Shown: positions 1 through 64,000 of the stretch, one piece after another | Layout: every line of letters begins with the position of its first letter | How positions within the stretch are numbered: position 1 is the first letter of the stretch | NCBI GenBank assembly: GCA_038227875.1 | Contig: JBBRPR010000043.1 | Span: 1-64,000 of the forward strand | DNA length: 64,000 nt | Origin: Planctomycetota bacterium | GTDB taxonomy: Bacteria > Planctomycetota > SZUA-567 > H5-PLA8 | Reading direction: 5' to 3' | Notes under the pieces: model-generated | What the model saw: only the letters and a program-made list of their open reading frames with translations | Databases searched by the model: none | Told to the model about the DNA's origin: nothing | Translations under genes and position numbers: made by a program

Positions 1-1
1 A

Positions 2-163
2 AGGGAGTTCGGTTCGTTCTCCGGTACGCTGACGTACACACCGGGGAATGGCTACCGGCTGAAGTTGTCGCGCGACCGTTTCAAGCGGCAGATCCGCGAA
101 GCGGTCCGCAACGACGAGTTCATCGACAAGCTCGTGCACGGGATGTTCGTGTACGTTGAGTAA
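2..163 (+). CDS. 3' end of a hypothetical protein, truncated by the window edge
   Basis: Frame 2 is open from the edge (REFGSFSGTLTYTPGNGYRLKLSRDRFKRQIREAVRNDEFIDKLVHGMFVYVE) to TAA at 161-163, with GC3-rich codons. Confidence 0.6.
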   Translation, partial: REFGSFSGTLTYTPGNGYRLKLSRDRFKRQIREAVRNDEFIDKLVHGMFVYVE

Positions 164-345
164 GTGAAGTCGAGGGCGGCTCGCGGAAGTTCATGATTCC
201 GCGAGCCGCCATCCGTTCTCCCCCGTGGAAAAGGGGGGCATCGTTCTGAATTTTTCCGCCCCGACCGCGCGCAAAACCGACAGCACACCCCTGCGCGCGC
301 CGATCTCTGACCCCTGGCCCCTCGACGCTACGCGTCGCGCGCACC

Positions 346-2208
346 TCACTTCTCGTCCTGAACCTTCGGCTCATCCTTCGCCGTTTCTGCGACTTTGCCG
401 CCGCCGCCAAAACGGGCCTTCAGCAGCGCCATGAACATCGCGCGCTTGAGTTGCGGGAGTTCGCTGGGGTTTTCGGCGACGACGGAGCAGAACAGGAAGG
501 CCATCTCGTCGGTCGTCTGCTCGCCAAAGTGGACGCGCTTGGGCGGGCTGCTTGGGTTGCGCAGGTTGTCGGCGCTGTTGTTGTAGGTGTACTCCATGTT
601 GATCGTCGTGCCCTTCGGCAACTTCACGGCTTTTTTGAACTGATACTGACCCTGCCAGTTGAAATCCCAATCCTTAATCCAGAGCAGCTGTTTCTTCGAA
701 CCATCGGGCAGCGTCGCGGTGGCTTTCATGTCCTGACATAGAAGGTGAGCGTGCGGCGCGAGACTTTCCAGCTCGACGTCGATGGGCGTGACGATGCTCG
801 CGGTGACTTTGTAGCCCGTCTGCCCCGCGGCGATGTCGATGTTCCGGCTGCCCAGCGTCAAACCCGCGATGATGCGCTCCGGTTTTTTCTTCGAGAAGTA
901 AAGCCCGATCTCCGATTGTTCGTGCTCGGGTTTGCCGGTCGGATGGAAATGCGTCTGGATTACGAGGTCGGAACCTTTTTTCAGCACGCGCGCGGTGCCT
1001 TCGGGAAGCAGCTGCGGCATAGCGCCGGGCGCCCAGCCGCCGAGTCCGCCGGTCGGAATGAAGCCCGGCCCGCCGAAGCTCGAAAATCCCGGACCGGGAT
1101 CGGCATCGTCTTTCTTTTTAGCCGCGCCGTTGGAATCGAGGAAGAACAGCGCGTGATGCACGACGGCGCGATCGCTGGGGTGGTACTCGACGGCCTGGAC
1201 GTACTTGTCTTCGGTCAGGCCCGTCTGCAGCACGAAACAGCGGAAGACATCGCGGCCTTCCGCGGCGACGGTGTACGCCTCCGGCATTTTCAAAATCAGG
1301 TCCGGCTTGCCCAGTTGCCAGCCGTCGGTGAATTTCGGCAGCGGCGGCTTGTCGGCGGCATTGCCTTCCGCGCAGCCACCATCGACCCATGCTTTAATCT
1401 GCGCGATCTGCGCGTCGCTCAAGCGCCGTTCGTTCTCGAATTCGCCCCAGCCGGGTTCGGCCTTCCACGGCGGCATGTAGCGGGTGTGCGTCACTTCTAC
1501 AATCTGCTGAGCGCGCTTTTTTACGTCGTCGTAGCTGAGCAGCGCGAATGGCGCGACATCGCCGTCGCGGTGGCAGACGGCGCAGTTCTGAAACACAATC
1601 GGCGCGATGTCCTTGTTGAACGTGAGCGCGTCTTTCGGGCTCGCTTCGGCGGCGGTGATGAAGCAGCCGATGGCTTTCGTCACCGGCACGCTGACGGGCT
1701 TGCCGTCGAGGACTTCATCGAGCGCGCGGCGCAGGTCCTTCTGCGTGGCTTCGGCGCGCGATTTTCCGAAATCGAGGTAACGGTCGTCGATGCGGCCGCG
1801 GTAGAGCGTTTTGCCGTCCGGTGAAATCACGAACGCTTCCGGCGTGGTGTGCGCATCGACGGCCTTCACGAGAACGTGCGATGGATCGAGGATCACCGGA
1901 CACTCGAGCGCGTAATCCGCGGCGTGTTTTTTCGCCTGCTCGGCGCTCAGGGCTGAGTCCACGTGAATCAGAAAAAACGCGATGCCTTTCGCGCCGTAGT
2001 CCGCGCACAGGCGCTTCACTTCCGGCGCGTAGGCGTTGGAGATGGGGCAATCGTTGGTGATGAACAGGAGCACCGCGGCTTTCTTCTCGTGGGATTCCAG
2101 CGGCGTGTACGCGGCGCCGTTGATGTCGGTCACGCGGAGCGGTTCGGCGGCACAGGCGCTTAGAGAAAGGGCGATTAGTAATGTGGAAAGCAACGTGGAG
2201 GTTTTCAT
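346..2208 (-). CDS. Exported redoxin-domain protein fused to a cytochrome c motif and a copper type II ascorbate-dependent monooxygenase-like domain
   Basis: Signal peptide; thioredoxin-like NDCPIS...TTPEAFV...YRGRIDD; CAVCH heme motif; VVHHAL, THFH, PHAHL and DEM copper-ligand-like motifs. Confidence 0.85.
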   Translation of the reverse strand: MKTSTLLSTLLIALSLSACAAEPLRVTDINGAAYTPLESHEKKAAVLLFITNDCPISNAYAPEVKRLCADYGAKGIAFFLIHVDSALSAEQAKKHAADYALECPVILDPSHVLVKAVDAHTTPEAFVISPDGKTLYRGRIDDRYLDFGKSRAEATQKDLRRALDEVLDGKPVSVPVTKAIGCFITAAEASPKDALTFNKDIAPIVFQNCAVCHRDGDVAPFALLSYDDVKKRAQQIVEVTHTRYMPPWKAEPGWGEFENERRLSDAQIAQIKAWVDGGCAEGNAADKPPLPKFTDGWQLGKPDLILKMPEAYTVAAEGRDVFRCFVLQTGLTEDKYVQAVEYHPSDRAVVHHALFFLDSNGAAKKKDDADPGPGFSSFGGPGFIPTGGLGGWAPGAMPQLLPEGTARVLKKGSDLVIQTHFHPTGKPEHEQSEIGLYFSKKKPERIIAGLTLGSRNIDIAAGQTGYKVTASIVTPIDVELESLAPHAHLLCQDMKATATLPDGSKKQLLWIKDWDFNWQGQYQFKKAVKLPKGTTINMEYTYNNSADNLRNPSSPPKRVHFGEQTTDEMAFLFCSVVAENPSELPQLKRAMFMALLKARFGGGGKVAETAKDEPKVQDEK

Positions 2209-2450
2209 GGTGTGCGGCAATCTCCTGCAAATCCTGTTGGATACTCAAACACCGTCGGGCGAATGGATGTCACCGTTGAGATAAAAGCACGTTGCGAGCC
2301 AAAAGGCCCAAGACACGTGAAGGCGCCGAATTTTCCAGCGAATCGTGGGAGTCGGAAGTCTTTACTTAAGGCGGCGAGTTGTTGGCCATTTGTCCCATAT
2401 TTTCGTAAGATTTCTGCACACAAGTGGCGGTCTTCTTCGTCACACGGTCC

Positions 2451-4790
2451 ATGAAAAGCGAGATGACCATGGAAGCTGACCCTAAATCGCACCTTACTCC
2501 GAAGCAGGGAGAGGACCCTAAACCGCCCATGCAAGTCTACCCGCCGCCGGGTGCCGCCGACCCCTCCGCCACCAGCACCAACGTCCGCCTGATGCGCGAA
2601 GAAGTGCTCTCGGAGTTGCAGGAAGATAACCAATTTATTCTGCCGCTGCGCACGCGCCTGGCCTTGCTGGCGCTGCTGACCGCGTCGCTGTGCATCGTCA
2701 TGATTCTGGTTCCACGCCGCGGCCAGCCGCAGCCGGAACAGCAACCGATCGCCCCGTCGGTGACGCCCGTCGCACCCGTTGCGCCGATCGTGAAAGCGCC
2801 GCCGCCGCCTCCCGTGGTTGAACCCGTAACCTCCGTGAAGGTGCCGCCGGTGGTCGCGCCGGTGACGCCCGCCAAACCGTTCTCGAAAGAGCTGGCGGAA
2901 GTGGAAGTTTTCGCGGCGCTCGTGCGCGATGATGTCACGCTCGAACCCGACCGCGCGATCAAGCTGCTGACGCCGTACACGCAAAACGCCGACGCGGAAG
3001 TCAAAGCCGCCGCGAAAAAAGCGCTCGTGCCCGTCTACGCAGCGCTCAACGAACGCAGCCGCACGCTGGCGCGCACGGCCGCCGAAGCCGCGGAAGATCA
3101 TCTGCTCAAAGAGGACTTCGCAGGGGCGCTCGACGCCTTGAAATCCGGAATGGATGCGCTGCCGCCCGACGCACCGTTCAGCGAGCAGGGCAAGAAGGAC
3201 CTGCTGGCGGTGATCGACAAAACCACGCGCCGGCGCGAAGACGCGCGGCAGACGGCCTTCGCGGATCTGGAGGAGCAACTCCGCGCCGGCAACGCGGGTG
3301 CGCAGACGAAATTCACCGCGCTGCTCAGCCACCCCGATCCCACCTTCCGCCAGCCGGCCGAAACGTTGAAAGCAAAACTGGGCGAAGAGACCGCCAAGCT
3401 CCGCGCCGAAAAACAGAAGCGCGACGAGACCGCGCGCAAGGCGTGGAGCGAGCTGTTTCAGAAGTACGACGCGGCGATGGTCAAGGGCGATCTCAGCGCC
3501 GCCGGCGCGATGTGCCGCCGGCCGCCGAATGATCCCGTGCTGACCGGCGGCGTCGCCGATCCGCGCGCGACGCTTTCCGCAATGGCCGACGAAGTCACCG
3601 CGGTGCAGGCGCTCTACGATGCCGCCCTGGCCCGCGCACGGGACGAGAAGGGTCCCGTGATCATCCTCAAGCGCAACGGCGTGAAGATCGACGGCACGCT
3701 CAGCGGCGTCGAAGGCCGCCAGGTGAAGCTCAACTACCACGGCGCGGAAGTGGGCGCGTCGATCGATGAAGTGACCTCGGCGTCGCTCTCCTCGCTGGTC
3801 GGGTCCGACGTGATCCTCAAGCAGAACTTGAAACCCGCGCTGTGGGCCGTGAGCGCCTACGACGCACCGCAGAACGGAGCGGCGGAAATCCTGAAGCTCT
3901 ACACCGCCGCGAAAATGGATCCGCCCACGCACTGGCAGGAACGCATCAAGCTCGAAAAGATGAAGAAGCTGACCGAATCGCTCGAGAAGAAACTCACCGA
4001 ACTGACCGACGCGCTGGCCGGCGGCGAAGCCAACGGCGATGGCGTCAAGACGGCGCTCGACGCGCTCTTGCCGATCGTCGACGAGTACGAAAAAATCGAA
4101 CCGCTGAACGAAGCCAGCCGCAAGACCATTACCGCCGCGCAGAAGCTGGTCGGGAGCCGCGTCCAGCAGCAGATCGTGCTGCAGAACGGCGTCGTGCCGA
4201 CCGCCGATTGCGCCGTCTTCACCAGCGATCAGATCTCGGAGTACCGCGAAGATCAGAAGAAACCGAATCTGCCCAAGATCTACGGCTTGAAACTCGGCAG
4301 CGGCGGCGGCACGCAGCGTTTCCTTTTCCGCTTCGACGGCATCGAATCGGCGCTCGGCCGCTCGCGCCTGAAGAAAGCGACGCTGCAGCTTTACCAGATC
4401 GAATCGCCGAGCAGCAACGGCGCGGTGGTCGGCATCTTCGCGCTGAAGCGCGCGTGGAATCCCGGCAACGGCACGTGGTCCAACTACGATGCCGTGAAGA
4501 AGCTCGACTGGGAAACGCCGGGTGCGTCGAAGGAATCGGACATCAACACCAAGGACGAAGCGCGCGTGACGCTGGACAACAAGAACGGCGTCTGGCGTTC
4601 GTTCGACGTCACGTCGTACATGCGCAACGTCCTCAACGGCAAGCAGCCGAACCTCGGCTTCCTGATGCGCGTGATCAACAACGAGCCCAGCTACCAGGTC
4701 TGGTTCTACCCCGAGACCGACCTCGACCTGAAGCGCGACAAGACGCTGCGGCCGAAACTGGTGTTGGATGTGGAGAAGGAGAAGGAGTAA
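2451..4790 (+). CDS. Membrane-anchored protein with Pro-rich linker, helical region and C-terminal DNRLRE (CBM96-like) domain
   Basis: One TM segment (LALLALLTASLCIVMILV); C-terminal LFRFD...KATLQLY...FDVTSY...NLGFLMR...RPKLVL; start codon uncertain (2451, 2463 or 2469). Confidence 0.7.
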   Translation: MKSEMTMEADPKSHLTPKQGEDPKPPMQVYPPPGAADPSATSTNVRLMREEVLSELQEDNQFILPLRTRLALLALLTASLCIVMILVPRRGQPQPEQQPIAPSVTPVAPVAPIVKAPPPPPVVEPVTSVKVPPVVAPVTPAKPFSKELAEVEVFAALVRDDVTLEPDRAIKLLTPYTQNADAEVKAAAKKALVPVYAALNERSRTLARTAAEAAEDHLLKEDFAGALDALKSGMDALPPDAPFSEQGKKDLLAVIDKTTRRREDARQTAFADLEEQLRAGNAGAQTKFTALLSHPDPTFRQPAETLKAKLGEETAKLRAEKQKRDETARKAWSELFQKYDAAMVKGDLSAAGAMCRRPPNDPVLTGGVADPRATLSAMADEVTAVQALYDAALARARDEKGPVIILKRNGVKIDGTLSGVEGRQVKLNYHGAEVGASIDEVTSASLSSLVGSDVILKQNLKPALWAVSAYDAPQNGAAEILKLYTAAKMDPPTHWQERIKLEKMKKLTESLEKKLTELTDALAGGEANGDGVKTALDALLPIVDEYEKIEPLNEASRKTITAAQKLVGSRVQQQIVLQNGVVPTADCAVFTSDQISEYREDQKKPNLPKIYGLKLGSGGGTQRFLFRFDGIESALGRSRLKKATLQLYQIESPSSNGAVVGIFALKRAWNPGNGTWSNYDAVKKLDWETPGASKESDINTKDEARVTLDNKNGVWRSFDVTSYMRNVLNGKQPNLGFLMRVINNEPSYQVWFYPETDLDLKRDKTLRPKLVLDVEKEKE

Positions 4791-4847
4791 CCCGCCCTCT
4801 CCCTCACTGGGGGGTTAAGTTTGCGCGTCGCCCTAGTCTCGAAACAC

Positions 4848-4880
4848 ATTTCGACATTCGTCATTCGACATTCGTCATTC
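4848..4880. repeat. Short tandem heptamer repeat (CATTCGW)n
   Basis: atttcga cattcgt cattcga cattcgt cattc between convergent genes. Confidence 0.8.
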
Positions 4881-4886
4881 CGTCTC

Positions 4887-5339
4887 TCACTTCCGCGCCT
4901 GCTGAATCGCCGCCACCAGCTCCGCTGGCGCGTCCGTGCCGATGCGGCAGACGGAACCGTCGCGCAATGAAACTTCAACGGCGTCGAATCCGGAAACATT
5001 GTAGAGCCAGCCGCGCGGCGTGAGGTGAATGCCCCAGCCGTAGTACCAGGGGTTCGTCACGGGCTTGCATTCGCTGATGTTTTCGAGCGGGATTTCGCGT
5101 TTGATCACGCCGGGACCAAAGCCCCACGCCAGCCGCATGTCGGTGACCGTCACGGTCAGCGAATGAAAGAGCAGCAGGCACAGCGCCATCGTGCCGGCGA
5201 CGAGCAGCATCACGATGTGAAAGCCGTGAATCGACGTCGGGACGAGTGGCATCATCACCACCGATGCGAGCAGCATCGCCAACAGCGAGATGCGGATCAC
5301 TGTGCCGGGTTGAGTGTGACTGTAGCGTGGGGTTTCCAT
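4887..5339 (-). CDS. Small membrane protein, hypothetical (two TM helices plus PH-like region)
   Basis: 150 aa ORF; two hydrophobic helices, then WYYGWGIH...WLYNVSG...IGTD. Confidence 0.75.
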   Translation of the reverse strand: METPRYSHTQPGTVIRISLLAMLLASVVMMPLVPTSIHGFHIVMLLVAGTMALCLLLFHSLTVTVTDMRLAWGFGPGVIKREIPLENISECKPVTNPWYYGWGIHLTPRGWLYNVSGFDAVEVSLRDGSVCRIGTDAPAELVAAIQQARK

Positions 5340-5471
5340 GGGTAGTACCTCGCGTAATAGATAAATATACTGTACCTCATGAAACGCCCATTCGGCAAAT
5401 CCGCGCGGAGCCGTCGCGGGAACTGCCGTGCGCTGGCGGAATTACAGCAGCGGAAATCGCGTGCTCAAAAC

Positions 5472-5487
5472 TGGCATGACGCGTGCG
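5472..5487 (+). promoter_or_regulatory. Candidate sigma-54 (-24/-12) promoter
   Basis: TGGCATGACGCGTGCG, GG-N10-GC spacing, upstream of the 5709 gene. Confidence 0.35.
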
Positions 5488-5495
5488 CCGGTCTT

Positions 5496-5647
5496 AACAG
5501 ATGGCACCGGGGATCGGGCATCGGGCATCGGTCAGTTCGTATGCGCTCCGTCGTACAGGAACTTATCGCTTCGCTTGAGCGTCACGACTGCGCTTCCCCA
5601 AAAGCAGATGCCCGATGCCCGATGCCCGATCCCCGATCCCATCTGTT
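5496..5647. repeat. Inverted repeat built from heptamer units (GCATCGG / CCGATGC)
   Basis: aacagatggcaccggggatcgggcatcgggcatcgg (5496-5531) pairs with gatgcccgatgcccgatccccgatcccatctgtt (ending 5647). Confidence 0.85.
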
Positions 5648-5708
5648 CGCGTTCCCGTTTGCTCGAACGTTTTCCGGATGTTACGATGCGTCCGGAAAGG
5701 GATCTCCC

Positions 5709-6038
5709 ATGGCTGAAGAATCCAACGACATCGTCGAACGCAAAGTGCTGCTCCCGGTGAAGTTCGTGGAATACTGCGAGGAACGCGCGCGGCGCGAGAA
5801 TACATCGTTTGAAAAAGTGGTGCTGGTGGTGATCAGCGCCGGCCTGAGCGTGATCAGCGTCGAAGAACAGCAGGGCACCAAAAGTCTGATCATGAAAATG
5901 TGCGACCTGATGAAAACCGTGGACGAGAATTCCGTGGAGGAAGTGAAACGCATTCTGAAAGACGCGCTGAACCGCGCCCGCCCGGAGGAACGCGCGGCGT
6001 ACATCAAGATGATCCGGGATCGCGGGATTGAGCTGTAG
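5709..6038 (+). CDS. Small hypothetical protein, possibly ribbon-helix-helix DNA-binding
   Basis: ATG at 5709 after GAAAGGGA; KVLLPVKFVEYCEERARRENTSFEKVV resembles a CopG/RHH strand-helix-helix. Confidence 0.6.
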   Translation: MAEESNDIVERKVLLPVKFVEYCEERARRENTSFEKVVLVVISAGLSVISVEEQQGTKSLIMKMCDLMKTVDENSVEEVKRILKDALNRARPEERAAYIKMIRDRGIEL

Positions 6039-6049
6039 TTTTTATCTCT

Positions 6050-6146
6050 CGCAAAGACGCAAAGACGCAAAGAACGGCACGAACGGCGGGAATCGGGATT
6101 GGGGAATCGGGATTCGTGACGTGGCGAATCCCGAATCCCGGCCGTT
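6050..6146. repeat. (CGCAAAGA)x3 followed by a heptamer hairpin (GGGAATC / GAATCCC)
   Basis: Read directly, between convergent genes. Confidence 0.8.
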
Positions 6147-7683
6147 AGTGCGCCCGCTGAAACAGCACGACCGAAATCGTCTTGAACAGAATCCGCACGT
6201 CCAATTCCAGCGACCAATTTTCGATATAGTACAAATCCAGCTTGATCATCTCTTCAAACGTGAGCTGGTTGCGGCCGGAGACTTGCCACAGGCCGGAGAT
6301 GCCGGGCAGCACTTCAAAACGGCGCAGGTGGATCGGGCGGTAGGTTTCCACTTCGTACGCGATCGGCGGGCGCGGGCCGATCAGGCTCATGTCGCCTTTC
6401 AACACGTTCCAGAGCTGCGGTAATTCGTCGATGCTGAACTGGCGGATGAAGCGGCCCAGCGGCGTGACGCGCGGGTCCTGGGTCAGCTTATAGACCGTGC
6501 GCCCCTTCTTGTCCTTGGCGCCGTCGGCAGTGCCGGCGATGTACTTCTTCAAGTAGTCCTTGTGCTTCTCGACGCTGCCGTCTTTATCGGAACCCACGCG
6601 CATCGAGCGGAATTTCCAGAAGCGGAATTTGCGGCGGCGGAAGCCGATCCGTTCCTGAAAATAAAAGACCGGGCCGGGATCGGTCATCTTGATCGCCAGG
6701 ATCGTCGGGAGAAAGACCAGCGGCGTCAGGATCATCAGGAGCACCGTGCTGACCACGATGTCGAAGAGCCGCTTGCAGAGAAAATTGATCCCTTCGATGC
6801 GCGAGCCGCGCATGCCCAGCAGCGGGATATCGTCGACCAGCGTCAGGTCCATGTGGTCGAGCAGCATCTCGTAAACGTCGGGGACCATGCGGAAGCGGAC
6901 GTGCGCGCGGTAGCAATCTTCCGCGAGCGTTTTCAGCGCGCTGGGCGGAGCGTCGGGAATAGCGACGATGATTTCATCCGCGGCGTGTTGCTTCGCCAGG
7001 TCGACGAGATTAGCCGCGTCGCCGAGCACCTTCAGCGTAAACGCGCTGCCGACGGTGCCGTTAAGCGCCGAGCCTGGACGCGCTGAACCGGATTCAGTGG
7101 TGTGCGCTGAATGGAGTGTGCCGATCACGGTGTTCGTGCCGCGCTGATCCAGCGCCCGCGCGAGTTCCTCCGCCAGCGGACCGGTGCCGACGAAGAGCAA
7201 ACGATTCTGCCCGATCCCGCGCAGCGAAAGTGAGCGCGTAATCGAGCGGCAGACGCGCCGGCCCAACGTCAGGCACATCACGCTCAGCGGCGCGAAGAGC
7301 AGCATGTAACCGCGCGAATATTGGAACTGCTGATCGGAGTGCTGCTTCTTGACGTAGAAACTGATCGCGGCCAGGAGCACGCTGGCGACCGCGACGGCCG
7401 CGGAGACGCGGAAGAATTCCCCCGTGCTGTCTTCCGGTTCGCGGTAGGTCCCCATCTCGCGGAGGATCAGCCAGAAGATCGGCAGCGTGATGAAGACCGC
7501 GAGCAAGTACGGTTGATACGGAGTGAAGCCGGTTTCGCCGAACGGATGCAGGCCGTAATTCGATTCCAGCCAATTGTTGAGATCGAAGCGCAACGACCAC
7601 GCGGCCTGCATCGAGAGCAGCACCATCAGGGCGTCGCTGGTCGCCATCACCAGCGCGTGAGTTCGAACCCGGCCTTCGCGCAT
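6145..7683 (-). CDS. Polyprenyl-phosphate sugar phosphotransferase (WcaJ/WbaP-type bacterial sugar transferase)
   Basis: N-terminal TM helices and Rossmann-like region; KRLFDI...KFRSM...DPRVT..GRFIR..SIDELPQLWNVLKGDMSLIGPRP...PGISGLWQVSGR...D.YYIENWS. Confidence 0.92.
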   Translation of the reverse strand: MREGRVRTHALVMATSDALMVLLSMQAAWSLRFDLNNWLESNYGLHPFGETGFTPYQPYLLAVFITLPIFWLILREMGTYREPEDSTGEFFRVSAAVAVASVLLAAISFYVKKQHSDQQFQYSRGYMLLFAPLSVMCLTLGRRVCRSITRSLSLRGIGQNRLLFVGTGPLAEELARALDQRGTNTVIGTLHSAHTTESGSARPGSALNGTVGSAFTLKVLGDAANLVDLAKQHAADEIIVAIPDAPPSALKTLAEDCYRAHVRFRMVPDVYEMLLDHMDLTLVDDIPLLGMRGSRIEGINFLCKRLFDIVVSTVLLMILTPLVFLPTILAIKMTDPGPVFYFQERIGFRRRKFRFWKFRSMRVGSDKDGSVEKHKDYLKKYIAGTADGAKDKKGRTVYKLTQDPRVTPLGRFIRQFSIDELPQLWNVLKGDMSLIGPRPPIAYEVETYRPIHLRRFEVLPGISGLWQVSGRNQLTFEEMIKLDLYYIENWSLELDVRILFKTISVVLFQRAH

Positions 7684-7883
7684 ATGTCCTTTATACCCGC
7701 CACGCGCCAATTTTTCTACGCGCACCGTTAGGGCGGGATTGGGGGCTTCGGATTACTCAGCACCGCAGGAAGTGGCTTGACCATTTCCATTATAAGAAAG
7801 CCCGTTGACATACTCCTTGTTTCACCGCGAATCGCCGTTACTGCGATGCGCTTCACAAAGAAATGTGGCAGTTCACCAAAAAT

Positions 7884-8550
7884 GCCCCAAAGGGGCATCG
7901 GCTATAAAGCCCAGGGTTGCGCCGCAGGCGCTACCCTGGGTATAGTCGCAATTCACGGAGCAACCCTGTAAGGGGTTGTGGCTGCACCGGAGAAAACCGA
8001 TGCCTCAATCACTCGCCGCCGTCTACATTCATCTCGTATTCTCAACCAAAGATCGAAAACCGTTCCTGCGCGATCTGGAAGAACGAACGCTGCTGCACTC
8101 CTATCTCGGCGGCATTTCGAAAACTCTGGATTGTCCGCCGCTCACCGTGGGTGGCGTCGAGGACCACGTTCACATGCTGTGTCAATTCGGGCGGACGATC
8201 ACCCAAGCCAATTGACCAAGGAATTGAAACGTGCATCCAACCTCTGGATGAAACAACGCGGCGCATCCAACGCCGACTTTCACTGGCAGAGCGGTTATGG
8301 CGCGTTTTCCGTGAGCCATTTGAAATTAAATGCGGTGAAAAAATACATAGCGGAACAGGCGGAGCACCATCAGAAGGAAAATTTTCAGGATGAATATCGA
8401 ACGATGTTGAAGAAACACAACGTGTCATGGGACGAGCGTTACGTGTGGGATTGAGCCACAACCCTTACAGGGTTGCTCCGCGGGGGGCACCTTACCCAGG
8501 GTAGCGCCTGCGGCGCAACCCTGGGCTTTATAGCCGTTAGCCCGTTGGGC
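7884..8550. mobile_element. Y1 transposase element (IS200/IS605 or RAYT-like) bounded by long palindromic inverted repeats
   Basis: 7899-7983 is the near-perfect reverse complement of 8454-8536 apart from a short central segment; lower GC than the flanks. Confidence 0.85.
8000..8454 (+). pseudogene. tnpA: Frameshifted IS200/IS605-family (HUH, Y1) transposase
   Basis: IHLVFSTK, HUH motif DHVHML, then TGA at 8213-8215; the protein continues in another frame (KELKRASN...FHWQSGYGAFSVS...KKYIAEQ..HH). Confidence 0.88.
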
Positions 8551-8686
8551 TAAGTGACCTGCGCTTCGCTCGGCGCAGGCCGAACAGACGCACGGACGAG
8601 TGGATTTCTTCGCTGCGTTCTCATTGAAAAAGGACTACTAGGGCGGCGCGGTAATTGTCGACCCGTATTTTCACTACTCGACCGGC

Positions 8687-9541
8687 CTACCGCCCGCCGC
8701 GCGCTTCCTTCAGCCGAAACTGCGCGGGGCTCATGCCCATGCATTGCTTGAATGCCGTCGAGAACGCAAACGGATTGTGGTAGCCGACTTGATAGCTGAT
8801 CGCTTCGATCTTGTCCGGCGTTGTCGCGAGCATCGCGGCGGCTTTGCGCATCCGTAAATAGCGGACTTGTTCGAGCGGGCTGCGGCCGAGCTGGCGTTGC
8901 GACAGGCGGCGCAGGTGTTCGCCGCTCATGCAGGCCGTGCGCGCGAGTTCGTGCAGCGACCAGTCCGCGGCGAGGTCCGTGTCGACGGCGCTCCAGACGC
9001 GCCACAGGCGATCGTCCTTGTGATAGGGCTGCAGGATGCGCGAGACGAGGAGCTGAATCAATTCGGCGGAATGCTCCATCACGGCGGCCGACGCCGCGCC
9101 GACGGATTCCCAATACAGGCCTTGGATCGCGTTGAGCATCGGGCGCGGATCGACTTGGAGCAGCGTGGGGCAGGGCGCGTCGATGATCGGCTTGATGTCC
9201 GGCGGTTCGGCGTAGCAGACCCAGCAGACGTTCCACGTCACGCCCTTGATCGCGTGGTACGCGCTGAGCGTCCGCGGCGGCGTGATGTAGGCCATGCCTT
9301 CCGTGCAGCGGCGGAAGCGGCCGTCGATCAAGACGCGACCCTCGCCGCCGTGGCAGATCAGCACCTGGCTCATGTTGTGTTTTTCGCGGACAAAGCGGAA
9401 ACCGTGGCGCGCTTCGGAGACGCCGGTGAGCGGAATGCGGTGGCGGCCGAGCGCTGAACAGACGTGCGAGGGCACCATCCATTCGCGGGTCTTGGCGCCG
9501 ATCGAGTGTGTTTCACGAAGTTCCATCAGGTCGTCAAGCAT
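8687..9541 (-). CDS. AraC-family transcriptional regulator
   Basis: C-terminal double HTH: WSLHELAR..CMSGEHLRR...R.RKAA..L...IEAIS..VGY.NPFAFS.AFK..G.SP. Confidence 0.92.
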   Translation of the reverse strand: MLDDLMELRETHSIGAKTREWMVPSHVCSALGRHRIPLTGVSEARHGFRFVREKHNMSQVLICHGGEGRVLIDGRFRRCTEGMAYITPPRTLSAYHAIKGVTWNVCWVCYAEPPDIKPIIDAPCPTLLQVDPRPMLNAIQGLYWESVGAASAAVMEHSAELIQLLVSRILQPYHKDDRLWRVWSAVDTDLAADWSLHELARTACMSGEHLRRLSQRQLGRSPLEQVRYLRMRKAAAMLATTPDKIEAISYQVGYHNPFAFSTAFKQCMGMSPAQFRLKEARGGR

Positions 9542-9696
9542 AGCGGCACAGCGTCCACGCGCTACTGACAGCCCGCAATATTATGTGGATCTGACGAATG
9601 TCTCTGTTGATCCGAATTATGGCTCTGGAAGCACCGGCGTGATAGAGTTTCGAACGTTGAAAGCCACTGCGCACTAAACCTCAGGAGCCCCCGCTG

Positions 9697-11706
9697 ATGA
9701 AAAGTTTACGTCCGCCCGCCGTGCCGCTGGTCGCCGTCGATCCGTACTTCAGCCTCTGGTCAAGCGGCGATAAGTTGACCGACGAAAAGACGAAGCACTG
9801 GAGCGGCTCAAACGTGCCGATGTGCGGGATCGTGCGCATTGACGGCAAGCCGTTTCGTTTTATCGGCGCGGATCCCGGCCACTTTCCGGCGCTGGAACAG
9901 ACCAGCCTCAACGTGCTGCCGACGCGCACGATCTACACGTTCGCCGGAGCGGGCATCAACCTGACGCTCACGTTTACCACGCCGGCGCTGCCGCACGATC
10001 TGGACATTCTCTCGTGGCCGCTGACCTACGTGAATTTCGAAGCGCAAGCCACCGACGGCAAGGCGCACAGCGTCTCCATCTATTTCGACATCCTGACGGA
10101 AATCGCGACGCTCCACACAGCGCAGAAGGTGCTCTGGTCGCGCGTGAACATCGGCGATTTCACCGCGCTGCGCGTCGGCTCGGCCGATCAGCCGGTGCTG
10201 GAAAAAACACACACGGAACGGATCGACTGGGGCTTCTTTTACCTGGTCTCGCCGTCGGGTCAGAAGTCCGTCTGCATGGCCGCCAACTGCGGCGAAATGC
10301 GCGAGAATTTTGCAACGGCCGGCACGATGCCTGTCTACGACGACCTGCTCACGCCGCGCTCGGTTGCCGCAGGCTGGCCGGCGTTGGCCAGCGCAATCGA
10401 GCTGGGTTCGGTGAGCAAAACGCCGGCGTCGGCGTTTCTGGTGCTCGCGTACGACGACGTCTTTTCGGTGGAACTTTTCCGCCGCCGCCTGCCGGGTTAC
10501 TGGCGCAAGAAGCACGCGGACATCGGCAGCCTGCTGCGCACGGCCGTCGCGGATTACTCGAAGGTGCTTGAGCGCTGCAAAGCGTTCGACGAAGAAATCG
10601 TTGCCGACATGCGCGCCGCCGGAGGCGAACAGTACGCGCGGCTCGGCGCGCTGGTCCATCGGCAGGTCTGCGCGGCCCATAAGCTCGCGGTGGATTTCGA
10701 CGGCTCGGCCAAGCATTTCCCGAAGGAAAATTACAGCGGCGGCTTCATCGCCACCGTCGACGTTCATTATCCGACGTCGCCGTTCTTCTTGCTCTTCAAT
10801 CCCGAACTGCTGAAGGCGCAGCTCACGCCGGTGCTCGATTATTCCGAATCGCCGCACTGGCCCTACCCGTTCGCGCCGCACGACCTTGGCGACTATCCGC
10901 TCGCGAATGGCCAGACGTACGGCGGCACCGATCTGCCGATGAAGTACCAGATGCCCGTCGAAGAGTGCGGCAACATGCTCTTGATGCTCGCGGCGCTGGC
11001 GAAGATCGAAGGCAACGCGCAGTACGTTCAGAAATACTGGCCGCTGATGCAGAAGTGGAGCGGCTACTTGAAGGAGAAGGGACTCGATCCCGATAATCAG
11101 CTCTGTACTGACGACTTCATGGGGCATCTGGCGCACAACGCCAATCTTTCGATCAAAGCGATTCTCGGCATCGCGGCGTACGGGTATCTCTGCAAACTTT
11201 CCGGCAAGGAAGACGAAGCCGCGCAGAATCACGCGCTGGCGAAGGAACTCGCCGGAAAGTGGACGAAGATGGCCGACGACGGCGACCACTTCCGCCTCGC
11301 CTTCGACAAGGAAGGTTCGTGGAGCCAGAAGTACAATCTCGTCTGGGACAAGCTGCTGGGCTTCAACCTCTTCCCGGCCGAAGTCGCGAAGAAGGAAGTC
11401 GCGTTCTATCTCAAGAACCAGCAGCCCTACGGCCTCCCGCTCGACAGCCGCGCGGCGCTCTGCAAAAACGACTGGGCGGTCTGGTCTGCGACGATGGCCG
11501 AATCGCAGGCCGATTTCGAAGCGCTGATCGCGCCGCTCTATAAATTCGCGGACGAAACAAAGAGCCGCGTGGCGCTGACCGACTGCTACTGGTGCGACCG
11601 CGGCGAAATCCGCGCCTTCATCGCGCGCTCGGTGGTCGGCGGGTTCATGATCAAAATGCTGTCGGACGAGAAGCTCTGGAAGAAATGGTCCTCGCGCGCG
11701 AAGTAA
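9697..11706 (+). CDS. Glutaminase A-like protein (DUF5127/DUF4965/DUF1793 family, alpha-barrel)
   Basis: RPPAVPL..VDPYFS.WS, KE..S.G..ATVDV.YP, APHDLG.YP.A.GQ, MPVEECGNM, NQLCTDDF.G, SQKYNLVWDK, ARSVVGG. Confidence 0.88.
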   Translation: MKSLRPPAVPLVAVDPYFSLWSSGDKLTDEKTKHWSGSNVPMCGIVRIDGKPFRFIGADPGHFPALEQTSLNVLPTRTIYTFAGAGINLTLTFTTPALPHDLDILSWPLTYVNFEAQATDGKAHSVSIYFDILTEIATLHTAQKVLWSRVNIGDFTALRVGSADQPVLEKTHTERIDWGFFYLVSPSGQKSVCMAANCGEMRENFATAGTMPVYDDLLTPRSVAAGWPALASAIELGSVSKTPASAFLVLAYDDVFSVELFRRRLPGYWRKKHADIGSLLRTAVADYSKVLERCKAFDEEIVADMRAAGGEQYARLGALVHRQVCAAHKLAVDFDGSAKHFPKENYSGGFIATVDVHYPTSPFFLLFNPELLKAQLTPVLDYSESPHWPYPFAPHDLGDYPLANGQTYGGTDLPMKYQMPVEECGNMLLMLAALAKIEGNAQYVQKYWPLMQKWSGYLKEKGLDPDNQLCTDDFMGHLAHNANLSIKAILGIAAYGYLCKLSGKEDEAAQNHALAKELAGKWTKMADDGDHFRLAFDKEGSWSQKYNLVWDKLLGFNLFPAEVAKKEVAFYLKNQQPYGLPLDSRAALCKNDWAVWSATMAESQADFEALIAPLYKFADETKSRVALTDCYWCDRGEIRAFIARSVVGGFMIKMLSDEKLWKKWSSRAK

Positions 11707-11844
11707 GCGCGCAGTTTTGCAGGCGTCCCGCCTGCAAACACCATGCACGGCGACTGCGAGTCAACATGCTGTCGCATTCCCAATAAATCTCCATAAGATC
11801 ACGGCCTGAAGTGCGGTTCGATTGCCATCTGGCCGGAGAGTGCT

Positions 11845-12849
11845 GTGTCGGAGTTCGTGGGCGTTCCTGACGCGCGGTTTCAACCGTGCATGGATAGTTT
11901 TCTCGGCTCGCTATCCGGCGTGCTGAAAGTGCTCGGCGACGAGAAGGGCATGGACGACCTGTGGGGTCTCTCCGCGCGCGGACTGACCACACAGATCCAC
12001 CGCACGCTCGAACCCGTCGGCCTGCTCGGCGGACAATGGGACAAGTCGCTGGCGAAAATCGTGCGGCGGCTCGGCCACGATTGCATCGCCGGTCTGCGCG
12101 ATCACTTCTATACTGACAAGGATCTCCGCGAACTCCAGTTCGTCTGGATGCGCAACGTCGAGAAGGCGCTCCAGGATGGCCGTCCGGCGATCTGCTTCGG
12201 TCTGCACGGCCCCGCGTTTGGCATCATCAACGGCCTCGATCCCGACACCGAAGAATTTCATGTCAGTACCGTCATGGACGGACGCAACGACGCGCCGATC
12301 AACGTTCAAGATATTGGCTCCAAGAATCCGCCGCTGATCTTCGTCCTGATTCCGACCGGCCCACTGGGCGGCTACGATCCGGACGTCGCGGCGCGTGAGT
12401 CGCTGAAAGAAGCGCTCGACCAGCACCTCGGCCAGGATCGCGACGAGGCCGGGAAGCTCAAGCCCGTGCCGCCGGACATGGTCGTCGGCATGGCCGCTTA
12501 CAATGCGTGGTCGACGGCCGTGGAGCTCGGGCAGATCCAGCCGTTCTGGGGTTTGGCGTACTACGCGGGATATTATGCCGAGGCGCGTTCGGCGGGCGCG
12601 TTCTGGTTGAGAACGCTCGCGGAGACGCCGAGTTTTGAGGCGACGCAGAAGCCGCTCCACGCGGCGGCAGAGCATCTCGAAAACGAAGCGGAAGGACTGG
12701 CGCGGATTCCGCAGCTTTTTCCCATGAATCAGCCGCAGTCTCTTCAGGAGCAGCCACGTCGTACGGAAGCCTCGGCCTGCTTGCGTCTTGCGCGGGCGGA
12801 GCACATTGCGGCGATGGAAGTCCTGATCGAGGCAAAGCTCAACGAGTAA
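11845..12849 (+). CDS. Hypothetical protein (possibly degenerate BtrH/papain-like N-terminus)
   Basis: 334 aa ORF with GGAGA RBS and typical codon usage; no clear catalytic motif. Confidence 0.6.
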   Translation: MSEFVGVPDARFQPCMDSFLGSLSGVLKVLGDEKGMDDLWGLSARGLTTQIHRTLEPVGLLGGQWDKSLAKIVRRLGHDCIAGLRDHFYTDKDLRELQFVWMRNVEKALQDGRPAICFGLHGPAFGIINGLDPDTEEFHVSTVMDGRNDAPINVQDIGSKNPPLIFVLIPTGPLGGYDPDVAARESLKEALDQHLGQDRDEAGKLKPVPPDMVVGMAAYNAWSTAVELGQIQPFWGLAYYAGYYAEARSAGAFWLRTLAETPSFEATQKPLHAAAEHLENEAEGLARIPQLFPMNQPQSLQEQPRRTEASACLRLARAEHIAAMEVLIEAKLNE

Positions 12850-12981
12850 CCATTTTCGTTGTCCTTGCGCACTGATGAGCGGTTAGGAGTAGAGTAGCTC
12901 TTGGCTCTGTCGGTTAGGCCTATAGCTAATGACTCACCGACGGGACTCCCAAGAGCCAAGAGCCAGAAGATTGGAACAGTC

Positions 12982-14070
12982 ATGAAGAACAGTTGGGCAT
13001 ATTGGATCGGTGGCGTGATTGTGCTGGCGGGTGTACTGGCGGGGTTGTTGCGTCATGTGCCGCAGTCGAATACCGGTCCGGGCGCGCGCAATCTGGGAAT
13101 CGCGCCGACGACGAAGGTGCCGGACATCAAAGCGGTCAATAATGTCCCCGTCGTCACCGGATTCAAAGGCGATGTGGAAGACGGCGGCATCCTTCAGAAC
13201 GACGGCACCAAAATTCCCTTCGTGATTGGCGACACGCTGAAGCTCGAAGCCGACACCTTGAACGCGATGGAGTACCGTTGGGTGGTCGACGGCCAGGTGA
13301 TCAAGGATAAGGATCAGGAGTGGAGCAACAAGCCGGACCGCGAGTGGGACGTCACGAGCGGCGGCGACCATGTGTTCACCGTCCAGGTCCGCGGCTCGGA
13401 TCCGACGCAGATGTCGCAGGTCCGCGAGAAAACGGTGAAGACCGAGAAGCTCTTCATCACGTCCTTCGAAGCCAACATCACCGAGGAAGAAGACCGGGCG
13501 CTGGTGGGCTCCGATTACACCGTCGAGGTGTCGATGGCCGATCCGCTGACGGCTGACGCGGACTTCTACCGCTACCGCTATTCGATCAACGAGGAAGTCA
13601 TCAAGCACCCGGAAGACGGTGAAGAGTGGACGACAGAATCGTCGCTGACCTACACCTTCCCGTCGGCAGGAAAGTACTCCTTTAAGGTGGAGGTTCGGCG
13701 CGCAACGGAGAAAAATACGGAAGCCACGGCGACTCTGGCCCAGACCATCGAAGTGGCCGACGCAGTACTGTTGAAATTTGACGCCTACCCGGACAACACT
13801 GCAGCACTGGGTACCACAGTGAATTTGGATTCCTTCCCGACCAGCAGCTTCGGAAAGTCGGAGGTGCGATTTGGGGTGCGTCGAATTGACGCGGCGGACT
13901 TCGATTGGATCCCCGAACAGGACGGCACAGTGTGGGGTGACTCCGAAAGGGACTGGCATCCGACCGAACCCGGTACATATATAGTTCGCGCGGAGATCCG
14001 CGAGCCCGGAAAGCCCGATTGCGACGATCACAGAGAGCTAAAATATACCATAACTGAAGGCGGATTCTGA
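12982..14070 (+). CDS. Membrane-anchored protein with three Ig-like (Y_Y_Y/PKD-like) repeats
   Basis: N-terminal TM; repeated pattern YRW/YRY...W...G.H/Y.F.V.VR. Confidence 0.7.
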   Translation: MKNSWAYWIGGVIVLAGVLAGLLRHVPQSNTGPGARNLGIAPTTKVPDIKAVNNVPVVTGFKGDVEDGGILQNDGTKIPFVIGDTLKLEADTLNAMEYRWVVDGQVIKDKDQEWSNKPDREWDVTSGGDHVFTVQVRGSDPTQMSQVREKTVKTEKLFITSFEANITEEEDRALVGSDYTVEVSMADPLTADADFYRYRYSINEEVIKHPEDGEEWTTESSLTYTFPSAGKYSFKVEVRRATEKNTEATATLAQTIEVADAVLLKFDAYPDNTAALGTTVNLDSFPTSSFGKSEVRFGVRRIDAADFDWIPEQDGTVWGDSERDWHPTEPGTYIVRAEIREPGKPDCDDHRELKYTITEGGF

Positions 14071-14202
14071 CTTTCAGTAATTTATGATAAAGTATCACCT
14101 CCAGTAACCGATACCCTCTAAAGTTCCACAAACTTCGGTGAAAGAAGCGTGGGTTTTGCCGCGCCTTTCGCATGGCCTTTCATTTTTAAGAATGAAATAG
14201 GC

Positions 14203-14230
14203 TTGACGTTGGTTGCAAGGTGCCTAGAGT
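14203..14230 (+). promoter_or_regulatory. Candidate sigma-70 promoter
   Basis: TTGACG-N16-TAGAGT in the AT-rich region upstream of 14373. Confidence 0.35.
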
Positions 14231-14372
14231 GGCGACGTTATTCCATTATAGCTCTCGCAGCCAATTTCAATCTTCTTCCGCTCATTCAGGGAAGAGCTGG
14301 GTTTACCTGACCGTGTCCAGGTGGGCCTTTAAAGTACAAGTGACACACTTTGCTGGTGGGGGAATTTGACGT

Positions 14373-16106
14373 ATGCAAAAACAATACGGATTCGCACGCG
14401 TAGCGTGCATTGCTCTGGTTCTGGCGCTCGCTGGATTTTCATATGCGATTGCGACAGCCGGACGAAGCACCGAAGTAGCCACGGTGGCTGCGCGCACGGT
14501 GTCTTCCAACCTGAATTTCTCCAATCCGTTTGTCGATCCAACTTTGAAGTCGACGCTCGACCGCGACCTGGGTGATGCCGTCATCGGCAGCGCCGTGGTC
14601 CGCCGCGTCACCGCGACCGGCGGCGTGCGTCCGTACTCATTTACCTCGACGTCGGTGAGCACCAACTCGTCGCTGGGCCTCGACAGCAGTGGTCTCTTCC
14701 ACACCCTGCCCGTCACCCCAGCCTCGGGCACGCAGTTGACCACCTACGGTCCGCTGACGGGCACACCAGGCAACTTCCGCTTCAACGTTACGGTCGCCGA
14801 TAACTCGGGCACCAACGTTCCCAAGACCGAACCGTACCGCCTGTCGATTTTCTCCAATTCGACAACGGCGTTCCGCTTCGCCATCACCAGCCTGAGCAAC
14901 GCCACGCAATTCAACGAGTACGCTGACTACATTTCCACGATCAACGGTCATGGACCGCTGAGCTACACGGTGTCGAACGTGACGGCAGGTGGCACTTCCG
15001 CTGCCAGTCTCGAATCCCTCGGCCTGACCATCGGCAAGGACGGCCAGATCTTCGGCATCCCGCTGAAGGCTGGCGCGATCACTTTCACGGTGGTGGCCAA
15101 GGACAGCACCGGCGCGACGGCTTCACCCCGCACGGGTGTGGGTTCCAGCCAGACATTCACGATCAACGTCGCCGGCAACTCGGTGATTCAGGACGTCATT
15201 GTGGTCACCTCACTGACCTGCAGCGGCGATAGCGCCGTCGGCGGCAAGGACAAGATCTCCATCAGCGGCGTCTACAATCCGCTGCTCTTCAGCTCGATCG
15301 GCACGACGATCACGCTGCGCCTCAATGGCTATGTGATCACCGGCACGATCGGATCGCGGGGCAAGATCTCCAACCTGAGCCTGCAGGACTTCGCGGCCCG
15401 GGCCAAGGTTCCGACACTCAAGGGAACGGTTAACGGCAAGGGTCAGTTCAAGCTGCAGGTTTCGAACGAAAGCTTCGGGCGCAGTGGACTGCTCGGTACG
15501 ATCGTTTCGAACGTCAATGCCATGGTTGAAGTGCAGATCGGCACCAAGGTCGACGGCTTCAACGCCGTCTCGCTCAACAACAAGGGCCGCGGCACGAAGT
15601 TTGGACTGGGCTTCAAGCTGGGCCAGGCCAATAAGAAGTCGGGCCCGCTCAATGCCTCCCTCGGCGGTGCGTTTATCCTGACCTCCGTGGCCGGCAAGGA
15701 CGACACGAAGGGCGCCACCGGCGACTCCTTCAAGGTCGGTATTATCGCGGTTCCGCCCAGCGGCATCACCTTCGCTGGCGCAACCAAGGCGACGGTATCG
15801 GTGGGAACATCCTTCACTGATAGCCCGTCGGTCACGTCCAGCAAGGGTATCGTCAAGACGGGCCGCATCGACGCCAAGCAGGCCAACAAGGTCACGCGCC
15901 TGTCGCTCTCCGAAAAGGGCAAGGGTAGCTATCAGACCAGCTTCCTGGCCTCCTCGCAGACGGGCATCAAGCTCTCGTCGGCCGGTACTTCGACTGGCGT
16001 CCCGTACGCGACGGGAATCACGATCAACAGCACCACGCCGTTTGGCGGCGTCGGCTCCCTGTTGATCTTCCCGAAGGGTAAGGGTTACACCAGCGCTCAG
16101 AAGTAA
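14373..16106 (+). CDS. Secreted Ser/Thr/Gly-rich protein with putative Ig domains (surface protein, paralog 1)
   Basis: Signal peptide; ATGGVRPYSF, GLTIGKDGQIFGIPL..G.ITFTV.AKDS (putative Ig); followed by a terminator. Confidence 0.75.
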   Translation: MQKQYGFARVACIALVLALAGFSYAIATAGRSTEVATVAARTVSSNLNFSNPFVDPTLKSTLDRDLGDAVIGSAVVRRVTATGGVRPYSFTSTSVSTNSSLGLDSSGLFHTLPVTPASGTQLTTYGPLTGTPGNFRFNVTVADNSGTNVPKTEPYRLSIFSNSTTAFRFAITSLSNATQFNEYADYISTINGHGPLSYTVSNVTAGGTSAASLESLGLTIGKDGQIFGIPLKAGAITFTVVAKDSTGATASPRTGVGSSQTFTINVAGNSVIQDVIVVTSLTCSGDSAVGGKDKISISGVYNPLLFSSIGTTITLRLNGYVITGTIGSRGKISNLSLQDFAARAKVPTLKGTVNGKGQFKLQVSNESFGRSGLLGTIVSNVNAMVEVQIGTKVDGFNAVSLNNKGRGTKFGLGFKLGQANKKSGPLNASLGGAFILTSVAGKDDTKGATGDSFKVGIIAVPPSGITFAGATKATVSVGTSFTDSPSVTSSKGIVKTGRIDAKQANKVTRLSLSEKGKGSYQTSFLASSQTGIKLSSAGTSTGVPYATGITINSTTPFGGVGSLLIFPKGKGYTSAQK

Positions 16107-16125
16107 GGAAATTTAGTGTCACGAG

Positions 16126-16159
16126 AAAGCCCCGGCGCAACTTGCCGGGGCTTTTTTTT
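16126..16159 (+). terminator. Rho-independent terminator
   Basis: aaagccccggc-gcaactt-gccggggc followed by T8. Confidence 0.9.
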
Positions 16160-16402
16160 GGTGATGACGAATTCAGCTCGTGCAGTATGCTTACGCTATT
16201 CACATCTTGTAAAAGACCGCTTTTCCGTGTAAACGAAAAGGCGTTAATCTTCACAAGTGCTTGGGAAATGGCCAGCTTAAATAGCGCGTGTCACCCCACG
16301 CACTTCAGGTGTCGAAACCAGCAGAAGGGAAACCTACGCTGGATATTCAACACTGAGTTCTGTGTGCGTTCGGTAGTTTGAATCGCTGCGAAAGGAGTTC
16401 GT

Positions 16403-18292
16403 GTGTTACTCGCTAAGAGCCAGACCGTTCGGCGTGCTGTGATCCTGGGGCTGATCCTCGCCGTCGCCGGTTTCTGTTATGCCACCGGTACGAGTTACGC
16501 CACGGCCAGCCGTTCGACCGACGTGCCTGAAGCCGGGCCGCGGCTCGTGGGCAGCTCCAACCTGCGCTTCATGAATCCGCGTCTGCCCACCGGTGAATTC
16601 GATCTCGGTGACGCCACCTACGGATCGATGATCCAGCGTTACGTCACCGCCGCCGGCGGCGTGCGGCCGTACAAGTACGTCTCCCCCGATTTGTTGAGCA
16701 AGCTGGCCAACAATTCCAGCCTGTTCCTCGGGAACTCCGGTTACCTGTTTGGCTCCATCACCTCTAATACCCGTCCGCCGTTGGTCTTTTCCGTTACCCT
16801 GACGGACAGCACCGGTTCCCAGACTCGAAATCAGTCCGTGAACGGTACGTTCCGCATCGGCATTCAGCTCGGTGGTGCGCAGAGCTTCCGCTTCGCGGTC
16901 GACAACATCAACAACGGCCAGAAGGGCCTCAGCTACGCCGGAGCACTCGACACACTCGGCGGAGTGGGTACCGTGACCTACTCGGTGATCCCCAACACCC
17001 TGACCGTCAACGGCACGCCGCGCGGCACCAATGGCGCGCTGGAGACCCTCGGCCTCTCGCTCTCCGCCGACGGCACGATCAGCGGCAAGCCGCTGGAATC
17101 CGGACTCGTCAGCTTCAAGGCACACGCCACGGATACGCTGAAGCGCACCGCCAACGACCGCACCAACACGGTGCCCGACCAGGTTGTTGCGTTCAATATT
17201 GAAGACAACGCCATCGCCTCGACCGATTACACGACGCTCAACTGCACCGTCCGCGGCGACCTGGGCGCCACCAACAAGGACACGATCAAGTTCAACGGCC
17301 TGATCAACATGACCGGCAACGCCATCAACTCGCTGCGCTTCACGACGTTCCAGTTCCGCCTGGGCGCCTACAACGTCACCGGCCGGGTGGACATCAGCGG
17401 CAACGTGGTGAACATCAAGCAGAACACGCTCAAGCTTCCCGACGGCAGCCAGTTCAAGGCGAAGATCGACGCTCACAAGGGCACGCTCTCCGGTTCCTTG
17501 AGCAAAGCCACCGTCGCCAAGCTGCTCAACGGCGCCAGCATCACCGACCGCAGCACGTCGCGCCTGGGCATGCAGTTCGTGCTCTCCAACAACGTCGTTT
17601 GCGCCGATACGCTGGAATTCGCTTCGCGCCGCAAGGGCAACAAGATCGCGCTGGATTACAACATGAGCCGGACGGGCAGACCGCTGGGCGGCACCTTCCA
17701 GATCCTCACTGTTGTCGGCAAGGACGGCACCACGATCAGCGGCACCCGCGGTGACGCCTGGAACGCCAAGTTCCTGATGATTCCGCGCTTCGGCATCGAC
17801 ACCAATCCCGGTCTCGACTCGCTTTCGTCGATCACCGTCCGCATCGGCCAGAACTTCGTCCAGAAGATTCCTGCCAACGCATTCACCAGCAACAAGAGCG
17901 GGAGCATCAGCCTGCTGAAGCCGGCGACCAAGGGCGAACAGGTCGCCAAGTTCAAGCTCGATGGCCGCAAGTTCGTCGGCGAAGTCCAGACGTTCGTGCT
18001 CGGCTCGACGCGCACCTTCATCTCGCCGGCCGTAGACGTGGTCAATCCGGCCTCGCCTGCCGGCAATGGCGCCATCCCGATCAGCAGCTTTGTGACTACC
18101 GGCTTCGATCTGGGAATCGACCTGGCCCGCACCGGCAACAACGCCAGCCTCACCGGCGAATACGGCAAGCTGGTCATCGGCGTGCCCAACCAGAAGGCCT
18201 GGGTCGACAACATCGGCAAGGCCAGCCGCGGCTTCCAGATTCCCGCCGCGCCACAGCCCGTTCCGAACAACAACTTCCGCTTGGATAAGTAA
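16403..18292 (+). CDS. Secreted protein with putative Ig domains (surface protein, paralog 2)
   Basis: GTG start after AAGGAG; signal peptide; shares DLGDA..GS, AGGVRPY, FRFA and LE.LGL..S.DG.I.G.PL motifs with 14373. Confidence 0.75.
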   Translation: MLLAKSQTVRRAVILGLILAVAGFCYATGTSYATASRSTDVPEAGPRLVGSSNLRFMNPRLPTGEFDLGDATYGSMIQRYVTAAGGVRPYKYVSPDLLSKLANNSSLFLGNSGYLFGSITSNTRPPLVFSVTLTDSTGSQTRNQSVNGTFRIGIQLGGAQSFRFAVDNINNGQKGLSYAGALDTLGGVGTVTYSVIPNTLTVNGTPRGTNGALETLGLSLSADGTISGKPLESGLVSFKAHATDTLKRTANDRTNTVPDQVVAFNIEDNAIASTDYTTLNCTVRGDLGATNKDTIKFNGLINMTGNAINSLRFTTFQFRLGAYNVTGRVDISGNVVNIKQNTLKLPDGSQFKAKIDAHKGTLSGSLSKATVAKLLNGASITDRSTSRLGMQFVLSNNVVCADTLEFASRRKGNKIALDYNMSRTGRPLGGTFQILTVVGKDGTTISGTRGDAWNAKFLMIPRFGIDTNPGLDSLSSITVRIGQNFVQKIPANAFTSNKSGSISLLKPATKGEQVAKFKLDGRKFVGEVQTFVLGSTRTFISPAVDVVNPASPAGNGAIPISSFVTTGFDLGIDLARTGNNASLTGEYGKLVIGVPNQKAWVDNIGKASRGFQIPAAPQPVPNNNFRLDK

Positions 18293-18313
18293 GTAAGGAA
18301 GTAATCCTGAAAC

Positions 18314-18345
18314 AAAAACTCCCCGCGCAAGCGGGGAGTTTTTTT
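18314..18345. terminator. Bidirectional rho-independent terminator
   Basis: aaaaactccccgc-gcaa-gcggggagttttttt between convergent genes. Confidence 0.9.
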
Positions 18346-18380
18346 GTTCCTTAGTCCTCAGTCTTCTCAGTCCTCGCCGT

Positions 18381-19850
18381 TCAAGCCTTATTCCACCCCT
18401 TCACGATATTCTCCGTGGTGAGCTGTGCGTAGAGCTCCTCGATCTGCTCGCGGGAATTGGAGACCCGAATGTCGCGCTCCAGGCTGGTCTTCCGGTTGGG
18501 GGAGAAGTCAGTGAAGTGGACCACGAAGCCGGGATAGTTGCTGCCTTCGCCTTCCTTGTTCGTCTTCCACATCACGAATTTGCGAACCATTGTCTGGCCC
18601 TTCAGCACTTTGGTGTAGACCTCGCGCTTCAGGACTTCACTCTTGGGCAGTGAAAGCTTGCGCGCATCGGCTTCCAGCATGCGCACTTCGACCAGGTCGG
18701 AGACCTGCTTGATGCGCAGGTCCGCGGGCTTGACCTGCTTGTCTTCGCGCCGGCGCACGAACTGCGGCGAGATCACGCTGACCAGCGGCAGGCGGCGGAT
18801 CACGTTGTACTTCTTCGCCTTGCTGTCGTAATCGAGGACCATGCGGTCGATCGAACTGCCGCGCGTGGTCTGCGAAATCAGATCCAGGCAGCTCATTTCA
18901 ATCACCCATTCGGGGCGGACCATTTCATACGCGACGTGATCGGGATTGACTTCGGCGTACTCGCTTTCGACCACGGTGTCCTTCAGGTCTGAATAAAACG
19001 AGCGGCGGTCTTCGTCGGAAAAGCCACCGCCGACGCGCGCGAAGAGATGAAACGTCCCGTCGTCGCGCATCAGCGCCACGAGCATGTCGTGGAGCATGCC
19101 TTTGCGTTCGTCGGTCGATTCAGTAAACCCCACGACCACGGCGTCCATGTTGTGCCGCGGTTTGATCTTGAACATGCCGGCCGTGTCGCTGCGCGCGACC
19201 AGGCCTTCGTCGCCGCCGGTCTCGACCCACTGTTCGAATTTCTTCTCGATCTCCGCCGTGGACTTGGCGAAAATCGCTTCGACCGGCGTCACACGCTCGC
19301 CGCCGTCGAAGATCTTCCGGATGCGCTTCCAGGTCTCGGGAAACGCGGAGACGACCGGCTTGTCGTCGGTCTCGAGCAGATCGAAGACCGCGAAGCGCAG
19401 GCTGCCCAGGTCCTCCTTGCTCTCCGGCTGGCGCGCGACGCGGCTGACGTCGTGAACGCGCGCGCGTTTGCCGTCACTGCGCTGCACGTACATTTCACCC
19501 GCGACCAGCGCCGCTTTAACGCCGGCCTTGTTGAGCAGTTCCGCCGCTTCGTTGATGAACGGCAGACCGACGCGGACGGTGCCGCCGGGGTTAACGGTGA
19601 TCGCCTGCTTGCCGTCGTAGACCAGCACCGTGAACTCGCCGTCGACCTTGCGGCTGACGTGGTACTCGCCTTCCGGCAACTTCTTTTTGATGTCGTCCTT
19701 GCCCAGTGCCATCATGCGCGAGCCGGAGAGGCGGCGGTATTCCTGAGCGCGGCGGTGGGAGGTTGGATCGGAAAGCTCCAGCGCGCTGCCGACAGCGTAG
19801 TCGCCGAACTTCGTCTCCAGGCGGCTCTTATTGATGTTCAACGTTACCAT
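18381..19850 (-). CDS. Minimal ATP-dependent DNA ligase (adenylation and OB domains) with a C-terminal WGR-like domain
   Basis: Motif I SRKVDGE, III AGEMYV, IIIa FAVFDLL, IV EGLVAR, V FKIKP, OB-fold VGGGFSD, VI PQFVRRREDK. Confidence 0.85.
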   Translation of the reverse strand: MVTLNINKSRLETKFGDYAVGSALELSDPTSHRRAQEYRRLSGSRMMALGKDDIKKKLPEGEYHVSRKVDGEFTVLVYDGKQAITVNPGGTVRVGLPFINEAAELLNKAGVKAALVAGEMYVQRSDGKRARVHDVSRVARQPESKEDLGSLRFAVFDLLETDDKPVVSAFPETWKRIRKIFDGGERVTPVEAIFAKSTAEIEKKFEQWVETGGDEGLVARSDTAGMFKIKPRHNMDAVVVGFTESTDERKGMLHDMLVALMRDDGTFHLFARVGGGFSDEDRRSFYSDLKDTVVESEYAEVNPDHVAYEMVRPEWVIEMSCLDLISQTTRGSSIDRMVLDYDSKAKKYNVIRRLPLVSVISPQFVRRREDKQVKPADLRIKQVSDLVEVRMLEADARKLSLPKSEVLKREVYTKVLKGQTMVRKFVMWKTNKEGEGSNYPGFVVHFTDFSPNRKTSLERDIRVSNSREQIEELYAQLTTENIVKGWNKA

Positions 19851-19895
19851 GAGAACCTCAGGGGCCAGGGTAAGGGGTCAGAGTGGGAAGTGTGC

Positions 19896-20840
19896 TCAGC
19901 TCTTCTTGCGTCCTTTTTTCGGCGCGGGCTTTTTCTCTTCGGACTTTTCGGGCTCCGCCGGAGTTTCTTCGACGACCTCGGCCTTTACTTTTTTCAATTT
20001 CTTCGCCGGAACATCCGCGGGCTTCTCCGCTGCTTTTTCAGCTTTTACCGGCAGCGCGGGAGCCGCAGGTTCCGGCGGCTTTTCAGCCACGGGCGCGGCC
20101 GGTGCAGCGAGCGGAGCGGGTGGGGCCGGCGGTGCGGCGATCGGCTCCGGCGCCTTCAATTCCATGTTGGAGAGATGCAGGATCAGGCAGTACTTTTCGC
20201 CCTGCGTGCGCCCTTCCAGAAAGCCGCGGTACGACGTGCCGCCGCGCTGAAAGACCAGCGGCAGATTCGATTTCGGCCCCGCGCCCATCAACATCAGGCT
20301 CTGCTTCTCTTCCAGATCCTTGGCCATCGCGAAAAGGAAGTCGAAGGTCAGGCCGTTGACGTGAACAATCTGCAGCTTCGTCGCGAAGACGAATTTGTTG
20401 AAGACTTCACTCTTCTTCATCAGCTTGCCCGACCACTTCAGCGGCGTTTCCGTGGCGGTGTTCGGCGGCAGCACTTTGCGCGGTCGGCGTTCTTTCTCGG
20501 TGCCGTCGGGATTGCGGACGATCTCCCACTCCTGAACCTTGTGGACGATCTTCTTGTCGGCGTCGATGTACACCCGCGACGTGTCGCTCAGGAAACGGCC
20601 GTAGCTTTCGAAGTCGATTTCCGGATCGCCCTTGAGCAGCAGCTCCGACACTTTCTCGAGCGCACCGGCCTGCTTGATCAGCTCATCGCAATCGCGATCG
20701 ATGGTGCAACGCAGGATGCGGAAGTTCGACGCCTGCCGCCCCTTCTCATCCAGCCACCGCACGCGCAGCGGCGTGCGCACCGTCTCCGTATTGACGATGG
20801 CATCGCGATTGTTGCTGTTGGCGAGATTGATCGAGCCCAT
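19896..20840 (-). CDS. Hypothetical protein, possibly Ku-like, with a Pro/Ala/Lys-rich tail
   Basis: AGGAG RBS; about 230 aa globular core, then a basic low-complexity tail (PAKKLKKVK...KKPAPKKGRKKS). The ORF is solid; the Ku assignment is inference. Confidence 0.6.
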   Translation of the reverse strand: MGSINLANSNNRDAIVNTETVRTPLRVRWLDEKGRQASNFRILRCTIDRDCDELIKQAGALEKVSELLLKGDPEIDFESYGRFLSDTSRVYIDADKKIVHKVQEWEIVRNPDGTEKERRPRKVLPPNTATETPLKWSGKLMKKSEVFNKFVFATKLQIVHVNGLTFDFLFAMAKDLEEKQSLMLMGAGPKSNLPLVFQRGGTSYRGFLEGRTQGEKYCLILHLSNMELKAPEPIAAPPAPPAPLAAPAAPVAEKPPEPAAPALPVKAEKAAEKPADVPAKKLKKVKAEVVEETPAEPEKSEEKKPAPKKGRKKS

Positions 20841-20892
20841 TTTAACTCCTGGGGACTGAGTCCGGGGTCTTGGGACCGGGGAACAACCGCAC

Positions 20893-21510
20893 TCACATCA
20901 TTCCAAAGTCCAACGATTCGTCTTCGCCTTCGGCTGCTTCGGTATCGTCTTCCACGGGCGCCGCCGCCTGTTCCAAACCTACGAAATGAATCGACGTCGG
21001 CTGACCCACGCACATGAAGACCGTGCCGTCCTGTCCGGCGAGCAGGAAGCCGACGTCCGCCTCCAGTCCGCCGCGGAAACTATAGGGGAACGAGAAGATC
21101 GTCCCTTTCTTGAGCTCCGCGGCCAGCGGCGCGAGATCGCCCTCGCAGCGCAGCACGTAGACGCCTTTGATGTTGTGCGAGAGGTAATCTTCGAGTGTCG
21201 CGAGCTTGGTCAGCGGCACCGGCGCACCGTAGGTTGACTGCACCGGCGTGATGGTCCGGCCTTCGGGGTCGACGGGCTGCAGCTTGGTTTTGTCGAGCCA
21301 CAAACCATCGGACGAAAGATACGCAAACGAGCTCCCGCCCTGTCCGACGATGGTGCGGCCGTCGTCGGCGAGGGTGGCCAGCTGGCATTTGCGGCTCTTG
21401 CCGTCGAGCGCTTCGACATCGACGAAGCCGTAAAGCTTCGTGCGGTCGACCTTGTCGGGACTGCAGACAAAGTCCGTGCCGTTGAACTGAAACGTCAGAG
21501 CTCTCGCCAT
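20893..21510 (-). CDS. Hypothetical protein, possibly Ku-like, with an acidic C-terminus
   Basis: 205 aa from MARALTF; beta-rich; ends EDDTEAAEGEDESLDFGMM; first gene of the ligase operon. Confidence 0.6.
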   Translation of the reverse strand: MARALTFQFNGTDFVCSPDKVDRTKLYGFVDVEALDGKSRKCQLATLADDGRTIVGQGGSSFAYLSSDGLWLDKTKLQPVDPEGRTITPVQSTYGAPVPLTKLATLEDYLSHNIKGVYVLRCEGDLAPLAAELKKGTIFSFPYSFRGGLEADVGFLLAGQDGTVFMCVGQPTSIHFVGLEQAAAPVEDDTEAAEGEDESLDFGMM

Positions 21511-21711
21511 ATCCGCACCCCAATTTATAGGTTGTAGTGTCAAAACATAACAGAGCGCCGTCGAACGGGCAAGAAGGCTTGGCGAGCGGGCACTCACATC
21601 ACAAATTGACCACCCGCCGCTCAGAAACACCATCTAATTGGCCAGCGCGCCTATTCTCAATCCCCTTCGCATCTGATTAACTGAAAACTTCATGACCGGA
21701 GAACCTCAACA

Positions 21712-23865
21712 GTGCCAAACGTCACATTCGATCAACGCTCCGTCCGCCTGGATGGCAAGCCTGTGCCGATTATTTGCGGGGCGATCCACTATGCGCGCAG
21801 CACGCCGGGAATGTGGCCGGAACTGCTTCGCGCTTCCGTCGAAGCGGGCATCAACACCATCGATACGTATGTGTTCTGGGGTTTGCACGAACGCGAGAAG
21901 CGCAGGTACGACTTCACCGGCCGCCTGGATCTCGCCTACTTCTTGAGCCTCTGTCAGCAGCACAAATTGAACGTGCTGCTGCGCATCGGACCGTACATTT
22001 GTGCGGAGACCAATTTTGGAGGCCTGCCGCCGTGGCTGATTCACGAACCCGGGCTGGTCACACGCACCGATAACGCTGCTTGGAAACGCGAAGTGCTGAC
22101 GTGGTGCAAGGTGCTGATGGCGCAGATCGGAGAATTTCAGGCGACGCGCGGCGGTCCGGTGATCCTGGCGCAGCTGGAGAATGAATACAACACCGTCGCC
22201 AAGCATTACGGCGCCGACGGCCCGAAATACATGGACTGGGTCATCGCCAGTGCGAAGGAAATGGGACTGGAAGTACCGCTGGTAATGTGCGAAGCGCCCG
22301 GCGACAACAAGCTGGAACTCCACGACGCGTCGCTGCCGCGCATTATTAAAGGGATGAACGGCTTCGCCATCGCCGATCGCGTTCCGGAATTTCAGCGCCA
22401 GTTTCCCGCCGCGCCGCCGATCTGGACGGAAGCGTGGGGCGGGTGGTACACGAATTTCGGCGACGTGACCCACTTCCGCGAGGACGCCGATTTCGCGTGC
22501 GCGATCGCGCACTTTTTCGCCGTTGGCGGAGCCGGCGTCAGCTACTACATGTGGCACGGCGGCACGAATTTCGGTCGCGAATCGGTCTACATGCAGACGA
22601 CGACCTACGATTCCAACGCGCCGCTGGACGAATATGGCCTGCCGCAGCGCGCCTTCGCGCACCTCAAACGCCTCAACCACATCGTCGCTGATCACGCCGA
22701 AGTGCTGCTCGAAGGCACGCGCAGCGTTCAGGTGCTCGAAGCGCCGCGCGAGAAGGAACCGCTGCCGCGCGCCGCGATTTATTCGTGCGCGAAAGGCACG
22801 CGGACGCTCGCGTTTCTGATCAACGAATCCGGGCAACCGTACACCATGAAATCCGGCGCACTCTCGATCGCGTTAAAATCAAAGAGCTGCGCGATCACGC
22901 TCGATCTCAACGGCGACACACGCGTGCTCTTTGAAAGTCATCCGGCCACTGCCGAGGCCGCGATTCAACCGCCACCCGCCGCGCAGTGGGCGGCGTCGAA
23001 CGTCGAACTGAACTTCGTTGCTTTCGATGAGCCGCTCCCCGATGAACAACCGACAAAATTCTCGAACGCGATTGCGATGTCCGAGCCGCGATCGATGCTG
23101 CCGCACACGCGCGATCTGAGCGACTACGGCTGGTACCAGACGGTGCTCAGCAGCGCCACCGACCGCGATGCGACGGTGGTCCTGCCGGAAGTTCACGACT
23201 TCTCGACGCTGTACCTCAACGGAAAATTTGTCGGTAGTCAGCCGGAACGCTTGAACGAGGACCCGAAGATTTTCGCCAAGCACACCTATAATGTGCGGCT
23301 GAAGAAGGGCGAGAATCGCATCAGTATCCTCGCCAGCGCGCTGGGTCTGATCAAAGGCGATTGGGCTTACAACGAACCGATGAGCAAAGAGCGCAAAGGA
23401 GTCATCGGTGCGATGCTCGTCGACGGCATGCCGCAATCGCTGTGGTGGACGCTCCACGCCGGACTCTTTGGGGAACGCGCGCGGCTCTTCGCGCCCGACA
23501 CGTCCGATCTGGCCGCGTGGCAGGCCGGGCCGCTCACGCCGCGCCGCCTGCGCTGGTACCGCGCGAAATTCAAAACGCCGGATTCGCTGTTGAAAGCCCG
23601 GGCGCTCGCGCTCGATGTCGGCGCGCTCTACAAGGGCTTGATCTGGCTTAATGGCGAGTGCCTTGGCCGCTACTGGCAGATTCCCGCAACCGACTACGTC
23701 GCCGAATGGATGCGCGGCATGACGCAAACCTACGGCGCCGGCCAACCCGTTCAGCAGCGCTATCACATTCCGAAAGACTGGCTGAGGGCCGAGAACACGC
23801 TGGTGGTCCTGGAAGAAACGGAGGCCTTTCCCCGCGGTGTGAAGCTGTTGGAGCGCGCGGTGTAG
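21712..23865 (+). CDS. Beta-galactosidase, glycoside hydrolase family 35
   Basis: GAIHYAR, INTIDTYVFW..HE, LRIGPYICAE..GGLP.WL, GGPVILAQLENEY, WTEAWGGWY, YYMWHGGTNFG, YD..APLDEYG, KG..W.NG..LGRYW. Confidence 0.95.
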   Translation: MPNVTFDQRSVRLDGKPVPIICGAIHYARSTPGMWPELLRASVEAGINTIDTYVFWGLHEREKRRYDFTGRLDLAYFLSLCQQHKLNVLLRIGPYICAETNFGGLPPWLIHEPGLVTRTDNAAWKREVLTWCKVLMAQIGEFQATRGGPVILAQLENEYNTVAKHYGADGPKYMDWVIASAKEMGLEVPLVMCEAPGDNKLELHDASLPRIIKGMNGFAIADRVPEFQRQFPAAPPIWTEAWGGWYTNFGDVTHFREDADFACAIAHFFAVGGAGVSYYMWHGGTNFGRESVYMQTTTYDSNAPLDEYGLPQRAFAHLKRLNHIVADHAEVLLEGTRSVQVLEAPREKEPLPRAAIYSCAKGTRTLAFLINESGQPYTMKSGALSIALKSKSCAITLDLNGDTRVLFESHPATAEAAIQPPPAAQWAASNVELNFVAFDEPLPDEQPTKFSNAIAMSEPRSMLPHTRDLSDYGWYQTVLSSATDRDATVVLPEVHDFSTLYLNGKFVGSQPERLNEDPKIFAKHTYNVRLKKGENRISILASALGLIKGDWAYNEPMSKERKGVIGAMLVDGMPQSLWWTLHAGLFGERARLFAPDTSDLAAWQAGPLTPRRLRWYRAKFKTPDSLLKARALALDVGALYKGLIWLNGECLGRYWQIPATDYVAEWMRGMTQTYGAGQPVQQRYHIPKDWLRAENTLVVLEETEAFPRGVKLLERAV

Positions 23866-23969
23866 GCCAGCGTCCCGATTCATTACACTCCTTTTCGGTT
23901 TCCAACGCCGCTCGCGCGCGCTAAGCTTTGCGCCGTTCGAACGCGTGGTCCCATCAGGAGAATTCCCGC

Positions 23970-26309
23970 ATGCAGCGACGCCACTTCCTGGCCGTCATTT
24001 CAATTGCAGCGTTGGCCGTGTCGCTGTCCGCGTCTGCGGCGGAGGACGCCTCGCCCGGTCTGGAAGGCTTGCCTGCGGTCGTGGCCGATGTCAACGGGCA
24101 CCCGATTACCCGCGAGGATCTCGTCCGTGAACTGGCGGGACGCTCCGGCCAGGCGGCGCTCGACCGTTTGATCCGACGCACGCTGGTGGAACAGGAAGCG
24201 GAAGCGTCGCACGTCAAGGTCACCGACGACGAAATCGAAGCTCAGTACAAGATCGACACCCGCGACTTGATGAAAGAGCTGATCAATATTCCGTGGAATG
24301 GCAAGGACAACAGCAAGCCGTTTCCCATGGCCGACATCATCCGCGCGCGCTTTCGCATGAGCGTCGAGGAGTACAAAAAATTGGTCATCCGGCAGAAGCT
24401 GATCATCCGCCGCTGCGTGGCCAAGGATCTGCATCCAACACAGGCGGAGTTGCGCAAGTTCTTCGACGACTACCGCGAATTCTTCTTTCAGCAGCCGGTG
24501 CGCTATCACGCCTGCCACATTCTGATCACGCCGCTGGATCCGCGCGACGTCAACCGCGGCTTCCAGTTTCAGACCAGCATCGGCCAGATGGACCGCGAGA
24601 AAAGCGAACGCCTGAAGCGGATCCAACTCTACAAGGACTACAATGTTGACCTGAGCAACGCGCCGTCCGTCGACGACCTCGCTCCGGAATGGGCCAAGGC
24701 GCGGACGATTGCGGAGAAGGTGCTGCGCGACATCAAGTCGGGCGTCAAAACGTGGGATCAGGCACTGCGTGAGAACACGCAGGATCCGCTGGACGTGGAA
24801 CGCGTGGACCGCAAGACGGGAAAGAAAATTCCTTCGGAGCGTTCGCGCTCGCTGGTGCAGCCGCCGGTAGCGCCGGGCGACGTGGGCTGGTTCCACCTGG
24901 ACGGTCCGCTGGTGAAGAAGTTCTATGAGGGCGCGAAAAACCTGGCGCCGGGGGAAATCGGCGGGCCGGTGCAGACGGAGTACGGCTTCCACTTGATCAA
25001 GATGCTCGAAGTCGATCGCCCGCCGCCGGTCACCTTCGAACAGTGCGGCGCGAAAGTCGAAGAGGTCTTTATCGAGCACGCGATTCAGCTGCGACTGCTG
25101 CCGGAAGACCCCACGGAAATCGGCTGGCTCGAACAGCTCTACAACAGCGCGCAGATCCAGATGGAACAAGTCTACATCTGGCCGCCGCTGCAGACGGCCA
25201 CGCGCATCGACGGACCCGTCGCCGTCGCCGCCGAACAGGTCGATCCCGATCCGATCATCGCGCACGTCGGCCCGACCATCCTCAAGCGTTCCGACGTCTG
25301 GCGCGAACTGGTCCGCTACGAAAGCGAGGAAGCGCTCACGCGTCTGATCAATCGCGAAATGGTGCTGACAATGCTCAAGCCCATGGGTATCGCGCGCATG
25401 GACTGGGAGTGCGGCCGCGCGGACTTGAAGCGCCAGGTGCCTCCGCCGCCGCCCACGCCAATCACGATCCCGCCGGAGGTGCTCGACCAGGAGCTCAACA
25501 GCGACCGCATCCGCTGGGATATGCTCAACGCCGACCGCCAGCATCTGACGCCGCCGCTCCCGGAATTGACGTTCAAGGATTTCATCTACCAGCAGTACGG
25601 GCAGAAGCTGGATGAGTACAAACGATCGCTGGAGGCCGGGCGCGTGCTGCTGGAGGCGGTGCGCAAGAAAGTGCAGGTCGATTCGGAAACGCTGCGCGTG
25701 CAGTTTGCGATTTCGCGACCGGACTATTCCGTGCCGGCTTGGTATGAAATTTCACACATCATGATCGTCCCGACCGGCGGCCAGAAAGCCGATAAAAGCG
25801 CAAAGCTGAGCGCCCGAATGATCGCCGACCAGTTGTACCGGCAGTGCAGCAACAATCCGGAACAGTTCGAACCGTTTGTGCCGCAGTATTCCGCAGATAC
25901 CGCCACCAAATCCCGCGGCGGCAGCCTCGGCGCGCTGCTTTCCGAAGGCCGCCGAGATCCAAACCAGTTGCGCAATGCCACCGACTCGCTCAGCAGCGAT
26001 GACGCACGGATGATTTACGACGCGATTGTGAAAAACAAAACCACGCGCGGCCAGATCGTCTTTGTGCAGACGATGCACGGGTACCACATTGTCCGCATCG
26101 ATGCCGTGCACGCCGAACGCCAGGTGGATTTCGAAGAAGTGCTGCCGCGGCTGGAACGCGATTACATGACTGAGCGCGCGAAGATGTATTCCGACATCTG
26201 GCTGCGCGAATTAAATGTGCAGGCCCGCGTCAAACGATTCTTCGGGACCACGGAGAACGAGGAACCCAAAGGCGACGTGCACGATAATTTCCCGCTGCCG
26301 AAGAAATAA
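23970..26309 (+). CDS. Exported SurA/PrsA-like foldase with two parvulin (PpiC) domains
   Basis: Signal peptide; VADVNG.PITR; ACHILI...GDVGWF...PVQTEYGFHLIK; SHIMI...GGSLG...TMHGYHIVR. Confidence 0.85.
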   Translation: MQRRHFLAVISIAALAVSLSASAAEDASPGLEGLPAVVADVNGHPITREDLVRELAGRSGQAALDRLIRRTLVEQEAEASHVKVTDDEIEAQYKIDTRDLMKELINIPWNGKDNSKPFPMADIIRARFRMSVEEYKKLVIRQKLIIRRCVAKDLHPTQAELRKFFDDYREFFFQQPVRYHACHILITPLDPRDVNRGFQFQTSIGQMDREKSERLKRIQLYKDYNVDLSNAPSVDDLAPEWAKARTIAEKVLRDIKSGVKTWDQALRENTQDPLDVERVDRKTGKKIPSERSRSLVQPPVAPGDVGWFHLDGPLVKKFYEGAKNLAPGEIGGPVQTEYGFHLIKMLEVDRPPPVTFEQCGAKVEEVFIEHAIQLRLLPEDPTEIGWLEQLYNSAQIQMEQVYIWPPLQTATRIDGPVAVAAEQVDPDPIIAHVGPTILKRSDVWRELVRYESEEALTRLINREMVLTMLKPMGIARMDWECGRADLKRQVPPPPPTPITIPPEVLDQELNSDRIRWDMLNADRQHLTPPLPELTFKDFIYQQYGQKLDEYKRSLEAGRVLLEAVRKKVQVDSETLRVQFAISRPDYSVPAWYEISHIMIVPTGGQKADKSAKLSARMIADQLYRQCSNNPEQFEPFVPQYSADTATKSRGGSLGALLSEGRRDPNQLRNATDSLSSDDARMIYDAIVKNKTTRGQIVFVQTMHGYHIVRIDAVHAERQVDFEEVLPRLERDYMTERAKMYSDIWLRELNVQARVKRFFGTTENEEPKGDVHDNFPLPKK

Positions 26310-26313
26310 ATAG

Positions 26314-26340
26314 AGTCAGCAGAAGATTCTTCTGCTGACT
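26314..26340. terminator. Perfect 13-bp hairpin after the PPIase stop codon (terminator or operator)
   Basis: agtcagcagaaga-t-tcttctgctgact; no T-tract. Confidence 0.5.
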
Positions 26341-26406
26341 GACCGGAATTGGCACCGGTATTGACGAGAATTGTTAAATTAGTACCGAACACCCACGCGT
26401 TCGTCG

Positions 26407-26422
26407 TGGCATGCCAAATGCT
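26407..26422 (+). promoter_or_regulatory. Candidate sigma-54 promoter
   Basis: TGGCATGCCAAATGCT (GG-N10-GC), about 100 bp upstream of 26519 in an AT-rich region. Confidence 0.45.
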
Positions 26423-26518
26423 TTATTCAAATTAGCTCGAATTGAATTTGTACGAATTCGGCGTACATGCGTCCGCATGCGCGCTGTGCTTTCGCGTTCC
26501 TTATGAGTCGAGGATGGC

Positions 26519-28204
26519 ATGAGTACTTCAGGAAATGTCAGTCGTGCGCCCATCGGTTCTCTTGGAATATTCGAACAACTGCGGAGCGCGACGTGGCGCG
26601 TACTGCAGCGGAATGGAATTCTGTATCTGCTCAGCGCCCTTTTCATGCTGATTGGATGCTACCTGGTCTGCCAGCCGCACCTTCTGGAATATAAACAATT
26701 CAGCAGTCTGCTCACGCTGCTTTCAGTGGTGAATTGTTACGAAGTCATGGTGATTGCCGCGTGCGTGCATATTCTGCGGCGGCTGCCATCGAGCCGCGAG
26801 AGCAGCACGCTGATCGTGGTGGAAGTTCTATTTCTGCTCGACGCCACGTTCACCAACAACAGTTGTCTGGCAGTCAATTTTTCCCGCGGAATGCTCGTCT
26901 TAACGGTGGCCATGACGCTTGGATTCGTGAAATTCTACGCGCTGGAATCGGCTGCCGGCCCAGGCCGTTCGTACTTTGGTGAAAGCCGCGGAATTCTTGT
27001 CGCGTCTATGGTCTTCACCTATTCCTTCCAACCCGTGATGGCCGCGCACGCGCCGCAAGCGGGTGCGCTGCAATCGTGTATGACCTACCTCGTCTGGCTG
27101 GGCTACGGCGCATTGCCGCTTTTCATTCATAAAATGGATACGCCGGTCGCGGCGGTGGCGTCGAGCGCTGAGGTGCGCGCGGTATTTCAGGAGAAGAATC
27201 TGCAGCGCGTCGTGATGGTCATGGCACTGGTGGTGCCGCTGCTCCATGTCGCCGGACAGTCGTGGGTCCATCGCGCGCCATTCGAATGGGATTTCCTGGT
27301 TCCGATGCTTGTCGGACTGATGCTTGCCTTGCCGGAGCTCTTTCCGGACATTTCCAAAACGTATACACGTCTCGCGACATTGGCGCTGCTCGGTGGGTGC
27401 GTACTGACCAGCGGCGCAGACACGGGATGGCGAATTCATCTCGATCCTCTTCCAGCCGAGCTTTCGTCGACACGCTTAACGCTGCTCTTCTCCGCAGCTT
27501 GTTTTATACTCGGCTGGCTGCGGTCCGGTCGGACTAGCCGGCTGGATTTGGCGCTGGCGGCGTTGACGGCAATGCTGGCGCTGTTCGGCAGTCATTCCGG
27601 AAATATGTTCGAGTTCTTGTTAGCGCCGAAGGGTTTGAAGATTATTATTTTTATAGTTCTCTCGGTGACATGGGCATTTTTTGATCGAAATTATTGGTTG
27701 CATTCTGCCTTAATTATCGCCAATTTGTTTCTCGTCCTTCAATGCTTCTCCGCGGGCAATGAATCGCTACAAATGCCGAGTGAATTATTCTATTATATTC
27801 CAATCGTCGCATTCTTGGTGATGCTCCCGTACCGAAGCGTGGCGGAAGTGTGGGCGTTGGTACCGTATGTGACGATTTTTGTCTGCGGTTGTCTTAGGGC
27901 CGGCGAGTTGAACGGCGTTGCGTTGCTATACGCGGTGATCGCAGGGGGCGCAATTGCCGCAGGTTATCTGCTCTATGGCCGCGCCGCCGTTTACGCGGTG
28001 TGCGCGTACCTGGTGATCGTGCTGCTGCGCCGCTGGAACGGGGGTGCGACAACTGGAATCAGCTGGGGCTGGCTCGCCATCGTGCTTGCTTTCGCTCTGT
28101 TCGTACTGGGCTTCTACGGAACCCGCTCACGCCTGACTTCCACTGCGGAAGGCAACAGGTTCGACGAAATGAGCGACGCGTTCTCCAGCACGCTGCCGCC
28201 TTAG
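26519..28204 (+). CDS. Polytopic membrane protein, hypothetical
   Basis: 561 aa with many hydrophobic segments; N-terminal NGILYLLSALFMLIG...YE...LFLLD.TF. Confidence 0.75.
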   Translation: MSTSGNVSRAPIGSLGIFEQLRSATWRVLQRNGILYLLSALFMLIGCYLVCQPHLLEYKQFSSLLTLLSVVNCYEVMVIAACVHILRRLPSSRESSTLIVVEVLFLLDATFTNNSCLAVNFSRGMLVLTVAMTLGFVKFYALESAAGPGRSYFGESRGILVASMVFTYSFQPVMAAHAPQAGALQSCMTYLVWLGYGALPLFIHKMDTPVAAVASSAEVRAVFQEKNLQRVVMVMALVVPLLHVAGQSWVHRAPFEWDFLVPMLVGLMLALPELFPDISKTYTRLATLALLGGCVLTSGADTGWRIHLDPLPAELSSTRLTLLFSAACFILGWLRSGRTSRLDLALAALTAMLALFGSHSGNMFEFLLAPKGLKIIIFIVLSVTWAFFDRNYWLHSALIIANLFLVLQCFSAGNESLQMPSELFYYIPIVAFLVMLPYRSVAEVWALVPYVTIFVCGCLRAGELNGVALLYAVIAGGAIAAGYLLYGRAAVYAVCAYLVIVLLRRWNGGATTGISWGWLAIVLAFALFVLGFYGTRSRLTSTAEGNRFDEMSDAFSSTLPP

Positions 28205-28294
28205 CTGGACTGACTTCTGCCGCTGCCTCCTGCCTTCTGATCGCTACCTCGCCGTGCGATAGCGTCCCGCGCAATGCAAGGTATACTCGCGACC

Positions 28295-30196
28295 ATGTCA
28301 CTGGTCTCGCTCTCCAATCTTGAAAAGGCGTTCGGTCCGCGCGCTGTCTTGAAACAGCTCTCGCTCTCGGTCGAGCCTGGCGACCGCATGGGGCTGATCG
28401 GGCGCAACGGCTGCGGCAAGTCGACGCTGATCAACATCATCATTGGCCGCGAGGAGACCGACCGCGGGCAGGTGCACCGGTCGCGTGATTTAAAGCTCGC
28501 GTGGCTCGACCAGAATCCCGATCTTAATCCGACGCTCTCCGTGTGGGACGAAGCCCGCACGGCGCTCGCCGGGCTGGCGGAACTCGAACAGCGCATCAAC
28601 GATTGGCACCACAAGATCGCCGAAGCCGAGAACCACGAACTCAGCGCTGCCGAACACGCCGCGTTTGCGCGCGACGAAGCGCAATTCGCCGCGATGGACG
28701 GTTTCAGCCGCGAACGCCGCCTGCAAATCGCGCTCAAGAAACTGGGCCTCGACGAAATGCTCGACCGGCCCTGTGCGCAACTGTCCGGCGGGGAACGGAC
28801 GCGCCTGGCGCTGGCCAAGTTTTTGGTCTCGCCCTTCGACCTGCTGATCCTCGACGAACCGACCAATCACCTCGACGTCAACGGCATCGAATGGCTGCAG
28901 GAAGCGCTGCTGGAAACCGCGCGCACCTTCATCGTCGTCAGCCACGATCGCGCGTTTCTCGACGCCGTCGCCACGAAGGTCGCGGAAATCGAGGACGGTA
29001 AAGTCACGGTGATCAGCGGCAACTACACACAGTTTGCGATGGTCAAGGCCGACCGCCTCAAGTCGTTGCAGCGCGCGGCCGATCTCGAGACAGAATTCCT
29101 TGAGAAGGAAATGGAATTCATCCGCCGCCACATCAACAGCCAGCGCACGCGCGAGGCAAAAGGACGGTTGAAAAAACTCGAACGCCGCGAAGTAATCGAA
29201 GTCAAAGCCGACGAGCGCGCTGTGAACGTGCGCTTCAAGGGCGGAAAGACGCACGCCGATGTGGTGCTCAGCGCGACAGGTTTGAGCAAAGAGCTCGGCG
29301 GAAGGATGCTCTTCAAGGAACTGAGCCTGGAAATTTACCGTGGCGAAAAGATCGGCATCGTCGGCCCCAACGGCGCGGGCAAAACCACACTGCTGAAAGT
29401 ACTGCTCGGAAAACTTCCTGCCACCGAAGGTAAACTGCGCCTCGCGCCGCAACTGCATGTCGGTTCGTTCACGCAGGACCTCTCTCATCTAATCGACGAC
29501 CGGACCGTGTTGGAAGAATATGGCCGTCTGGCCAATCCGCCGAACTTGAACGCCGCACGCGGACCGCTGGGCGCGTACTTGTTTTCGGGCGCTCGTGTCG
29601 AACAGAAAGTCGGCAGCTTAAGCGGCGGAGAGCGCGCGCGGCTGGCGCTGTGCGTGCTCGTCTCGAAAGAAAACGACGTACTGGTGCTCGACGAGCCCAC
29701 AAATCATCTCGACATTCCGTCGCGGCAGGCGCTGGAAGAGTCGCTCCTCAATTACCCCGGCACGTGCCTGATCGTCAGCCACGACCGCCGCTTCCTCGAC
29801 CGCGTGACGACCCGCACGCTCTGGATCGATGGGGCGCGGACGAAGACATACCTCGGCTCATACACCGAAGCCCGCGCGCTGCGCGAAGAAGAACTCGCCG
29901 ACGCGGAAGCCGCTCAGGCCAGCACTGAAGCGCGCCGTGAAAAGGAAAAGCCGTCGAAGGCCGATCCGGTGTTGCCGAAGCAGAAGAAGATCAACGAATT
30001 CAAGCTCAACGCGATCGAGACGGAAATCGCCGAGCTGGAACAGCGCAAGGAGAAGCTGAACGCGGCGCTCTACGACGAGGCGATTTTCCGCGACGGCAAT
30101 AAAATGCGCGAGATCAACGCGGAGTTGGAGGAGATCGAAAGGAAGCTGACGCAGCTTCAGGCCGAATGGGAAGCGGTGATCGATGCGGCGGGATGA
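28295..30196 (+). CDS. ABC-F family ATP-binding protein (Uup/YheS-like)
   Basis: Two ABC cassettes (GRNGCGKS, LSGGE, LDEPTNHLD; GPNGAGKT, LSGGE, LDEPTNHLD), no TM, C-terminal coiled coil. Confidence 0.95.
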   Translation: MSLVSLSNLEKAFGPRAVLKQLSLSVEPGDRMGLIGRNGCGKSTLINIIIGREETDRGQVHRSRDLKLAWLDQNPDLNPTLSVWDEARTALAGLAELEQRINDWHHKIAEAENHELSAAEHAAFARDEAQFAAMDGFSRERRLQIALKKLGLDEMLDRPCAQLSGGERTRLALAKFLVSPFDLLILDEPTNHLDVNGIEWLQEALLETARTFIVVSHDRAFLDAVATKVAEIEDGKVTVISGNYTQFAMVKADRLKSLQRAADLETEFLEKEMEFIRRHINSQRTREAKGRLKKLERREVIEVKADERAVNVRFKGGKTHADVVLSATGLSKELGGRMLFKELSLEIYRGEKIGIVGPNGAGKTTLLKVLLGKLPATEGKLRLAPQLHVGSFTQDLSHLIDDRTVLEEYGRLANPPNLNAARGPLGAYLFSGARVEQKVGSLSGGERARLALCVLVSKENDVLVLDEPTNHLDIPSRQALEESLLNYPGTCLIVSHDRRFLDRVTTRTLWIDGARTKTYLGSYTEARALREEELADAEAAQASTEARREKEKPSKADPVLPKQKKINEFKLNAIETEIAELEQRKEKLNAALYDEAIFRDGNKMREINAELEEIERKLTQLQAEWEAVIDAAG

Positions 30197-30250
30197 AGCG
30201 AGCAGTCAAGCGGTGAACAGGCGAGCAGGTGAGAGGCGTACGGTGTTCCT

Positions 30251-31075
30251 ATGGCAGCGCTGAATTTTTCGACCAACATCCGTCTCGGCCTCTGGCTGGA
30301 CGATTTGAAACTCGGCATCAAGGACGGCCTGAAACTGGTTGCGCCGATGCTGCCGGATGTGCTTGGCATCGATGCGTTCAGCGCGGAACTGTCGCCGCGC
30401 ACGCTGAGCCAGACGGGACGGCGCGATCTCGCGAATCTGGTGCGGATGAAAGGGATGAAACTCTCCACACTGCGCGCCGATGTGGGCGGCCGGCGTCTGG
30501 CCGATCCGCAGACACTGGACGTCAACCTCGGACGCATCCGCGAAGCGCTGCAAATGTGCGCCGACGTAGGAGCAAAGGCGCTGGTCGTGCCCGCCGGATA
30601 CGTGCCGCCAGCCGACGACAAAAACGGCACGACCGCGCGTTCGACGCTGACGGAAGCGGCGCGAACGCTGGCGGGATTCGTCTCGAATACCGGCGTGCGC
30701 GTGTGCTGGTCGGGCGGCAATGAACCGCCGGAAGTCCTCGCGGAATTCTTGAAGCAGGTCGATTCCAGCGGCATCATGGACATCGAATTCAGCCCCGGCG
30801 GACTGGTGATGCGTGGCATCGATCCGGTGAAAGCGCTGAACGTGCTCGGCTCGCGCATTTTCCTGGTGAAGGCCATCGATCATTACCAGGGGGGCGCGGA
30901 AGCACCGTTTGGCAAGGGCGACGTTCCGTGGGGCGCGACGATGGTCGGCATTTCGACGCTCAATAAAAATGCGCCGATCGATTTCCTGGCGGGTTGTTCG
31001 CTCGACGGCGATCGCGTGCAGATGCTTGCGACCGCATACGCCAGACTCGTGGCGCTGCGCAAAAATCCGATGTGA
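30251..31075 (+). CDS. Sugar phosphate isomerase/epimerase-like TIM-barrel protein
   Basis: AP_endonuc_2-like layout, ending KAID...EAPFGKGDVPW; several usual metal ligands look substituted. Confidence 0.7.
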   Translation: MAALNFSTNIRLGLWLDDLKLGIKDGLKLVAPMLPDVLGIDAFSAELSPRTLSQTGRRDLANLVRMKGMKLSTLRADVGGRRLADPQTLDVNLGRIREALQMCADVGAKALVVPAGYVPPADDKNGTTARSTLTEAARTLAGFVSNTGVRVCWSGGNEPPEVLAEFLKQVDSSGIMDIEFSPGGLVMRGIDPVKALNVLGSRIFLVKAIDHYQGGAEAPFGKGDVPWGATMVGISTLNKNAPIDFLAGCSLDGDRVQMLATAYARLVALRKNPM

Positions 31076-31086
31076 TGAGTTGCAGC

Positions 31087-31893
31087 TCACGCTCCGAAGA
31101 TGACACGCTCGCCAACCTGCATCACCTTGACGTTCTGTTCCGGCGCGTTGATCGAGAGGCCTTTCGCGAACACCTGCGGATCTTCAGTATAGCCTTTGAA
31201 CATGCCGTAATGCATCGGAATCGCCAACCGCGGCTGGTGGTTGCAGCAGAAGTACACAGCCTGCTGCCAGAATAAATTATCCACACCGCTGATCGGCAGA
31301 AACGCGACGTCGAGCTTGAATTTGCTCAGCCGCGCGTCCCAGCCCGGATAGGGCTGCGTGTCGCCGGTATGGTAGAGCGTCACGCCGTTGCCCTGGATCA
31401 CGTAGCCCAGAAAGCAGAATCCCAACTCGGGTTTGAAGTCCAGCCGCTGGTGCGCAGCCGGAATCGCGTGAATTTTTAACGTATCGAGACCCAACGCGTC
31501 GTCACCGCGCAGCGACTTCAGGCGCGCGGCGGGCACGCCCAGTTTCTCCGTAAACTCGCGATGCCACTCGGGAACCACGATGGTCGCGTGCGACGACGCG
31601 GCGGCGGCGCCAGGGAGTGTCTTCGGGTCGATGTGATCGTAATGATGATGCGTGCAGCAGATCAGATCCGCATCGGTGAATTCCGCCGGCGTCAGCGGCG
31701 TCTCCTGCATTGTCGGCGGGTCATCGGTCTCCGCGCGGTAAAATGGGTCGAGGTAGATGATCGACACGCCCAGCTTCACGCAGAACGTCGCCTGACCCAG
31801 CCACCAGATCGCGGCCTGGCCGTGTTTCACCTCTGTCGCGCGAATTTCCTGCTGCAGCGCGGAGCCTTTTAAAATCGCGGGCGTGCGGGGCAT
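31087..31893 (-). CDS. MBL-fold metallo-hydrolase (UlaG-like)
   Basis: WWLGQA, LDP, THHHYDH, PAAH, YHTGDT, IPMHYG. Confidence 0.9.
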   Translation of the reverse strand: MPRTPAILKGSALQQEIRATEVKHGQAAIWWLGQATFCVKLGVSIIYLDPFYRAETDDPPTMQETPLTPAEFTDADLICCTHHHYDHIDPKTLPGAAAASSHATIVVPEWHREFTEKLGVPAARLKSLRGDDALGLDTLKIHAIPAAHQRLDFKPELGFCFLGYVIQGNGVTLYHTGDTQPYPGWDARLSKFKLDVAFLPISGVDNLFWQQAVYFCCNHQPRLAIPMHYGMFKGYTEDPQVFAKGLSINAPEQNVKVMQVGERVIFGA

Positions 31894-31926
31894 CGGGGAG
31901 TTCTCCTGTTGGCCCAATAGCTTAAT

Positions 31927-32057
31927 ATCTCACGCAAAGCCGCCAAGACGCAAAGACCGGCTACAGCAAATAGACAGGATTTTGGATCGCGCACAATTGC
32001 TAAATCCATGCCCAAATCCGTTGCTGTTCTTAGCGTCTTTGCGTCTTTGCGTGAGAT
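31927..32057. repeat. 30-bp inverted repeat made of CGCAAAGA units
   Basis: atctcacgcaaagccgccaagacgcaaaga ... tcttagcgtctttgcgtctttgcgtgagat. Confidence 0.85.
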
Positions 32058-32082
32058 TGAAAACTACTTTCGCGCGGGAAAC

Positions 32083-33663
32083 TCAGTTCACTTCCACAAT
32101 CGCATACGTCTGCACGCCCTTCAGCGTGAACTTCGCGTTTGCGGTGCCGGTTTCGATGATGGTGAGTTGCGGAGTCGGCTCATCGGGGGAGTGGGCGGCG
32201 AGCGTACGGCCACCGCAGCCGGGGAGCGCGACGGTGGCGTCGACGGGCTTCGAGGTGTAGTTGATGACGTGGACCCAGCGCTTCGTACCTTTGCCCCAGA
32301 GCAGCGCGATAAGATTCCCGACGGATTCCACTTCAATGGGCGGCTCGCCCGCGAAGCGCCGGATGTCTTCCAGCCAGGCTTTCGCACTCTCCGCAGTCAG
32401 CGGCATGCCGTGGTGGAGAATGCGGCCTTTGCCCTTTTCTTCCTCCGAACGCGGGGCGTCCGCGCTCGTCGCTTGCAGTGAGGTGCCGCCGAATTGCGAA
32501 GCGAAGGTGCTCAGCGCCTCCGAGGTGGCCGGGGTCGCAGCGCGCAGATGCGTGCCGATCAGCACGCGGTATTTCTTGAGATCGAAGCTGCCCAACTGGC
32601 CGGCGGGAATCACATCGAACTGGATGCCGTGCCGGAGCAACTGCGCGAGCGCGGAGTCGGAGCGGAGGCTGGCGAGCGACGCGGCATCGTCATCAACCAG
32701 GAGTGCAACGGAATTGACCGGATCGGCGCCACTAAGAAGGTCGGCGTGTTCGGCGAAGAAATTCTGATACGCCGCCGGCATTCGCAGGCCGTGGCAACTG
32801 CCGCCCATGGCCAGAATTTCGGCTGTGGCCACGCGCGCTTCCTTTTCCGTCAGGCCTTCGGCAAGGCCGCAGACGAAACCGAGGTCACGTCCGCCAAGCT
32901 CGAAGAGCGCTTTGAGTGCGATCAGGTTGGCGCCGGGATGTTCAGAATCGAGCACGGGTTTGTCGAGCGCTTCGACGCGCTTGAGATTGGTAGAAGCGGC
33001 CAGCGCCGGAAGGGACGCGGCGCAGAAGAAGAGCATCTCGCCGGATTCCGGCGGACGCGCGGTTGTGGCGATTTCGCGCAGCCACGTCAGGAAACTGGCG
33101 GCCTCGGCCTCGGTGGCGTGAACGTCGCTGAAATAAAATCCATCAAATCCTGCGCCGGCGGCCATGCGGACTTTGTGCGACAGGTATTGCCGCCAGCCGT
33201 CGTGATGCGCGTTCATCTGCAGACAATTTTCGTTGCGGTGCGAGACGGGTTTGCCGTCGGTTTGCCGTTCCAGCCAGCTCTTGGCCTCCGCCACGCGCGG
33301 CAGGAACTCTGCCGCAAAGCAGCCGGTCAGCGAAAGATCGGCGATGGCGCGGATCTTCTTTTTCTTGAGCAGCGGCAGGAGCAGCGAGACCAGTTCCCAC
33401 TGCGGAACGTCGCCTTCGAGCGAGAATCCCGGCGACCAAGTCAGCACAACGGCGTTGATCTTCTTCTCCGTCAACTCCGCGACCAGATCCGCGCTGTACC
33501 GGCCCGCGCAGAGCAATCCCGCCGGCGTCTTGTCCCACAACCCGGAATAGATCAGCCGTGCGGCCTCGGCCGGCCCTCCAGGCACATGAGCCAGCCGCAA
33601 TTTTCCGCGCACGGCCCAACCTGGAGTTTTCGCCGCGCCTTTTGCTCGATTTGTTGCTGCCAT
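32083..33663 (-). CDS. Hypothetical glycoside hydrolase-like protein (TIM barrel plus class I amidotransferase-like/trimerisation domain)
   Basis: GFDGFYFSD; LLRHGIQFDVI...DLKKYRVLI; VHVINY. Confidence 0.6.
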   Translation of the reverse strand: MAATNRAKGAAKTPGWAVRGKLRLAHVPGGPAEAARLIYSGLWDKTPAGLLCAGRYSADLVAELTEKKINAVVLTWSPGFSLEGDVPQWELVSLLLPLLKKKKIRAIADLSLTGCFAAEFLPRVAEAKSWLERQTDGKPVSHRNENCLQMNAHHDGWRQYLSHKVRMAAGAGFDGFYFSDVHATEAEAASFLTWLREIATTARPPESGEMLFFCAASLPALAASTNLKRVEALDKPVLDSEHPGANLIALKALFELGGRDLGFVCGLAEGLTEKEARVATAEILAMGGSCHGLRMPAAYQNFFAEHADLLSGADPVNSVALLVDDDAASLASLRSDSALAQLLRHGIQFDVIPAGQLGSFDLKKYRVLIGTHLRAATPATSEALSTFASQFGGTSLQATSADAPRSEEEKGKGRILHHGMPLTAESAKAWLEDIRRFAGEPPIEVESVGNLIALLWGKGTKRWVHVINYTSKPVDATVALPGCGGRTLAAHSPDEPTPQLTIIETGTANAKFTLKGVQTYAIVEVN

Positions 33664-33844
33664 CCGTCGCTTTAACTCCCTGATTTAGAGTGGACTCGGT
33701 ATCGGCAGAATTGGGTCCGGAGTTCATCAATTGCGCGGGCCTCAAAAATCGAACTTCGAGCGAATTGGGAAATGTGATTTTTGACACAATTGGTATGCTT
33801 GATACGGTTAAATCGTAACACTCTGAAAAGGATGACATCGACCG

Positions 33845-34648
33845 ATGAAAGTCGCAATCAATTCATGTACGTGGGGTGCGTATGCGGGCTTCACGAAAGT
33901 GCCACTGACGGCGGAGCACTTTTTTGCCGAAGCTGCGGCGGCCGGGTATGCGGGCGTTGAGGTTGGCGGCGGCAGGAATTTTCTGGGTTCGCCACCCGAT
34001 TGCATGAAACTCGCCAGGCGTTATGGGCTGGAACTCGCTGCTTATGGCACAAGCGTGACGTACAACCCATGGAAACCGAACACCGACGCCTATCGCGCGG
34101 ACATTGAGTACGCGGCGGACCTGGGCGTAAAAATGCTGATGGTCTGCGGCGGGTTCATGCCTGTCCAGCGGCGCAACACGTATGATTTCGACTACGACAT
34201 GTTCGCCGGCAATCTCAGCGCGCTGATCCGCTACGCGGCGAAGTATAAAATCGTCGCGGCGTTTCATCCGCATCGCGGCTGCATTGTCGAGACGGTCGAA
34301 GAGGCCGCAAAAATGGTGAAGCGCTTGAAGGCATTGAAATTCTGCGTCGACACCGCGCATCTGGAAGGCGCCGGCTCTAACGCACTGAAATTCATCAACA
34401 CCTACGGAAAGCGCTGCGTCTATGCGCACGTCAAGGATTTCCGCTGGGACACCGGCGCGTTCACCGAACTGGGTAAGGGAAAGAGCAAACTGAATGTAGC
34501 TGACTGCGTCGCGGCGCTGCGCAAGAAAGGCGCGGTGGAGTGGCTCTGCGTCGAACTGGATAAAAAATTCGAAGGCGATAAGCCGCGCACGCCGCTGGAG
34601 AGCGCGAAGATCAGCCGCCGGTATTTGAAATCGAAGTGCGGGCTGTAA
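33845..34648 (+). CDS. Sugar phosphate isomerase/epimerase (IolE-like)
   Basis: AGYAGVE, FHPH, DTAH, HVKD, ELGKG, WLCVELD. Confidence 0.85.
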   Translation: MKVAINSCTWGAYAGFTKVPLTAEHFFAEAAAAGYAGVEVGGGRNFLGSPPDCMKLARRYGLELAAYGTSVTYNPWKPNTDAYRADIEYAADLGVKMLMVCGGFMPVQRRNTYDFDYDMFAGNLSALIRYAAKYKIVAAFHPHRGCIVETVEEAAKMVKRLKALKFCVDTAHLEGAGSNALKFINTYGKRCVYAHVKDFRWDTGAFTELGKGKSKLNVADCVAALRKKGAVEWLCVELDKKFEGDKPRTPLESAKISRRYLKSKCGL

Positions 34649-34649
34649 T

Positions 34650-34682
34650 AAAAAGCGCCCCGCATTCGCGGGGCGCCTTTTT
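34650..34682. terminator. Bidirectional rho-independent terminator
   Basis: aaaaagcgccccgc-attc-gcggggcgccttttt between convergent genes. Confidence 0.85.
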
Positions 34683-34703
34683 CAAATTCACACTCCAGAC
34701 TGC

Positions 34704-35579
34704 TTACGCGCTGCGCAGGAAATTCAGCCCGTGGGTCAGTCCGGCCTTCTCGCCGTCTTCGTTGGTGTTGAAGTTTTCGTCTTCCAGTTCGATGCTGACG
34801 ACGCCCTTATAGTTGTGCGCCGCGAGAATCTTGAACACTTCCGTCCAGCGCGTGCAGCCGTGGCCGGGGATCGTGTAGCGCCAGGCGTGCTCGCCGAAAC
34901 CGTGGCCCTTGGTGAACGCCGAGCCCTGGTACAGCCCGTATTCGTACACGTTTTCGGAGAGGACTTCCGTGTCCTTGCCGTGGACGTGCCAGACGCGCGC
35001 CGCGAATTCATTGAGGAAGCGGATGTGATCGATGCCCATGCGGATCAAGTGCGACGGATCGTAGTTGACGCCAATCGACTTGGTGCCCGATTCCTTGATC
35101 AGCGCGCGGTAGGTTTCCGGATTGCAGCCGGGATTCGGCAGATTGCCGCCGCCAGGCCAGCCTTCGATGGCGATGAACGCACCGAGTTCGTCGGCGGCTT
35201 TGCCAGCGGTGGTGCAGTAATCCAGCGCGTAGTCGAAGTTTTCCTTGCGGCCCTTGCTGCCGTCGGCGCAGAGGCAGGCGAAGAACACTTTCGCGCCGGC
35301 CGCCGAAGCTTCCTTCATGTAGGCGACGTTCTTGGCGATCGCTTCCTTGCGCTTGCCGGAATCCGGCGAGACGATGCCGCCGAAGTCGACGACGTCGGCC
35401 GAGCCGAGCTGCAAGCCGGCGGACTTCAGCGTCTTGACGTCTTCGCTTGTCGCCGCGCCCAGGTCGACGTGATCGAAGCCGGCCGACTTCGCCCACGTCG
35501 ACAGGTTCTTCAGGTTCTTCTGCCACTCACTCCAGCCACGCCGGAAACCGATCGGGAAATTGCCCGTCCGAGTGCCCAT
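34704..35579 (-). CDS. Sugar phosphate isomerase/epimerase family protein
   Basis: IEGWP, NYDPSHL, HVHGKD, RYTIPGHG, SIELED. Confidence 0.9.
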   Translation of the reverse strand: MGTRTGNFPIGFRRGWSEWQKNLKNLSTWAKSAGFDHVDLGAATSEDVKTLKSAGLQLGSADVVDFGGIVSPDSGKRKEAIAKNVAYMKEASAAGAKVFFACLCADGSKGRKENFDYALDYCTTAGKAADELGAFIAIEGWPGGGNLPNPGCNPETYRALIKESGTKSIGVNYDPSHLIRMGIDHIRFLNEFAARVWHVHGKDTEVLSENVYEYGLYQGSAFTKGHGFGEHAWRYTIPGHGCTRWTEVFKILAAHNYKGVVSIELEDENFNTNEDGEKAGLTHGLNFLRSA

Positions 35580-35743
35580 GCTGCACAGTCCTCTCAAAAA
35601 AGTATGTCAGTTGGTTTGCAGGCTCCCGACGACGACGCCGGAAGCCCAATAGTGTAAAACACTAGTCGCCAAACCGGGCATGGCAATAGCAAGCCGGGAA
35701 TACGAGCGCCCGATGGCAGGACTGAGCTTGACAAGGGGTGTTT

Positions 35744-36238
35744 ATGGGCGAATGGACTTCGAAATTGGGCATCCAGCAGTGGCTGTTTTTCACGCTGCTT
35801 TCAGCGGTCTTTGCCGCGGCCACAAATATTCTGGGAAAGATTGGCGTCGAGAAGATCAATTCCAACATGGCGACGTGGATCCGCGTGATCGTGATCTTCT
35901 TCGTCACCAGCGGCATCATCGCGCTGCGAAATGAATGGGTGCCGCCCGCGACGATTCCCAACCGCACGCTGCTGTTCCTGGTGCTCTCTGGAATCGCGAC
36001 GGGGCTCTCGTGGCTCTGTTACTACCGCGCCCTGCAACTCGGCCAGGCGTCGTTGATCGGCCCGGTCGACAAGCTCAGCGTAATCCTGGTAATGATCATG
36101 GGCGTGCTATTTCTGGGCGAATCGTTGAGCGTCAAGCAATGGATCGGCGGCGCGCTGATTCTCGCGGGGGTCTTGTGCGTGGCGTGGCCGGAAACGAAGC
36201 CAGACGTTCCCGCGGCGGCCATTCAGCAGGCGAAGTAA
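35744..36238 (+). CDS. EamA/DMT family membrane protein
   Basis: LLSAVFAA...KIG...ATWIR...SGIATGLSWLCYYRALQ.G.AS...PVDKLS...LGE. Confidence 0.9.
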   Translation: MGEWTSKLGIQQWLFFTLLSAVFAAATNILGKIGVEKINSNMATWIRVIVIFFVTSGIIALRNEWVPPATIPNRTLLFLVLSGIATGLSWLCYYRALQLGQASLIGPVDKLSVILVMIMGVLFLGESLSVKQWIGGALILAGVLCVAWPETKPDVPAAAIQQAK

Positions 36239-36339
36239 GTCAGCAGGCGAAGTAAATTTTTGCGGTTTGACATCCGCGAACCGGATGAAAAGATGAGCGC
36301 GTTCACACATTCGTCAACCCGGGATTGCGAGGAACCTTC

Positions 36340-36936
36340 ATGCTACAGAAACGATCGATCATGACCGTGTTGGCGGCATTGGCGGCTGTCTGCGTAACGC
36401 AGAGCGCGTTCGCGCATCCCGGTCATCACGTTTACGGACTTTCCAGCGGCCTGTCGCATCCGCTCGGCGGCGCCGACCATTTATTGGCGATGATCGCCGT
36501 CGGCGTGTGGGCCGCGCAGTTGGGTGGACGGGCGCTGTGGATGCTGCCGTGCGCGTTTGTCGCGACGATGGCCGGCGGTGCTGCGCTCGGCATGAACGGC
36601 CTGCACCTTCCGATGCTCGAAAGCGGCGTCGCCGCGTCGGTGCTGGTCCTGGGATTGGTGATCGCGACGGCGACCAAGGCGCCGCTCTACGCCAGCCTGC
36701 CGCTCGTCGCGCTGTTTGCTCTTTTCCACGGCGTGGCGCACGGCACTGAACTTCCGGTCGATGCCTCCGCATTGAGCTACGGCGTCGGCTTCATCGCCGC
36801 GACGCTCGCGCTGCACGGCATGGGCTTGGCGCTGGGCACGCTGACCAAGCGCTTGTCGGCTTCGCAGACGCTCTTCCGCACCGCCGGTGCCGCGATTTCG
36901 TTCTGCGGACTGATGCTCCTGGCCGGCGCGATCTGA
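36340..36936 (+). CDS. HupE/UreJ family nickel/cobalt transporter
   Basis: AHPGH, G..HPL.G.DHLLAM.AVG.WA, FHG.AHG.E, T..LH. Confidence 0.93.
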   Translation: MLQKRSIMTVLAALAAVCVTQSAFAHPGHHVYGLSSGLSHPLGGADHLLAMIAVGVWAAQLGGRALWMLPCAFVATMAGGAALGMNGLHLPMLESGVAASVLVLGLVIATATKAPLYASLPLVALFALFHGVAHGTELPVDASALSYGVGFIAATLALHGMGLALGTLTKRLSASQTLFRTAGAAISFCGLMLLAGAI

Positions 36937-36962
36937 CGGCACGCACGCTCTCTTGAAAACCG

Positions 36963-36996
36963 AAAGCGCCACCGGCAGAACCGGTGGCGCTTTTTT
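36963..36996 (+). terminator. Rho-independent terminator
   Basis: aaagcgccaccgg-cagaa-ccggtggcgc followed by T6. Confidence 0.88.
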
Positions 36997-37028
36997 AATC
37001 GAGGTCTTCGATTTTCATCGCTATCACC

Positions 37029-37643
37029 ATGCTCAGTATGTCCAGCGTCTCCGAATGGCTGCATCACATTCCCGGGCTGGAGCGCCTGCGGCAATTGCCG
37101 TGGGGGCGTATCGGTTCGCTGTACATCGGTGAAAAACTGGCGCTGGGCGTGCTCACGTTTGTGACGGTCACGGAAGTCGTCGTCGCCGCCAATCGCTTCA
37201 TGGCAATGGAATTTGCTTTCCCCGTCGCACGAAAAACCGTGCGCTCACCGAAGCGCAAAAAAGGCTTTGGCCTTAAACACCTCGCGCTGGCGCTGTTGGC
37301 CTTGCTGCCCGGCGGACTGGTCGGCACGTTCAGCGTGATCCTGGTGATGGGCAAGGAACACTGGCGCCGCGACGCGTTCTGGATCGTCGGCATCTCGCTG
37401 CCGTTCGCGTTGATGCTCTTCCTGTTGCGCGCGTCCTTTTTTCCGTGGCCGCACTGGGCCGACGCGCTCTACATCAGCGGCACGATCGGCCTGATCTTCG
37501 GCATCCTGCACGCGTGGGCGATGATTAAACTTCTGCGCGAATGGTGGGGCGAGCCCGACGAATGCGTGGCGTGGTGGCCGCCGTTGGCGCTGTGGTGCCA
37601 GGCGCTGATGCTCGCGGCGGTGCTCTACCGGATTTTTGCGTAA
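37029..37643 (+). CDS. Hypothetical membrane protein
   Basis: 204 aa with about five hydrophobic segments; fills the gap exactly up to larB. Confidence 0.65.
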   Translation: MLSMSSVSEWLHHIPGLERLRQLPWGRIGSLYIGEKLALGVLTFVTVTEVVVAANRFMAMEFAFPVARKTVRSPKRKKGFGLKHLALALLALLPGGLVGTFSVILVMGKEHWRRDAFWIVGISLPFALMLFLLRASFFPWPHWADALYISGTIGLIFGILHAWAMIKLLREWWGEPDECVAWWPPLALWCQALMLAAVLYRIFA

Positions 37644-37644
37644 G

Positions 37645-38403
37645 TTATTTCGGAGAAACTCTGGAGACGATACGCAGTGCGCTCATCGCCGCACCGAAGC
37701 CGTTGTCGATGTTCACGACGCTCACGCCGGACGCGCAGGAATTGAGCATGCCCAGCAGTGCCGCGACGCCATTGAAGCTCGCGCCGTAACCGATGCTCGT
37801 CGGCACCGCAATCACCGGACACGAGACGAGTCCGCCGACTACGCTGGGCATCGCGCCTTCCATGCCTGCGATGGCGATCACCGCCGTCGCGCTGCGCAGA
37901 TCGGGCATCACGTCCAGCAGGCGGTGCAGACCGGCCACGCCGACGTCGTAGATCTTTTTCGCCGGACATCCGAACGCGCGCAGCGTATCGAGCGCTTCTT
38001 CGGCGACGGGAATGTCGCTGGTACCCGCGGCGACGACGGCGATCACCGCGTTGGTCTTCAGCGGCACGGGCTTGCCGGCCAGCAATGTGCGGCCGCGTGG
38101 GTTGTATTCGGCCTTGCGAAATTTCTTTTTGATCGCCGCGGCCTGTTCGGGCGTCACGCGCGTCACCAGCACGCAGGGCGTGCGCTTCAAACTGTGTTGC
38201 AGGATGTGGATGATGTCGCCGGCCGTCTTGCCGCCGCCGAAAATCACCTCGGCAAATCCGCAGCGCAGTTCGCGGTGGTGATCGACGCGGGCGATGCCGA
38301 GATTCGAAAACGGCAGCTGCGCCAGCGCTTCGAGGGCTTCGGTCGGCGAGCACGTGTTGTCTTTCACGCGCTCTAAAAGGGAGAGAAGTTTTTTGCGTTC
38401 CAT
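37645..38403 (-). CDS. larB: Nickel pincer cofactor biosynthesis protein LarB (AIR carboxylase-like)
   Basis: D.HR..R.GF.EVI.G.GKT, AGTSDIPVAEEA, DVGVAGLHRL, AGMEGA.PSVVGGL, PTS.GYG, MLNSCA.G..VVNIDNGFGA. Confidence 0.93.
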   Translation of the reverse strand: MERKKLLSLLERVKDNTCSPTEALEALAQLPFSNLGIARVDHHRELRCGFAEVIFGGGKTAGDIIHILQHSLKRTPCVLVTRVTPEQAAAIKKKFRKAEYNPRGRTLLAGKPVPLKTNAVIAVVAAGTSDIPVAEEALDTLRAFGCPAKKIYDVGVAGLHRLLDVMPDLRSATAVIAIAGMEGAMPSVVGGLVSCPVIAVPTSIGYGASFNGVAALLGMLNSCASGVSVVNIDNGFGAAMSALRIVSRVSPK

Positions 38404-38408
38404 GGTTG

Positions 38409-38861
38409 CTACTTGATCGACTTGTTGTCGCTCTCGTCCTTGTTCGCCTTGGAGTAGCCCTTCTCCTGGCGCTCCTGGTTGATGCGGTGTTTGGCAGTGT
38501 AGAGGCGGTGGAGCTCATCGGCCGTCAGCCCCGCGGTCAGCGCGAGACTGGTTAGGAAGTGCATCAAGTCGACGATCTCAACGCGGATGTTCTGGATGTC
38601 GATCTGATCTTTGCTCCACCATTTCCAGAGCAGATCCTGCTCGAGTTCCGCCGCTTCGCCCTGGAGCGCGCGCAGGTAATTGCGCAGCCACAGATTGGGC
38701 AGGCCGTTGGGACCCAGTTCTCCGCGCTCCAGCGCCGCCTGCATCGCGGCGACGGTGAGCAGCTTGCCGTCGGGACCGTTCATGTTCTGTTTCTTGAAGA
38801 TGCCGTCGTTCAATTCGGCCTGCAGCGCAAAGATATCGTGGAGCTTGTCGGTTTCAGGCAT
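38409..38861 (-). CDS. All-alpha NTP pyrophosphatase (dimeric dUTPase-like)
   Basis: E.AEL...WKWW...EIVDLMHFL.S...Y..K..IN..RQ..GY. Confidence 0.85.
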   Translation of the reverse strand: MPETDKLHDIFALQAELNDGIFKKQNMNGPDGKLLTVAAMQAALERGELGPNGLPNLWLRNYLRALQGEAAELEQDLLWKWWSKDQIDIQNIRVEIVDLMHFLTSLALTAGLTADELHRLYTAKHRINQERQEKGYSKANKDESDNKSIK

Positions 38862-38900
38862 GGACGGTTCCTTTTTCAGATGTTCGCGGGAAAGCGGAGT

Positions 38901-40361
38901 TTACTTCTCGCCTTCGATCTTCGCGCTGGTCTGCAGGTCGGTCGCGAGACTGGCGCGGCGGTCGTGGATCAGGTTGACGTAGACGTGCTCCGCAGCCTCG
39001 TCGAAAGTGACATCCTGCTGATCGAGGCATTTCAGGATGTGCCAGCCGAAGTCGCTGCGCACCGGCGGTGAGATTTCACCGGGCTTGAGCTTCGCCGCGG
39101 CATCGCGGACCGCGACGTCGCAGGGCGGCATCAGCACCGTTTCTTTGCCAACGCGGCCGATGGTGCCGCCGACGCGGGAGCTTTCGACATCATCGGAGAA
39201 CTTCTTCGCGGTCGCGACGAAATCGGTCTTTGCCGGTTCGACCAGGGAATCGATCTTCGGCTTCGCGGCGGCGAATTGTTCATCGCGGCGCTGCGCCACA
39301 TAAGTATTGAGCGGCGCGTGGCCGGGTACTTTCCACGCGGGAGTGTACGGACGGCCTTCCGGGTCGAGCACGCGGATGAAGATGTGCGCGATCAACGGTT
39401 CGGTGCGGTTGTAGCGCTTGGGATTGTTTTTGAATTCCGCCTGGAGCTGCGCCGCGCCAATCTTCGCGCGCGCCAGCTTGGTCATGGTCGCGTCGATGCG
39501 CGTGAGGCGATTGTGGATGAACTGTTCCGGCGTGATGCCCTGCGCCGCGAGCATCTGGCGCATCACCACGCGTCCCGGCGCGAAGGGCGGTTCCAGTTCC
39601 TTCTGGCGGCAGAGGTAGCTGAAGTGGAATTCCAGATCGTCCTCGGTGATCTCAAGTTTCGCCTTGGCCAGCGCGTGCTGGAAGATCTTCTCCAGTTTCA
39701 GCGCCTCCAGGCAGCGTTCAAATTCGCTCTTGGTGAACTGGCTGTGCGCTTCGGCGATGAAGTCGCGAATCATCTGCTTGCTGTAACCGCGGCCGCCGAT
39801 GCGCACACCTTCGCCGCCGCCCAGTTCCTTGGGATCTTTGACGATGCCCTTCTCGGAAAGCCGCTTTTCGAGCAATTGCTGCAGAGCCTCGCGGAACGCG
39901 CGGTCGTCGGTGTGCGCGTCGGGCTTGACGATTTTCTCCTGCTGAAACAGGCGCAGCATCGCCACCGCTTCGCGGGTCTGGCGGCGCAGCACGGACATCT
40001 GCAGGTTGAATTTGCTCGCCAGGTTTTCCGGCGTCAGGTCCTTGGGATCCAGTCCGGGAATTTTGTCGGCATAGGTTTTCAGGAGGTACTTTACTTCCTG
40101 GTCGGCGTCCGCATCGGTCACCGTGATCTTGCCCAGCTCAATTTCATCTTGCGTCAGCGCGTGCTGGACGAAGCCTTCGAGTTCCTTGTCCCAGACTTCT
40201 TCGATCTTGAGATCGATCAGGTCCTTGCCCAGAATCGGATCGCCGTCGATTTTGCTATAAATGTGCGCTTCGTCGATGGCCACCAGCGGCTCTTCGTCGA
40301 GCGCCCAGACGGACGCTGAGACGGCGCAGCACACCAGCACGGCAAGGAAACGGTTAGCCAT
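38901..40361 (-). CDS. Exported parvulin-type peptidyl-prolyl isomerase
   Basis: Signal peptide; AHIFI...F...AKKFSDD...GG.IG...LKPGEISPPVRSDFGWHILK. Confidence 0.85.
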   Translation of the reverse strand: MANRFLAVLVCCAVSASVWALDEEPLVAIDEAHIYSKIDGDPILGKDLIDLKIEEVWDKELEGFVQHALTQDEIELGKITVTDADADQEVKYLLKTYADKIPGLDPKDLTPENLASKFNLQMSVLRRQTREAVAMLRLFQQEKIVKPDAHTDDRAFREALQQLLEKRLSEKGIVKDPKELGGGEGVRIGGRGYSKQMIRDFIAEAHSQFTKSEFERCLEALKLEKIFQHALAKAKLEITEDDLEFHFSYLCRQKELEPPFAPGRVVMRQMLAAQGITPEQFIHNRLTRIDATMTKLARAKIGAAQLQAEFKNNPKRYNRTEPLIAHIFIRVLDPEGRPYTPAWKVPGHAPLNTYVAQRRDEQFAAAKPKIDSLVEPAKTDFVATAKKFSDDVESSRVGGTIGRVGKETVLMPPCDVAVRDAAAKLKPGEISPPVRSDFGWHILKCLDQQDVTFDEAAEHVYVNLIHDRRASLATDLQTSAKIEGEK

Positions 40362-40615
40362 GCCGTATGTTTAGTCCCTTTTCAGCACGCCCGCAAGCGG
40401 AGAGGAGTGGGGGAAGGGATCGAGTGGCGAGCGACGAATGAAGATAACGAATGACGAAAATACCCGCAAGGGGTGGGCTGGCGAGTCGGTTGCGCGGGTT
40501 GCTCCAGTTTGGCCGGCTGGAACTTGGCGGCGAGTTCGTGGCGATTGAGCGTCAGTAGGCGCTGGTGCTCATCGGCGGGTTATTCGTTTGTCATTCATCA
40601 GAGGCGACACTCCCG

Positions 40616-41059
40616 TTATTTGCTCCGCTCTGTGATGTGGGGGTCGAAGTAGTGGTCCATGGCGAGGAAGAGCGACTTGGAATGGCGAATGAACATGAAA
40701 TTCAGCACGGGTAGCGGCGGAATAAAGAGCATCAGCATCTGAGCGGTGGTCAGGTTGAAATAGTCACCGATGGTGAATATGGAAATCAGGCCCAGCATCC
40801 CCACGATGCCGTAGTTGAAACCCCAAGTCGAGAGCAGGAAGTAACCGTTCTCGCGGTTGTAGGCGTAGCCGCAGCGCGGGCAGCCGTCGAGCGGCTCCAT
40901 CCAATCGGAGAAGCGCTTCATCTTGTGGACAGGAACGAAGACCGGCGAGATCCCGCACTCGGGGCAGCACAGCCGCATCCCGCGCTTGAAGAAACTCCAC
41001 GCTTCTGGTTCGGGTCGGGTCCGCTTGATTTTGGTCAATTGCTGCTGTTGCTGCGCCAT
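40616..41059 (-). CDS. DUF983-like membrane protein with a zinc-ribbon motif
   Basis: CPECG...CPRCG...RENGYF followed by two TM helices; start at MAQQQQQ. Confidence 0.75.
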   Translation of the reverse strand: MAQQQQQLTKIKRTRPEPEAWSFFKRGMRLCCPECGISPVFVPVHKMKRFSDWMEPLDGCPRCGYAYNRENGYFLLSTWGFNYGIVGMLGLISIFTIGDYFNLTTAQMLMLFIPPLPVLNFMFIRHSKSLFLAMDHYFDPHITERSK

Positions 41060-41290
41060 CGGACTCAAGCCCCCAGATTGCATATGTATTGCGAGATTAT
41101 TCCGTGATCCAGCCGCGGTAGATAAAAAGCAATTCGCGGGCCGAACTGGAATTGCCACGGTGGCGCGGAACGCACCGGGGAGTAGACTGCGGCGACAGGA
41201 CTTACGCTTCCGGAACTCTCCCGAACGACGCGGCGCGATTCCGGATTGCGATAAAGCGTTTCTCGTTTTTGAACACGGTGGAGACCAGGT

Positions 41291-41839
41291 ATGAAACGCG
41301 TCTTCTTCGTGGCCTTGCTGGCGGCCGCTGTCATCGTGGCAATCTGGATGTACCTCCACACGCCTCAATCCAAACCACCGGTCGTTGGTCCTGTCACAGT
41401 TCCGCCGATGACGACTCCGCCGGGAACTCTGCCGAACGGGCCACTGATTTACGAAGACGACATTTCCAACCGGGATATCCAATGGGAAGACAGCGGTCGG
41501 GCCGCAGGTCTGCTGCATGTTAACGAAGCCGTAACCGGAGCCGGTAACGTGAAGGTTGCCACGCGGCAGGTTGGCGAAGCCCGCTGGGTGCTGCTGCTGA
41601 CGCCAGGAATGCAGAAGTACGCCTCGCTGGACGGCACTTGGCAGCTGGGTGATTTTCCGGAACTGGCGACCGCCGGTTTTCAAGATCCGCCGCCGCCGAT
41701 CCTGCGCGGGATGAGCATCCACCGTTCGCTGACCCGGGCGGAGATGAAGTACTCCGTTGCAGCCGGAGACCGGATCGTGGTTCTCGTCTGCCCAAAGGAA
41801 GTGTGGGATCGGCTGAACTTGCGCTGGCCGGCCAAATAA
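41291..41839 (+). CDS. Hypothetical membrane-anchored protein
   Basis: GGAG RBS, N-terminal TM helix, Pro-rich linker. Confidence 0.65.
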   Translation: MKRVFFVALLAAAVIVAIWMYLHTPQSKPPVVGPVTVPPMTTPPGTLPNGPLIYEDDISNRDIQWEDSGRAAGLLHVNEAVTGAGNVKVATRQVGEARWVLLLTPGMQKYASLDGTWQLGDFPELATAGFQDPPPPILRGMSIHRSLTRAEMKYSVAAGDRIVVLVCPKEVWDRLNLRWPAK

Positions 41840-42021
41840 CGCTCGGCGGCAAGCCTTTCCGGGCCGAAAAAATCATCGCACGTTGTGTGAAATCGCAAGT
41901 TTAACTAGAAAAAGGTATGAACATTTTTGGTAGGCTATTAAGCTTCTCCGATCATCCGTGACACATAGCGCCTTCTGAGCCCATTACGTACATCTATTCC
42001 GTTCGAAGGAGCTGCTCTTCG

Positions 42022-45000
42022 ATGCGTCGTTGGTTGCCTTCCTTATTGCTCCTGATGTTCATCAGCTGCGCGCTGCATGCGGCGAGTATTCCCACGGGCG
42101 CCGTCGGCGTGCAGATTGCGGCGCCGGCCGATCCGCTTCACGTTGCGAAATACGACAAGTTGGAACTGCTCGTCAGTCTGACGACCTCCGCGACGAACAA
42201 TTTCAATCCAGATCCGACGACTGGCGTGGATCTCAACGCGACCTTCACGGCGCCTGACGCATCTACCACGAAAGTCAACGGCTTCTACGACGGCTCAAGC
42301 TGGCGCGTACGCTTTGCGCCGACGCAGTTGGGCAACTGGACGTTCACGGTTTCGGCGACGGACAGCGGCGGCACAGCCACGTGGACAGGGGGCAGCTTTA
42401 CCTGTGTGGCGTCGAGCAGCCCCGGGTTTGCGAAGATTGATGGCACGTACCTGCGCTTTTCCGAAGGGCAGGCGATGTTTGCGATCGGGCACAATAACGG
42501 CTGGCTTTACGACGTTGAACAGCCGTCGTTCTCCAGCATGGCGGCGCAGGGCGAGAATCTGCTCAGCTTCTGGCTCAATTCGCCCTGGAAAACTCCGGGG
42601 GAAGCTGAGCCGCGTTGCCCGATCGAAAATGTCACGCAGGGCATCGGCGTCTACAACCAGCCGGCTTGCGCATACCTGGATGGCGTGGTCGCACGCGCGG
42701 AGAGCGCGGGCGTGTATCTGCTGCCGAGCATCTGGTCGCACGGCAATCTGCGCTATTATAATACGGTAAGCGATCCGCAGAATCATCCGTGGGGCCAGGG
42801 CTGGTGGAGCAACAACGCGTACAGCGCGATCTGTTCGGCGGCGGATTTTTTCAACACGGGCGGCGGCACGGACACGGCGCAGTGGAAGTACCAGAAAAAT
42901 TATTACCGCTACCTGATCGCGCGCTACGGTTACAGCCGCGCGATCATCGGCTGGGTGGCGGTGGTGGAGATTGAAGGCACAACCGGCTACGGGGTCAGCG
43001 GACAGCCCGCCGGTTACGCCAATGCGGCGCAGGCGCGGACGTGGTGCGCGGCGGTACGCAATTACTTCGCGGCCAACGATCCGTTCCGCTTGAGCTCGAG
43101 TAGCAAGTATCCGATCTCCGTCAGCCAGACCGATTACTACAATACCGAAACAACGTGGGCCAGCGGCTGCGACATGTCCGCAGCCGATTCCTACACGAAG
43201 CAGACCGACGCCACAGCGGTGGCGACGGCGATCGCCAACGAGATCGGCGGCGGCGGTGGCGTTACGGCGATGCGCGCGTCGGGGCGGCCGAGCTTCATGG
43301 CGGAATTTGGCGCGAGTGAACCGAATTCGAATTACAACACGTATCAGCCGAAGCATTTTCACAACGGGCTGTGGGCAGGCACGGCGGCCGGCAGTTGCTT
43401 GGCACCTTTATTGTGGTGCGACGAAGGAAACTTCCCGATGCTGACCGACGCGAACATCGGAACGCAACTCCGCGCGCAATTGCAGCATCTCCAGGAATTC
43501 ACGTCCAGCATAGTTTACATCGATGCGCCGAGTTTTGCGCCGCTGACCGTTTCGGTTGGATCGGGCTTCAACGCGCGAGGCATGGGCCTGGCCGACCGCG
43601 GCTTTGGCTGGATTCAGAACACGGCCGGAAATGTGGGCGGACAGACGCTGACGGTCTCGGGGCTGACAGCGGGAAAATACAATGTCTTCTGGTACGACAC
43701 GTGGACGAGCGGATCGACGCCGCTGTCGCTTCAGCCGCAAGTGATCACGGTGACCGGCACGGGCGTGTTGACGGCGACGGTGCCGACGCCCGGCACGGCA
43801 CGCGCGGACCTGGCGTTCAAGTTTTTCCTGAACGCGGCGCCGACGATTGCTGTCGCGGCGACGGCGAGCCCGAGTCCGGTGATTGGCACAACAACGACGC
43901 TGAGCGTGCTGGGGGCGGACGACACGAGCGAAGCGTATCTCACCTATCAGTGGGCGGTCGTGGGCACGCCACCGGCCGCGCCGGTGATTGCGATCAACAA
44001 TTCCAACGTGGCCAAGTCGACGGGCGTGACATTTTCGAAAATCGGCAGCTATGGTTTCAAGGTAACGATTACCGACACCGCGGGTGCGACGGTCAGTAGC
44101 GGCACGGTCACGGTTCAGGTCAACGCGACGCCCACGTCGATCATCGTTTCACCGGCCAGCACCACCGTGCCGCTCAATGGCAGCGCGAATTTTACGGCGC
44201 AGGTATTTGATCAGTTTGGCGCAGCGACTTCCGCGACGGTGGGTTACGCGGTCTCGGGCGGCGGCAGCATTGACGCGGCCGGACTATTCACGGCAGGCGC
44301 GATCGAAGGCGGGCCGTTTACCATCACCGCATCGGCGGGTTCGGCGAGTGGCACGGCGACCGTGGGCATCATCAACGCGGCTCCGTCGATTTCCGCAACC
44401 ACGGCCAATCCCACGACCGTAAGCGGCACGTCCACGGCGCTGAGCGTCACCGCGACCGACGATGGCGGCGAAGCGGGCTTGTGCTACACGTGGGCCGTGA
44501 CGGCGGCACCGCCGGGCGGGACTGCTGTTTTCAGTCTCAACGGTTCGAACGGGGCGAAGAATTCCACGGCAACGTTCACCAAGGCGGGTGCCTATACATT
44601 CTCTGTCGTGGCGGCCGACGGCGGCGGTCTCAACGCGAGCAGCACAGTCAGCGTCACGGTCTCGCAGACGGCCACGACGGTCCTGGTTGCGCCGGCCACG
44701 GTGTCCATCGCCGAATTTTCGACGCAACAGTATACGGCCAGCATCGCCGACCAGTTCGGCGCAGCAATAGTGGCAACGCCGGCGTGGTCGGTGACCGGCG
44801 GAGGTTCGATCAACGGCGCAGGGCTTTACACGGCGGGACTCGCGGGCGGCGCGACAGTGAAAGCCACGAGCGGTGCGGCGAGCGGTTCGGCGAGCGTGAC
44901 GATCGTTCACATCAACACTGCGCCGGTCATTTCCGCGGCGTCGGCCACTCCCGCGACGGTCAGTGGAACCACCAGCGCGCTTTCCGTCACCGCGACGGAT

Positions 45001-48000
45001 GATGGTGGTGAGGCGGGGTTGACGTATGCGTGGTCGGTCGTCAGCGCTCCGAATGGCGCGACAGTGAATTTCACTCCCAATGGCACGAACGCCGCGAAGA
45101 ATGCCAGTGCGCTGTTCAGCGCGCCGGGCAACTACCAGCTTTCAGTGAGCGCCGTCGACTCCGCGGCGTTGAGCGATTCGAAGACGGTGAATGTGACGGT
45201 GCAGCAGACGCTGACGAGCATCGACGTCTCTCCCGCATCGCCGGTGGTCGTCTCGAATGGAACGCAACTCTTTACTGCGACTCCGCGCGATCAGTATGGA
45301 TCGCCCATGGTCGCGCCCCTTATATGGAGCGTGAGCGGCGGCGGCAGCATCGATCAGAGCGGCAATCTGAACGCGCAGACGGCGGCGGGGTCGTTCACCG
45401 TGAACGCAACCAGCGGCGCGATTGTGGGCAGCACGAACTTCACTGTTTCGAATACGGCACCGGTGATCGCCGCCGTTACCGCGACGCCGGACACGGTCGC
45501 GGGCGCGACGACCAACTTGCAAGCCACGGCCAGCGACGATGGCGGCGAAGCGAACCTGACGTACGCATGGTCGCTGACCAGCGCGCCCAGCGGCGGGTCG
45601 GCGAGTTTCAGCGCCACGGGTTCGCATGCGGCGCAGAATTCCACGGCGACGTTTACGAAGTCGGGCAACTATCTGTTGAACGTCACGGTGACCGACGGCG
45701 CGGGGCTGGCGAGTTCGTCGTCGGTTGGGGTCACGGTCGCGCAGACGCCGACGGTGATCACCGTTGCGCCGGGCAGCGTGGTGCTTGAACCCAACGTCAC
45801 GCAGAATTTCAGCGCGACGGTCACCGATCAATTTGGCAGCGTTTTTTCCCCTGTACTAACGTGGAGCGTGGACGCCGGCGGCAGCATCGATTCCAGCGGC
45901 GTGTTTACCGCCGGTGCGGCACAGGGCGGGCCCTTCACGGTTTCCGCCGCCGCAGGCAGCGCGACGGGCACGGCGAGCGTATCCCTTCAGCACACCAACA
46001 CCGCGCCGGTGATTGGCGCCGTCGCCGCGAATCCAACGACGGTCACCGGCACCACCAGCGCGCTGAGCGTGACCGCCAGCGACGACGGCGGCGAAGCGGG
46101 ACTCGCGTACACCTGGGCCGTGACCAGCGCGCCCAGCGGAGGTTCGGCGAGCTTCAACCTCAACGGTTCGAACGCGGCGAAGAACGCGACGGCGACGTTC
46201 ACGAAGGCCGGGACCTATGGGTTCTCGGTCACGGCGACGGATGGCGGGAATCTCACAGCGGTCGGGACGGTTTCCGTGACGGTAACGCAGACGGCCAGCG
46301 CGGTAGTCGTCACGCCGGCGAATGTGTCGCTCAACGAAAACGCGACGCAGCAGTACGCGGCGAGCATCACCGATCAGTTCGGCGCCACGTTGATCGCTAC
46401 GCCGACCTGGTCGGCGACGGGGAATGGATCGGTCAACGCGTCTGGCCTCTTCACTTCAGGACTGGCGGGTGCGGCGAGCGTGAAGGCGACCAGCGGAGCG
46501 GCCAGCGGCACGGCGAGCGTAACGGTCGTTCATCTCAACACCGCGCCGGTGATCGGCGCCGTCGCCGCGAATCCCACGACGGTGACCGGCACGACCAGCG
46601 CGCTGAGCGTGACCGCCAGCGACGACGGCGGCGAAGCGGGACTGAGCTACACGTGGGCCGTGACCTCAACGCCCAGCGGCGGTTCAGCGACCTTCAGCTT
46701 CAACGGAACGAATGCGGCAAAGAACGCGACGGCGACGTTCACGAAGGCCGGGACGTACGGGTTCTCGGTCACGGCGATGGACGGCGGTAGTCTCTCGGCG
46801 GTCGGATCGGTTTCGGTGACGGTGACGCAGACGGCCAGCGCGGTAGTCGTCACGCCGGCGAATGTGTCGCTCAACGAAAACGCGACGCAGCAGTACGCGG
46901 CGAGCATCACCGATCAGTTCGGCGCTACCTTGATCGCCACGCCGACGTGGTCGGCGACGGGGAATGGATCGGTCAATGCATCAGGATTTTTCACGGCAGG
47001 ATTGGCGGGCGCGGCGAGCGTGAAAGCAACGAGCGGCGGGGCCAACGGCACAGCGAGCGTGACGATTGTTCATCTCAACACACCGCCGGTAATCGGAGCA
47101 GTGAATGTCGGCGCGAATCCGGTCTCGGGAACGAACACAACCTTGAGTGCCACGGCCAGCGACGATGCGGGCGAGCCGCTGCTGATTTACACATGGTCGG
47201 TGACGAGTGCACCGCCGGGCGGGTCGGCGAGCTTCAGTGCCAACGGCACGAACGCGGCGAAGAACGCGGTCGTCACGTTCACGACGGCCGGTGCGTATAC
47301 GTTTGGTTTGACAGTCAAAGACGGCGGCGGTCTGAGCGGCATCGGCAGCGTGTCGACGACAGTCAACGCTACACTCGGCGCGATGTCGATGTCGCCGACT
47401 TCAGCGATGCTACCCGTGAACGGATCGATGCAATTCAGCGCCACGGTCACGGATCAGTTCCAAAAATCGATGAGCGTAGCGTGGGCCGCGACGGGCGGGA
47501 CGGTCAGCCCCACGGGAATTTACACCGCCGACACGACGCCGGGGACGTACGCGGTGACGATCTCGGCGGGCGGAAGTTCCCAGAACGCCACGGTTACGGT
47601 GGCGCAGGGCACGCTGACAGCCACGCTGGCGACTCCGGCGACTTCGACCAACCTCGCCACGGAAGGCACGACCGACTGGGCGCATTGGGGCACGACCACG
47701 GCACTGAGTTACGACCACAAGGCCAACGTCACGCCGCAGATCAGCACGTTCGCCAAAGTGGGCAACGGCACGGTCACACGCGTGACCACCGGAGCGACTG
47801 CGACGTGGACCGGCGGCACGCCGACGGCCAAGGGTTCCGGAAAAACCGGGCTGCTCACGACGGGCGTGAACAACGGCTACTCCATCACGGTGCCCGCCAC
47901 GTCCGCCGTGCAGCGCTTGAATGTCTACGTCGGCGTCTACAAGGCGAAGGGCAAGCTCACCGCAACGCTCAGCGACGGCAGCGCCGTGAGTTACGTGGAC

Positions 48001-48207
48001 ACGTCGGTGACCACCGCTTCAGGAACGCTCAACCGCGTTTACTCCTTCCAGTTCGCGGCTGTCAACCCCGGCGCAACGCTGACGGTGACGTGGACGATGG
48101 TGTCAGGCAGTAGCGGCGGCGGCGTGACGCTGCAGTCGGCGACGCTGGGCAGCGGAGCGCTGACGGGCGCGAAAATCGCAGGCGTGACGGGATCGAAGAA
48201 GAAGTAA
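42022..48207 (+). CDS. Large secreted glycoside hydrolase-like protein (DUF5060-like N-terminus, clan GH-A-like barrel) with seven tandem PKD/Ig modules
   Basis: Signal peptide; NGFYDG..WRVRFAP..G.W; YLIARYG...W...VEIE and MAEFG candidate catalytic Glu residues; seven repeats of about 180 aa (N.AP...DDGGEA.L.Y.W...DQFG). Confidence 0.8.
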   Translation: MRRWLPSLLLLMFISCALHAASIPTGAVGVQIAAPADPLHVAKYDKLELLVSLTTSATNNFNPDPTTGVDLNATFTAPDASTTKVNGFYDGSSWRVRFAPTQLGNWTFTVSATDSGGTATWTGGSFTCVASSSPGFAKIDGTYLRFSEGQAMFAIGHNNGWLYDVEQPSFSSMAAQGENLLSFWLNSPWKTPGEAEPRCPIENVTQGIGVYNQPACAYLDGVVARAESAGVYLLPSIWSHGNLRYYNTVSDPQNHPWGQGWWSNNAYSAICSAADFFNTGGGTDTAQWKYQKNYYRYLIARYGYSRAIIGWVAVVEIEGTTGYGVSGQPAGYANAAQARTWCAAVRNYFAANDPFRLSSSSKYPISVSQTDYYNTETTWASGCDMSAADSYTKQTDATAVATAIANEIGGGGGVTAMRASGRPSFMAEFGASEPNSNYNTYQPKHFHNGLWAGTAAGSCLAPLLWCDEGNFPMLTDANIGTQLRAQLQHLQEFTSSIVYIDAPSFAPLTVSVGSGFNARGMGLADRGFGWIQNTAGNVGGQTLTVSGLTAGKYNVFWYDTWTSGSTPLSLQPQVITVTGTGVLTATVPTPGTARADLAFKFFLNAAPTIAVAATASPSPVIGTTTTLSVLGADDTSEAYLTYQWAVVGTPPAAPVIAINNSNVAKSTGVTFSKIGSYGFKVTITDTAGATVSSGTVTVQVNATPTSIIVSPASTTVPLNGSANFTAQVFDQFGAATSATVGYAVSGGGSIDAAGLFTAGAIEGGPFTITASAGSASGTATVGIINAAPSISATTANPTTVSGTSTALSVTATDDGGEAGLCYTWAVTAAPPGGTAVFSLNGSNGAKNSTATFTKAGAYTFSVVAADGGGLNASSTVSVTVSQTATTVLVAPATVSIAEFSTQQYTASIADQFGAAIVATPAWSVTGGGSINGAGLYTAGLAGGATVKATSGAASGSASVTIVHINTAPVISAASATPATVSGTTSALSVTATDDGGEAGLTYAWSVVSAPNGATVNFTPNGTNAAKNASALFSAPGNYQLSVSAVDSAALSDSKTVNVTVQQTLTSIDVSPASPVVVSNGTQLFTATPRDQYGSPMVAPLIWSVSGGGSIDQSGNLNAQTAAGSFTVNATSGAIVGSTNFTVSNTAPVIAAVTATPDTVAGATTNLQATASDDGGEANLTYAWSLTSAPSGGSASFSATGSHAAQNSTATFTKSGNYLLNVTVTDGAGLASSSSVGVTVAQTPTVITVAPGSVVLEPNVTQNFSATVTDQFGSVFSPVLTWSVDAGGSIDSSGVFTAGAAQGGPFTVSAAAGSATGTASVSLQHTNTAPVIGAVAANPTTVTGTTSALSVTASDDGGEAGLAYTWAVTSAPSGGSASFNLNGSNAAKNATATFTKAGTYGFSVTATDGGNLTAVGTVSVTVTQTASAVVVTPANVSLNENATQQYAASITDQFGATLIATPTWSATGNGSVNASGLFTSGLAGAASVKATSGAASGTASVTVVHLNTAPVIGAVAANPTTVTGTTSALSVTASDDGGEAGLSYTWAVTSTPSGGSATFSFNGTNAAKNATATFTKAGTYGFSVTAMDGGSLSAVGSVSVTVTQTASAVVVTPANVSLNENATQQYAASITDQFGATLIATPTWSATGNGSVNASGFFTAGLAGAASVKATSGGANGTASVTIVHLNTPPVIGAVNVGANPVSGTNTTLSATASDDAGEPLLIYTWSVTSAPPGGSASFSANGTNAAKNAVVTFTTAGAYTFGLTVKDGGGLSGIGSVSTTVNATLGAMSMSPTSAMLPVNGSMQFSATVTDQFQKSMSVAWAATGGTVSPTGIYTADTTPGTYAVTISAGGSSQNATVTVAQGTLTATLATPATSTNLATEGTTDWAHWGTTTALSYDHKANVTPQISTFAKVGNGTVTRVTTGATATWTGGTPTAKGSGKTGLLTTGVNNGYSITVPATSAVQRLNVYVGVYKAKGKLTATLSDGSAVSYVDTSVTTASGTLNRVYSFQFAAVNPGATLTVTWTMVSGSSGGGVTLQSATLGSGALTGAKIAGVTGSKKK
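45991..47070 (+). repeat. Near-identical 540-bp intragenic tandem duplication
   Basis: Units start at 45991 and 46531; long identical stretches, e.g. acgcagacggccagcgcggtagtcgtcacgccggcgaatgtgtcgctcaacgaaaac. Confidence 0.9.
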
Positions 48208-48213
48208 ACTCTC

Positions 48214-49713
48214 TCATTCCTTCCGTTCGAGATAAATCACTTTCACGTCCCACGCGTCACCGAAGCACATCTTCAGGTATCCGCGAGTGGCGACGCGGTA
48301 ATTTGCGGCTATGGCGTCGAAAAGTGCTTCGGAATGATAGGCCGGGCCGTCGAATATCATCACTCGCGCGAATTTCTTCTCCCGGAACGGCGCGGTCAGG
48401 GTGTCGTTGGAAAGCCGGCCCGGCGGCAGCACGAAAAGATGCGTGGGTTCGATGAAGTAGGCGTCGGCGTCGGGCCGTTCGGCGATCGCGCCCCAGCAGC
48501 GTTCGGCATAGACAGGCTGCGCGCCGGTCAGGAAATCGTACGCGATTTCCATCTCATTCACTTCATCTTTGTCGGGCGGAGTGAGGTTTTTTTCGAAGGG
48601 CAATTGCAGGTAAAGCTGCAGACCCAGCAGGCCGCAGAGCCCCAGAATCACACCGGGAAATCGCGTTGAAGATTGTGACGGAGTAGGGCATTCCTTTTTA
48701 AGCCACGCATCGGTCAGCAGTGCCGCGGCAATGACCATGCCGGGAAACGCCGGCAGAAAATAGTTGCTGCTGCTGTACATGAAAAGCAGAAACGCAGTCT
48801 GGATGCTGTGCCCAATCACGTACGCGTCGAGTACATCCCACGACCGTCGGGCGGCGTGCCAGAGCGCGCGGCCATACGCGGCGGCGGCGAGCACACCGAG
48901 GCTTTTCAACGCCGGAAGATAACCGTACCAGAACTGTTCCAGCCGCAGCGGACGACGGGAGGACAGTGAGGTCATCGCTTCAATCATGGGCTGGCCGAAC
49001 TGCGCGAGCGCGAGGGCCAGCAGAATCACGCAACTCAGCGCGGTGGCCCCGAGCGCGACGAGTCCCTTGCGCGGATGTTTGATCAGCAGCGTCAGTTGGA
49101 TCAGCGCGAGGCCCGGGAGCGCCGTCTGCTTGGTGAACAGCGCCAGCGCAGCCAGCGCGCCGCCGAGAATCAGATCGCGGCGGCGGAGTTCGGGAGACGT
49201 CAGAAAATAGAGGCTGGACAGGCAGAAGAACGCCATCCAGTTGTCGCAGCGCGGCACAATCAAGAAGTGGCTCATGCTGTAGCAACACGGGATCAGCAGC
49301 ACCGCCCCGGCGATCAGTGCGGGGAGGACGCGGGCGCGCTTTAAAAACAAGCCGGTGAAGAGCATCGTGAGCAATAGCGGAACGGTGGCCAGCACGCGGG
49401 CGGAGGCGAGCGTCGGCGTCACGATTTTGCCAACGAAGGCGGAGATCCAGAGGTAGACGGGCGGATAAATGTTGCCCAGCATCGGGAAGGCGGAACTGTT
49501 GGTATAGACCGGCTCGCCGCGGATGACGCGCCAGGTGTAGACGAGCGCGTCGCCTTCACCGAAGAAATAATCGATTGGATAATGGAGCAGATCGCGGACG
49601 AAGAGCGGCACCACCAGCGCGCGTGCAAGCAGGACGCCGATTACCGCGATGGCGGCGAAGAGCGTCCACCGCGGGAATGCGCGGGGCGCTGGTACTTCCG
49701 GTGCGTCAGACAT
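48214..49713 (-). CDS. Polytopic membrane protein, GT-C glycosyltransferase-like (ArnT/PMT-like)
   Basis: GEG...G.PVY...YPPVY...R.D...ALFTKQT...NYF pattern with many TM helices. Confidence 0.65.
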   Translation of the reverse strand: MSDAPEVPAPRAFPRWTLFAAIAVIGVLLARALVVPLFVRDLLHYPIDYFFGEGDALVYTWRVIRGEPVYTNSSAFPMLGNIYPPVYLWISAFVGKIVTPTLASARVLATVPLLLTMLFTGLFLKRARVLPALIAGAVLLIPCCYSMSHFLIVPRCDNWMAFFCLSSLYFLTSPELRRRDLILGGALAALALFTKQTALPGLALIQLTLLIKHPRKGLVALGATALSCVILLALALAQFGQPMIEAMTSLSSRRPLRLEQFWYGYLPALKSLGVLAAAAYGRALWHAARRSWDVLDAYVIGHSIQTAFLLFMYSSSNYFLPAFPGMVIAAALLTDAWLKKECPTPSQSSTRFPGVILGLCGLLGLQLYLQLPFEKNLTPPDKDEVNEMEIAYDFLTGAQPVYAERCWGAIAERPDADAYFIEPTHLFVLPPGRLSNDTLTAPFREKKFARVMIFDGPAYHSEALFDAIAANYRVATRGYLKMCFGDAWDVKVIYLERKE

Positions 49714-49717
49714 ACGA

Positions 49718-52700
49718 CTACTCTAGCAGTTTCTTCAGATCCATCTGCTCGAGATTCTGGCGCACGGCGCGGATGAAATTGGCGGCGTGCGAACCGTTGA
49801 AGGGCCGGTGATCGAAGACCAGCTTCAGGTTGAGCAGGCTGCGCAGGTCGAGTTTCTTTTCGCCGACGTAGCGCGGTCGCTCCAGGATCGAACCGGCGGT
49901 GAGCATCGCCAACTGCCCCGGAATGACGAACGGTGTGCCGCGCGTGGCTTCGAACGCGCCGATGTTGGTGAGCGTCAGCGACGCGCCTTGCAGGTCGGCG
50001 GAGTTGATCTGGCCGGAGCGGACTTTCTCCGTCAGTTCCTGGATGCGCAACGCGAAGGGGATGAAGCCCATTGTTTCGGCATGCTTGACGACCGGCGAGT
50101 AGAGATTCTCTTCCGGCCCGACGGCGGTGAAGCCGAGATTGATGTGCGAATCGATCAGCAGAGCGTCGCCGGCGGGATTGAGCTTCCCGCGGAAACCTTC
50201 GTGCTTGGTCTCTTTCATCGCCTCGCGCATGGCCCAGAGGATGAAGTGCGTGTAGGTCGGCTTGACCTTGTGGCGCTTGACGAACTCGTCCTTCAACGCT
50301 TCGCGCTGTTTGACCAGATCGGTCAAGTCGGCTTCACATTCGACGTCGACGGTCGGAATTTCAAGCTGGCTCTTGAGTGCCAGCGCGCCGACCTGGATCT
50401 GCGCGTGGCTGAGGCGGACTTCGCGCGGTTTCTCGACGGGAGCCGCAGCCACTTTGGGCGCGGCAGGAGCGGGAGCGGCAGCACTGCCAGCGGTGACTTT
50501 GCCGGGAGCTAGATCAAGCGTCAGCAGCACGCTTTCGACGCGGACGCGCTCGCCTTCCTTGGCGATCAGGTGCGCGACGACGCCGTCGTGTGTTGCTTCG
50601 ATGTCGAACGAGCCCTTGTTCGCTTCCATTTCGGCGAGAGGTTCGCCGACTTTCACAGCCTGGCCCACTTTAACGTGGTAGCGGACGAGCATCGCGTCTT
50701 CGTCGGTCGGCGACTGACGCGGAATTTCGATATCGACGCTCTTGGCGCCGCCCGCGACAGGCGCAGCCACGACGGCGGTTTCCACTTTCTTGGCGGCAAC
50801 GACCACCGGCGCGGCGGTTTGATGCGCTGCGCGGAGATTCTGTGCGCAGAGGTCGCGGATGGCGCTGGCGATCTCTTCGACGCTGGGCAGGATCGCCAGT
50901 TCGAGCGCGTAGTTGAACGGGTTGTGATCGTCGGACTTGGTGACGCGCCGCGGTACGGCGCGCAGGTGCTGGAAGCCTTCGCTGACGACTTCCGCCAGAA
51001 TTTCCGCGCCGACGCCGCAGGTCTTCGCGTCTTCGTGGACGACGAGGATGCGGCCGGTCTTCTTGACGGAGGCCATGACGCTGTCGATGTCCCACGGGTT
51101 GATCGTGCGCAGGTCGATGATCTCGCTGCTCATGCCATCGCCGGCGGCCTTCTCGGCGGCGGCGACACACATCGCGACGCAGTTGCCCCAGGTCACGATG
51201 GTGAGATCGGAGCCTTCCTGAACCGTGCGCGCTTTGCCGAAGGGAATGATGCAATCCTTCGCCGGCTCGTGGACCGTGTCTTCGGCGCCGTGGAGCAGCG
51301 CTTTGGGATAGAGGAAGAGCACCGGCCTACCGCAGCGCAACCCGTAACGCAGCAGTCCCGCGGCGTCACCGGGATTGGACGGGATGACGACATGCATGCC
51401 GGGGATGTGCGCGTATATCGCTTCGTTGGTCTGGCTGTGCCAGGGGCCAAGGCCCGGGAGGTACGCACCATACGGGGCCATGATCACGAGCGCGCAATTC
51501 CATTCGCCCAGCGAACGCCAGTACATCGTCATTACTTCGTTGAAGAGCTGGTTGAGCCCCGGGCCCATGAAGTCGATAAACTGGATCGCGGAGACCGGCA
51601 GGTCGCCCATCAGCGCGCGGCCGACGGCAGAGCCGATGATGGTGGCTTCGGCCAGCGGGGAATTTTTGACGCGGCCGGGAAACTGACGCGAGAGTCCGCG
51701 CGTGGTGCCGAAGACGTCGCCCTTCGGATCTTCGATGTCTTCACCGTAGAGACAGACGCGATCGTTGGCGCGCATCTCCGTCTCGAGGACCAGGTCGATG
51801 CACTGGGCCATGGTCATACCGCCGGAGCGCTTGGCCAGCGGCGTGGGGAGATGCTGCTCGACTTTCGGCAGTCCCGGCGGGAGCGGCGCGTAGGCGGAAT
51901 TGCGGACTGTTTCCAGATCCGGTTCGGGCGCGGCCTTGGCGTGCATGATCGCGATTTCGACATCGGCCTTGATCTTCTCGCGGATCGCGTCGACTTCCGC
52001 GGGGGTGACGATCTTTTCCTTGAGGCAGGCTTCCGTGTAGCGCTTGACCGGGTCCTTGGTCTGCAGCGCCTGGAGTTCTTCCGGCGAACGGTAGAGGCGG
52101 TGGTCGTCGGAGCTGGAGTGGCTCTTCAGGCGTTCGAGCTTGGTGATCAGGCAGGTCGGTCCGCCGCCGCTGCGCGCGCGTTCGATGGCGCTCTTGGCCG
52201 CCTCGTAGACCGTCACGGGGCACAGTCCGTCGACGATGTCGACGCGGCAACCGTGGAACCACTGGGTGTTATCCGGTCCTGAGGCGAGGCTGTGGGGGAT
52301 CGTCCAGAACGTCTTGCCGACGGTGGCCGTCGAAATGCCGTAACCGTTGTCTTCAATCAGAAAGACGATCGGCAGCTTGTCGACGACCGCCTGGGCGATG
52401 GCTTCGAGCGATTCGCCTTCGCGCGAAGTGGCGTCGCCGATGGACGAGACGATCACTTCCGGAATCTTGCGTTCCTTCAGCGACATGGCCATGCCGACGG
52501 CCTGCAGCATATTCGTTGCGACGGGGCTGGAGAGCGAGACAATGCGGTGCTGGCGCGAATTGTAATGCACGGGCATCTGCCGGCCGCTCGAGGGGCCGGC
52601 GTCCTTGCTGAAGAAATCGAGGAAGAAATGTTCGTGCGTGACGCCGCGGCCCAGCACAATGGCGCGGTCGCGGTAGTGGGGATGGAGCCAGTCTTCCGGA

Positions 52701-52891
52701 TGCATTGCCAGCGCTACGCCCGCCAGCGCTTCGTGGCCTTCCGACGACATCTGAAAATGGCCCTGTCCCCGCCGCTTCAACGCCTGTTCTGCTTCGTCGT
52801 TGAGCCGGGAGCTGAGCATCAACGTGAGCAGCTTAAGTTTGAGTTCGGTGCTGGTGGGGGTGGCGTGTTGAGTGGGAGTGGTGTTGGCCAT
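49718..52891 (-). CDS. Fused 2-oxoacid dehydrogenase: E1alpha + E1beta + lipoyl domain + E2 acyltransferase
   Basis: HYRD, GRQMP.H, TPP motif GDA...EG...EDN, HSSSDD; GEDI...G.VF..T, NSPLAE, IQF.DF, WHSQ, IDLRT; lipoyl EANKG; E2 TNIG...DHR. Confidence 0.92.
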   Translation of the reverse strand: MANTTPTQHATPTSTELKLKLLTLMLSSRLNDEAEQALKRRGQGHFQMSSEGHEALAGVALAMHPEDWLHPHYRDRAIVLGRGVTHEHFFLDFFSKDAGPSSGRQMPVHYNSRQHRIVSLSSPVATNMLQAVGMAMSLKERKIPEVIVSSIGDATSREGESLEAIAQAVVDKLPIVFLIEDNGYGISTATVGKTFWTIPHSLASGPDNTQWFHGCRVDIVDGLCPVTVYEAAKSAIERARSGGGPTCLITKLERLKSHSSSDDHRLYRSPEELQALQTKDPVKRYTEACLKEKIVTPAEVDAIREKIKADVEIAIMHAKAAPEPDLETVRNSAYAPLPPGLPKVEQHLPTPLAKRSGGMTMAQCIDLVLETEMRANDRVCLYGEDIEDPKGDVFGTTRGLSRQFPGRVKNSPLAEATIIGSAVGRALMGDLPVSAIQFIDFMGPGLNQLFNEVMTMYWRSLGEWNCALVIMAPYGAYLPGLGPWHSQTNEAIYAHIPGMHVVIPSNPGDAAGLLRYGLRCGRPVLFLYPKALLHGAEDTVHEPAKDCIIPFGKARTVQEGSDLTIVTWGNCVAMCVAAAEKAAGDGMSSEIIDLRTINPWDIDSVMASVKKTGRILVVHEDAKTCGVGAEILAEVVSEGFQHLRAVPRRVTKSDDHNPFNYALELAILPSVEEIASAIRDLCAQNLRAAHQTAAPVVVAAKKVETAVVAAPVAGGAKSVDIEIPRQSPTDEDAMLVRYHVKVGQAVKVGEPLAEMEANKGSFDIEATHDGVVAHLIAKEGERVRVESVLLTLDLAPGKVTAGSAAAPAPAAPKVAAAPVEKPREVRLSHAQIQVGALALKSQLEIPTVDVECEADLTDLVKQREALKDEFVKRHKVKPTYTHFILWAMREAMKETKHEGFRGKLNPAGDALLIDSHINLGFTAVGPEENLYSPVVKHAETMGFIPFALRIQELTEKVRSGQINSADLQGASLTLTNIGAFEATRGTPFVIPGQLAMLTAGSILERPRYVGEKKLDLRSLLNLKLVFDHRPFNGSHAANFIRAVRQNLEQMDLKKLLE

Positions 52892-53128
52892 TCCGGAGGT
52901 TTCCTCGCGATGTACTTAATGGGCGCTTGTCGTAAACCTCAGATTAGATCAATTCGAGTTCGGATGCCAAGGAAGGTTGGCAAATTTCACCGGACTGTGA
53001 GTTAACTGAACGAATTGGACCCAATGAAATCGGGTCTCAAATTGCAGTTGCTACTGGCAATGGAATGCGGACAGAACTAAACTGAGCTTATATTTGGGAT
53101 ACGTCTTGCGTATGATCTGGGGAGGTTT

Positions 53129-54709
53129 ATGGGGACGGATGTGCTAACCGAACCATCGAACGTGATTCCACCCGTCAGCCGGGATGTCCGCGTACTTGTG
53201 GTCGATGACGCTGACGATCTGCGCCGGACTTACGTCCAGGGCCTGGAACTGCTGGGCTACGCCGTCGATCAGGCGCGCAATGGTCATGAAGCGCTGGAGC
53301 GCATCCACAAGGAACACTTCGACGCGGTGGTGCTCGACCTGAACATGCCCGGCATGGACGGCTTGAGCTGCCTCAAGGCGCTGAAGGAAGAACGCAAGGA
53401 TATCGAAGTGCTGATTGTCACCGGCTACGGCACGATTCCCTCGGCCGTGGAGGCGATGCGGCTGGGCGCGTACGACTACATTGCCAAACCCTTTTCCTTC
53501 GATGAACTCGACCAGCGCCTGAAACGCTGCATGGAAGCGCGCGACCTGCGCTGGGAAAATCTCCACCTGCGCGGGCTGTTGCGCGAGAAGTACCACTACG
53601 AAAATCTGATCGGCAAGTCTGAACCGATGCGCCGCGTCTTCCGCATGATCCGCCAGGCCGCGCAGAGCCGTTCGACGGTGCTGCTGCTGGGCAAGTCGGG
53701 CACCGGCAAGGAACTGGTCGCCCGCGCGATCCACTTCGGCAGCCCCGTCGCCGCCGGACCGATGGTGACCGTCGATTGCGGCGCAATTGCGCCGACGGTG
53801 ATCGAGAGCGAATTGTTCGGCCACGTCAAGGGCGCGTTCACCGGCGCGGTCATGAACAAGGAAGGCATGTTCCGCCAGGCTCGCGGCGGAACGATTTTCT
53901 TCGACGAAATCGGCGAACTGCCGCTGGAAATGCAGACCAAGTTGCTCCGCGCGCTGCAGGAACGCGAGATCCGGCCGGTCGGTTCCGACCGCACGTATCC
54001 CGTCGATGTCCGCGTCGTGGCCGCCACGCACCGCGACCTGCAGCAGGCCGTGAAGGAAGGCCGTTTCCGCGAAGATCTCTTCTACCGCCTGAACGTGATC
54101 AGCATCCACATACCCGCCTTGAGCGAACGGCGCGAAGACGTGGCCGCGCTGCTGACGCACTTTTTGAAGAAGCATGCCCGCACCAGCCGCACCGTGGAGC
54201 GCATCGACGGGCAGGTGATCGAAGCGATGACCGCCTACGATTGGCCCGGCAATGTGCGCGAACTGGAAAACATGGTCGAGCGCGCGTTGGCGCTGGGGCA
54301 GGGCACGATGCTGCTGCTGAGCGACCTGCCACCCCATGTCGCCGCACTGGCGCGGTCGTCCCGCCTTGCGGAGCAGGCGACCGCTCTGGCCGAATCGCAA
54401 GCCGCCGCCACATCCGCCTTGCAACCGCCGGCGAAGCCGCCCAGCGACATCGACCTGACGCGTGTCTCCGACGAACAATCGCTGGTCAACGAATCGCCGC
54501 TGGTTCCTCCCGGCGAAAACGCGAAAGGCGAAGGCCTGATCAGCGGTCAGAATACTCTCGATGACATTGAACGGCAGGCGATCATGGCGACGCTGCAGAG
54601 CACCGGCGGCGACCGCACCAGTTGCGCGCGCATCCTAGGCATCGACAAGTCCACGCTCTACCGCAAGCTGAAGCGCTACAATTTGGATCACGGCCGCGCC
54701 GAAGAGTGA
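53129..54709 (+). CDS. Sigma-54-dependent response regulator (NtrC/AtoC family)
   Basis: Receiver domain (VVDD, LDLNMP, KP), GKSGTGKE, ESELFGHVKGAFTGA, DEIGE, WPGNVREL, C-terminal Fis-type HTH. Confidence 0.95.
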   Translation: MGTDVLTEPSNVIPPVSRDVRVLVVDDADDLRRTYVQGLELLGYAVDQARNGHEALERIHKEHFDAVVLDLNMPGMDGLSCLKALKEERKDIEVLIVTGYGTIPSAVEAMRLGAYDYIAKPFSFDELDQRLKRCMEARDLRWENLHLRGLLREKYHYENLIGKSEPMRRVFRMIRQAAQSRSTVLLLGKSGTGKELVARAIHFGSPVAAGPMVTVDCGAIAPTVIESELFGHVKGAFTGAVMNKEGMFRQARGGTIFFDEIGELPLEMQTKLLRALQEREIRPVGSDRTYPVDVRVVAATHRDLQQAVKEGRFREDLFYRLNVISIHIPALSERREDVAALLTHFLKKHARTSRTVERIDGQVIEAMTAYDWPGNVRELENMVERALALGQGTMLLLSDLPPHVAALARSSRLAEQATALAESQAAATSALQPPAKPPSDIDLTRVSDEQSLVNESPLVPPGENAKGEGLISGQNTLDDIERQAIMATLQSTGGDRTSCARILGIDKSTLYRKLKRYNLDHGRAEE

Positions 54710-54731
54710 TTCCCGAAGCCGTTTACGGAGT

Positions 54732-54763
54732 TGGACCATGCCGCAAATTTGCGGTATGGTCCA
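54732..54763. terminator. Hairpin downstream of the regulator
   Basis: tggaccatgccgcaa-at-ttgcggtatggtcca; no T-tract. Confidence 0.45.
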
Positions 54764-54946
54764 CACCAGTGACACAGGCTTGATATCGGCAGTTCATAAT
54801 TCATCATTTCATTCCTAACGTCCCCCTATTGTACTTATTTCCCCATTGAAACGCCTCCGGGCATGGACTATAAAAACTCCTCCGCATTGCTCTTGTGCGG
54901 CCGAATCTTATCTCTCAATTTTTGACGCCGTGCGCGGGACTCTTGC

Positions 54947-57900
54947 ATGTCGGATTCCGGGATCGATATCGAACCAGCCGCGTCGAAACGGCCGGGCTCC
55001 AGCCGCGTCAAAAACGTGGCCGACGACACGCCCAAATCGATCAAGGAAGTCAACGGATTCGCGATCATTGAGAAAGTGGGCCAGGGTGGCATGGGCGCCG
55101 TTTACAAGGCGCGTCAGAAATCCCTCGACCGCGTCGTCGCGCTGAAAATCCTGCCGCCACGCATCGCCAAGAACAAGCAGTTCATCGAACGCTTCCAGCG
55201 CGAAGCCCGCGCGTCGGCGAAACTCTGCCACCCCAATCTCGTCCAGGGCATCGATTTCGGCCAGGATCCCGTCAGCAAGCTCTGGTATTTCGCCATGGAG
55301 TTCATCGATGGCGCGACGCTCAAAAAAGTGATCAAGGAAGAGAAACGCATTCCGCAAAAGCGCGCGCTGGAAATAGTGCGCGAAGTCGCCCGGGCGCTCG
55401 ACGCCATTCACAGCATGAGCATGATTCACCGCGACATCAAGCCTGATAATATCATGCTGACCTCGCGCGGCGACGTGAAGGTCACGGACTTCGGCCTGAC
55501 GCGCGAAGTCGAAGACGATGCGGAGATGACGCAATCCGGCAGCGCCGTGGGCACGCCGCATTACATGCCGCCCGAACAGGTCCGGGGCTTACGCGATCTG
55601 GACATCCGCGCGGATCTGTATGCGCTCGGCGCGACGCTCTACCACATGGTCACCGGCAAGACGCCGTTCGCGGGCAGTTCCAGCGCGGAAGTGTTGAGTA
55701 AACATCTGACCGATCCGACGCCGCTGGCGCACAAACAGTGTACCGATGTCAGCGAAGGATGCAGCCGGCTGATTTTAAAGTTGATGGAGAAAAAGCGCGA
55801 AGACCGCGTGCAGACGCCACAGGACTTGGTCGCGCGCATCGATGTGTTGCTGGATCCGGGCAACACGACGACGGGCAAGAAGACGGCGATCATGAACGCC
55901 GCGCGCTCGTCGGGGACGCGGTCGGCGGTGCGCGGCGGCATGAGCGGCCAGCGCAATGCCGTCGGCGGGTTCGAATCGACCGGACCGTTGCAGCGCGTGA
56001 CCACCGGAAAGCGCACGGCCATCACCAATGCAGTCTCCTTCGCGACGACCGGGTCGGTGACGCCGGTCGGCGAAGCCCGGCCTGATGCCTCAGTCAGTGC
56101 CGCGCGCAAGGCGACGCGAAAAGGCGGGCTGCCCGTCTGGGCGCTCGCCGCCGTTGGCGCGGTGGTCTTGATCGTGCTCGTCGCGGTGCTCGGCGGAAAA
56201 TCAGAGAAGCCGCCGGTCGCGCAGAAGCCGCCGGAAAATCCGATGCCAGCCCCCGTACCTCTTCCGACAACGGTTCCCGCGGTCGCGTCCAACGCTCCGA
56301 AGGAACCGGGACGCGACGAGAAGGCGCGCTCGGCCCTCACTGCGGCGCTGGAGATGGAGAAAGCCCACGCAGAAGACTACGGATCGATTCTGGATCTAAT
56401 GACCGCCGCTGCGCAGCTCGGCCGCGACCTGTCGATCGCGACGACCATCGAGCAGGCGCGGAAGGAAACCGAACACCGCTGGTCGGAAGCGTTCTCAAAA
56501 TCGCTTAAGGCGCTTAGCGCCACGGCCGAAGCCGCCTGCGCGAAGGGCGAATTCGCGGCGGGACTCGCGGCGCTCAACGACGCGGCGATCCCTGAAAATC
56601 TGCGCGTGTTGAACTGGCGCGAACAGCTCGACGCGGCGCGCAAACCGATCAAGGACTCCGCCGAAACGGCGCTGACGAAGATTCTCGACGACGCACAAGC
56701 CCTGGCCAAACCCGGCGATGCCGCGGGCATGAACGGCGCGTTGGAGAAATTGAAAGCCGGCGATGCCATTCCCGCCGACATGGCGCCCTCGGCCGGAAAG
56801 CTCGGCGAACTGCGAACGCGCTGGACGGCAGAGATCGCCGCGCTGCAGGCCAAGGCCGATGCCTCCAAGCAGGAGCGTCTGGAAAAAGCGCAAGCTGCCG
56901 CGGCGGGTGTGCGCAAGGAACTCGCGCCTGTGCTGATGCAGTTCCATTTTTCAGCGGCGCTCGAGCAGCTTGACCGGGCGATGCAGGACCCCGCGCTGGC
57001 GCCCGCGAAAGAAGCGCTGGCGGCGGACAAGTCTGATCTCGAAGCTGTTATCGCGCTGCGCCAGAATGCCATTACGGCGATCCATGCCTCCGGCGGCAAA
57101 GCCATTACACTCAATCGCGGCAAAACGACGATCAGCGGCAAGGTGAAGGACGAACCGAGCGGCAAGCGCATCAACCTGGAGTTGGCCGACGGACCGGAGA
57201 TGTCGATCGGCGTCGATCAGCTGGAGGCGCGCGACATCAACTCGTTCGCGCCGCCGGTGGACGGTGCCGGCAAAGCCGAAGACGCGCGCCGTCGCGGTCT
57301 GCTCTTCTTCGTCACCGGCGATTTCACGAAGGCCAAGTCCTGGTTCAAAACGGCTCAGGAGAGCGGACTGGGCGACGTGGCCAAGGCGTACCTCGACCGC
57401 ATCGAAATCCTGGAGCTGGGTGAAGTTGAAGTACACGCGCGGAAAGACTGGACCGATGCGGACGTGATCTTCCAAGCCAAGCGCTGGGACGACGCGCTGA
57501 AAGCGTACACGCTCTTCGGTCAGATGTACGCGAAGACGAAATACGGTGTGCAGATGGCCGGAGAGCTTAAGGCACGCTTGGACGCCATCGACGCGGCGCT
57601 GCATCCCACCAAGCCCGGACTTTCAGCAGTCTATTATCGCGGTAAGGAATTCAAGGATGCCGACAAGATCATGGCACGCGTCGACGCGAACGTGAATTTT
57701 GATTGGAGCGGCCAGACCCCCTCACCGGAGGTGCCGCACGACGACTATTGCGTGCGCTGGACCGGCCTGTTGAAAGTTCCGAAAGCCGGCCACTACACGA
57801 TCGCGACCGTCGCCGACGACGGCGCGCGCACGTGGATCGATGGTAAGCAGGTAAGCAGCGATTGGGGCATCCATCCGCCCCAGCGCTTTTCCGGCGAGCT

Positions 57901-58051
57901 CGATCTGACCGAAGGGCTTCATGAGTTCAAGGTTGAATTTTTTCAGCACGGCGGAGGTTCAGTCATCAACCTGCTGTGGGGCTTGAAAGACGGTTTTCCC
58001 GAAGCGACGATTCCCGCCAGCGCTCTCTTCCACGATCCGCGCGTGAAGTAA
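54947..58051 (+). CDS. Membrane Ser/Thr protein kinase with a C-terminal PA14 domain
   Basis: GQGGMGAVY, VALK, HRDIKPDN, DFG, GTPHYMPPEQ; TM helix; PGL...YY...NFDW...VRWTG...DDGAR.WIDG. Confidence 0.93.
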   Translation: MSDSGIDIEPAASKRPGSSRVKNVADDTPKSIKEVNGFAIIEKVGQGGMGAVYKARQKSLDRVVALKILPPRIAKNKQFIERFQREARASAKLCHPNLVQGIDFGQDPVSKLWYFAMEFIDGATLKKVIKEEKRIPQKRALEIVREVARALDAIHSMSMIHRDIKPDNIMLTSRGDVKVTDFGLTREVEDDAEMTQSGSAVGTPHYMPPEQVRGLRDLDIRADLYALGATLYHMVTGKTPFAGSSSAEVLSKHLTDPTPLAHKQCTDVSEGCSRLILKLMEKKREDRVQTPQDLVARIDVLLDPGNTTTGKKTAIMNAARSSGTRSAVRGGMSGQRNAVGGFESTGPLQRVTTGKRTAITNAVSFATTGSVTPVGEARPDASVSAARKATRKGGLPVWALAAVGAVVLIVLVAVLGGKSEKPPVAQKPPENPMPAPVPLPTTVPAVASNAPKEPGRDEKARSALTAALEMEKAHAEDYGSILDLMTAAAQLGRDLSIATTIEQARKETEHRWSEAFSKSLKALSATAEAACAKGEFAAGLAALNDAAIPENLRVLNWREQLDAARKPIKDSAETALTKILDDAQALAKPGDAAGMNGALEKLKAGDAIPADMAPSAGKLGELRTRWTAEIAALQAKADASKQERLEKAQAAAAGVRKELAPVLMQFHFSAALEQLDRAMQDPALAPAKEALAADKSDLEAVIALRQNAITAIHASGGKAITLNRGKTTISGKVKDEPSGKRINLELADGPEMSIGVDQLEARDINSFAPPVDGAGKAEDARRRGLLFFVTGDFTKAKSWFKTAQESGLGDVAKAYLDRIEILELGEVEVHARKDWTDADVIFQAKRWDDALKAYTLFGQMYAKTKYGVQMAGELKARLDAIDAALHPTKPGLSAVYYRGKEFKDADKIMARVDANVNFDWSGQTPSPEVPHDDYCVRWTGLLKVPKAGHYTIATVADDGARTWIDGKQVSSDWGIHPPQRFSGELDLTEGLHEFKVEFFQHGGGSVINLLWGLKDGFPEATIPASALFHDPRVK

Positions 58052-58055
58052 TCCC

Positions 58056-58210
58056 TGTGTGACAAGGAGCAAGCCGCTGTTTGCTTGCTCCTTGCTCAAC
58101 GCTCGGCCTAACGAAATGGATGTCGTCGTTCGTTCGGCTGACTCACTCGCTTGCGAACTCCGTGCGTTAAGCAGGGAGCAAGCAAACTGCCGCTTGCTCT
58201 CTGACACACA
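58056..58210. repeat. REPIN/MITE-like imperfect inverted repeat with arms of about 50 bp
   Basis: Each arm holds the palindrome gagcaagc..gcttgctc; the arms are reverse complements. Confidence 0.75.
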
Positions 58211-58243
58211 TTCGCCAGCGCTTGCCAAATAGAATGTTCCGTC

Positions 58244-59401
58244 CTACGCAAAGTCCTCTTTGGCCAGCACCGGTTCCTGCGCGGAGCCGATGTTGATCAG
58301 CAATCCCAGCGCGATGAATGAGCTCATGATCGAACTGCCGCCGTAAGAGACGAATGGCAGCGTCAGCCCCGTCGTGGGCAGCAGGCCAATCGCAACGCCG
58401 GTGTTGATCAGGACCTGCGAACAGAGCATCGCGACGCAGCCGACGGCAATCAGGCGGCCGGCCGGTTCGCGCGTCCGCGCGGCGATGCCCAAACCCGCCA
58501 GCGCGACGAGGAAAAACAGAACCAGCAGCAGTCCGGCGAGAAACAGTCCGCCTTCCTCGCAGACAACGGCGAAGATGAAGTCGGTGTGCTTTTCCGGCAG
58601 CAGGTTGATGTGACTGGCGCTCGCGCCGCCCCAACCCTTGCCCCAGAATCCGCCGGACCCGATGGCCGTCTGGGCGCGCAGCAGCTGCCAGGCTTCGCCG
58701 AGCTTGTACTGTTCCGGATCCCACCACGCCAGCACGCGCGCTTTCTGAAATGGCTTCAAGACGGTGAACCACATTCCGACCATGCCGCACGCGCCGAAGA
58801 ACATCATCAGCGCCAGGTGCCGGAATCGCGCGCCCGCGGCAAAGAGCATGATGAAGACCACCGGCATGCACGCCATCGCCGTGCCCAGCTGCGGTTCCTT
58901 GGCGATGAGGACCAGCGGCACCATCGCGAGGACCAGCGGCACGAACAATCCCGTGAGGTGCTTGTAGCTGTCGCGGTACATCAGGTAATGCGCGAGCGTG
59001 ATAATGATGATCGGCTTCATCAGTTCGGAAGGTTCAAGGCTGATGATGTAAAGATTGTACCAGCAATGTGCGCCCTTGATCGCCGGCGTAAGAAAAACGC
59101 CGCAGAGCAGCAGCAGACCGACGAGGTAAAGCAGCGAGGCGTGGCGCAGGATCTGCAGGTAATGGATGCGTTGCAGGCCGATGACGACGCCCAATCCGAG
59201 CATCACAAAAATCATCTGCCGACCCACGAAGCCGAGGCTCGACCCGCTCATGTCACGCGTCGCGCTGGCGATGAAGCAGAGCCCGATCAGCAGGATCAAC
59301 GCAACGCTGCCGACGAGCATGGCGTCGACGCGGCGGAAGATATTTAGCAGCGGCGCGAGTGAGAAGCCGGGCGCGGGTGAGGTAACGAGGCTTTGGTTCA
59401 T
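58244..59401 (-). CDS. rodA: Rod shape-determining SEDS protein RodA
   Basis: PSELMK, P.LGT, AIGSGG..GKG, LPEKHTDFIFAV..EE.G, G.TLPFVSYGGSS; downstream of mrdA. Confidence 0.92.
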   Translation of the reverse strand: MNQSLVTSPAPGFSLAPLLNIFRRVDAMLVGSVALILLIGLCFIASATRDMSGSSLGFVGRQMIFVMLGLGVVIGLQRIHYLQILRHASLLYLVGLLLLCGVFLTPAIKGAHCWYNLYIISLEPSELMKPIIIITLAHYLMYRDSYKHLTGLFVPLVLAMVPLVLIAKEPQLGTAMACMPVVFIMLFAAGARFRHLALMMFFGACGMVGMWFTVLKPFQKARVLAWWDPEQYKLGEAWQLLRAQTAIGSGGFWGKGWGGASASHINLLPEKHTDFIFAVVCEEGGLFLAGLLLVLFFLVALAGLGIAARTREPAGRLIAVGCVAMLCSQVLINTGVAIGLLPTTGLTLPFVSYGGSSIMSSFIALGLLINIGSAQEPVLAKEDFA

Positions 59402-59420
59402 CGCATTTCCAATCGATCAT

Positions 59421-59620
59421 TTGCTCCGGAGGAGCAACCGTGAATAGCCAGGGGCGGAAGCCCCTGGGTGAGTTTCGCTTTTGAAGCAGAGCCCTGGAAG
59501 GGCGAACGAGCCGGTGTTGCAGCGCGAAGTTCGGACGTCCTTTCAGGGCTCGTCAAGAATATACGAGCGGTAACCTGGGGCTGCCGCCCCTGGCTATTAA
59601 CGATCGGCCCTCCGAGCCTG
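59421..59620. repeat. REPIN-like nested inverted-repeat element with no transposase
   Basis: 59443-59467 pairs with 59574-59598; 59489-59504 pairs with 59536-59551. Confidence 0.8.
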
Positions 59621-59761
59621 ACGGAGCGGGGCGCTGCGAGAAAAGCGCCGGGCCATCCTGCGACGTTCAATGCGTCGTGAACGATTGCCATATCACTGCC
59701 TCTCTATTACTGACCTTGGATGGTGCCAGCGGCACCATTACCTCCGCGCAGTCCGTTTCGA

Positions 59762-62050
59762 TCACTCCCCGCCCGCCACCGCGCGGCCCTTCGGATTATT
59801 CTTCGTTCCGTACATCTCTCTCAGGAACTGGTACGCCACCGGCCCCGCCGTTGCGCCGCCGTGGCCGGCGTCTTCGAGCACGATGGCGAAGGCGATCTGC
59901 GGATTGTCGGCGGGGGCGTAGCCGGCGAACCAGGCGTGCGGCGTTTCGTTGTGGCCGTGTTCGGCGGTGCTGGTTTTGCCGGCGACTTTCACGGACAGTT
60001 CGCCGTTCTCGTGAAAGGGCGTGTACGCGGTCCCTTTTTCACCGGGGCGGCCGCAGTTGACGACTTCTTCCAGACCCTGGTGCACCATTGCGAGGCTCGA
60101 CGACGAAATGCCCAGCGCGCGAGCAGGAACTTGCGGCGCGTCGAGCCAGACGTGCGGCGTCAACACGCTGCCGTTGTTGGCGACGGCGGCCATCAACTGC
60201 GCGGCCTGAACGACGGTGCTGGTCATCTGGCCCTGCCCGATGGCCAGCAGGTAATCCTGCCCGCGAGGCCACGCGCGCGCGGCGTCGTTGGCGTAATGCT
60301 TCTGGCGCCAATCGCGGTCGGGGAAAATTCCAGGCGCTTCCGAAGGCAGATCAATCCCGCTGCGTTTTCCGAGAATCAATTTCGCGAACGGCGCGAGGCC
60401 TTCGACGCCGATGCGGGCGCCCAGTTGCATGTAATACATGTTGCAGGAGCAGCGCAGGCCCTTGGTGAGGTTGACGATGCCGTGCGCATGACCATCATCG
60501 CAATGGTAAACCTGACCGCCTTCTTTCATGAAACCTTTGCATTCAATCGTTTCGTTCGGATTGACGCCCTTGTCGAGCGCGACGGCAGCGACCAGCGTTT
60601 TCATGATCGAGCCGAGCGGGTACTGCTGGGCGATGGCGCGGTTGAGCAGCGGCTTGCGGTCGGTGTCGCCAAGCAGTTCGGCGATCTTCGCCTGGCGTTC
60701 CGGATTGTCGCGCGGCGGCACAAAGACATTGGGATCGAAATCAGGATTGCTGGCCATCGCGAGAACTTCGCCGGTGTGAACGTCCATGACGACAATCGCG
60801 CCGTTGTGGCCTTGCGCGTGGAGCGCGCGTTCGACGGCCTCCTGCCACGGAATAGAAATGGTCAGCGCCAGCGCGTCGCCGGCGCGCGGCTGAGAATCCT
60901 TGCGGTAATCAATGCCACCCTCCTCGTCTTCACGGAAGTAGTCGCCGCGGATTTTCATGCCGGCTTTGTCGCGAAGCAAGGCGTTGCGAAAGCGTTCGAC
61001 TCCCATGTCGCCGCAGATGCGGCTGGGGAGAATATTCTTGGCCGCGCTGATGGGCATGTTGATGCCCAGCCAGAGCATTTCGGTTTCCGCCAGCGCGATG
61101 CGCGGCGGGCGTTCCGTCCAGTGAACCATGTCGCTGAGGCCCAGCGCCGCGACGCGCTGTTGGTCGCTGGGGCGCAGGTTGGCGACGGTGGTGAAGACCT
61201 GGCCGAGCGGCATTTCACGGATATCGCCGTGGAAGAACGGATCGAGACGGTCGGCGGCCGCGTCGTTGAGCGTCGAGCGGACTTCGTCCCACTGGCGGCG
61301 GCGGATGTCGGGGTTTTCGAGCAGGATGCCGTCCTGGCGCAGATCGTTGTCGTCTTCGGCGCTGAGTTCTCCGACGCTTCCGAGCACAAAGCAGGCGAGC
61401 TTTCCGCGCGGATAAACGCGGCGCGTGGAGACGGTGCAGACCAGTCCGGGAAACGGCGGTTCCTGCGTGTCGCTGAGCGCATCGGCGGCTTTGCCAAGCA
61501 TCTTGTAGCTGTCGCGGAAGACATCATCGTGAATCGCGCGCAGGCCCAGCCATGTTTTTTCATCGATGCCGTTGACGATTTTCAGCGGGGCTCGGCCTGA
61601 GGCCCATTTGCGCGCGACGGTGTCGAGCGCTTTGAGGACACCGGCGGCGATTTCCAATTCCGGGCGGTCGACGGTGCGGGCAAGGTCCATCACGTAGCGT
61701 TCGCCGGCGAGCTTTTCGATGATGCGATCGAAGGCGGCGTCGCGTTCTTTCGCGTCTTTGATTTTCTCGCGGACCTCGCGGACTTCATCGAGCGTCACGG
61801 AGGTCAGGTGCAGGCGTTCGACGCGGACGGAGAGATCGTAAAACGGTTCGTCGTAGGCCAGCGCATCACCGAAGCGGTCGAAGATCGGGCCGCGAATTGA
61901 GGCGACCATTTTTTCCATGTTCTTGTCGCGGCTGGCCAGCGCCGCGTACTGATCGTAGCGAGTCACCTGCAGCAGCCAGAGCCGGCAGAAGATCACAACA
62001 AAGCAGATCCCCAGCAGGACAGCAACGATACCGAGGCGAGTTTTAAACAT
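59762..62050 (-). CDS. mrdA: Penicillin-binding protein 2 (class B transpeptidase)
   Basis: RG.IFDR.G, R.YPRG, G..LAMAS.P.FDPN, SIMK (SxxK), SCN (SxN), KTS triad, HAWFAGYAP. Confidence 0.92.
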   Translation of the reverse strand: MFKTRLGIVAVLLGICFVVIFCRLWLLQVTRYDQYAALASRDKNMEKMVASIRGPIFDRFGDALAYDEPFYDLSVRVERLHLTSVTLDEVREVREKIKDAKERDAAFDRIIEKLAGERYVMDLARTVDRPELEIAAGVLKALDTVARKWASGRAPLKIVNGIDEKTWLGLRAIHDDVFRDSYKMLGKAADALSDTQEPPFPGLVCTVSTRRVYPRGKLACFVLGSVGELSAEDDNDLRQDGILLENPDIRRRQWDEVRSTLNDAAADRLDPFFHGDIREMPLGQVFTTVANLRPSDQQRVAALGLSDMVHWTERPPRIALAETEMLWLGINMPISAAKNILPSRICGDMGVERFRNALLRDKAGMKIRGDYFREDEEGGIDYRKDSQPRAGDALALTISIPWQEAVERALHAQGHNGAIVVMDVHTGEVLAMASNPDFDPNVFVPPRDNPERQAKIAELLGDTDRKPLLNRAIAQQYPLGSIMKTLVAAVALDKGVNPNETIECKGFMKEGGQVYHCDDGHAHGIVNLTKGLRCSCNMYYMQLGARIGVEGLAPFAKLILGKRSGIDLPSEAPGIFPDRDWRQKHYANDAARAWPRGQDYLLAIGQGQMTSTVVQAAQLMAAVANNGSVLTPHVWLDAPQVPARALGISSSSLAMVHQGLEEVVNCGRPGEKGTAYTPFHENGELSVKVAGKTSTAEHGHNETPHAWFAGYAPADNPQIAFAIVLEDAGHGGATAGPVAYQFLREMYGTKNNPKGRAVAGGE

Positions 62051-62093
62051 GGACGGCGACCCTTGTGGCGTGTGACGGCAAAGATAATTCGTG

Positions 62094-62660
62094 CTACGCG
62101 CGCTTCAGTTTGCCCCGGCGCGCCGCGTTTATGCGCGCTTCATTGGCCCAGCGTTCCCGCACCGCCGGAGACAGGCAGTTGGTCCAGGCCAGCCAGCGGC
62201 CGGTCAGATAGGCGATGGGCAAGCCCCACACCGCCGCTGCGATGGCCAGCGACGAGAGCGATGCGGCGACCTGGCCCCAGACGTAATGCACGCCGAAGAA
62301 ATTGGCGAAGAGCACGTAAAAGACATGCGCGAGGACCGTGCCGGCCAGCCCGCCGATCCACGGTGCGAGCACATCCCCGCGGACCAGTTCGCGCCACGCG
62401 ACGAGCAGAATCACGCCCGCCGCCGCGAGGTAGGCGAGCGTCAGCACTCCAAAATGCGCCGAACCAAATAAGTCCGCCTGCACGCCCAGACAGAAAATCG
62501 CAATCAACCCGAATTCGCGCGGCCCAAACGCGAGCACCGTGATCCCCACAAGAATTCCCAGATCCGGCCGCAGCACCGGCGGCAAAAACGCCGGCACCAG
62601 CGCCAACTGCGCAATGACAACCGCGAGAACGAGAGTGGTGAGTGTGAAGGCGTATCTCAT
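62094..62660 (-). CDS. mreD: Rod shape-determining protein MreD
   Basis: Hydrophobic 188 aa protein with RPDL...G...D..G between mreC and mrdA. Confidence 0.78.
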   Translation of the reverse strand: MRYAFTLTTLVLAVVIAQLALVPAFLPPVLRPDLGILVGITVLAFGPREFGLIAIFCLGVQADLFGSAHFGVLTLAYLAAAGVILLVAWRELVRGDVLAPWIGGLAGTVLAHVFYVLFANFFGVHYVWGQVAASLSSLAIAAAVWGLPIAYLTGRWLAWTNCLSPAVRERWANEARINAARRGKLKRA

Positions 62661-62681
62661 GTTTTGCGTTCCTTAAGCGCT

Positions 62682-63557
62682 TTAGCGCGCCCCGCGTTTC
62701 ACGCCGGGTGCCGCGGGCCACGGGACTTCGGGCATTGACCCCGTCAGGACGTGGACGATTTCGACGGCGTTGTCGTTGCAGGCGGGACGGATGGTCAGTT
62801 CCCATTGGAAGTCGCCGGTCTTGCGGACGGCGGTGACGACGCCCATCCACAGTCCCGACGGAAACGCGCCGTCGTAGCCGCTGGTGACCACGTTCTCGCC
62901 GACTTTCGGCGCGGCTTCGCGCGCGACGATGGCCATGTGGCAGAAGCGTTCGCCGTTCTCCTCGGCCTTCGCGCCCTGCAAGACGCCTTCGACGCGGCAA
63001 TCGGATAACCGCGCGGCAATGGACATGCCACGATGCGTCAACAACGCCAGACTTGCGCCATGCGGTCCGATCCCGACGATCCGGCCGAGCACTGCGCCGC
63101 GGTGAAGCACGCCGGCATTCATGCGCAGTCCGTCGGCTTCGCCGCGGTCGAGACCCAGGATCGGTTCCTGCCAGAGAATTTTGCGGATGATCACGTTGGC
63201 ATCGACGCCTGGCGGAATTTTTCCGGGCAGATTGGCGAACGGTTCGGTGCGGCGCAACTTTTCGAGTTCGTTCTCCAGCTGAACAATCCGCGCGCGGTTG
63301 TAATCCGTTTCCGCGGAAGTGTTCGGAGCAGGCATTTCGACGGGCTTATCCGGTGATGTGGCTTCCAGATTTTGAATGCTGGCCACGCGCGGCGCGGGCG
63401 CTTTCCACGCGGCGAAACGGCTGAGCACCGGGTTGAGCAACGAGAGCACGCGGGCGCGCGCGGAGTCGACGCTGCTTTCCGGCACCGCCAGCAAGAGCAG
63501 TGCGAGGAAGGCCAACGCTGGAAAGACGATGCGCGATCGCTCGCCATCACGGGTCAT
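62682..63557 (-). CDS. mreC: Rod shape-determining protein MreC
   Basis: TM, coiled coil (QLENELEKLR), LDRG..DG, GRI, VVTSG.DG.FP.GL..G.V. Confidence 0.88.
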   Translation of the reverse strand: MTRDGERSRIVFPALAFLALLLLAVPESSVDSARARVLSLLNPVLSRFAAWKAPAPRVASIQNLEATSPDKPVEMPAPNTSAETDYNRARIVQLENELEKLRRTEPFANLPGKIPPGVDANVIIRKILWQEPILGLDRGEADGLRMNAGVLHRGAVLGRIVGIGPHGASLALLTHRGMSIAARLSDCRVEGVLQGAKAEENGERFCHMAIVAREAAPKVGENVVTSGYDGAFPSGLWMGVVTAVRKTGDFQWELTIRPACNDNAVEIVHVLTGSMPEVPWPAAPGVKRGAR

Positions 63558-63696
63558 AATCACTGCTTCCAGTTGTTCATTGCCGTTCGAGAGATTGCAC
63601 CGATTTCAATGTATCGGGCACTAAGAGGTGGGAACTGAAGAGAAAGTTTCACAAAATGTGCGTAAGCGCGAGGCCGCGGTCGATACTGAGTAGGGC

Positions 63697-63849
63697 AATT
63701 CAAATTTAAAATTCAAATTCAAAAACGCACGCGGGTAGGAGAGTTGATTTGGACGACGTGTAAGCAAGCGCGAGCGCAAGATTCCAGGGGAGTTTGTGCA
63801 GTCCGCGGTGCATTCAGCCGCGTGCATTTTTAATTTTGAATTTTTAATT
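63697..63849. repeat. AT-rich inverted repeat of AATTCAA/AATTAAA-like units
   Basis: aattcaaatttaaaattcaaattcaaaaacgcacgcg ... cgcgtgcatttttaattttgaatttttaatt. Confidence 0.75.
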
Positions 63850-63869
63850 CCACGCAGGGGGGAGAGTTC

Positions 63870-64000
63870 ATGGCCATTCGACACACGTCCATCATCGAGC
63901 GCATCCGCAGCGGGGCGCTGCTGAGCCTGGCGCTTTCGTCGCTGATCTGTCTTTTCTCCTGCCAGGAGTCGAATATGAAAACGACTGCCGCGCCGACGCC
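63870..64000 (+). CDS. 5' start of a probable exported protein or lipoprotein, truncated by the window edge
   Basis: GGAGAG RBS; MAIRHTSIIERIRSGALLSLALSSLICLFSCQ... open to the edge. Confidence 0.5.
   Translation, partial: MAIRHTSIIERIRSGALLSLALSSLICLFSCQESNMKTTAAPT

Follow-up and report, generated by a model that had tools for sequence, protein, structure and literature searches.

Two predicted Ku-like proteins and an ATP-dependent ligase, encoded by three consecutive genes, form a bacterial operon which looks like an overlooked, widespread kit for rejoining broken DNA. The operon, found within a stretch of 64,000 nucleotides (the window), probably codes for a self-contained module that joins or seals DNA ends, made up of a Ku-like heterodimer of the two proteins, here named A and B, and of the ligase. 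Bacterial end joining, as it is taught, relies on a Ku homodimer and on LigD. No description of the A or B families was found in the literature and family libraries searched; literature beyond that scope may exist.

The operon and its ligase

Three co-oriented genes of 205, 314 and 489 aa, separated by about 45-50 bp and followed by one strong terminator, had been proposed in the original prediction, which was made by reading the sequence. The ORF listing returned the same three ORFs, on the minus strand, and the gaps measure 52 nt between A and B and 45 nt between B and the ligase gene. Gene A (20893..21510) lies within a longer ORF, 20893-21633; the 205 aa are counted from the MARALTF start at 21510, already pointed out in the prediction and in agreement with 57 aligned homologues. 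Gene B spans 19896..20840 and the stand-alone ligase gene spans 18381..19850, both on the minus strand. The terminator corresponds to a bidirectional hairpin at 18314..18343, composed of 13 pairs (7 G-C) with AAAAA and TTTTT flanks; located between the ligase stop and a convergent plus-strand gene, it resembles an intrinsic terminator and may close both that gene and the operon. In two metatranscriptome libraries, contigs of 151-237 nt match positions 19418-19787, inside the ligase gene, with at least 99% identity; they cover part of this gene only, and may derive from DNA carry-over.

Judged by its sequence, the third gene encodes a complete ATP-dependent ligase, consisting of nucleotidyltransferase and OB domains and free of the additional LigD domains. 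About 50 N-terminal residues are followed by the nucleotidyltransferase domain (approximately residues 51-245), the OB domain (PF04679, residues 250-371, E 3.4e-8) and a C-terminal module. Motif I reads S66-x-K68-x-D70-G71-E72 and is conserved in at least 95% of 73 aligned family members. Comparison with PDB sequences detected archaeal DNA ligases (3rr5, E 5.9e-12), and a match to phrog_114 was also found (E 4.7e-20), while the score against TIGR02779, the NCBIfam model of NHEJ ligases, is 55.3 bits, far under its cut-off of 227.75. Pfam reports the OB domain only, and neither a polymerase/primase (POL) nor a 3'-phosphoesterase (PE) domain was found. Motif I, the OB domain and the DNA-ligase relatives thus bear out the ligase motif set recognized by the first reading, and its claim that both LigD domains are lacking holds as well.

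The C-terminal module of the ligase (residues 385-489; 18384..18698, minus strand) is a basic segment of about 100 aa (pI 9.4), in which VRK, TDFSPxR and KGW strings are conserved across the 73 aligned sequences. It has no family name: no Pfam match was obtained for its 105 residues, and an Atlas feature search, with scores up to 0.90, returned only unnamed clusters of hypothetical proteins. The module is kept in a relative of 238 aa (L103), which is devoid of the nucleotidyltransferase domain.

Predicted folds and pairing of A and B

Protein A is acidic (pI 4.5); in its AF2 model the barrel core is interrupted by a long insert (about residues 21-105), and the chain finishes with an acidic tail. 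The tail (residues 179-205; 20896..20976, minus strand) has a net charge of -10 and ends with a D-F-x-M-M tip; in 58 sequences D201 and F202 are invariant, and M204 and M205 are invariant or nearly so, so that the tail is a candidate docking peptide. Protein B is basic (pI 9.3). Its core (residues 1-232; 20145..20840, minus strand), also modelled by AF2, hosts an insert at about residues 21-137, with two helices within. The remaining part (residues 233-314 plus the stop codon; 19896..20144, minus strand) is a basic, Pro/Ala/Lys-rich tail of pI 9.5, ending with KKGRKKS, which alignments place in a subset of the family only, as most homologues stop near residue 235-245. It resembles the Lys-rich C-terminal extensions of bacterial Ku, as described in PMC9638933, PMC4889933 and PMC6379672. 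Depending on the family member, basic tails are found either on B or on the ligase. Some relatives of B carry a fused SAM domain; a metagenome scan seeded with a SAM-fused B returned mostly ordinary B loci.

The Ku-core-sized, beta-rich bodies noticed by the original prediction were compared with known structures by using the AF2 monomer models, whose confidence is moderate (mean pLDDT 67.9 for A and 66.5 for B). For A, the best Foldseek match in PDB was 9vnq (E 8.5e-5), the top 5 rows being bacterial Ku, followed by Ku70/80; in VIA, a structure search independent of Foldseek, A reached Z 11.4 to the B. subtilis and M. tuberculosis Ku (rmsd 2.8, 101 residues aligned). For B, the best Foldseek match was the M. 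tuberculosis Ku 9i91 (E 7.8e-6), to which VIA assigned Z 11.9 (rmsd 4.2, 156 residues aligned); 39 Foldseek matches were found at E<=1e-3 and, among the matches listed, all are Ku chains or Ku complexes. In the viral structure library BFVD the sole match of B at E<=1e-3 is a mycobacteriophage Ku. Ku ranked first in all five structure searches of A and B, with TM-scores of the models to Ku between 0.35 and 0.48. Both proteins are therefore predicted to carry a Ku-type beta-barrel core, within the moderate confidence of the models. The barrels begin at residue 1-5, and no vWA domain was detected in either protein by Pfam.

At the sequence level, profile searches of the PDB gave nothing significant, the hits of the A and B profiles obtained with hmmsearch being chance matches (E 0.68 and 0.91). 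No match of A or B to PF02735, or to any NCBIfam model, was found at E<=1, while this genome's canonical Ku scores 163 bits with the same PF02735 model; hhalign of either family against this Ku gave probabilities below 1%. Neither family has a match in Pfam, NCBIfam, PADLOC or PHROGs. The Ku-like segments and the RGG...GFL strings quoted in the original prediction are present, at positions which rank with the best conserved of each family: A keeps R146, G147, G148 and F155 without exception, and B keeps F207 without exception and R199 and G200 nearly so. The ancient paralogy which the shared motif was taken to suggest found no support at the sequence level, since hhalign of A against B gave a probability of 0.46%; the motif is real as a string of letters, but is not statistical evidence of common descent. 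The lack of a sequence-level link to Ku counts against an end-joining role, and so do the scores of SPOC barrels, whose ligands are peptides and not DNA, since they come close to those of Ku.

These observations would also suit SPOC-like, peptide- or protein-binding adaptors or a scaffold which forms no ring, with a ligase that seals nicks or acts on RNA and with no clamp at all. The SPOC and Integrator INTS13/14 barrels reach Z 8.5-10.8, about 1-2 Z units below Ku, and the conserved tail of A is peptide-like. We regard such adaptors as very unlikely, given that Ku came first throughout and that in VIA 144-156 residues of B align to Ku, versus 107-113 to SPOC domains. In addition, the inserts inside the barrels, about 85 residues in A and 117 in B, exceed the room available in SPOC domains, which total 123-169 residues, and form the predicted dimer interface; linkage to an enzyme of DNA-ligase type and the presence of basic tails also fit DNA.

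The A+B complex prediction which had been suggested as a check was run as a heterodimer without DNA, and passed its controls, with a median score of 0.68 against 0.01 for the best control and with 378 contacts. According to the tool's own counts, that mark is reached by 116 of 157 solved complexes and by 2 of 215 mismatched pairs. At least 44% of the contacts recur between runs, and the pLDDT of the partners is 69 or higher. The contacts involve residues 23-82 of A and residues 21-45 and 87-111 of B, i.e. parts of the inserts which are disordered or modelled with low confidence in the monomers. The tool itself warns that such a pass may partly echo the model's memory of solved Ku dimers. Overall, the prediction supports an A-B heterodimer held together through the long inserts.

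Alternatively, A and B might each form a homodimeric ring of their own, providing two clamps, for example a ligase recruiter and an end bridger. Canonical bacterial Ku has been described as a homodimer, and B occurs with no A nearby in 8 of the 80 loci surveyed (see below), a count which refers to the locus surroundings only; in a Pirellulaceae subclade of four members, B is kept with no ligase nearby and, in two of them, with no A either. The strength of the heterodimer prediction, the adjacent and co-oriented position of the two genes in most loci and the complementary charges of the proteins, which suit a pair, make two separate homodimers improbable.

Distribution and genomic context

Gene neighbourhoods were surveyed at 80 species-level loci, and 64 of them have A, B and ligase genes in this order; the loci come mostly from Planctomycetota but also from seven other phyla, as assigned by record labels; conservation of the triad, one of the checks originally suggested, extends to distant relatives at 36-44% identity and to longer metagenome contigs. 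Among the other 16 loci, six contain B and ligase without A, five A and B without ligase and two B alone, while the remaining three reach a contig end on the A side, one of them also lacking the ligase; A, B and ligase are thus not strictly obligate neighbours. Clustering of 1453 flanking ORFs from the 80 loci revealed no conserved additional partner gene. Ser/Thr kinases form the commonest flank cluster (17 loci), but were discarded as partners, this family being abundant in these genomes.

Both families are large. At least 430 species-level loci were found for B; for A, 536 homologues were found, the family comprises 748 clusters at 50% identity, and the best 150 matches of a profile search over 1.84 billion representatives are all family members. 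This genome also carries a canonical ligase-Ku operon. Of 301 genomes sampled from the phylum, 40 have a PF02735 match; among the seven with a strong B match, it was found in this genome only, five of the six others having been searched without a hit; these counts are too few to argue either for replacement of one system by the other or for their independence.

Alternatively, the targets of the same Ku-like clamp and ligase may not be chromosomal breaks but mobile or foreign DNA: the linear ends of an integrative element or phage could be protected or circularised, or the module could take part in defence or counter-defence against linear invading DNA. Mycobacteriophages Corndog and Omega encode Ku proteins which borrow the host ligase, and among viral structures the best match to the fold of B is a phage Ku. 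The distribution is patchy: a strong B match is present in seven of the 301 sampled genomes and, of seven further genomes sampled within the family to which the window belongs, in only one. Distant relatives have a ligase fused to an AAA+ ATPase (PF00004), with a large serine recombinase coming after the cassette, three copies being found on short contigs of one genome; in another distant genome the cassette comes directly after MoxR(AAA_5)-DUF5682-VWA_CoxE genes, a VWA_CoxE gene preceding it in that genome only. A quick tree of B shows other phyla nested among Planctomycetota, although within the latter it largely follows families. In the window the operon is surrounded by genes of ordinary chromosomal kinds (GH35, PPIase, ABC-F, sugar transferase), with no integrase near the locus and no GC shift. 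PADLOC-DB 2.0 contains no family matching A, B or the ligase at E<=1, and relatives of B were found neither in 50,697 INPHARED phage records, nor in 72,556 PLSDB plasmids, nor in IMG/VR, the last by a pattern-limited scan which reaches close relatives only. On balance, a role on mobile DNA seems possible but rather unlikely.

Proposed mechanism and comparison with known systems

Although made by eye, the original prediction largely holds up: the folds, the pairing of A with B, the conserved neighbourhood and the ligase domains all favour it. In the end-joining reading, A and B, one acidic and one basic, would each provide a Ku-type beta-barrel broken by a long insert, and the inserts would intertwine to form a heterodimer, most likely closing around double-stranded DNA ends in the manner of Ku. 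The ligase would be brought to the clamped ends and seal them; its basic C-terminal module probably makes the contact, either with the ring or with A through the acidic D-F-x-M-M tail, while the basic Pro/Ala/Lys tail of B may add affinity for DNA. The cellular role would be double-strand-break repair beside the canonical Ku-ligase pair of this genome. Ring closure, DNA-end binding, recruitment of the ligase and this role are all inferred from the features described above. The operon includes neither a polymerase nor a nuclease gene, so that, unaided, its products could join compatible ends only; and with a canonical ligase-Ku operon already present, one may ask why the genome retains a second system.

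A bolder proposal, which we advance tentatively and consider unlikely, is that of a separate, ancient Ku lineage in which a heterodimer arose in bacteria, with an acidic recruiter, a basic DNA-gripper and a minimal ligase docked via its C-terminal module. A eukaryote-like division of labour, with two unlike Ku subunits and a ligase without end-processing functions, would then exist in prokaryotes. The AAA+ motor fused in some relatives could pull the trapped ring off sealed DNA, p97 having been reported to remove Ku80 from DNA, and the SAM domain of other relatives could polymerise, thus bridging ends.

The A/B family is large, spanning Planctomycetota and seven other phyla, yet invisible to sequence models. 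Surveys of bacterial NHEJ distribution count PF02735 matches, and the accessible part of one, PMC11936186, carries no mention of Planctomycetes; if A-B does clamp DNA ends, estimates of NHEJ-capable bacteria are too low. Genome engineering would also gain a compact end-joining kit of three genes, and the operon would be a natural experiment on how two subunits share the tasks of a Ku ring.

The closest structural relatives of A and B are the bacterial Ku proteins (PF02735, COG1273), which act with LigD, from M. tuberculosis and B. subtilis (9i91, 9vnq, 8v53). Common features are subunits of about 200-300 aa, an adjoining ATP-dependent ligase and a Lys-rich C-terminal tail on one subunit. Unlike them, A and B are two different subunits instead of one, with no detectable sequence similarity; the acidic tail of A ends in a hydrophobic tip, and the ligase has an unnamed C-terminal module of its own in place of a LigD-type architecture with POL and PE.

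In eukaryotes, Ku70/Ku80 is an obligate heterodimer of diverged Ku-barrel subunits, to which the predicted A-B pair may be likened, and its chains are among the top fold matches of both proteins. DNA ligase IV is similarly a separate enzyme without polymerase or nuclease domains, recruited via a non-catalytic C-terminal region. A and B differ in having no vWA domain and neither the Ku C-terminal helical arm nor a SAP domain, as judged by Pfam and by lengths which are too short; the ligase has no BRCT pair as its C-terminal module, and no XRCC4- or XLF-like gene is located nearby.

Mu Gam is a DNA end binder of phage type. Ku/Gam-type phage proteins use their fold for holding or protecting the linear ends of a mobile genome, which fits the relatives found beside recombinases; unlike phage Ku, the A-B family was not found in the phage, plasmid and viral-contig collections, and brings its own ligase. 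The SPOC and INTS13-INTS14 domains share the same barrel superfold, and INTS13/14 is also a heterodimer of Ku-like barrels, but these modules are found in eukaryotes, bind peptides or proteins and have no ligase as partner, and SPOC lacks the long inserts.

A similar arrangement in bacteria is that of Sinorhizobium meliloti, where Ku3-Ku4, acting with LigD4, has been proposed as a heterodimer (PMC6379672). Ku3 and Ku4 are encoded by two different genes of one operon, are both needed in one pathway, bear Lys-rich repeats on one subunit only and coexist with a canonical homodimeric Ku in the same cell, as A and B do in this genome; unlike A and B, they are ordinary PF02735 members, accompanied by full three-domain LigD proteins (PMC6379672). 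The idea of a heterodimeric bacterial Ku has a precedent in this system.

Layout of the operon and features of the ligase

The three genes of the cassette lie head-to-tail on the minus strand of the window: gene A (20893-21510, an ORF of 205 aa), gene B (19896-20840, 314 aa) and the ligase gene (18381-19850, 489 aa), with spacings of 52 nt between A and B and 45 nt between B and the ligase. The longest ORF for gene A begins 41 codons further upstream; 57 homologues align from the start of the MARALTF type. A hairpin of 13 pairs, bordered by runs of A and T, one at each end, is found at 18314-18343, between the ligase gene and the convergent upstream gene. The ORF layout and this hairpin confirm the arrangement originally noted, i.e. 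three co-oriented genes followed by a terminator-like structure. The GC content of the operon is no different from that of its flanks, and the neighbors are ordinary chromosomal genes, encoding a GH35 beta-galactosidase, a SurA-like PPIase, an ABC-F ATPase and two large secreted proteins.

On the opposite strand, immediately downstream of the operon, two tandem genes (14373-16106 and 16403-18292, plus) code for secreted-looking proteins of 577 and 629 aa, with similar N-terminal regions; neither matched a Pfam family. A part of the ligase gene only (19418-19787) is matched, with at least 99% identity, by contigs of 151-237 nt belonging to two metatranscriptome libraries, each from a separate study.

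Within the ligase, Pfam recognizes the OB domain alone (PF04679, residues 250-371), bearing out the claim of an enzyme devoid of polymerase and phosphoesterase domains. The nearest NCBIfam model is the NHEJ ligase domain TIGR02779, at 55.3 bits, below its cut-off of 227.75; the match in PHROGs is phrog_114, an ATP-dependent DNA ligase, and the closest solved structures are archaeal DNA ligases (3rr5, E 5.9e-12). When 73 family members are aligned, residues S66, K68, D70, G71 and E72 of motif I are each at least 95% conserved; the strings FAVFDLL, EGLVAR, FKIKP and RRREDK are taken to be motifs III, IV, V and VI. A conserved basic module (pI 9.4) makes up residues 385-489; neither Pfam nor a feature search of the Atlas protein clusters returned a family name for it.

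The A and B families and their predicted folds

No match to A or B was obtained in any of four HMM libraries. Relatives of A numbered 536 in a word-indexed search and 748 clusters at 50% identity in an exhaustive one, while 2285 matches to B were found among 8000 scored candidates; the sole name attached to them in any source is 'hypothetical protein'. The A family is highly conserved (mean column identity 68%) and carries an acidic C-terminal tail, with a net charge of -10 and a tip, D-F-x-M-M, which is fully or almost fully invariant. B is basic (pI 9.3); most of its members end near residue 240, and those of the window's subclade have a Pro/Ala/Lys-rich tail ending in KKGRKKS. Among longer relatives of B (P0392-P0456, 413-533 aa), precomputed annotation places a C-terminal SAM domain (PF00536/PF07647) behind a charged linker in 64 of 67; our own scan reconfirmed the domain in all three tested.

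AlphaFold2 models of A and B were built with alignments of 58 rows. Their confidence is moderate (mean pLDDT 67.9 for A and 66.5 for B), the barrels being mostly at 80-95 and the long internal inserts (about 21-105 in A, about 21-137 in B) poorly modelled in the monomers. When the A model was compared to the PDB by Foldseek, bacterial Ku led the matches (9vnq, E 8.5e-5, then 9i91 and 8v53), followed by Ku70/80. VIA-align, a structure search independent of Foldseek, gave Z 11.4 to both 9vnq (rmsd 2.8, 101 residues aligned) and 9i91, then 9.7 to Ku70/80, 9.5 to INTS13/14 and 8.5-9.4 to SPOC domains, after which Z falls below 4. For the B model, Foldseek detected 39 matches with E<=1e-3; all those listed are Ku chains or complexes, with 9i91 on top (E 7.8e-6). 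In VIA-align the B model reached Z 11.9 to 9i91 (156 residues aligned), 11.5 to Ku80 and 11.4 to 9vnq; SPOC domains scored 10.2-10.8, with only 107-113 residues aligned. In a library of viral structures, the sole match to B with E<=1e-3 was mycobacteriophage Ku. The resemblance to Ku, at first judged by eye, thus reappears in structure searches, which rank Ku first for both predicted models. As modelled, both proteins have the barrel of the Ku/SPOC superfold, and Ku is consistently the best and longest match, with a small Z margin over SPOC.

Pairing was evaluated by predicting the complex of A with B(1-235), each with its own alignment, together with three controls. A+B reached a median score of 0.68, against 0.01 for the best control; in the calibration of the method, that mark is attained by 116 of 157 solved complexes and by 2 of 215 mismatched pairs. 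Contact agreement was at least 44% and partner pLDDT at least 69 across the runs. The predicted interface is very extensive, with 378 contacts (289 confident), and involves residues 23-82 of A and 21-45 and 87-111 of B, contained within the inserts disordered in the monomers, in addition to the barrel edges. An intertwined dimer of Ku type would be expected to look like this; the result agrees with the heterodimer originally proposed, and is of a kind that the model's memory of similar solved Ku dimers can also produce.

An ancient paralogy of A and B had also been suggested, on the basis of a shared RGG...GFL motif. The strings are real, are among the most conserved positions of both families and fall, in both models, in the turn preceding the last two barrel strands. 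The paralogy itself is not supported by profiles, as hhalign found no similarity between those of A and B (probability 0.46%). Common descent is plausible from the predicted fold and unproven from sequence.

Distribution and variants of the cassette

With each species represented by a single genome, a scan identified at least 430 stretches that encode a relative of B. The best 80 were taken, and their content was typed by HMMs of A and B and by phmmer searches with the ligase. The triad is conserved in 64 of these 80 loci, in the same order and on one strand. Six contain B and the ligase, with A absent nearby, five A and B, with the ligase absent nearby, and two B alone; in the remaining three the A side is cut by a contig end, and one of them also lacks the ligase. 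No further gene was found to recur beside the cassette in the 80 loci. Genes for Ser/Thr protein kinases are present in the flanks of 17, in 12 cases downstream on the same strand, which may simply reflect the abundance of such kinases in Planctomycetota.

According to record labels, the B loci belong mostly to Planctomycetota (Pirellulaceae, Gemmataceae, Planctomycetaceae, Phycisphaerae); others are labelled Myxococcota, Verrucomicrobiota, Cyanobacteriota (Hormoscilla, Oscillatoria) and Leptospiraceae, in addition to one Thermoanaerobaculia, one Actinomycetes and three Pseudomonadota bins. Planctomycete families largely cohere in a quick maximum-likelihood tree of B, where the other phyla fall inside a single supported set of 39 rows that they share with Gemmataceae, Phycisphaerae and the window's clade; the number of transfers is uncertain, since MAG labels can be wrong. 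Within Planctomycetota the distribution is patchy: B matches with E<=0.001 occur in 12 of 301 sampled genomes, and the seven strong ones include one of the seven further genomes that represent the window's family in the sample. In one subclade of the tree, of Pirellulaceae type (L046, L039, L053, L058; support 100), no ligase is found within 6 kb and A is also missing in two of the four members; the branch may be in decay or have been repurposed.

The cassette persists at 36-44% identity to B, with altered accessories. In one genome (G012, L098:8837-13511), genes for MoxR (AAA_5), DUF5682 and VWA_CoxE lie directly upstream of A-B-ligase and co-oriented with it; the adjacency of VWA_CoxE is of possible interest because eukaryotic Ku subunits bear vWA domains. 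In another (G273, L103:6027-6740), the 'ligase' beside A and B is reduced to 238 aa, having lost the nucleotidyltransferase domain and kept the C-terminal module. Such a protein is a catalytically dead partner, and the retention of the module marks it as the portion linked to A and B. In two further genomes, G289 (L099:6763-13613) and G162 (L100, L101, L102), A and B are followed by a protein of about 1041 aa, in which the ligase and its C-terminal module are joined, through a middle region without family match, to a classical AAA+ ATPase (PF00004, 136.8 bits, plus lid domain).

In both of these genomes a large serine recombinase follows the cassette, and G162 holds three copies on short contigs, the pattern expected of a repeated mobile element. 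A system acting on mobile DNA, rather than in chromosomal repair, is the less favoured reading: the window has a housekeeping gene context, no relatives of B were found in the phage and plasmid collections searched and the tree is largely vertical. For these reasons chromosomal repair is preferred within an end-joining role.

Proposed mechanism and comparison with known systems

The interpretation originally put forward is supported at the level computation allows, and we lean towards reading A-B-ligase as an end-joining system. We infer a ring in which A and B, as a heterodimer, would clamp the ends of double-stranded DNA in the manner of Ku, with B supplying a basic surface and, in the window's clade, also a basic tail. 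The hydrophobic tip of the acidic tail of A would dock the basic C-terminal module of the ligase, much as partners are recruited by SSB tails and Ku C-termini; the ligase would then seal compatible ends. In the longer B forms, SAM polymerisation could bridge clamps. Such a system would alter both the census of bacterial end joining and its textbook composition and, being made of three small genes, is directly testable.

The window's genome also contains a classical operon (contig C21, L015:442-2355, plus strand), where a 341-aa ATP-dependent ligase (PF01068) directly precedes a 294-aa PF02735 Ku bearing a Lys-rich tail, which would give the cell two Ku-type systems. PF02735 is present in 40 of the 301 sampled genomes of the phylum, and was absent from the other cassette-bearing genomes searched (0/5; 89-96% complete), which are too few to tell redundancy from replacement. 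Two PF02735 matches lie side by side in five sampled Planctomycetota genomes (G172, C68:45526-46894; G276, G079, G054 and G214), recalling Sinorhizobium Ku3-Ku4, for which genetic evidence has led to the proposal of a bacterial Ku heterodimer (PMC6379672).

The A-B-ligase family was not found described in the literature searched, and the text of a 2025 survey of Ku evolution does not mention Planctomycetes (PMC11936186). A Ku with an ATP-dependent ligase is a known kind of system. What is new is a large family pair, which no sequence model links to Ku, the acidic/basic asymmetry between its subunits, a minimal ligase with a conserved module of its own, and the AAA+, SAM and nucleotidyltransferase-less variants.

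Follow-up and report, generated by a model that had tools for sequence, protein, structure and literature searches.

Gene organization of the locus

The window, i.e., the whole stretch of DNA analyzed here, comprises 64,000 nucleotides of contig JBBRPR010000043.1 from a Planctomycetota bacterium. Three of its minus-strand genes form an operon in the order Protein A, Ku-fold protein and ligase, with gaps of 45 and 52 nt, and a hairpin lies beyond the last gene.

20893..21510, minus strand: Protein A, 205 aa plus stop codon, delimited by homologue alignment; acidic C-terminal tail ending in DFGMM
19896..20840, minus strand: Ku-fold protein, 314 aa plus stop codon; its AlphaFold2 model matches Ku
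18381..19850, minus strand: ATP-dependent DNA ligase gene, ATG start, 489 aa plus stop codon; third and last in the operon
18314..18343, no strand assigned: hairpin with a 13-bp stem flanked by A and T runs, located after the ligase stop codon and before the convergent upstream gene, found by consensus scan

The mechanical ORF of Protein A extends to 21633; its start was set at M42, where the homologues begin, and these are about 203-205 aa long. Protein A has 536 relatives. The hairpin is terminator-like in sequence and may act as such. A scan of 18000-22000 found no sigma-70-like promoter, with a consensus that is uninformative for Planctomycetota. Two metatranscriptomic libraries, each from a different study, contain contigs nearly identical to positions 19418-19787; they cover the operon only partly and give weak support for transcription because DNA carry-over is possible, and contigs of DNA or RNA reads cannot show absence or co-transcription of the operon genes.

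The initial annotation, which concerned the ligase, had missed the conserved operon with the Ku-fold protein. We judge this arrangement to be the more telling feature of the locus.

Family and catalytic motifs of the ligase

The ligase gene is present as one copy in the genome, and its catalytic part comprises the following features.

19146..19703, minus strand: nucleotidyltransferase domain, about residues 50-235, with motifs I, III, IIIa, IV and V, from alignments to archaeal ligases
19632..19649, minus strand: motif I, K68-V-D-G-E-F73, aligned to KYDGAR of 3rr5
18738..19103, minus strand: OB-fold domain (PF04679), residues 250-371, with motif VI, SPQFVRRREDK, at its end

Judging from its sequence, the product is probably an active ATP-dependent DNA ligase. 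Pfam assigned the OB domain with 34.2 bits against a cut-off of 27.5 (E = 3.4e-8). PF01068 is precomputed on most homologues and was also detected on the homologues L018 and L020; on the ligase of the window itself, it was not reported at E ≤ 1. The protein matches phrog_114 "ATP-dependent DNA ligase" (E = 4.7e-20), and among solved structures the archaeal ligase 3rr5_A is the closest (E = 5.9e-12). The best matches throughout were DNA ligases, namely archaeal ligases, LIG1 and LIG4, and no LigD chain was found among the solved relatives at E ≤ 0.001. At least 1738 relatives of the ligase exist. All seven matching NCBIfam ligase models scored far under their cut-offs: the best was the LigD-type TIGR02779 (55.3 bits against 227.75), and others were TIGR00574 (42.3 against 217.8), NF006592 (40.2 against 200) and NF006078 (38.8 against 296). 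The proposal that this is a distinct ligase clade thus holds by these cut-offs, which place it outside the described families; on model scores, it is an undescribed clade set apart from the named classes.

K68 is the predicted AMP-accepting Lys. As had been noticed earlier, motif I lacks the canonical Arg: in the alignment with 3rr5 this residue is replaced by Phe (F73), and Arg is absent in the relatives examined. Among 18 relatives, SRKxDGEF is invariant or nearly so and the sixth residue of motif I is F in 18/18, while in nine sequences covering both ligase clades it is F, L, T or Y and never R (0/9). K68, D70 and G71 are invariant in both alignments. The reading of motif III as AGE also stood (A117-G118-E119, with G and E invariant), but its departure from DGE is weaker than was claimed because the archaeal ligase 3rr5 has VEGE, not DGE. 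Invariant residues were likewise found in motif IIIa (F153/F156/D157), motif IV (EGLVAR; E215-G216, and R220, which replaces the Lys of the archaeal ligase), motif V (FKIKPR; K228 and K230) and motif VI (D370 and K371). The absence of the motif I Arg across the whole family weakens the case for catalytic competence; a ligase family working without this residue would be of interest to enzymologists. The absence of an N-terminal DNA-binding domain, another point of the initial annotation, was borne out: the first 60 residues gave no Pfam match at E ≤ 10, and the alignments to solved ligases start near residue 51-61.

C-terminal domain of the ligase

18384..18638, minus strand: C-terminal WGR-fold domain, about residues 405-489, from the AlphaFold2 model and two fold searches

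A WGR-like domain without the WGR tripeptide had been proposed for the C-terminus. The string concerned (RKFVMW...FVVHF.D...EQIEELY...ENIVKGW) is present and is among the best-conserved parts of the ligase, with T447, D448, P451, R453, G485 and W486 invariant across both ligase clades. The AlphaFold2 model of the last ~85 residues (pLDDT 88.9) has four strands, a helix and the terminal KGW, with TDFSPNRK where WGR is expected. PARP WGR domains came first in both structure searches of this model, with moderate scores, which argues for a WGR-type fold. Foldseek against the PDB placed WGR entries of PARP1/2/3 in 9 of its first 10 rows (probability 0.98-1.00, with weak E-values of 0.056-0.12), and several top entries are complexes with 5'-phosphorylated DNA breaks. 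In the VIA search of 48,161 chains, rows 1-3 and 5 were WGR domains of PARP1/PARP3 (Z 8.6, 8.2, 8.0 and 7.7), the best being that of PARP1 (rmsd 3.2 Å over 81 residues), whose Z of 8.6 is, according to the tool, within the range often reached by unmatched models. Row 4 (2ra8_A) is presumably a bacterial WGR protein.

In contrast to the structure searches, the HMM search did not recover the family: the 105-aa C-terminal piece had no PF05406 (WGR) match at E ≤ 10, and PF05406 is on 0 of the 120 listed ligase homologues. The same model detects four domains elsewhere in this genome. When the piece was compared by hhalign with these four domains, the last strand, the helix and KKGW aligned to KKGY, although the match was weak (probability 9.8%, E = 0.0033). 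By eye, the extended hhalign alignment shows F-T-D at the tripeptide position, and Y-T-D in most relatives, so that the tripeptide is indeed absent while the terminal K-G-W is retained. Two Pfam matches on the piece, Sec3_C-term (0.025) and CoV_NSP15_M (0.04), were sub-threshold and unrelated and were rejected. In the ESM Atlas, the piece hit unnamed clusters alone (best score 0.90). A phmmer search against 1.84 billion representatives returned 444 proteins at E ≤ 0.001; an informal look at the 150 listed matches, made without a formal count, found the domain essentially C-terminal in ligase-sized proteins or in short fragments, with no clearly different architecture among them.

The domain thus resembles the WGR domains of PARP1/2/3 in its modeled fold, with strands followed by a helix, and in the terminal K-G-aromatic motif (KGW in the cassette, KGY in the genome's own WGR domains). 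It differs in that it is carried by a ligase and not by an ADP-ribosyltransferase, has no W-G-R and is 7-16% identical. Taken together, the sequence observation of the initial annotation was confirmed and its interpretation supported. If the interpretation is right, the WGR fold would gain a concrete bacterial job as the break-recognition module of a ligase.

The Ku-fold protein

20136-20840, minus strand: conserved core of the Ku-fold protein, residues 1-235
19899-20135, minus strand: Lys/Pro/Ala-rich tail of the Ku-fold protein, residues 236-314

The family of the middle protein has at least 2285 members, all without annotation. The protein had no Pfam match (E ≤ 1, including Ku PF02735) and no NCBIfam or PADLOC match; hhalign against 11 canonical Ku cores gave a probability of 0.4%, i.e., no sequence-level link to Ku, and a profile search of the PDB returned one match that is not meaningful (E = 0.29). 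The AlphaFold2 model is moderately confident (mean pLDDT 66.4; 42-72 in the N-terminal half). Foldseek found 53 PDB matches at E ≤ 0.001 (best 6.5e-6), and all rows listed contain Ku, including Ku of M. tuberculosis and B. subtilis, in alignments of ~230-260 columns that span the whole model. The VIA search gave Z 12.2 for Ku80, 12.0 for M. tuberculosis Ku (rmsd 2.9 Å over 111 residues) and 11.8 for B. subtilis Ku; rows 1-16 were all Ku/SPOC-type barrels (Z ≥ 7.5), after which scores drop to 5.3. As far as its model can tell, the middle protein is a beta-barrel of the Ku fold. In the VIA search, SPOC domains nearly equal Ku (Z 10.4-11.9). SPOC domains do not encircle DNA.

Protein A and its predicted complex with the Ku-fold protein

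Pfam gave no match on the homologues of Protein A, a profile search of the PDB gave none with Protein A, and the ESM Atlas had none that was usable. Hhalign of Protein A against canonical Ku gave a probability of 2.4%. Complex prediction pairs Protein A with the Ku-fold protein in an extensive, intertwined assembly (ipSAE 0.68 against 0.10 for the best control); 116 of 157 solved complexes attain the mark passed by this pair, as do 2 of 215 mismatched pairs. Three runs share at least 76% of contacts, with a partner pLDDT of at least 74. The interface on the Ku-fold protein consists of residues 21-48 and 84-113, which are poorly defined in the monomer model. Some of this score may come from the model having learned Ku70/80.

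Paralogy of the two proteins was considered and is not claimed: small alignments gave a co-linear hhalign match (E = 0.017) with RGG..GFL paired in both, but E falls to 0.47 with alignments of 66 sequences and larger.

An alternative that we regard as unlikely takes the middle protein for a SPOC-like barrel that binds proteins, gives Protein A and the Ku-fold protein a role solely as adaptors or regulators, and has the ligase sense and seal nicks on its own in single-strand-break or excision repair. The closeness of the SPOC scores to those of Ku and the missing sequence signal to Ku would fit this reading, as would the ligase's lack of end-processing domains and the fact that PARP WGR domains detect nicks too, with single-strand-break complexes among the Foldseek titles. 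However, Foldseek, whose scoring takes sequence and local geometry into account as well, has only Ku-containing entries among the rows listed, and aligns them over the whole model. The poorly ordered hairpin segments are predicted to become the interface with Protein A, as the arms of Ku would. In addition, the barrel protein carries basic tails of the DNA-binding type, and its gene adjoins that of the ligase, like canonical ku in the same genome.

Distribution and genomic neighborhood

Searching the phylum gave seven loci, and all seven keep the three genes in the same order, including those whose ligases are 33-38% identical. The Ku-fold gene was found at 480 loci in several phyla, in large-genome environmental bacteria. 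Among the best 80 of these 480 loci, the ligase occurs in 71 and Protein A in 68; no ligase adjoins the Ku-fold gene in nine, and Protein A is absent upstream in six loci that retain the Ku-fold protein and the ligase. With antisense ORFs and ligase fragments excluded, every other gene family is limited to at most 13 of the best 80 loci.

It seems improbable to us that the cassette serves mobile elements or genome conflict (maintenance, circularization or anti-phage defense) rather than chromosome repair, despite several features that point this way. The distribution is patchy: of 301 genomes sampled from the phylum, only 7 encode the ligase, one of them in three paralogous copies. Its spread over Planctomycetota, Myxococcota, Verrucomicrobiota, Cyanobacteria, Leptospiraceae and others at 50-79% identity is suggestive of horizontal transfer; on the other hand, a cross-phylum identity of ~60% is, in our judgment, higher than expected for a defense gene. 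Ligases of a distant clade carry a classic AAA ATPase as a fusion, which is seen in 0 of 80 loci of the window's clade; in the distant clade, DUF2924 and a large serine recombinase directly follow the cassette (2/2 loci examined), and AbiEii or a LexA-like repressor lies near it. A MoxR-DUF5682-VWA set also adjoins the cassette at locus L020. In the window and the close clade, by contrast, the flanking genes are ordinary and vary by locus (GH35 beta-galactosidase, SurA-like PPIase, transporters and planctomycete cytochromes), and the 80 loci share no recurrent recombinase family. Likewise, none of the three proteins matched a PADLOC-DB 2.0 family at E ≤ 1, and the Ku-fold protein had no match in 50,697 phage and 72,556 plasmid records.

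A possible second end-joining or nick-sealing module

With moderate confidence, we read the cassette as a second, non-canonical end-joining or nick-sealing module composed of an end-binding pair, Protein A and the Ku-fold protein, and a WGR-fold ligase. The analysis itself shows the family and motifs of the ligase, one modeled fold that resembles WGR and one that resembles Ku, a conserved gene order and a patchy occurrence over several phyla; that the proteins bind DNA ends, form a ring and recruit the ligase, and what they do for the cell, is what we infer. The ligase would be co-transcribed with the two upstream genes. Protein A and the Ku-fold protein would hold DNA ends as a Ku-like pair, to which the ligase would then be recruited on the ends. 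Its WGR-fold domain may recognize the break as PARP WGR domains do, and the NTase-OB core would thereby be positioned for sealing nicks or joining compatible ends. No end-processing is expected because the cassette has no polymerase or nuclease module. A basic tail is present on the Ku-fold protein in this genome and on the ligase in many relatives, which fits the two proteins acting on one DNA substrate. The same genome encodes a canonical Ku beside an ATP-dependent ligase on contig C21, plus LigA, which leaves a second end-joining system without an evident need and counts against this reading.

A more far-reaching version, to which we give limited credence, is that several phyla share an unrecognized second end-joining pathway, in which a heterodimeric Ku-like ring works with a Lig1/Lig4-type ligase bearing a PARP-type WGR sensor, and an AAA unfoldase in the sister clade could strip the topologically trapped ring from DNA once it is sealed, like p97 acting on Ku in eukaryotes. 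If the break is found by such a sensor, the ligase would not depend on a LigD polymerase domain. Were it true, no known prokaryotic break-repair module would resemble the eukaryotic ones more closely than this combination of a heterodimer, a WGR sensor, a Lig1/4-like core and AAA extraction, with implications for how Ku70/80 and PARP-type break sensing arose.

RNA ligases also lack the motif I Arg that is missing in this ligase family, and some close homologues carry a precomputed match to PF09414 "RNA_ligase" or a capping enzyme. That the ligase joins RNA or RNA-DNA junctions in an RNA-repair module is nevertheless very improbable: an RNA-binding function of WGR in other proteins, described in the available text of PMC7470946, would favor it, but the best matches are DNA ligases (archaeal, LIG1 and LIG4), the OB domain and motif VI are those of a DNA ligase, the partner is folded like a protein that binds DNA ends, and RtcB, Pnkp, Hen1, kinase or phosphatase genes recur in 0 of 80 neighborhoods.

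Comparison with known systems

Bacterial end joining is viewed as a two-part system of homodimeric Ku and LigD and is surveyed with the Pfam Ku model, which misses the Ku-fold protein of the cassette. As an end-joining module, the cassette would add a distinct Ku-ligase system made of three unannotated families, and so compact a kit of three genes is a possible tool. Literature searches on WGR plus ligase, Ku-like plus ligase or WGR, and NHEJ in Planctomycetes or Myxococc- found no description of it, subscription journals lying outside their scope. In the available text of a 2025 paper on Ku evolution, there is no mention of Planctomyc- or Myxococc- names.

The cassette resembles bacterial NHEJ in that a Ku-fold gene lies beside an ATP-dependent ligase gene, mirroring the pair on C21, and in the basic, low-complexity C-terminal tail of its barrel protein. 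The C-terminal tail of mycobacterial Ku is Lys-rich. The variable, extended C-terminus of bacterial Ku binds DNA and LigD, according to the available text of PMC9638933. Unlike in bacterial NHEJ, the barrel protein escapes both the Pfam Ku model and the Ku profile, and its predicted partner is the unrelated-looking Protein A, whereas canonical Ku is a homodimer. The ligase differs from LigD in its score (55.3 bits against the cut-off of 227.75), in having a WGR-fold domain instead of a polymerase or phosphoesterase domain, and in its nearest solved relatives, which are of the archaeal/Lig1/Lig4 type.

The two different subunits, predicted to pair, recall Ku70/Ku80 with LIG4, and the ligase core is related to that of LIG1/LIG4; however, the cassette has no vWA, SAP, BRCT or XRCC4-type parts, and paralogy of the subunits is unsupported. 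The eukaryotic AAA ATPase p97 (VCP) extracts Ku trapped on repaired DNA (PMC6297141, available text); the ligase-AAA fusion of the distant clade offers an analogy only, given its absence from the 80 loci of the window's clade.

Ligase-WGR fusions as such are already known, in another type: the available text of Williamson and Leiros 2020 (PMC7470946) describes NT-OB_2-WGR and N-terminal-WGR ligases from delta-proteobacteria and Planctomycetia, and mentions no operon with a Ku-fold protein. The cassette ligase shares with the NT-OB_2-WGR ligases, as described there, a ligase core without the usual DNA-binding domain and a WGR module. It differs from them in its OB domain, which is PF04679 and not PF14743, in a WGR-fold domain that Pfam misses both here and on the listed homologues, and in the replacement of W-G-R, its signature being TDFSPNRK. 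The same genome also contains, on contig C70, a gene with an N-terminal Pfam-WGR domain and a ligase.

Architecture of the operon and identity of the ligase

Two further ORFs, read from the strand that carries the ligase gene, lie immediately upstream of it; the intergenic gaps are 45 and 52 nt. The features of the region are as follows.

14373-16106 and 16403-18292, plus strand: neighboring large ORFs of 577 and 629 aa, with hydrophobic N-termini and a common motif, TAxGGVRPY
18314-18343: strong hairpin with a 13-bp stem, an A run on one side and a T run on the other, between the ligase gene and the convergent 629-aa gene
18381-19850, minus strand: putative ATP-dependent DNA ligase (ORF call), 489 aa, ATG start
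19896-20840, minus strand: middle protein (predicted Ku fold), 314 aa
19899-20135, minus strand: Lys/Pro/Ala-rich low-complexity tail of the middle protein, about 80 residues (family alignment)
20893-21633, minus strand: mechanical ORF of protein A, 246 aa, probably 41 codons too long
20896-20960, minus strand: C-terminal end of protein A, with an acidic run ahead of a (M/L)DFGMM tip, conserved across phyla

The hairpin could be the terminator of both the ligase gene and the convergent gene. The 577-aa and 629-aa ORF products look like paralogous secreted proteins, and Pfam gives nothing for them at E ≤ 0.001. The neighbors of the operon are ordinary (a GH35 β-galactosidase, a SurA-like PPIase and the two large secreted-looking proteins). 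Near-identical contigs over 19418-19787 in two metatranscriptomic libraries, each from a separate study, give a weak indication that this part of the ligase gene is transcribed.

Judged from its sequence, the product of 18381-19850 is an ATP-dependent DNA ligase. PF04679, the Pfam OB domain, matches residues 250–371 (34.2 bits; gathering score 27.5), and phrog_114 ("ATP-dependent DNA ligase") covers residues 51–300 (E 4.7e-20). Archaeal ligases were the top PDB sequences in a phmmer search (3rr5_A, E 5.9e-12), and a profile of 18 relatives matched 30 PDB sequences at E ≤ 0.001, comprising archaeal ligases, human LIG1, LIG4 and 9fzx, with no LigD chain among them. All seven matches to NCBIfam ligase models lay far under the curated cut-offs, the top one being the LigD-type TIGR02779 (55.3, with a cut-off of 227.75).

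The initial annotation had described an atypical ligase without the motif I Arg, and alignment bears this out, with K68-V-D-G-E-F falling on K-Y-D-G-A-R of an archaeal ligase. SRKxDGEF is invariant or nearly so among 18 relatives (59–88% identity), and the sixth position of the motif is F, L, T or Y, and in no case R, in nine ligases drawn partly from the sister clade, a set of diverged cassette relatives at 33% identity. Motif III does read AGE as had been stated, with G118 and E119 invariant, but the loss of Asp is not remarkable because the archaeal reference ligase itself reads VEGE. Motif IV is EGLVAR, with an invariant Arg at the position of the archaeal-ligase Lys, while motifs V (FKIKPR) and VI (SPQFVRRREDK) are kept in the alignments. 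The ligase was also said to lack an N-terminal DNA-binding domain; none was detected by Pfam, including a search with the N-terminal piece, or in alignments to solved ligases.

Predicted WGR fold of the ligase C-terminal domain

The last 105 residues of the ligase, proposed in the initial annotation to be WGR-like, are unrecognized by Pfam even at E ≤ 10. AlphaFold2, supplied with an alignment of this piece and 31 natural fragments and relatives (33–63% identity), returned a model of high confidence (mean pLDDT 88.9, pTM 0.74) with four strands, then a helix, and a short strand at the end. When the model was searched against the PDB with Foldseek, there was no match at E ≤ 0.001; the WGR domains of PARP1, PARP2 and PARP3 made up nine of the top ten rows (probability 0.98–1.00, E 0.056–0.12), several of them from complexes with DNA breaks bearing a 5′ phosphate. 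The model was also compared with 48,161 representative chains by VIA-align, which is independent of Foldseek.

Table. Top VIA-align matches of the C-terminal domain model (rank, entry, Z, description)
1, 7s68_B, 8.6, PARP1 WGR, rmsd 3.2 Å over 81 residues
2, 2eoc, 8.2, PARP3 WGR
3, 2cr9, 8.0, PARP1 WGR
4, 2ra8_A, 7.8, Bacteroides protein, the N-terminal domain of which we take to be a WGR domain
5, 4dqy_C, 7.7, PARP1
6, 6sy0_A, 6.5, first unrelated fold

Since a best Z of 7–8 is common even for unmatched models, the weight of the match lies in the agreement of two independent methods and in the series of WGR entries that heads the ranking, rather than in the score itself. The WGR proposal is upheld as a fold because the model and two structure searches, both ranking PARP WGR domains at the top, agree; it holds at this level only, as the Pfam search (E ≤ 10) did not place the domain in the sequence-defined family PF05406. 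When the profile of the ligase domain was compared with those of the four WGR domains that Pfam detects in the contigs of the window's genome, the match was weak (probability 9.8%, E 0.0033); it pairs the last strand, the helix and the ligase KKGW with KKGY of the WGR domains. The WGR tripeptide is indeed absent, the position reading FTD in a by-eye alignment, and the invariant signature of the domain in this ligase family is T-D-x-x-P-x-R.

Ligases fused to WGR are not new as such. A 2020 review (PMC7470946) describes a bacterial NT-OB_2-WGR ligase cluster in δ-proteobacteria and Planctomycetia, as well as a Prochlorococcus ligase with an N-terminal WGR. Unlike these, the window ligase has PF04679 as its OB domain; it also differs from known fusions in that none of 120 listed homologues carries a precomputed WGR annotation and its family sits in a distinctive operon. 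The window's genome holds a ligase of the latter kind outside the window, where a 361-aa gene (contig C70:32229-32978) encodes an N-terminal Pfam WGR with a ligase nucleotidyltransferase domain.

Predicted fold of the middle protein and its predicted pairing with protein A

Neither the middle protein nor protein A has a match in Pfam, NCBIfam or PADLOC, or a meaningful one in PHROGs. The middle-protein family comprises at least 2285 members, usually of 235–240 aa and all without annotation; the conserved core is residues 1–235. The basic low-complexity tail, here on the middle protein, sits on the ligase C-terminus in many relatives (e.g., ligases P0027 and P0054 and cassette locus L020); it seems to move from one gene to the other.

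By its predicted structure, the middle protein has a Ku fold. AlphaFold2 on 29 family sequences gave a moderate model (mean pLDDT 66.4), with the C-terminal half at 74–91 and segments 23–49 and 80–127 poor. Foldseek returned 53 PDB matches at E ≤ 0.001 (best E 6.5e-6; alignments of ~230–260 columns), and the rows listed all contain Ku, namely human Ku80 in many complexes, M. tuberculosis Ku and B. subtilis Ku. VIA-align gave Z 12.2 for Ku80, 12.0 for M. tuberculosis Ku (2.9 Å over 111 residues) and 11.8 for B. subtilis Ku; rows 1–16 are Ku/SPOC-type barrels with Z of at least 7.5, and the next row is 5.3. SPOC domains scored 10.4–11.9, and hhalign against 11 canonical Ku cores of the phylum gave no Ku sequence signal (probability 0.4%). 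That the middle protein is a SPOC-like adaptor and the ligase a stand-alone nick sealer is an improbable reading.

Protein A is assigned 205 aa because all homologues begin at the equivalent of M42 (MARAL...) of the mechanical ORF. The 536 members of its family all lack a Pfam domain. The acidic tail with its (M/L)DFGMM tip resembles the partner-recruiting tails of SSB and ribosomal stalk proteins. Complex prediction with the Ku-fold core passed, with ipSAE 0.68, 0.68 and 0.66 in three runs (best control 0.10); among solved complexes 116 of 157 attain that mark, and among mismatched pairs 2 of 215. The score may partly be owed to the model's memory of Ku70/80, and the prediction indicates likeness, not binding. 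Contacts agree between the runs to at least 76%, with partner pLDDT of at least 74. The predicted interface is very large (~380 contacts) and draws on the poorly ordered segments 21–48 and 84–113 of the Ku-fold protein, in the way that Ku subunits would use their embracing arms. Protein A might itself be a diverged paralogue of Ku; hhalign between the two proteins gave E 0.017 for small alignments, weakening to 0.47 when the alignments were enlarged.

Distribution and gene neighborhoods

At E ≤ 1e-20, the ligase occurs in 7 of 301 genomes of the phylum (5 of 190 high-quality genomes), one of which holds three copies. All three genes stand together in the same order in each of the seven phylum-search loci, although the ligase is merely 33–38% identical in five. 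With a middle-protein profile, a scan of 185,579 species (one genome per species) confirmed 480 loci. The best 80 (50–79% identity) comprise 55 from Planctomycetota, 11 from Myxococcota or "Deltaproteobacteria", 4 from Verrucomicrobiota, 4 from Cyanobacteria (Hormoscilla, Oscillatoria), 3 from Pseudomonadota, 2 from one Leptospiraceae MAG and 1 from Thermoanaerobaculia, by a manual count of record titles in which short contigs may carry binning errors.

By tblastn, the ligase is encoded in 71 of these 80 loci and protein A in 68. Nine of the loci have no ligase beside the Ku-fold gene, and unrelated housekeeping genes follow it; protein A is absent upstream in six with both other genes, and ORFs intervene between the Ku-fold gene and the ligase in three (L061, L086, L087). 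With antisense ORFs and ligase fragments set aside, every other gene family is confined to 13 or fewer of the 80 neighborhoods. The Leptospiraceae MAG encodes protein A and the Ku-fold protein twice (L054, L072), with the ligase adjoining one copy only.

In the sister clade (L015, L016 and L017, the three copies of genome G162, and L019 of G289), the ligase-WGR is fused, across a stretch of ~300 unassigned residues, to a AAA ATPase of the classic type (PF00004, E 7.7e-40, plus AAA_lid_3), for a total of 1041–1042 aa; tblastn found the AAA segment in none of the best 80 loci. DUF2924 and a large serine recombinase lie downstream of the cassette in the two sister-clade loci examined, with AbiEii (L017) or a LexA-like gene (L019) nearby. 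Service to mobile elements or in genome conflict is a rather unlikely role for the cassette. In another genome (G012; L020:9837-14511, minus strand), genes for a MoxR-type AAA_5 ATPase, DUF5682 and a CoxE-like VWA protein stand immediately upstream of the cassette.

Proposed role of the cassette

The best-supported reading is that the three genes make up a DNA break-sealing module that is self-contained and horizontally mobile, for which we propose a mechanism. Protein A and the Ku-fold protein would form a Ku-like end binder, with the ligase as its dedicated sealing partner; the WGR-fold domain would stand in for the usual DNA-binding domain as a sensor of breaks or 5′ phosphates, or might instead be a docking site for the Ku-like pair. 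A role in RNA repair is very improbable. No description of the cassette was found in the literature searched, which covered papers accessible without subscription, and the proposed break-sealing module would be a variant of Ku-plus-ligase end joining with three unannotated families as its components. The window's genome also encodes LigA. On contig C21 (42227-43783), outside the window, a canonical ATP-dependent ligase lies ~440 bp upstream of a Pfam Ku.
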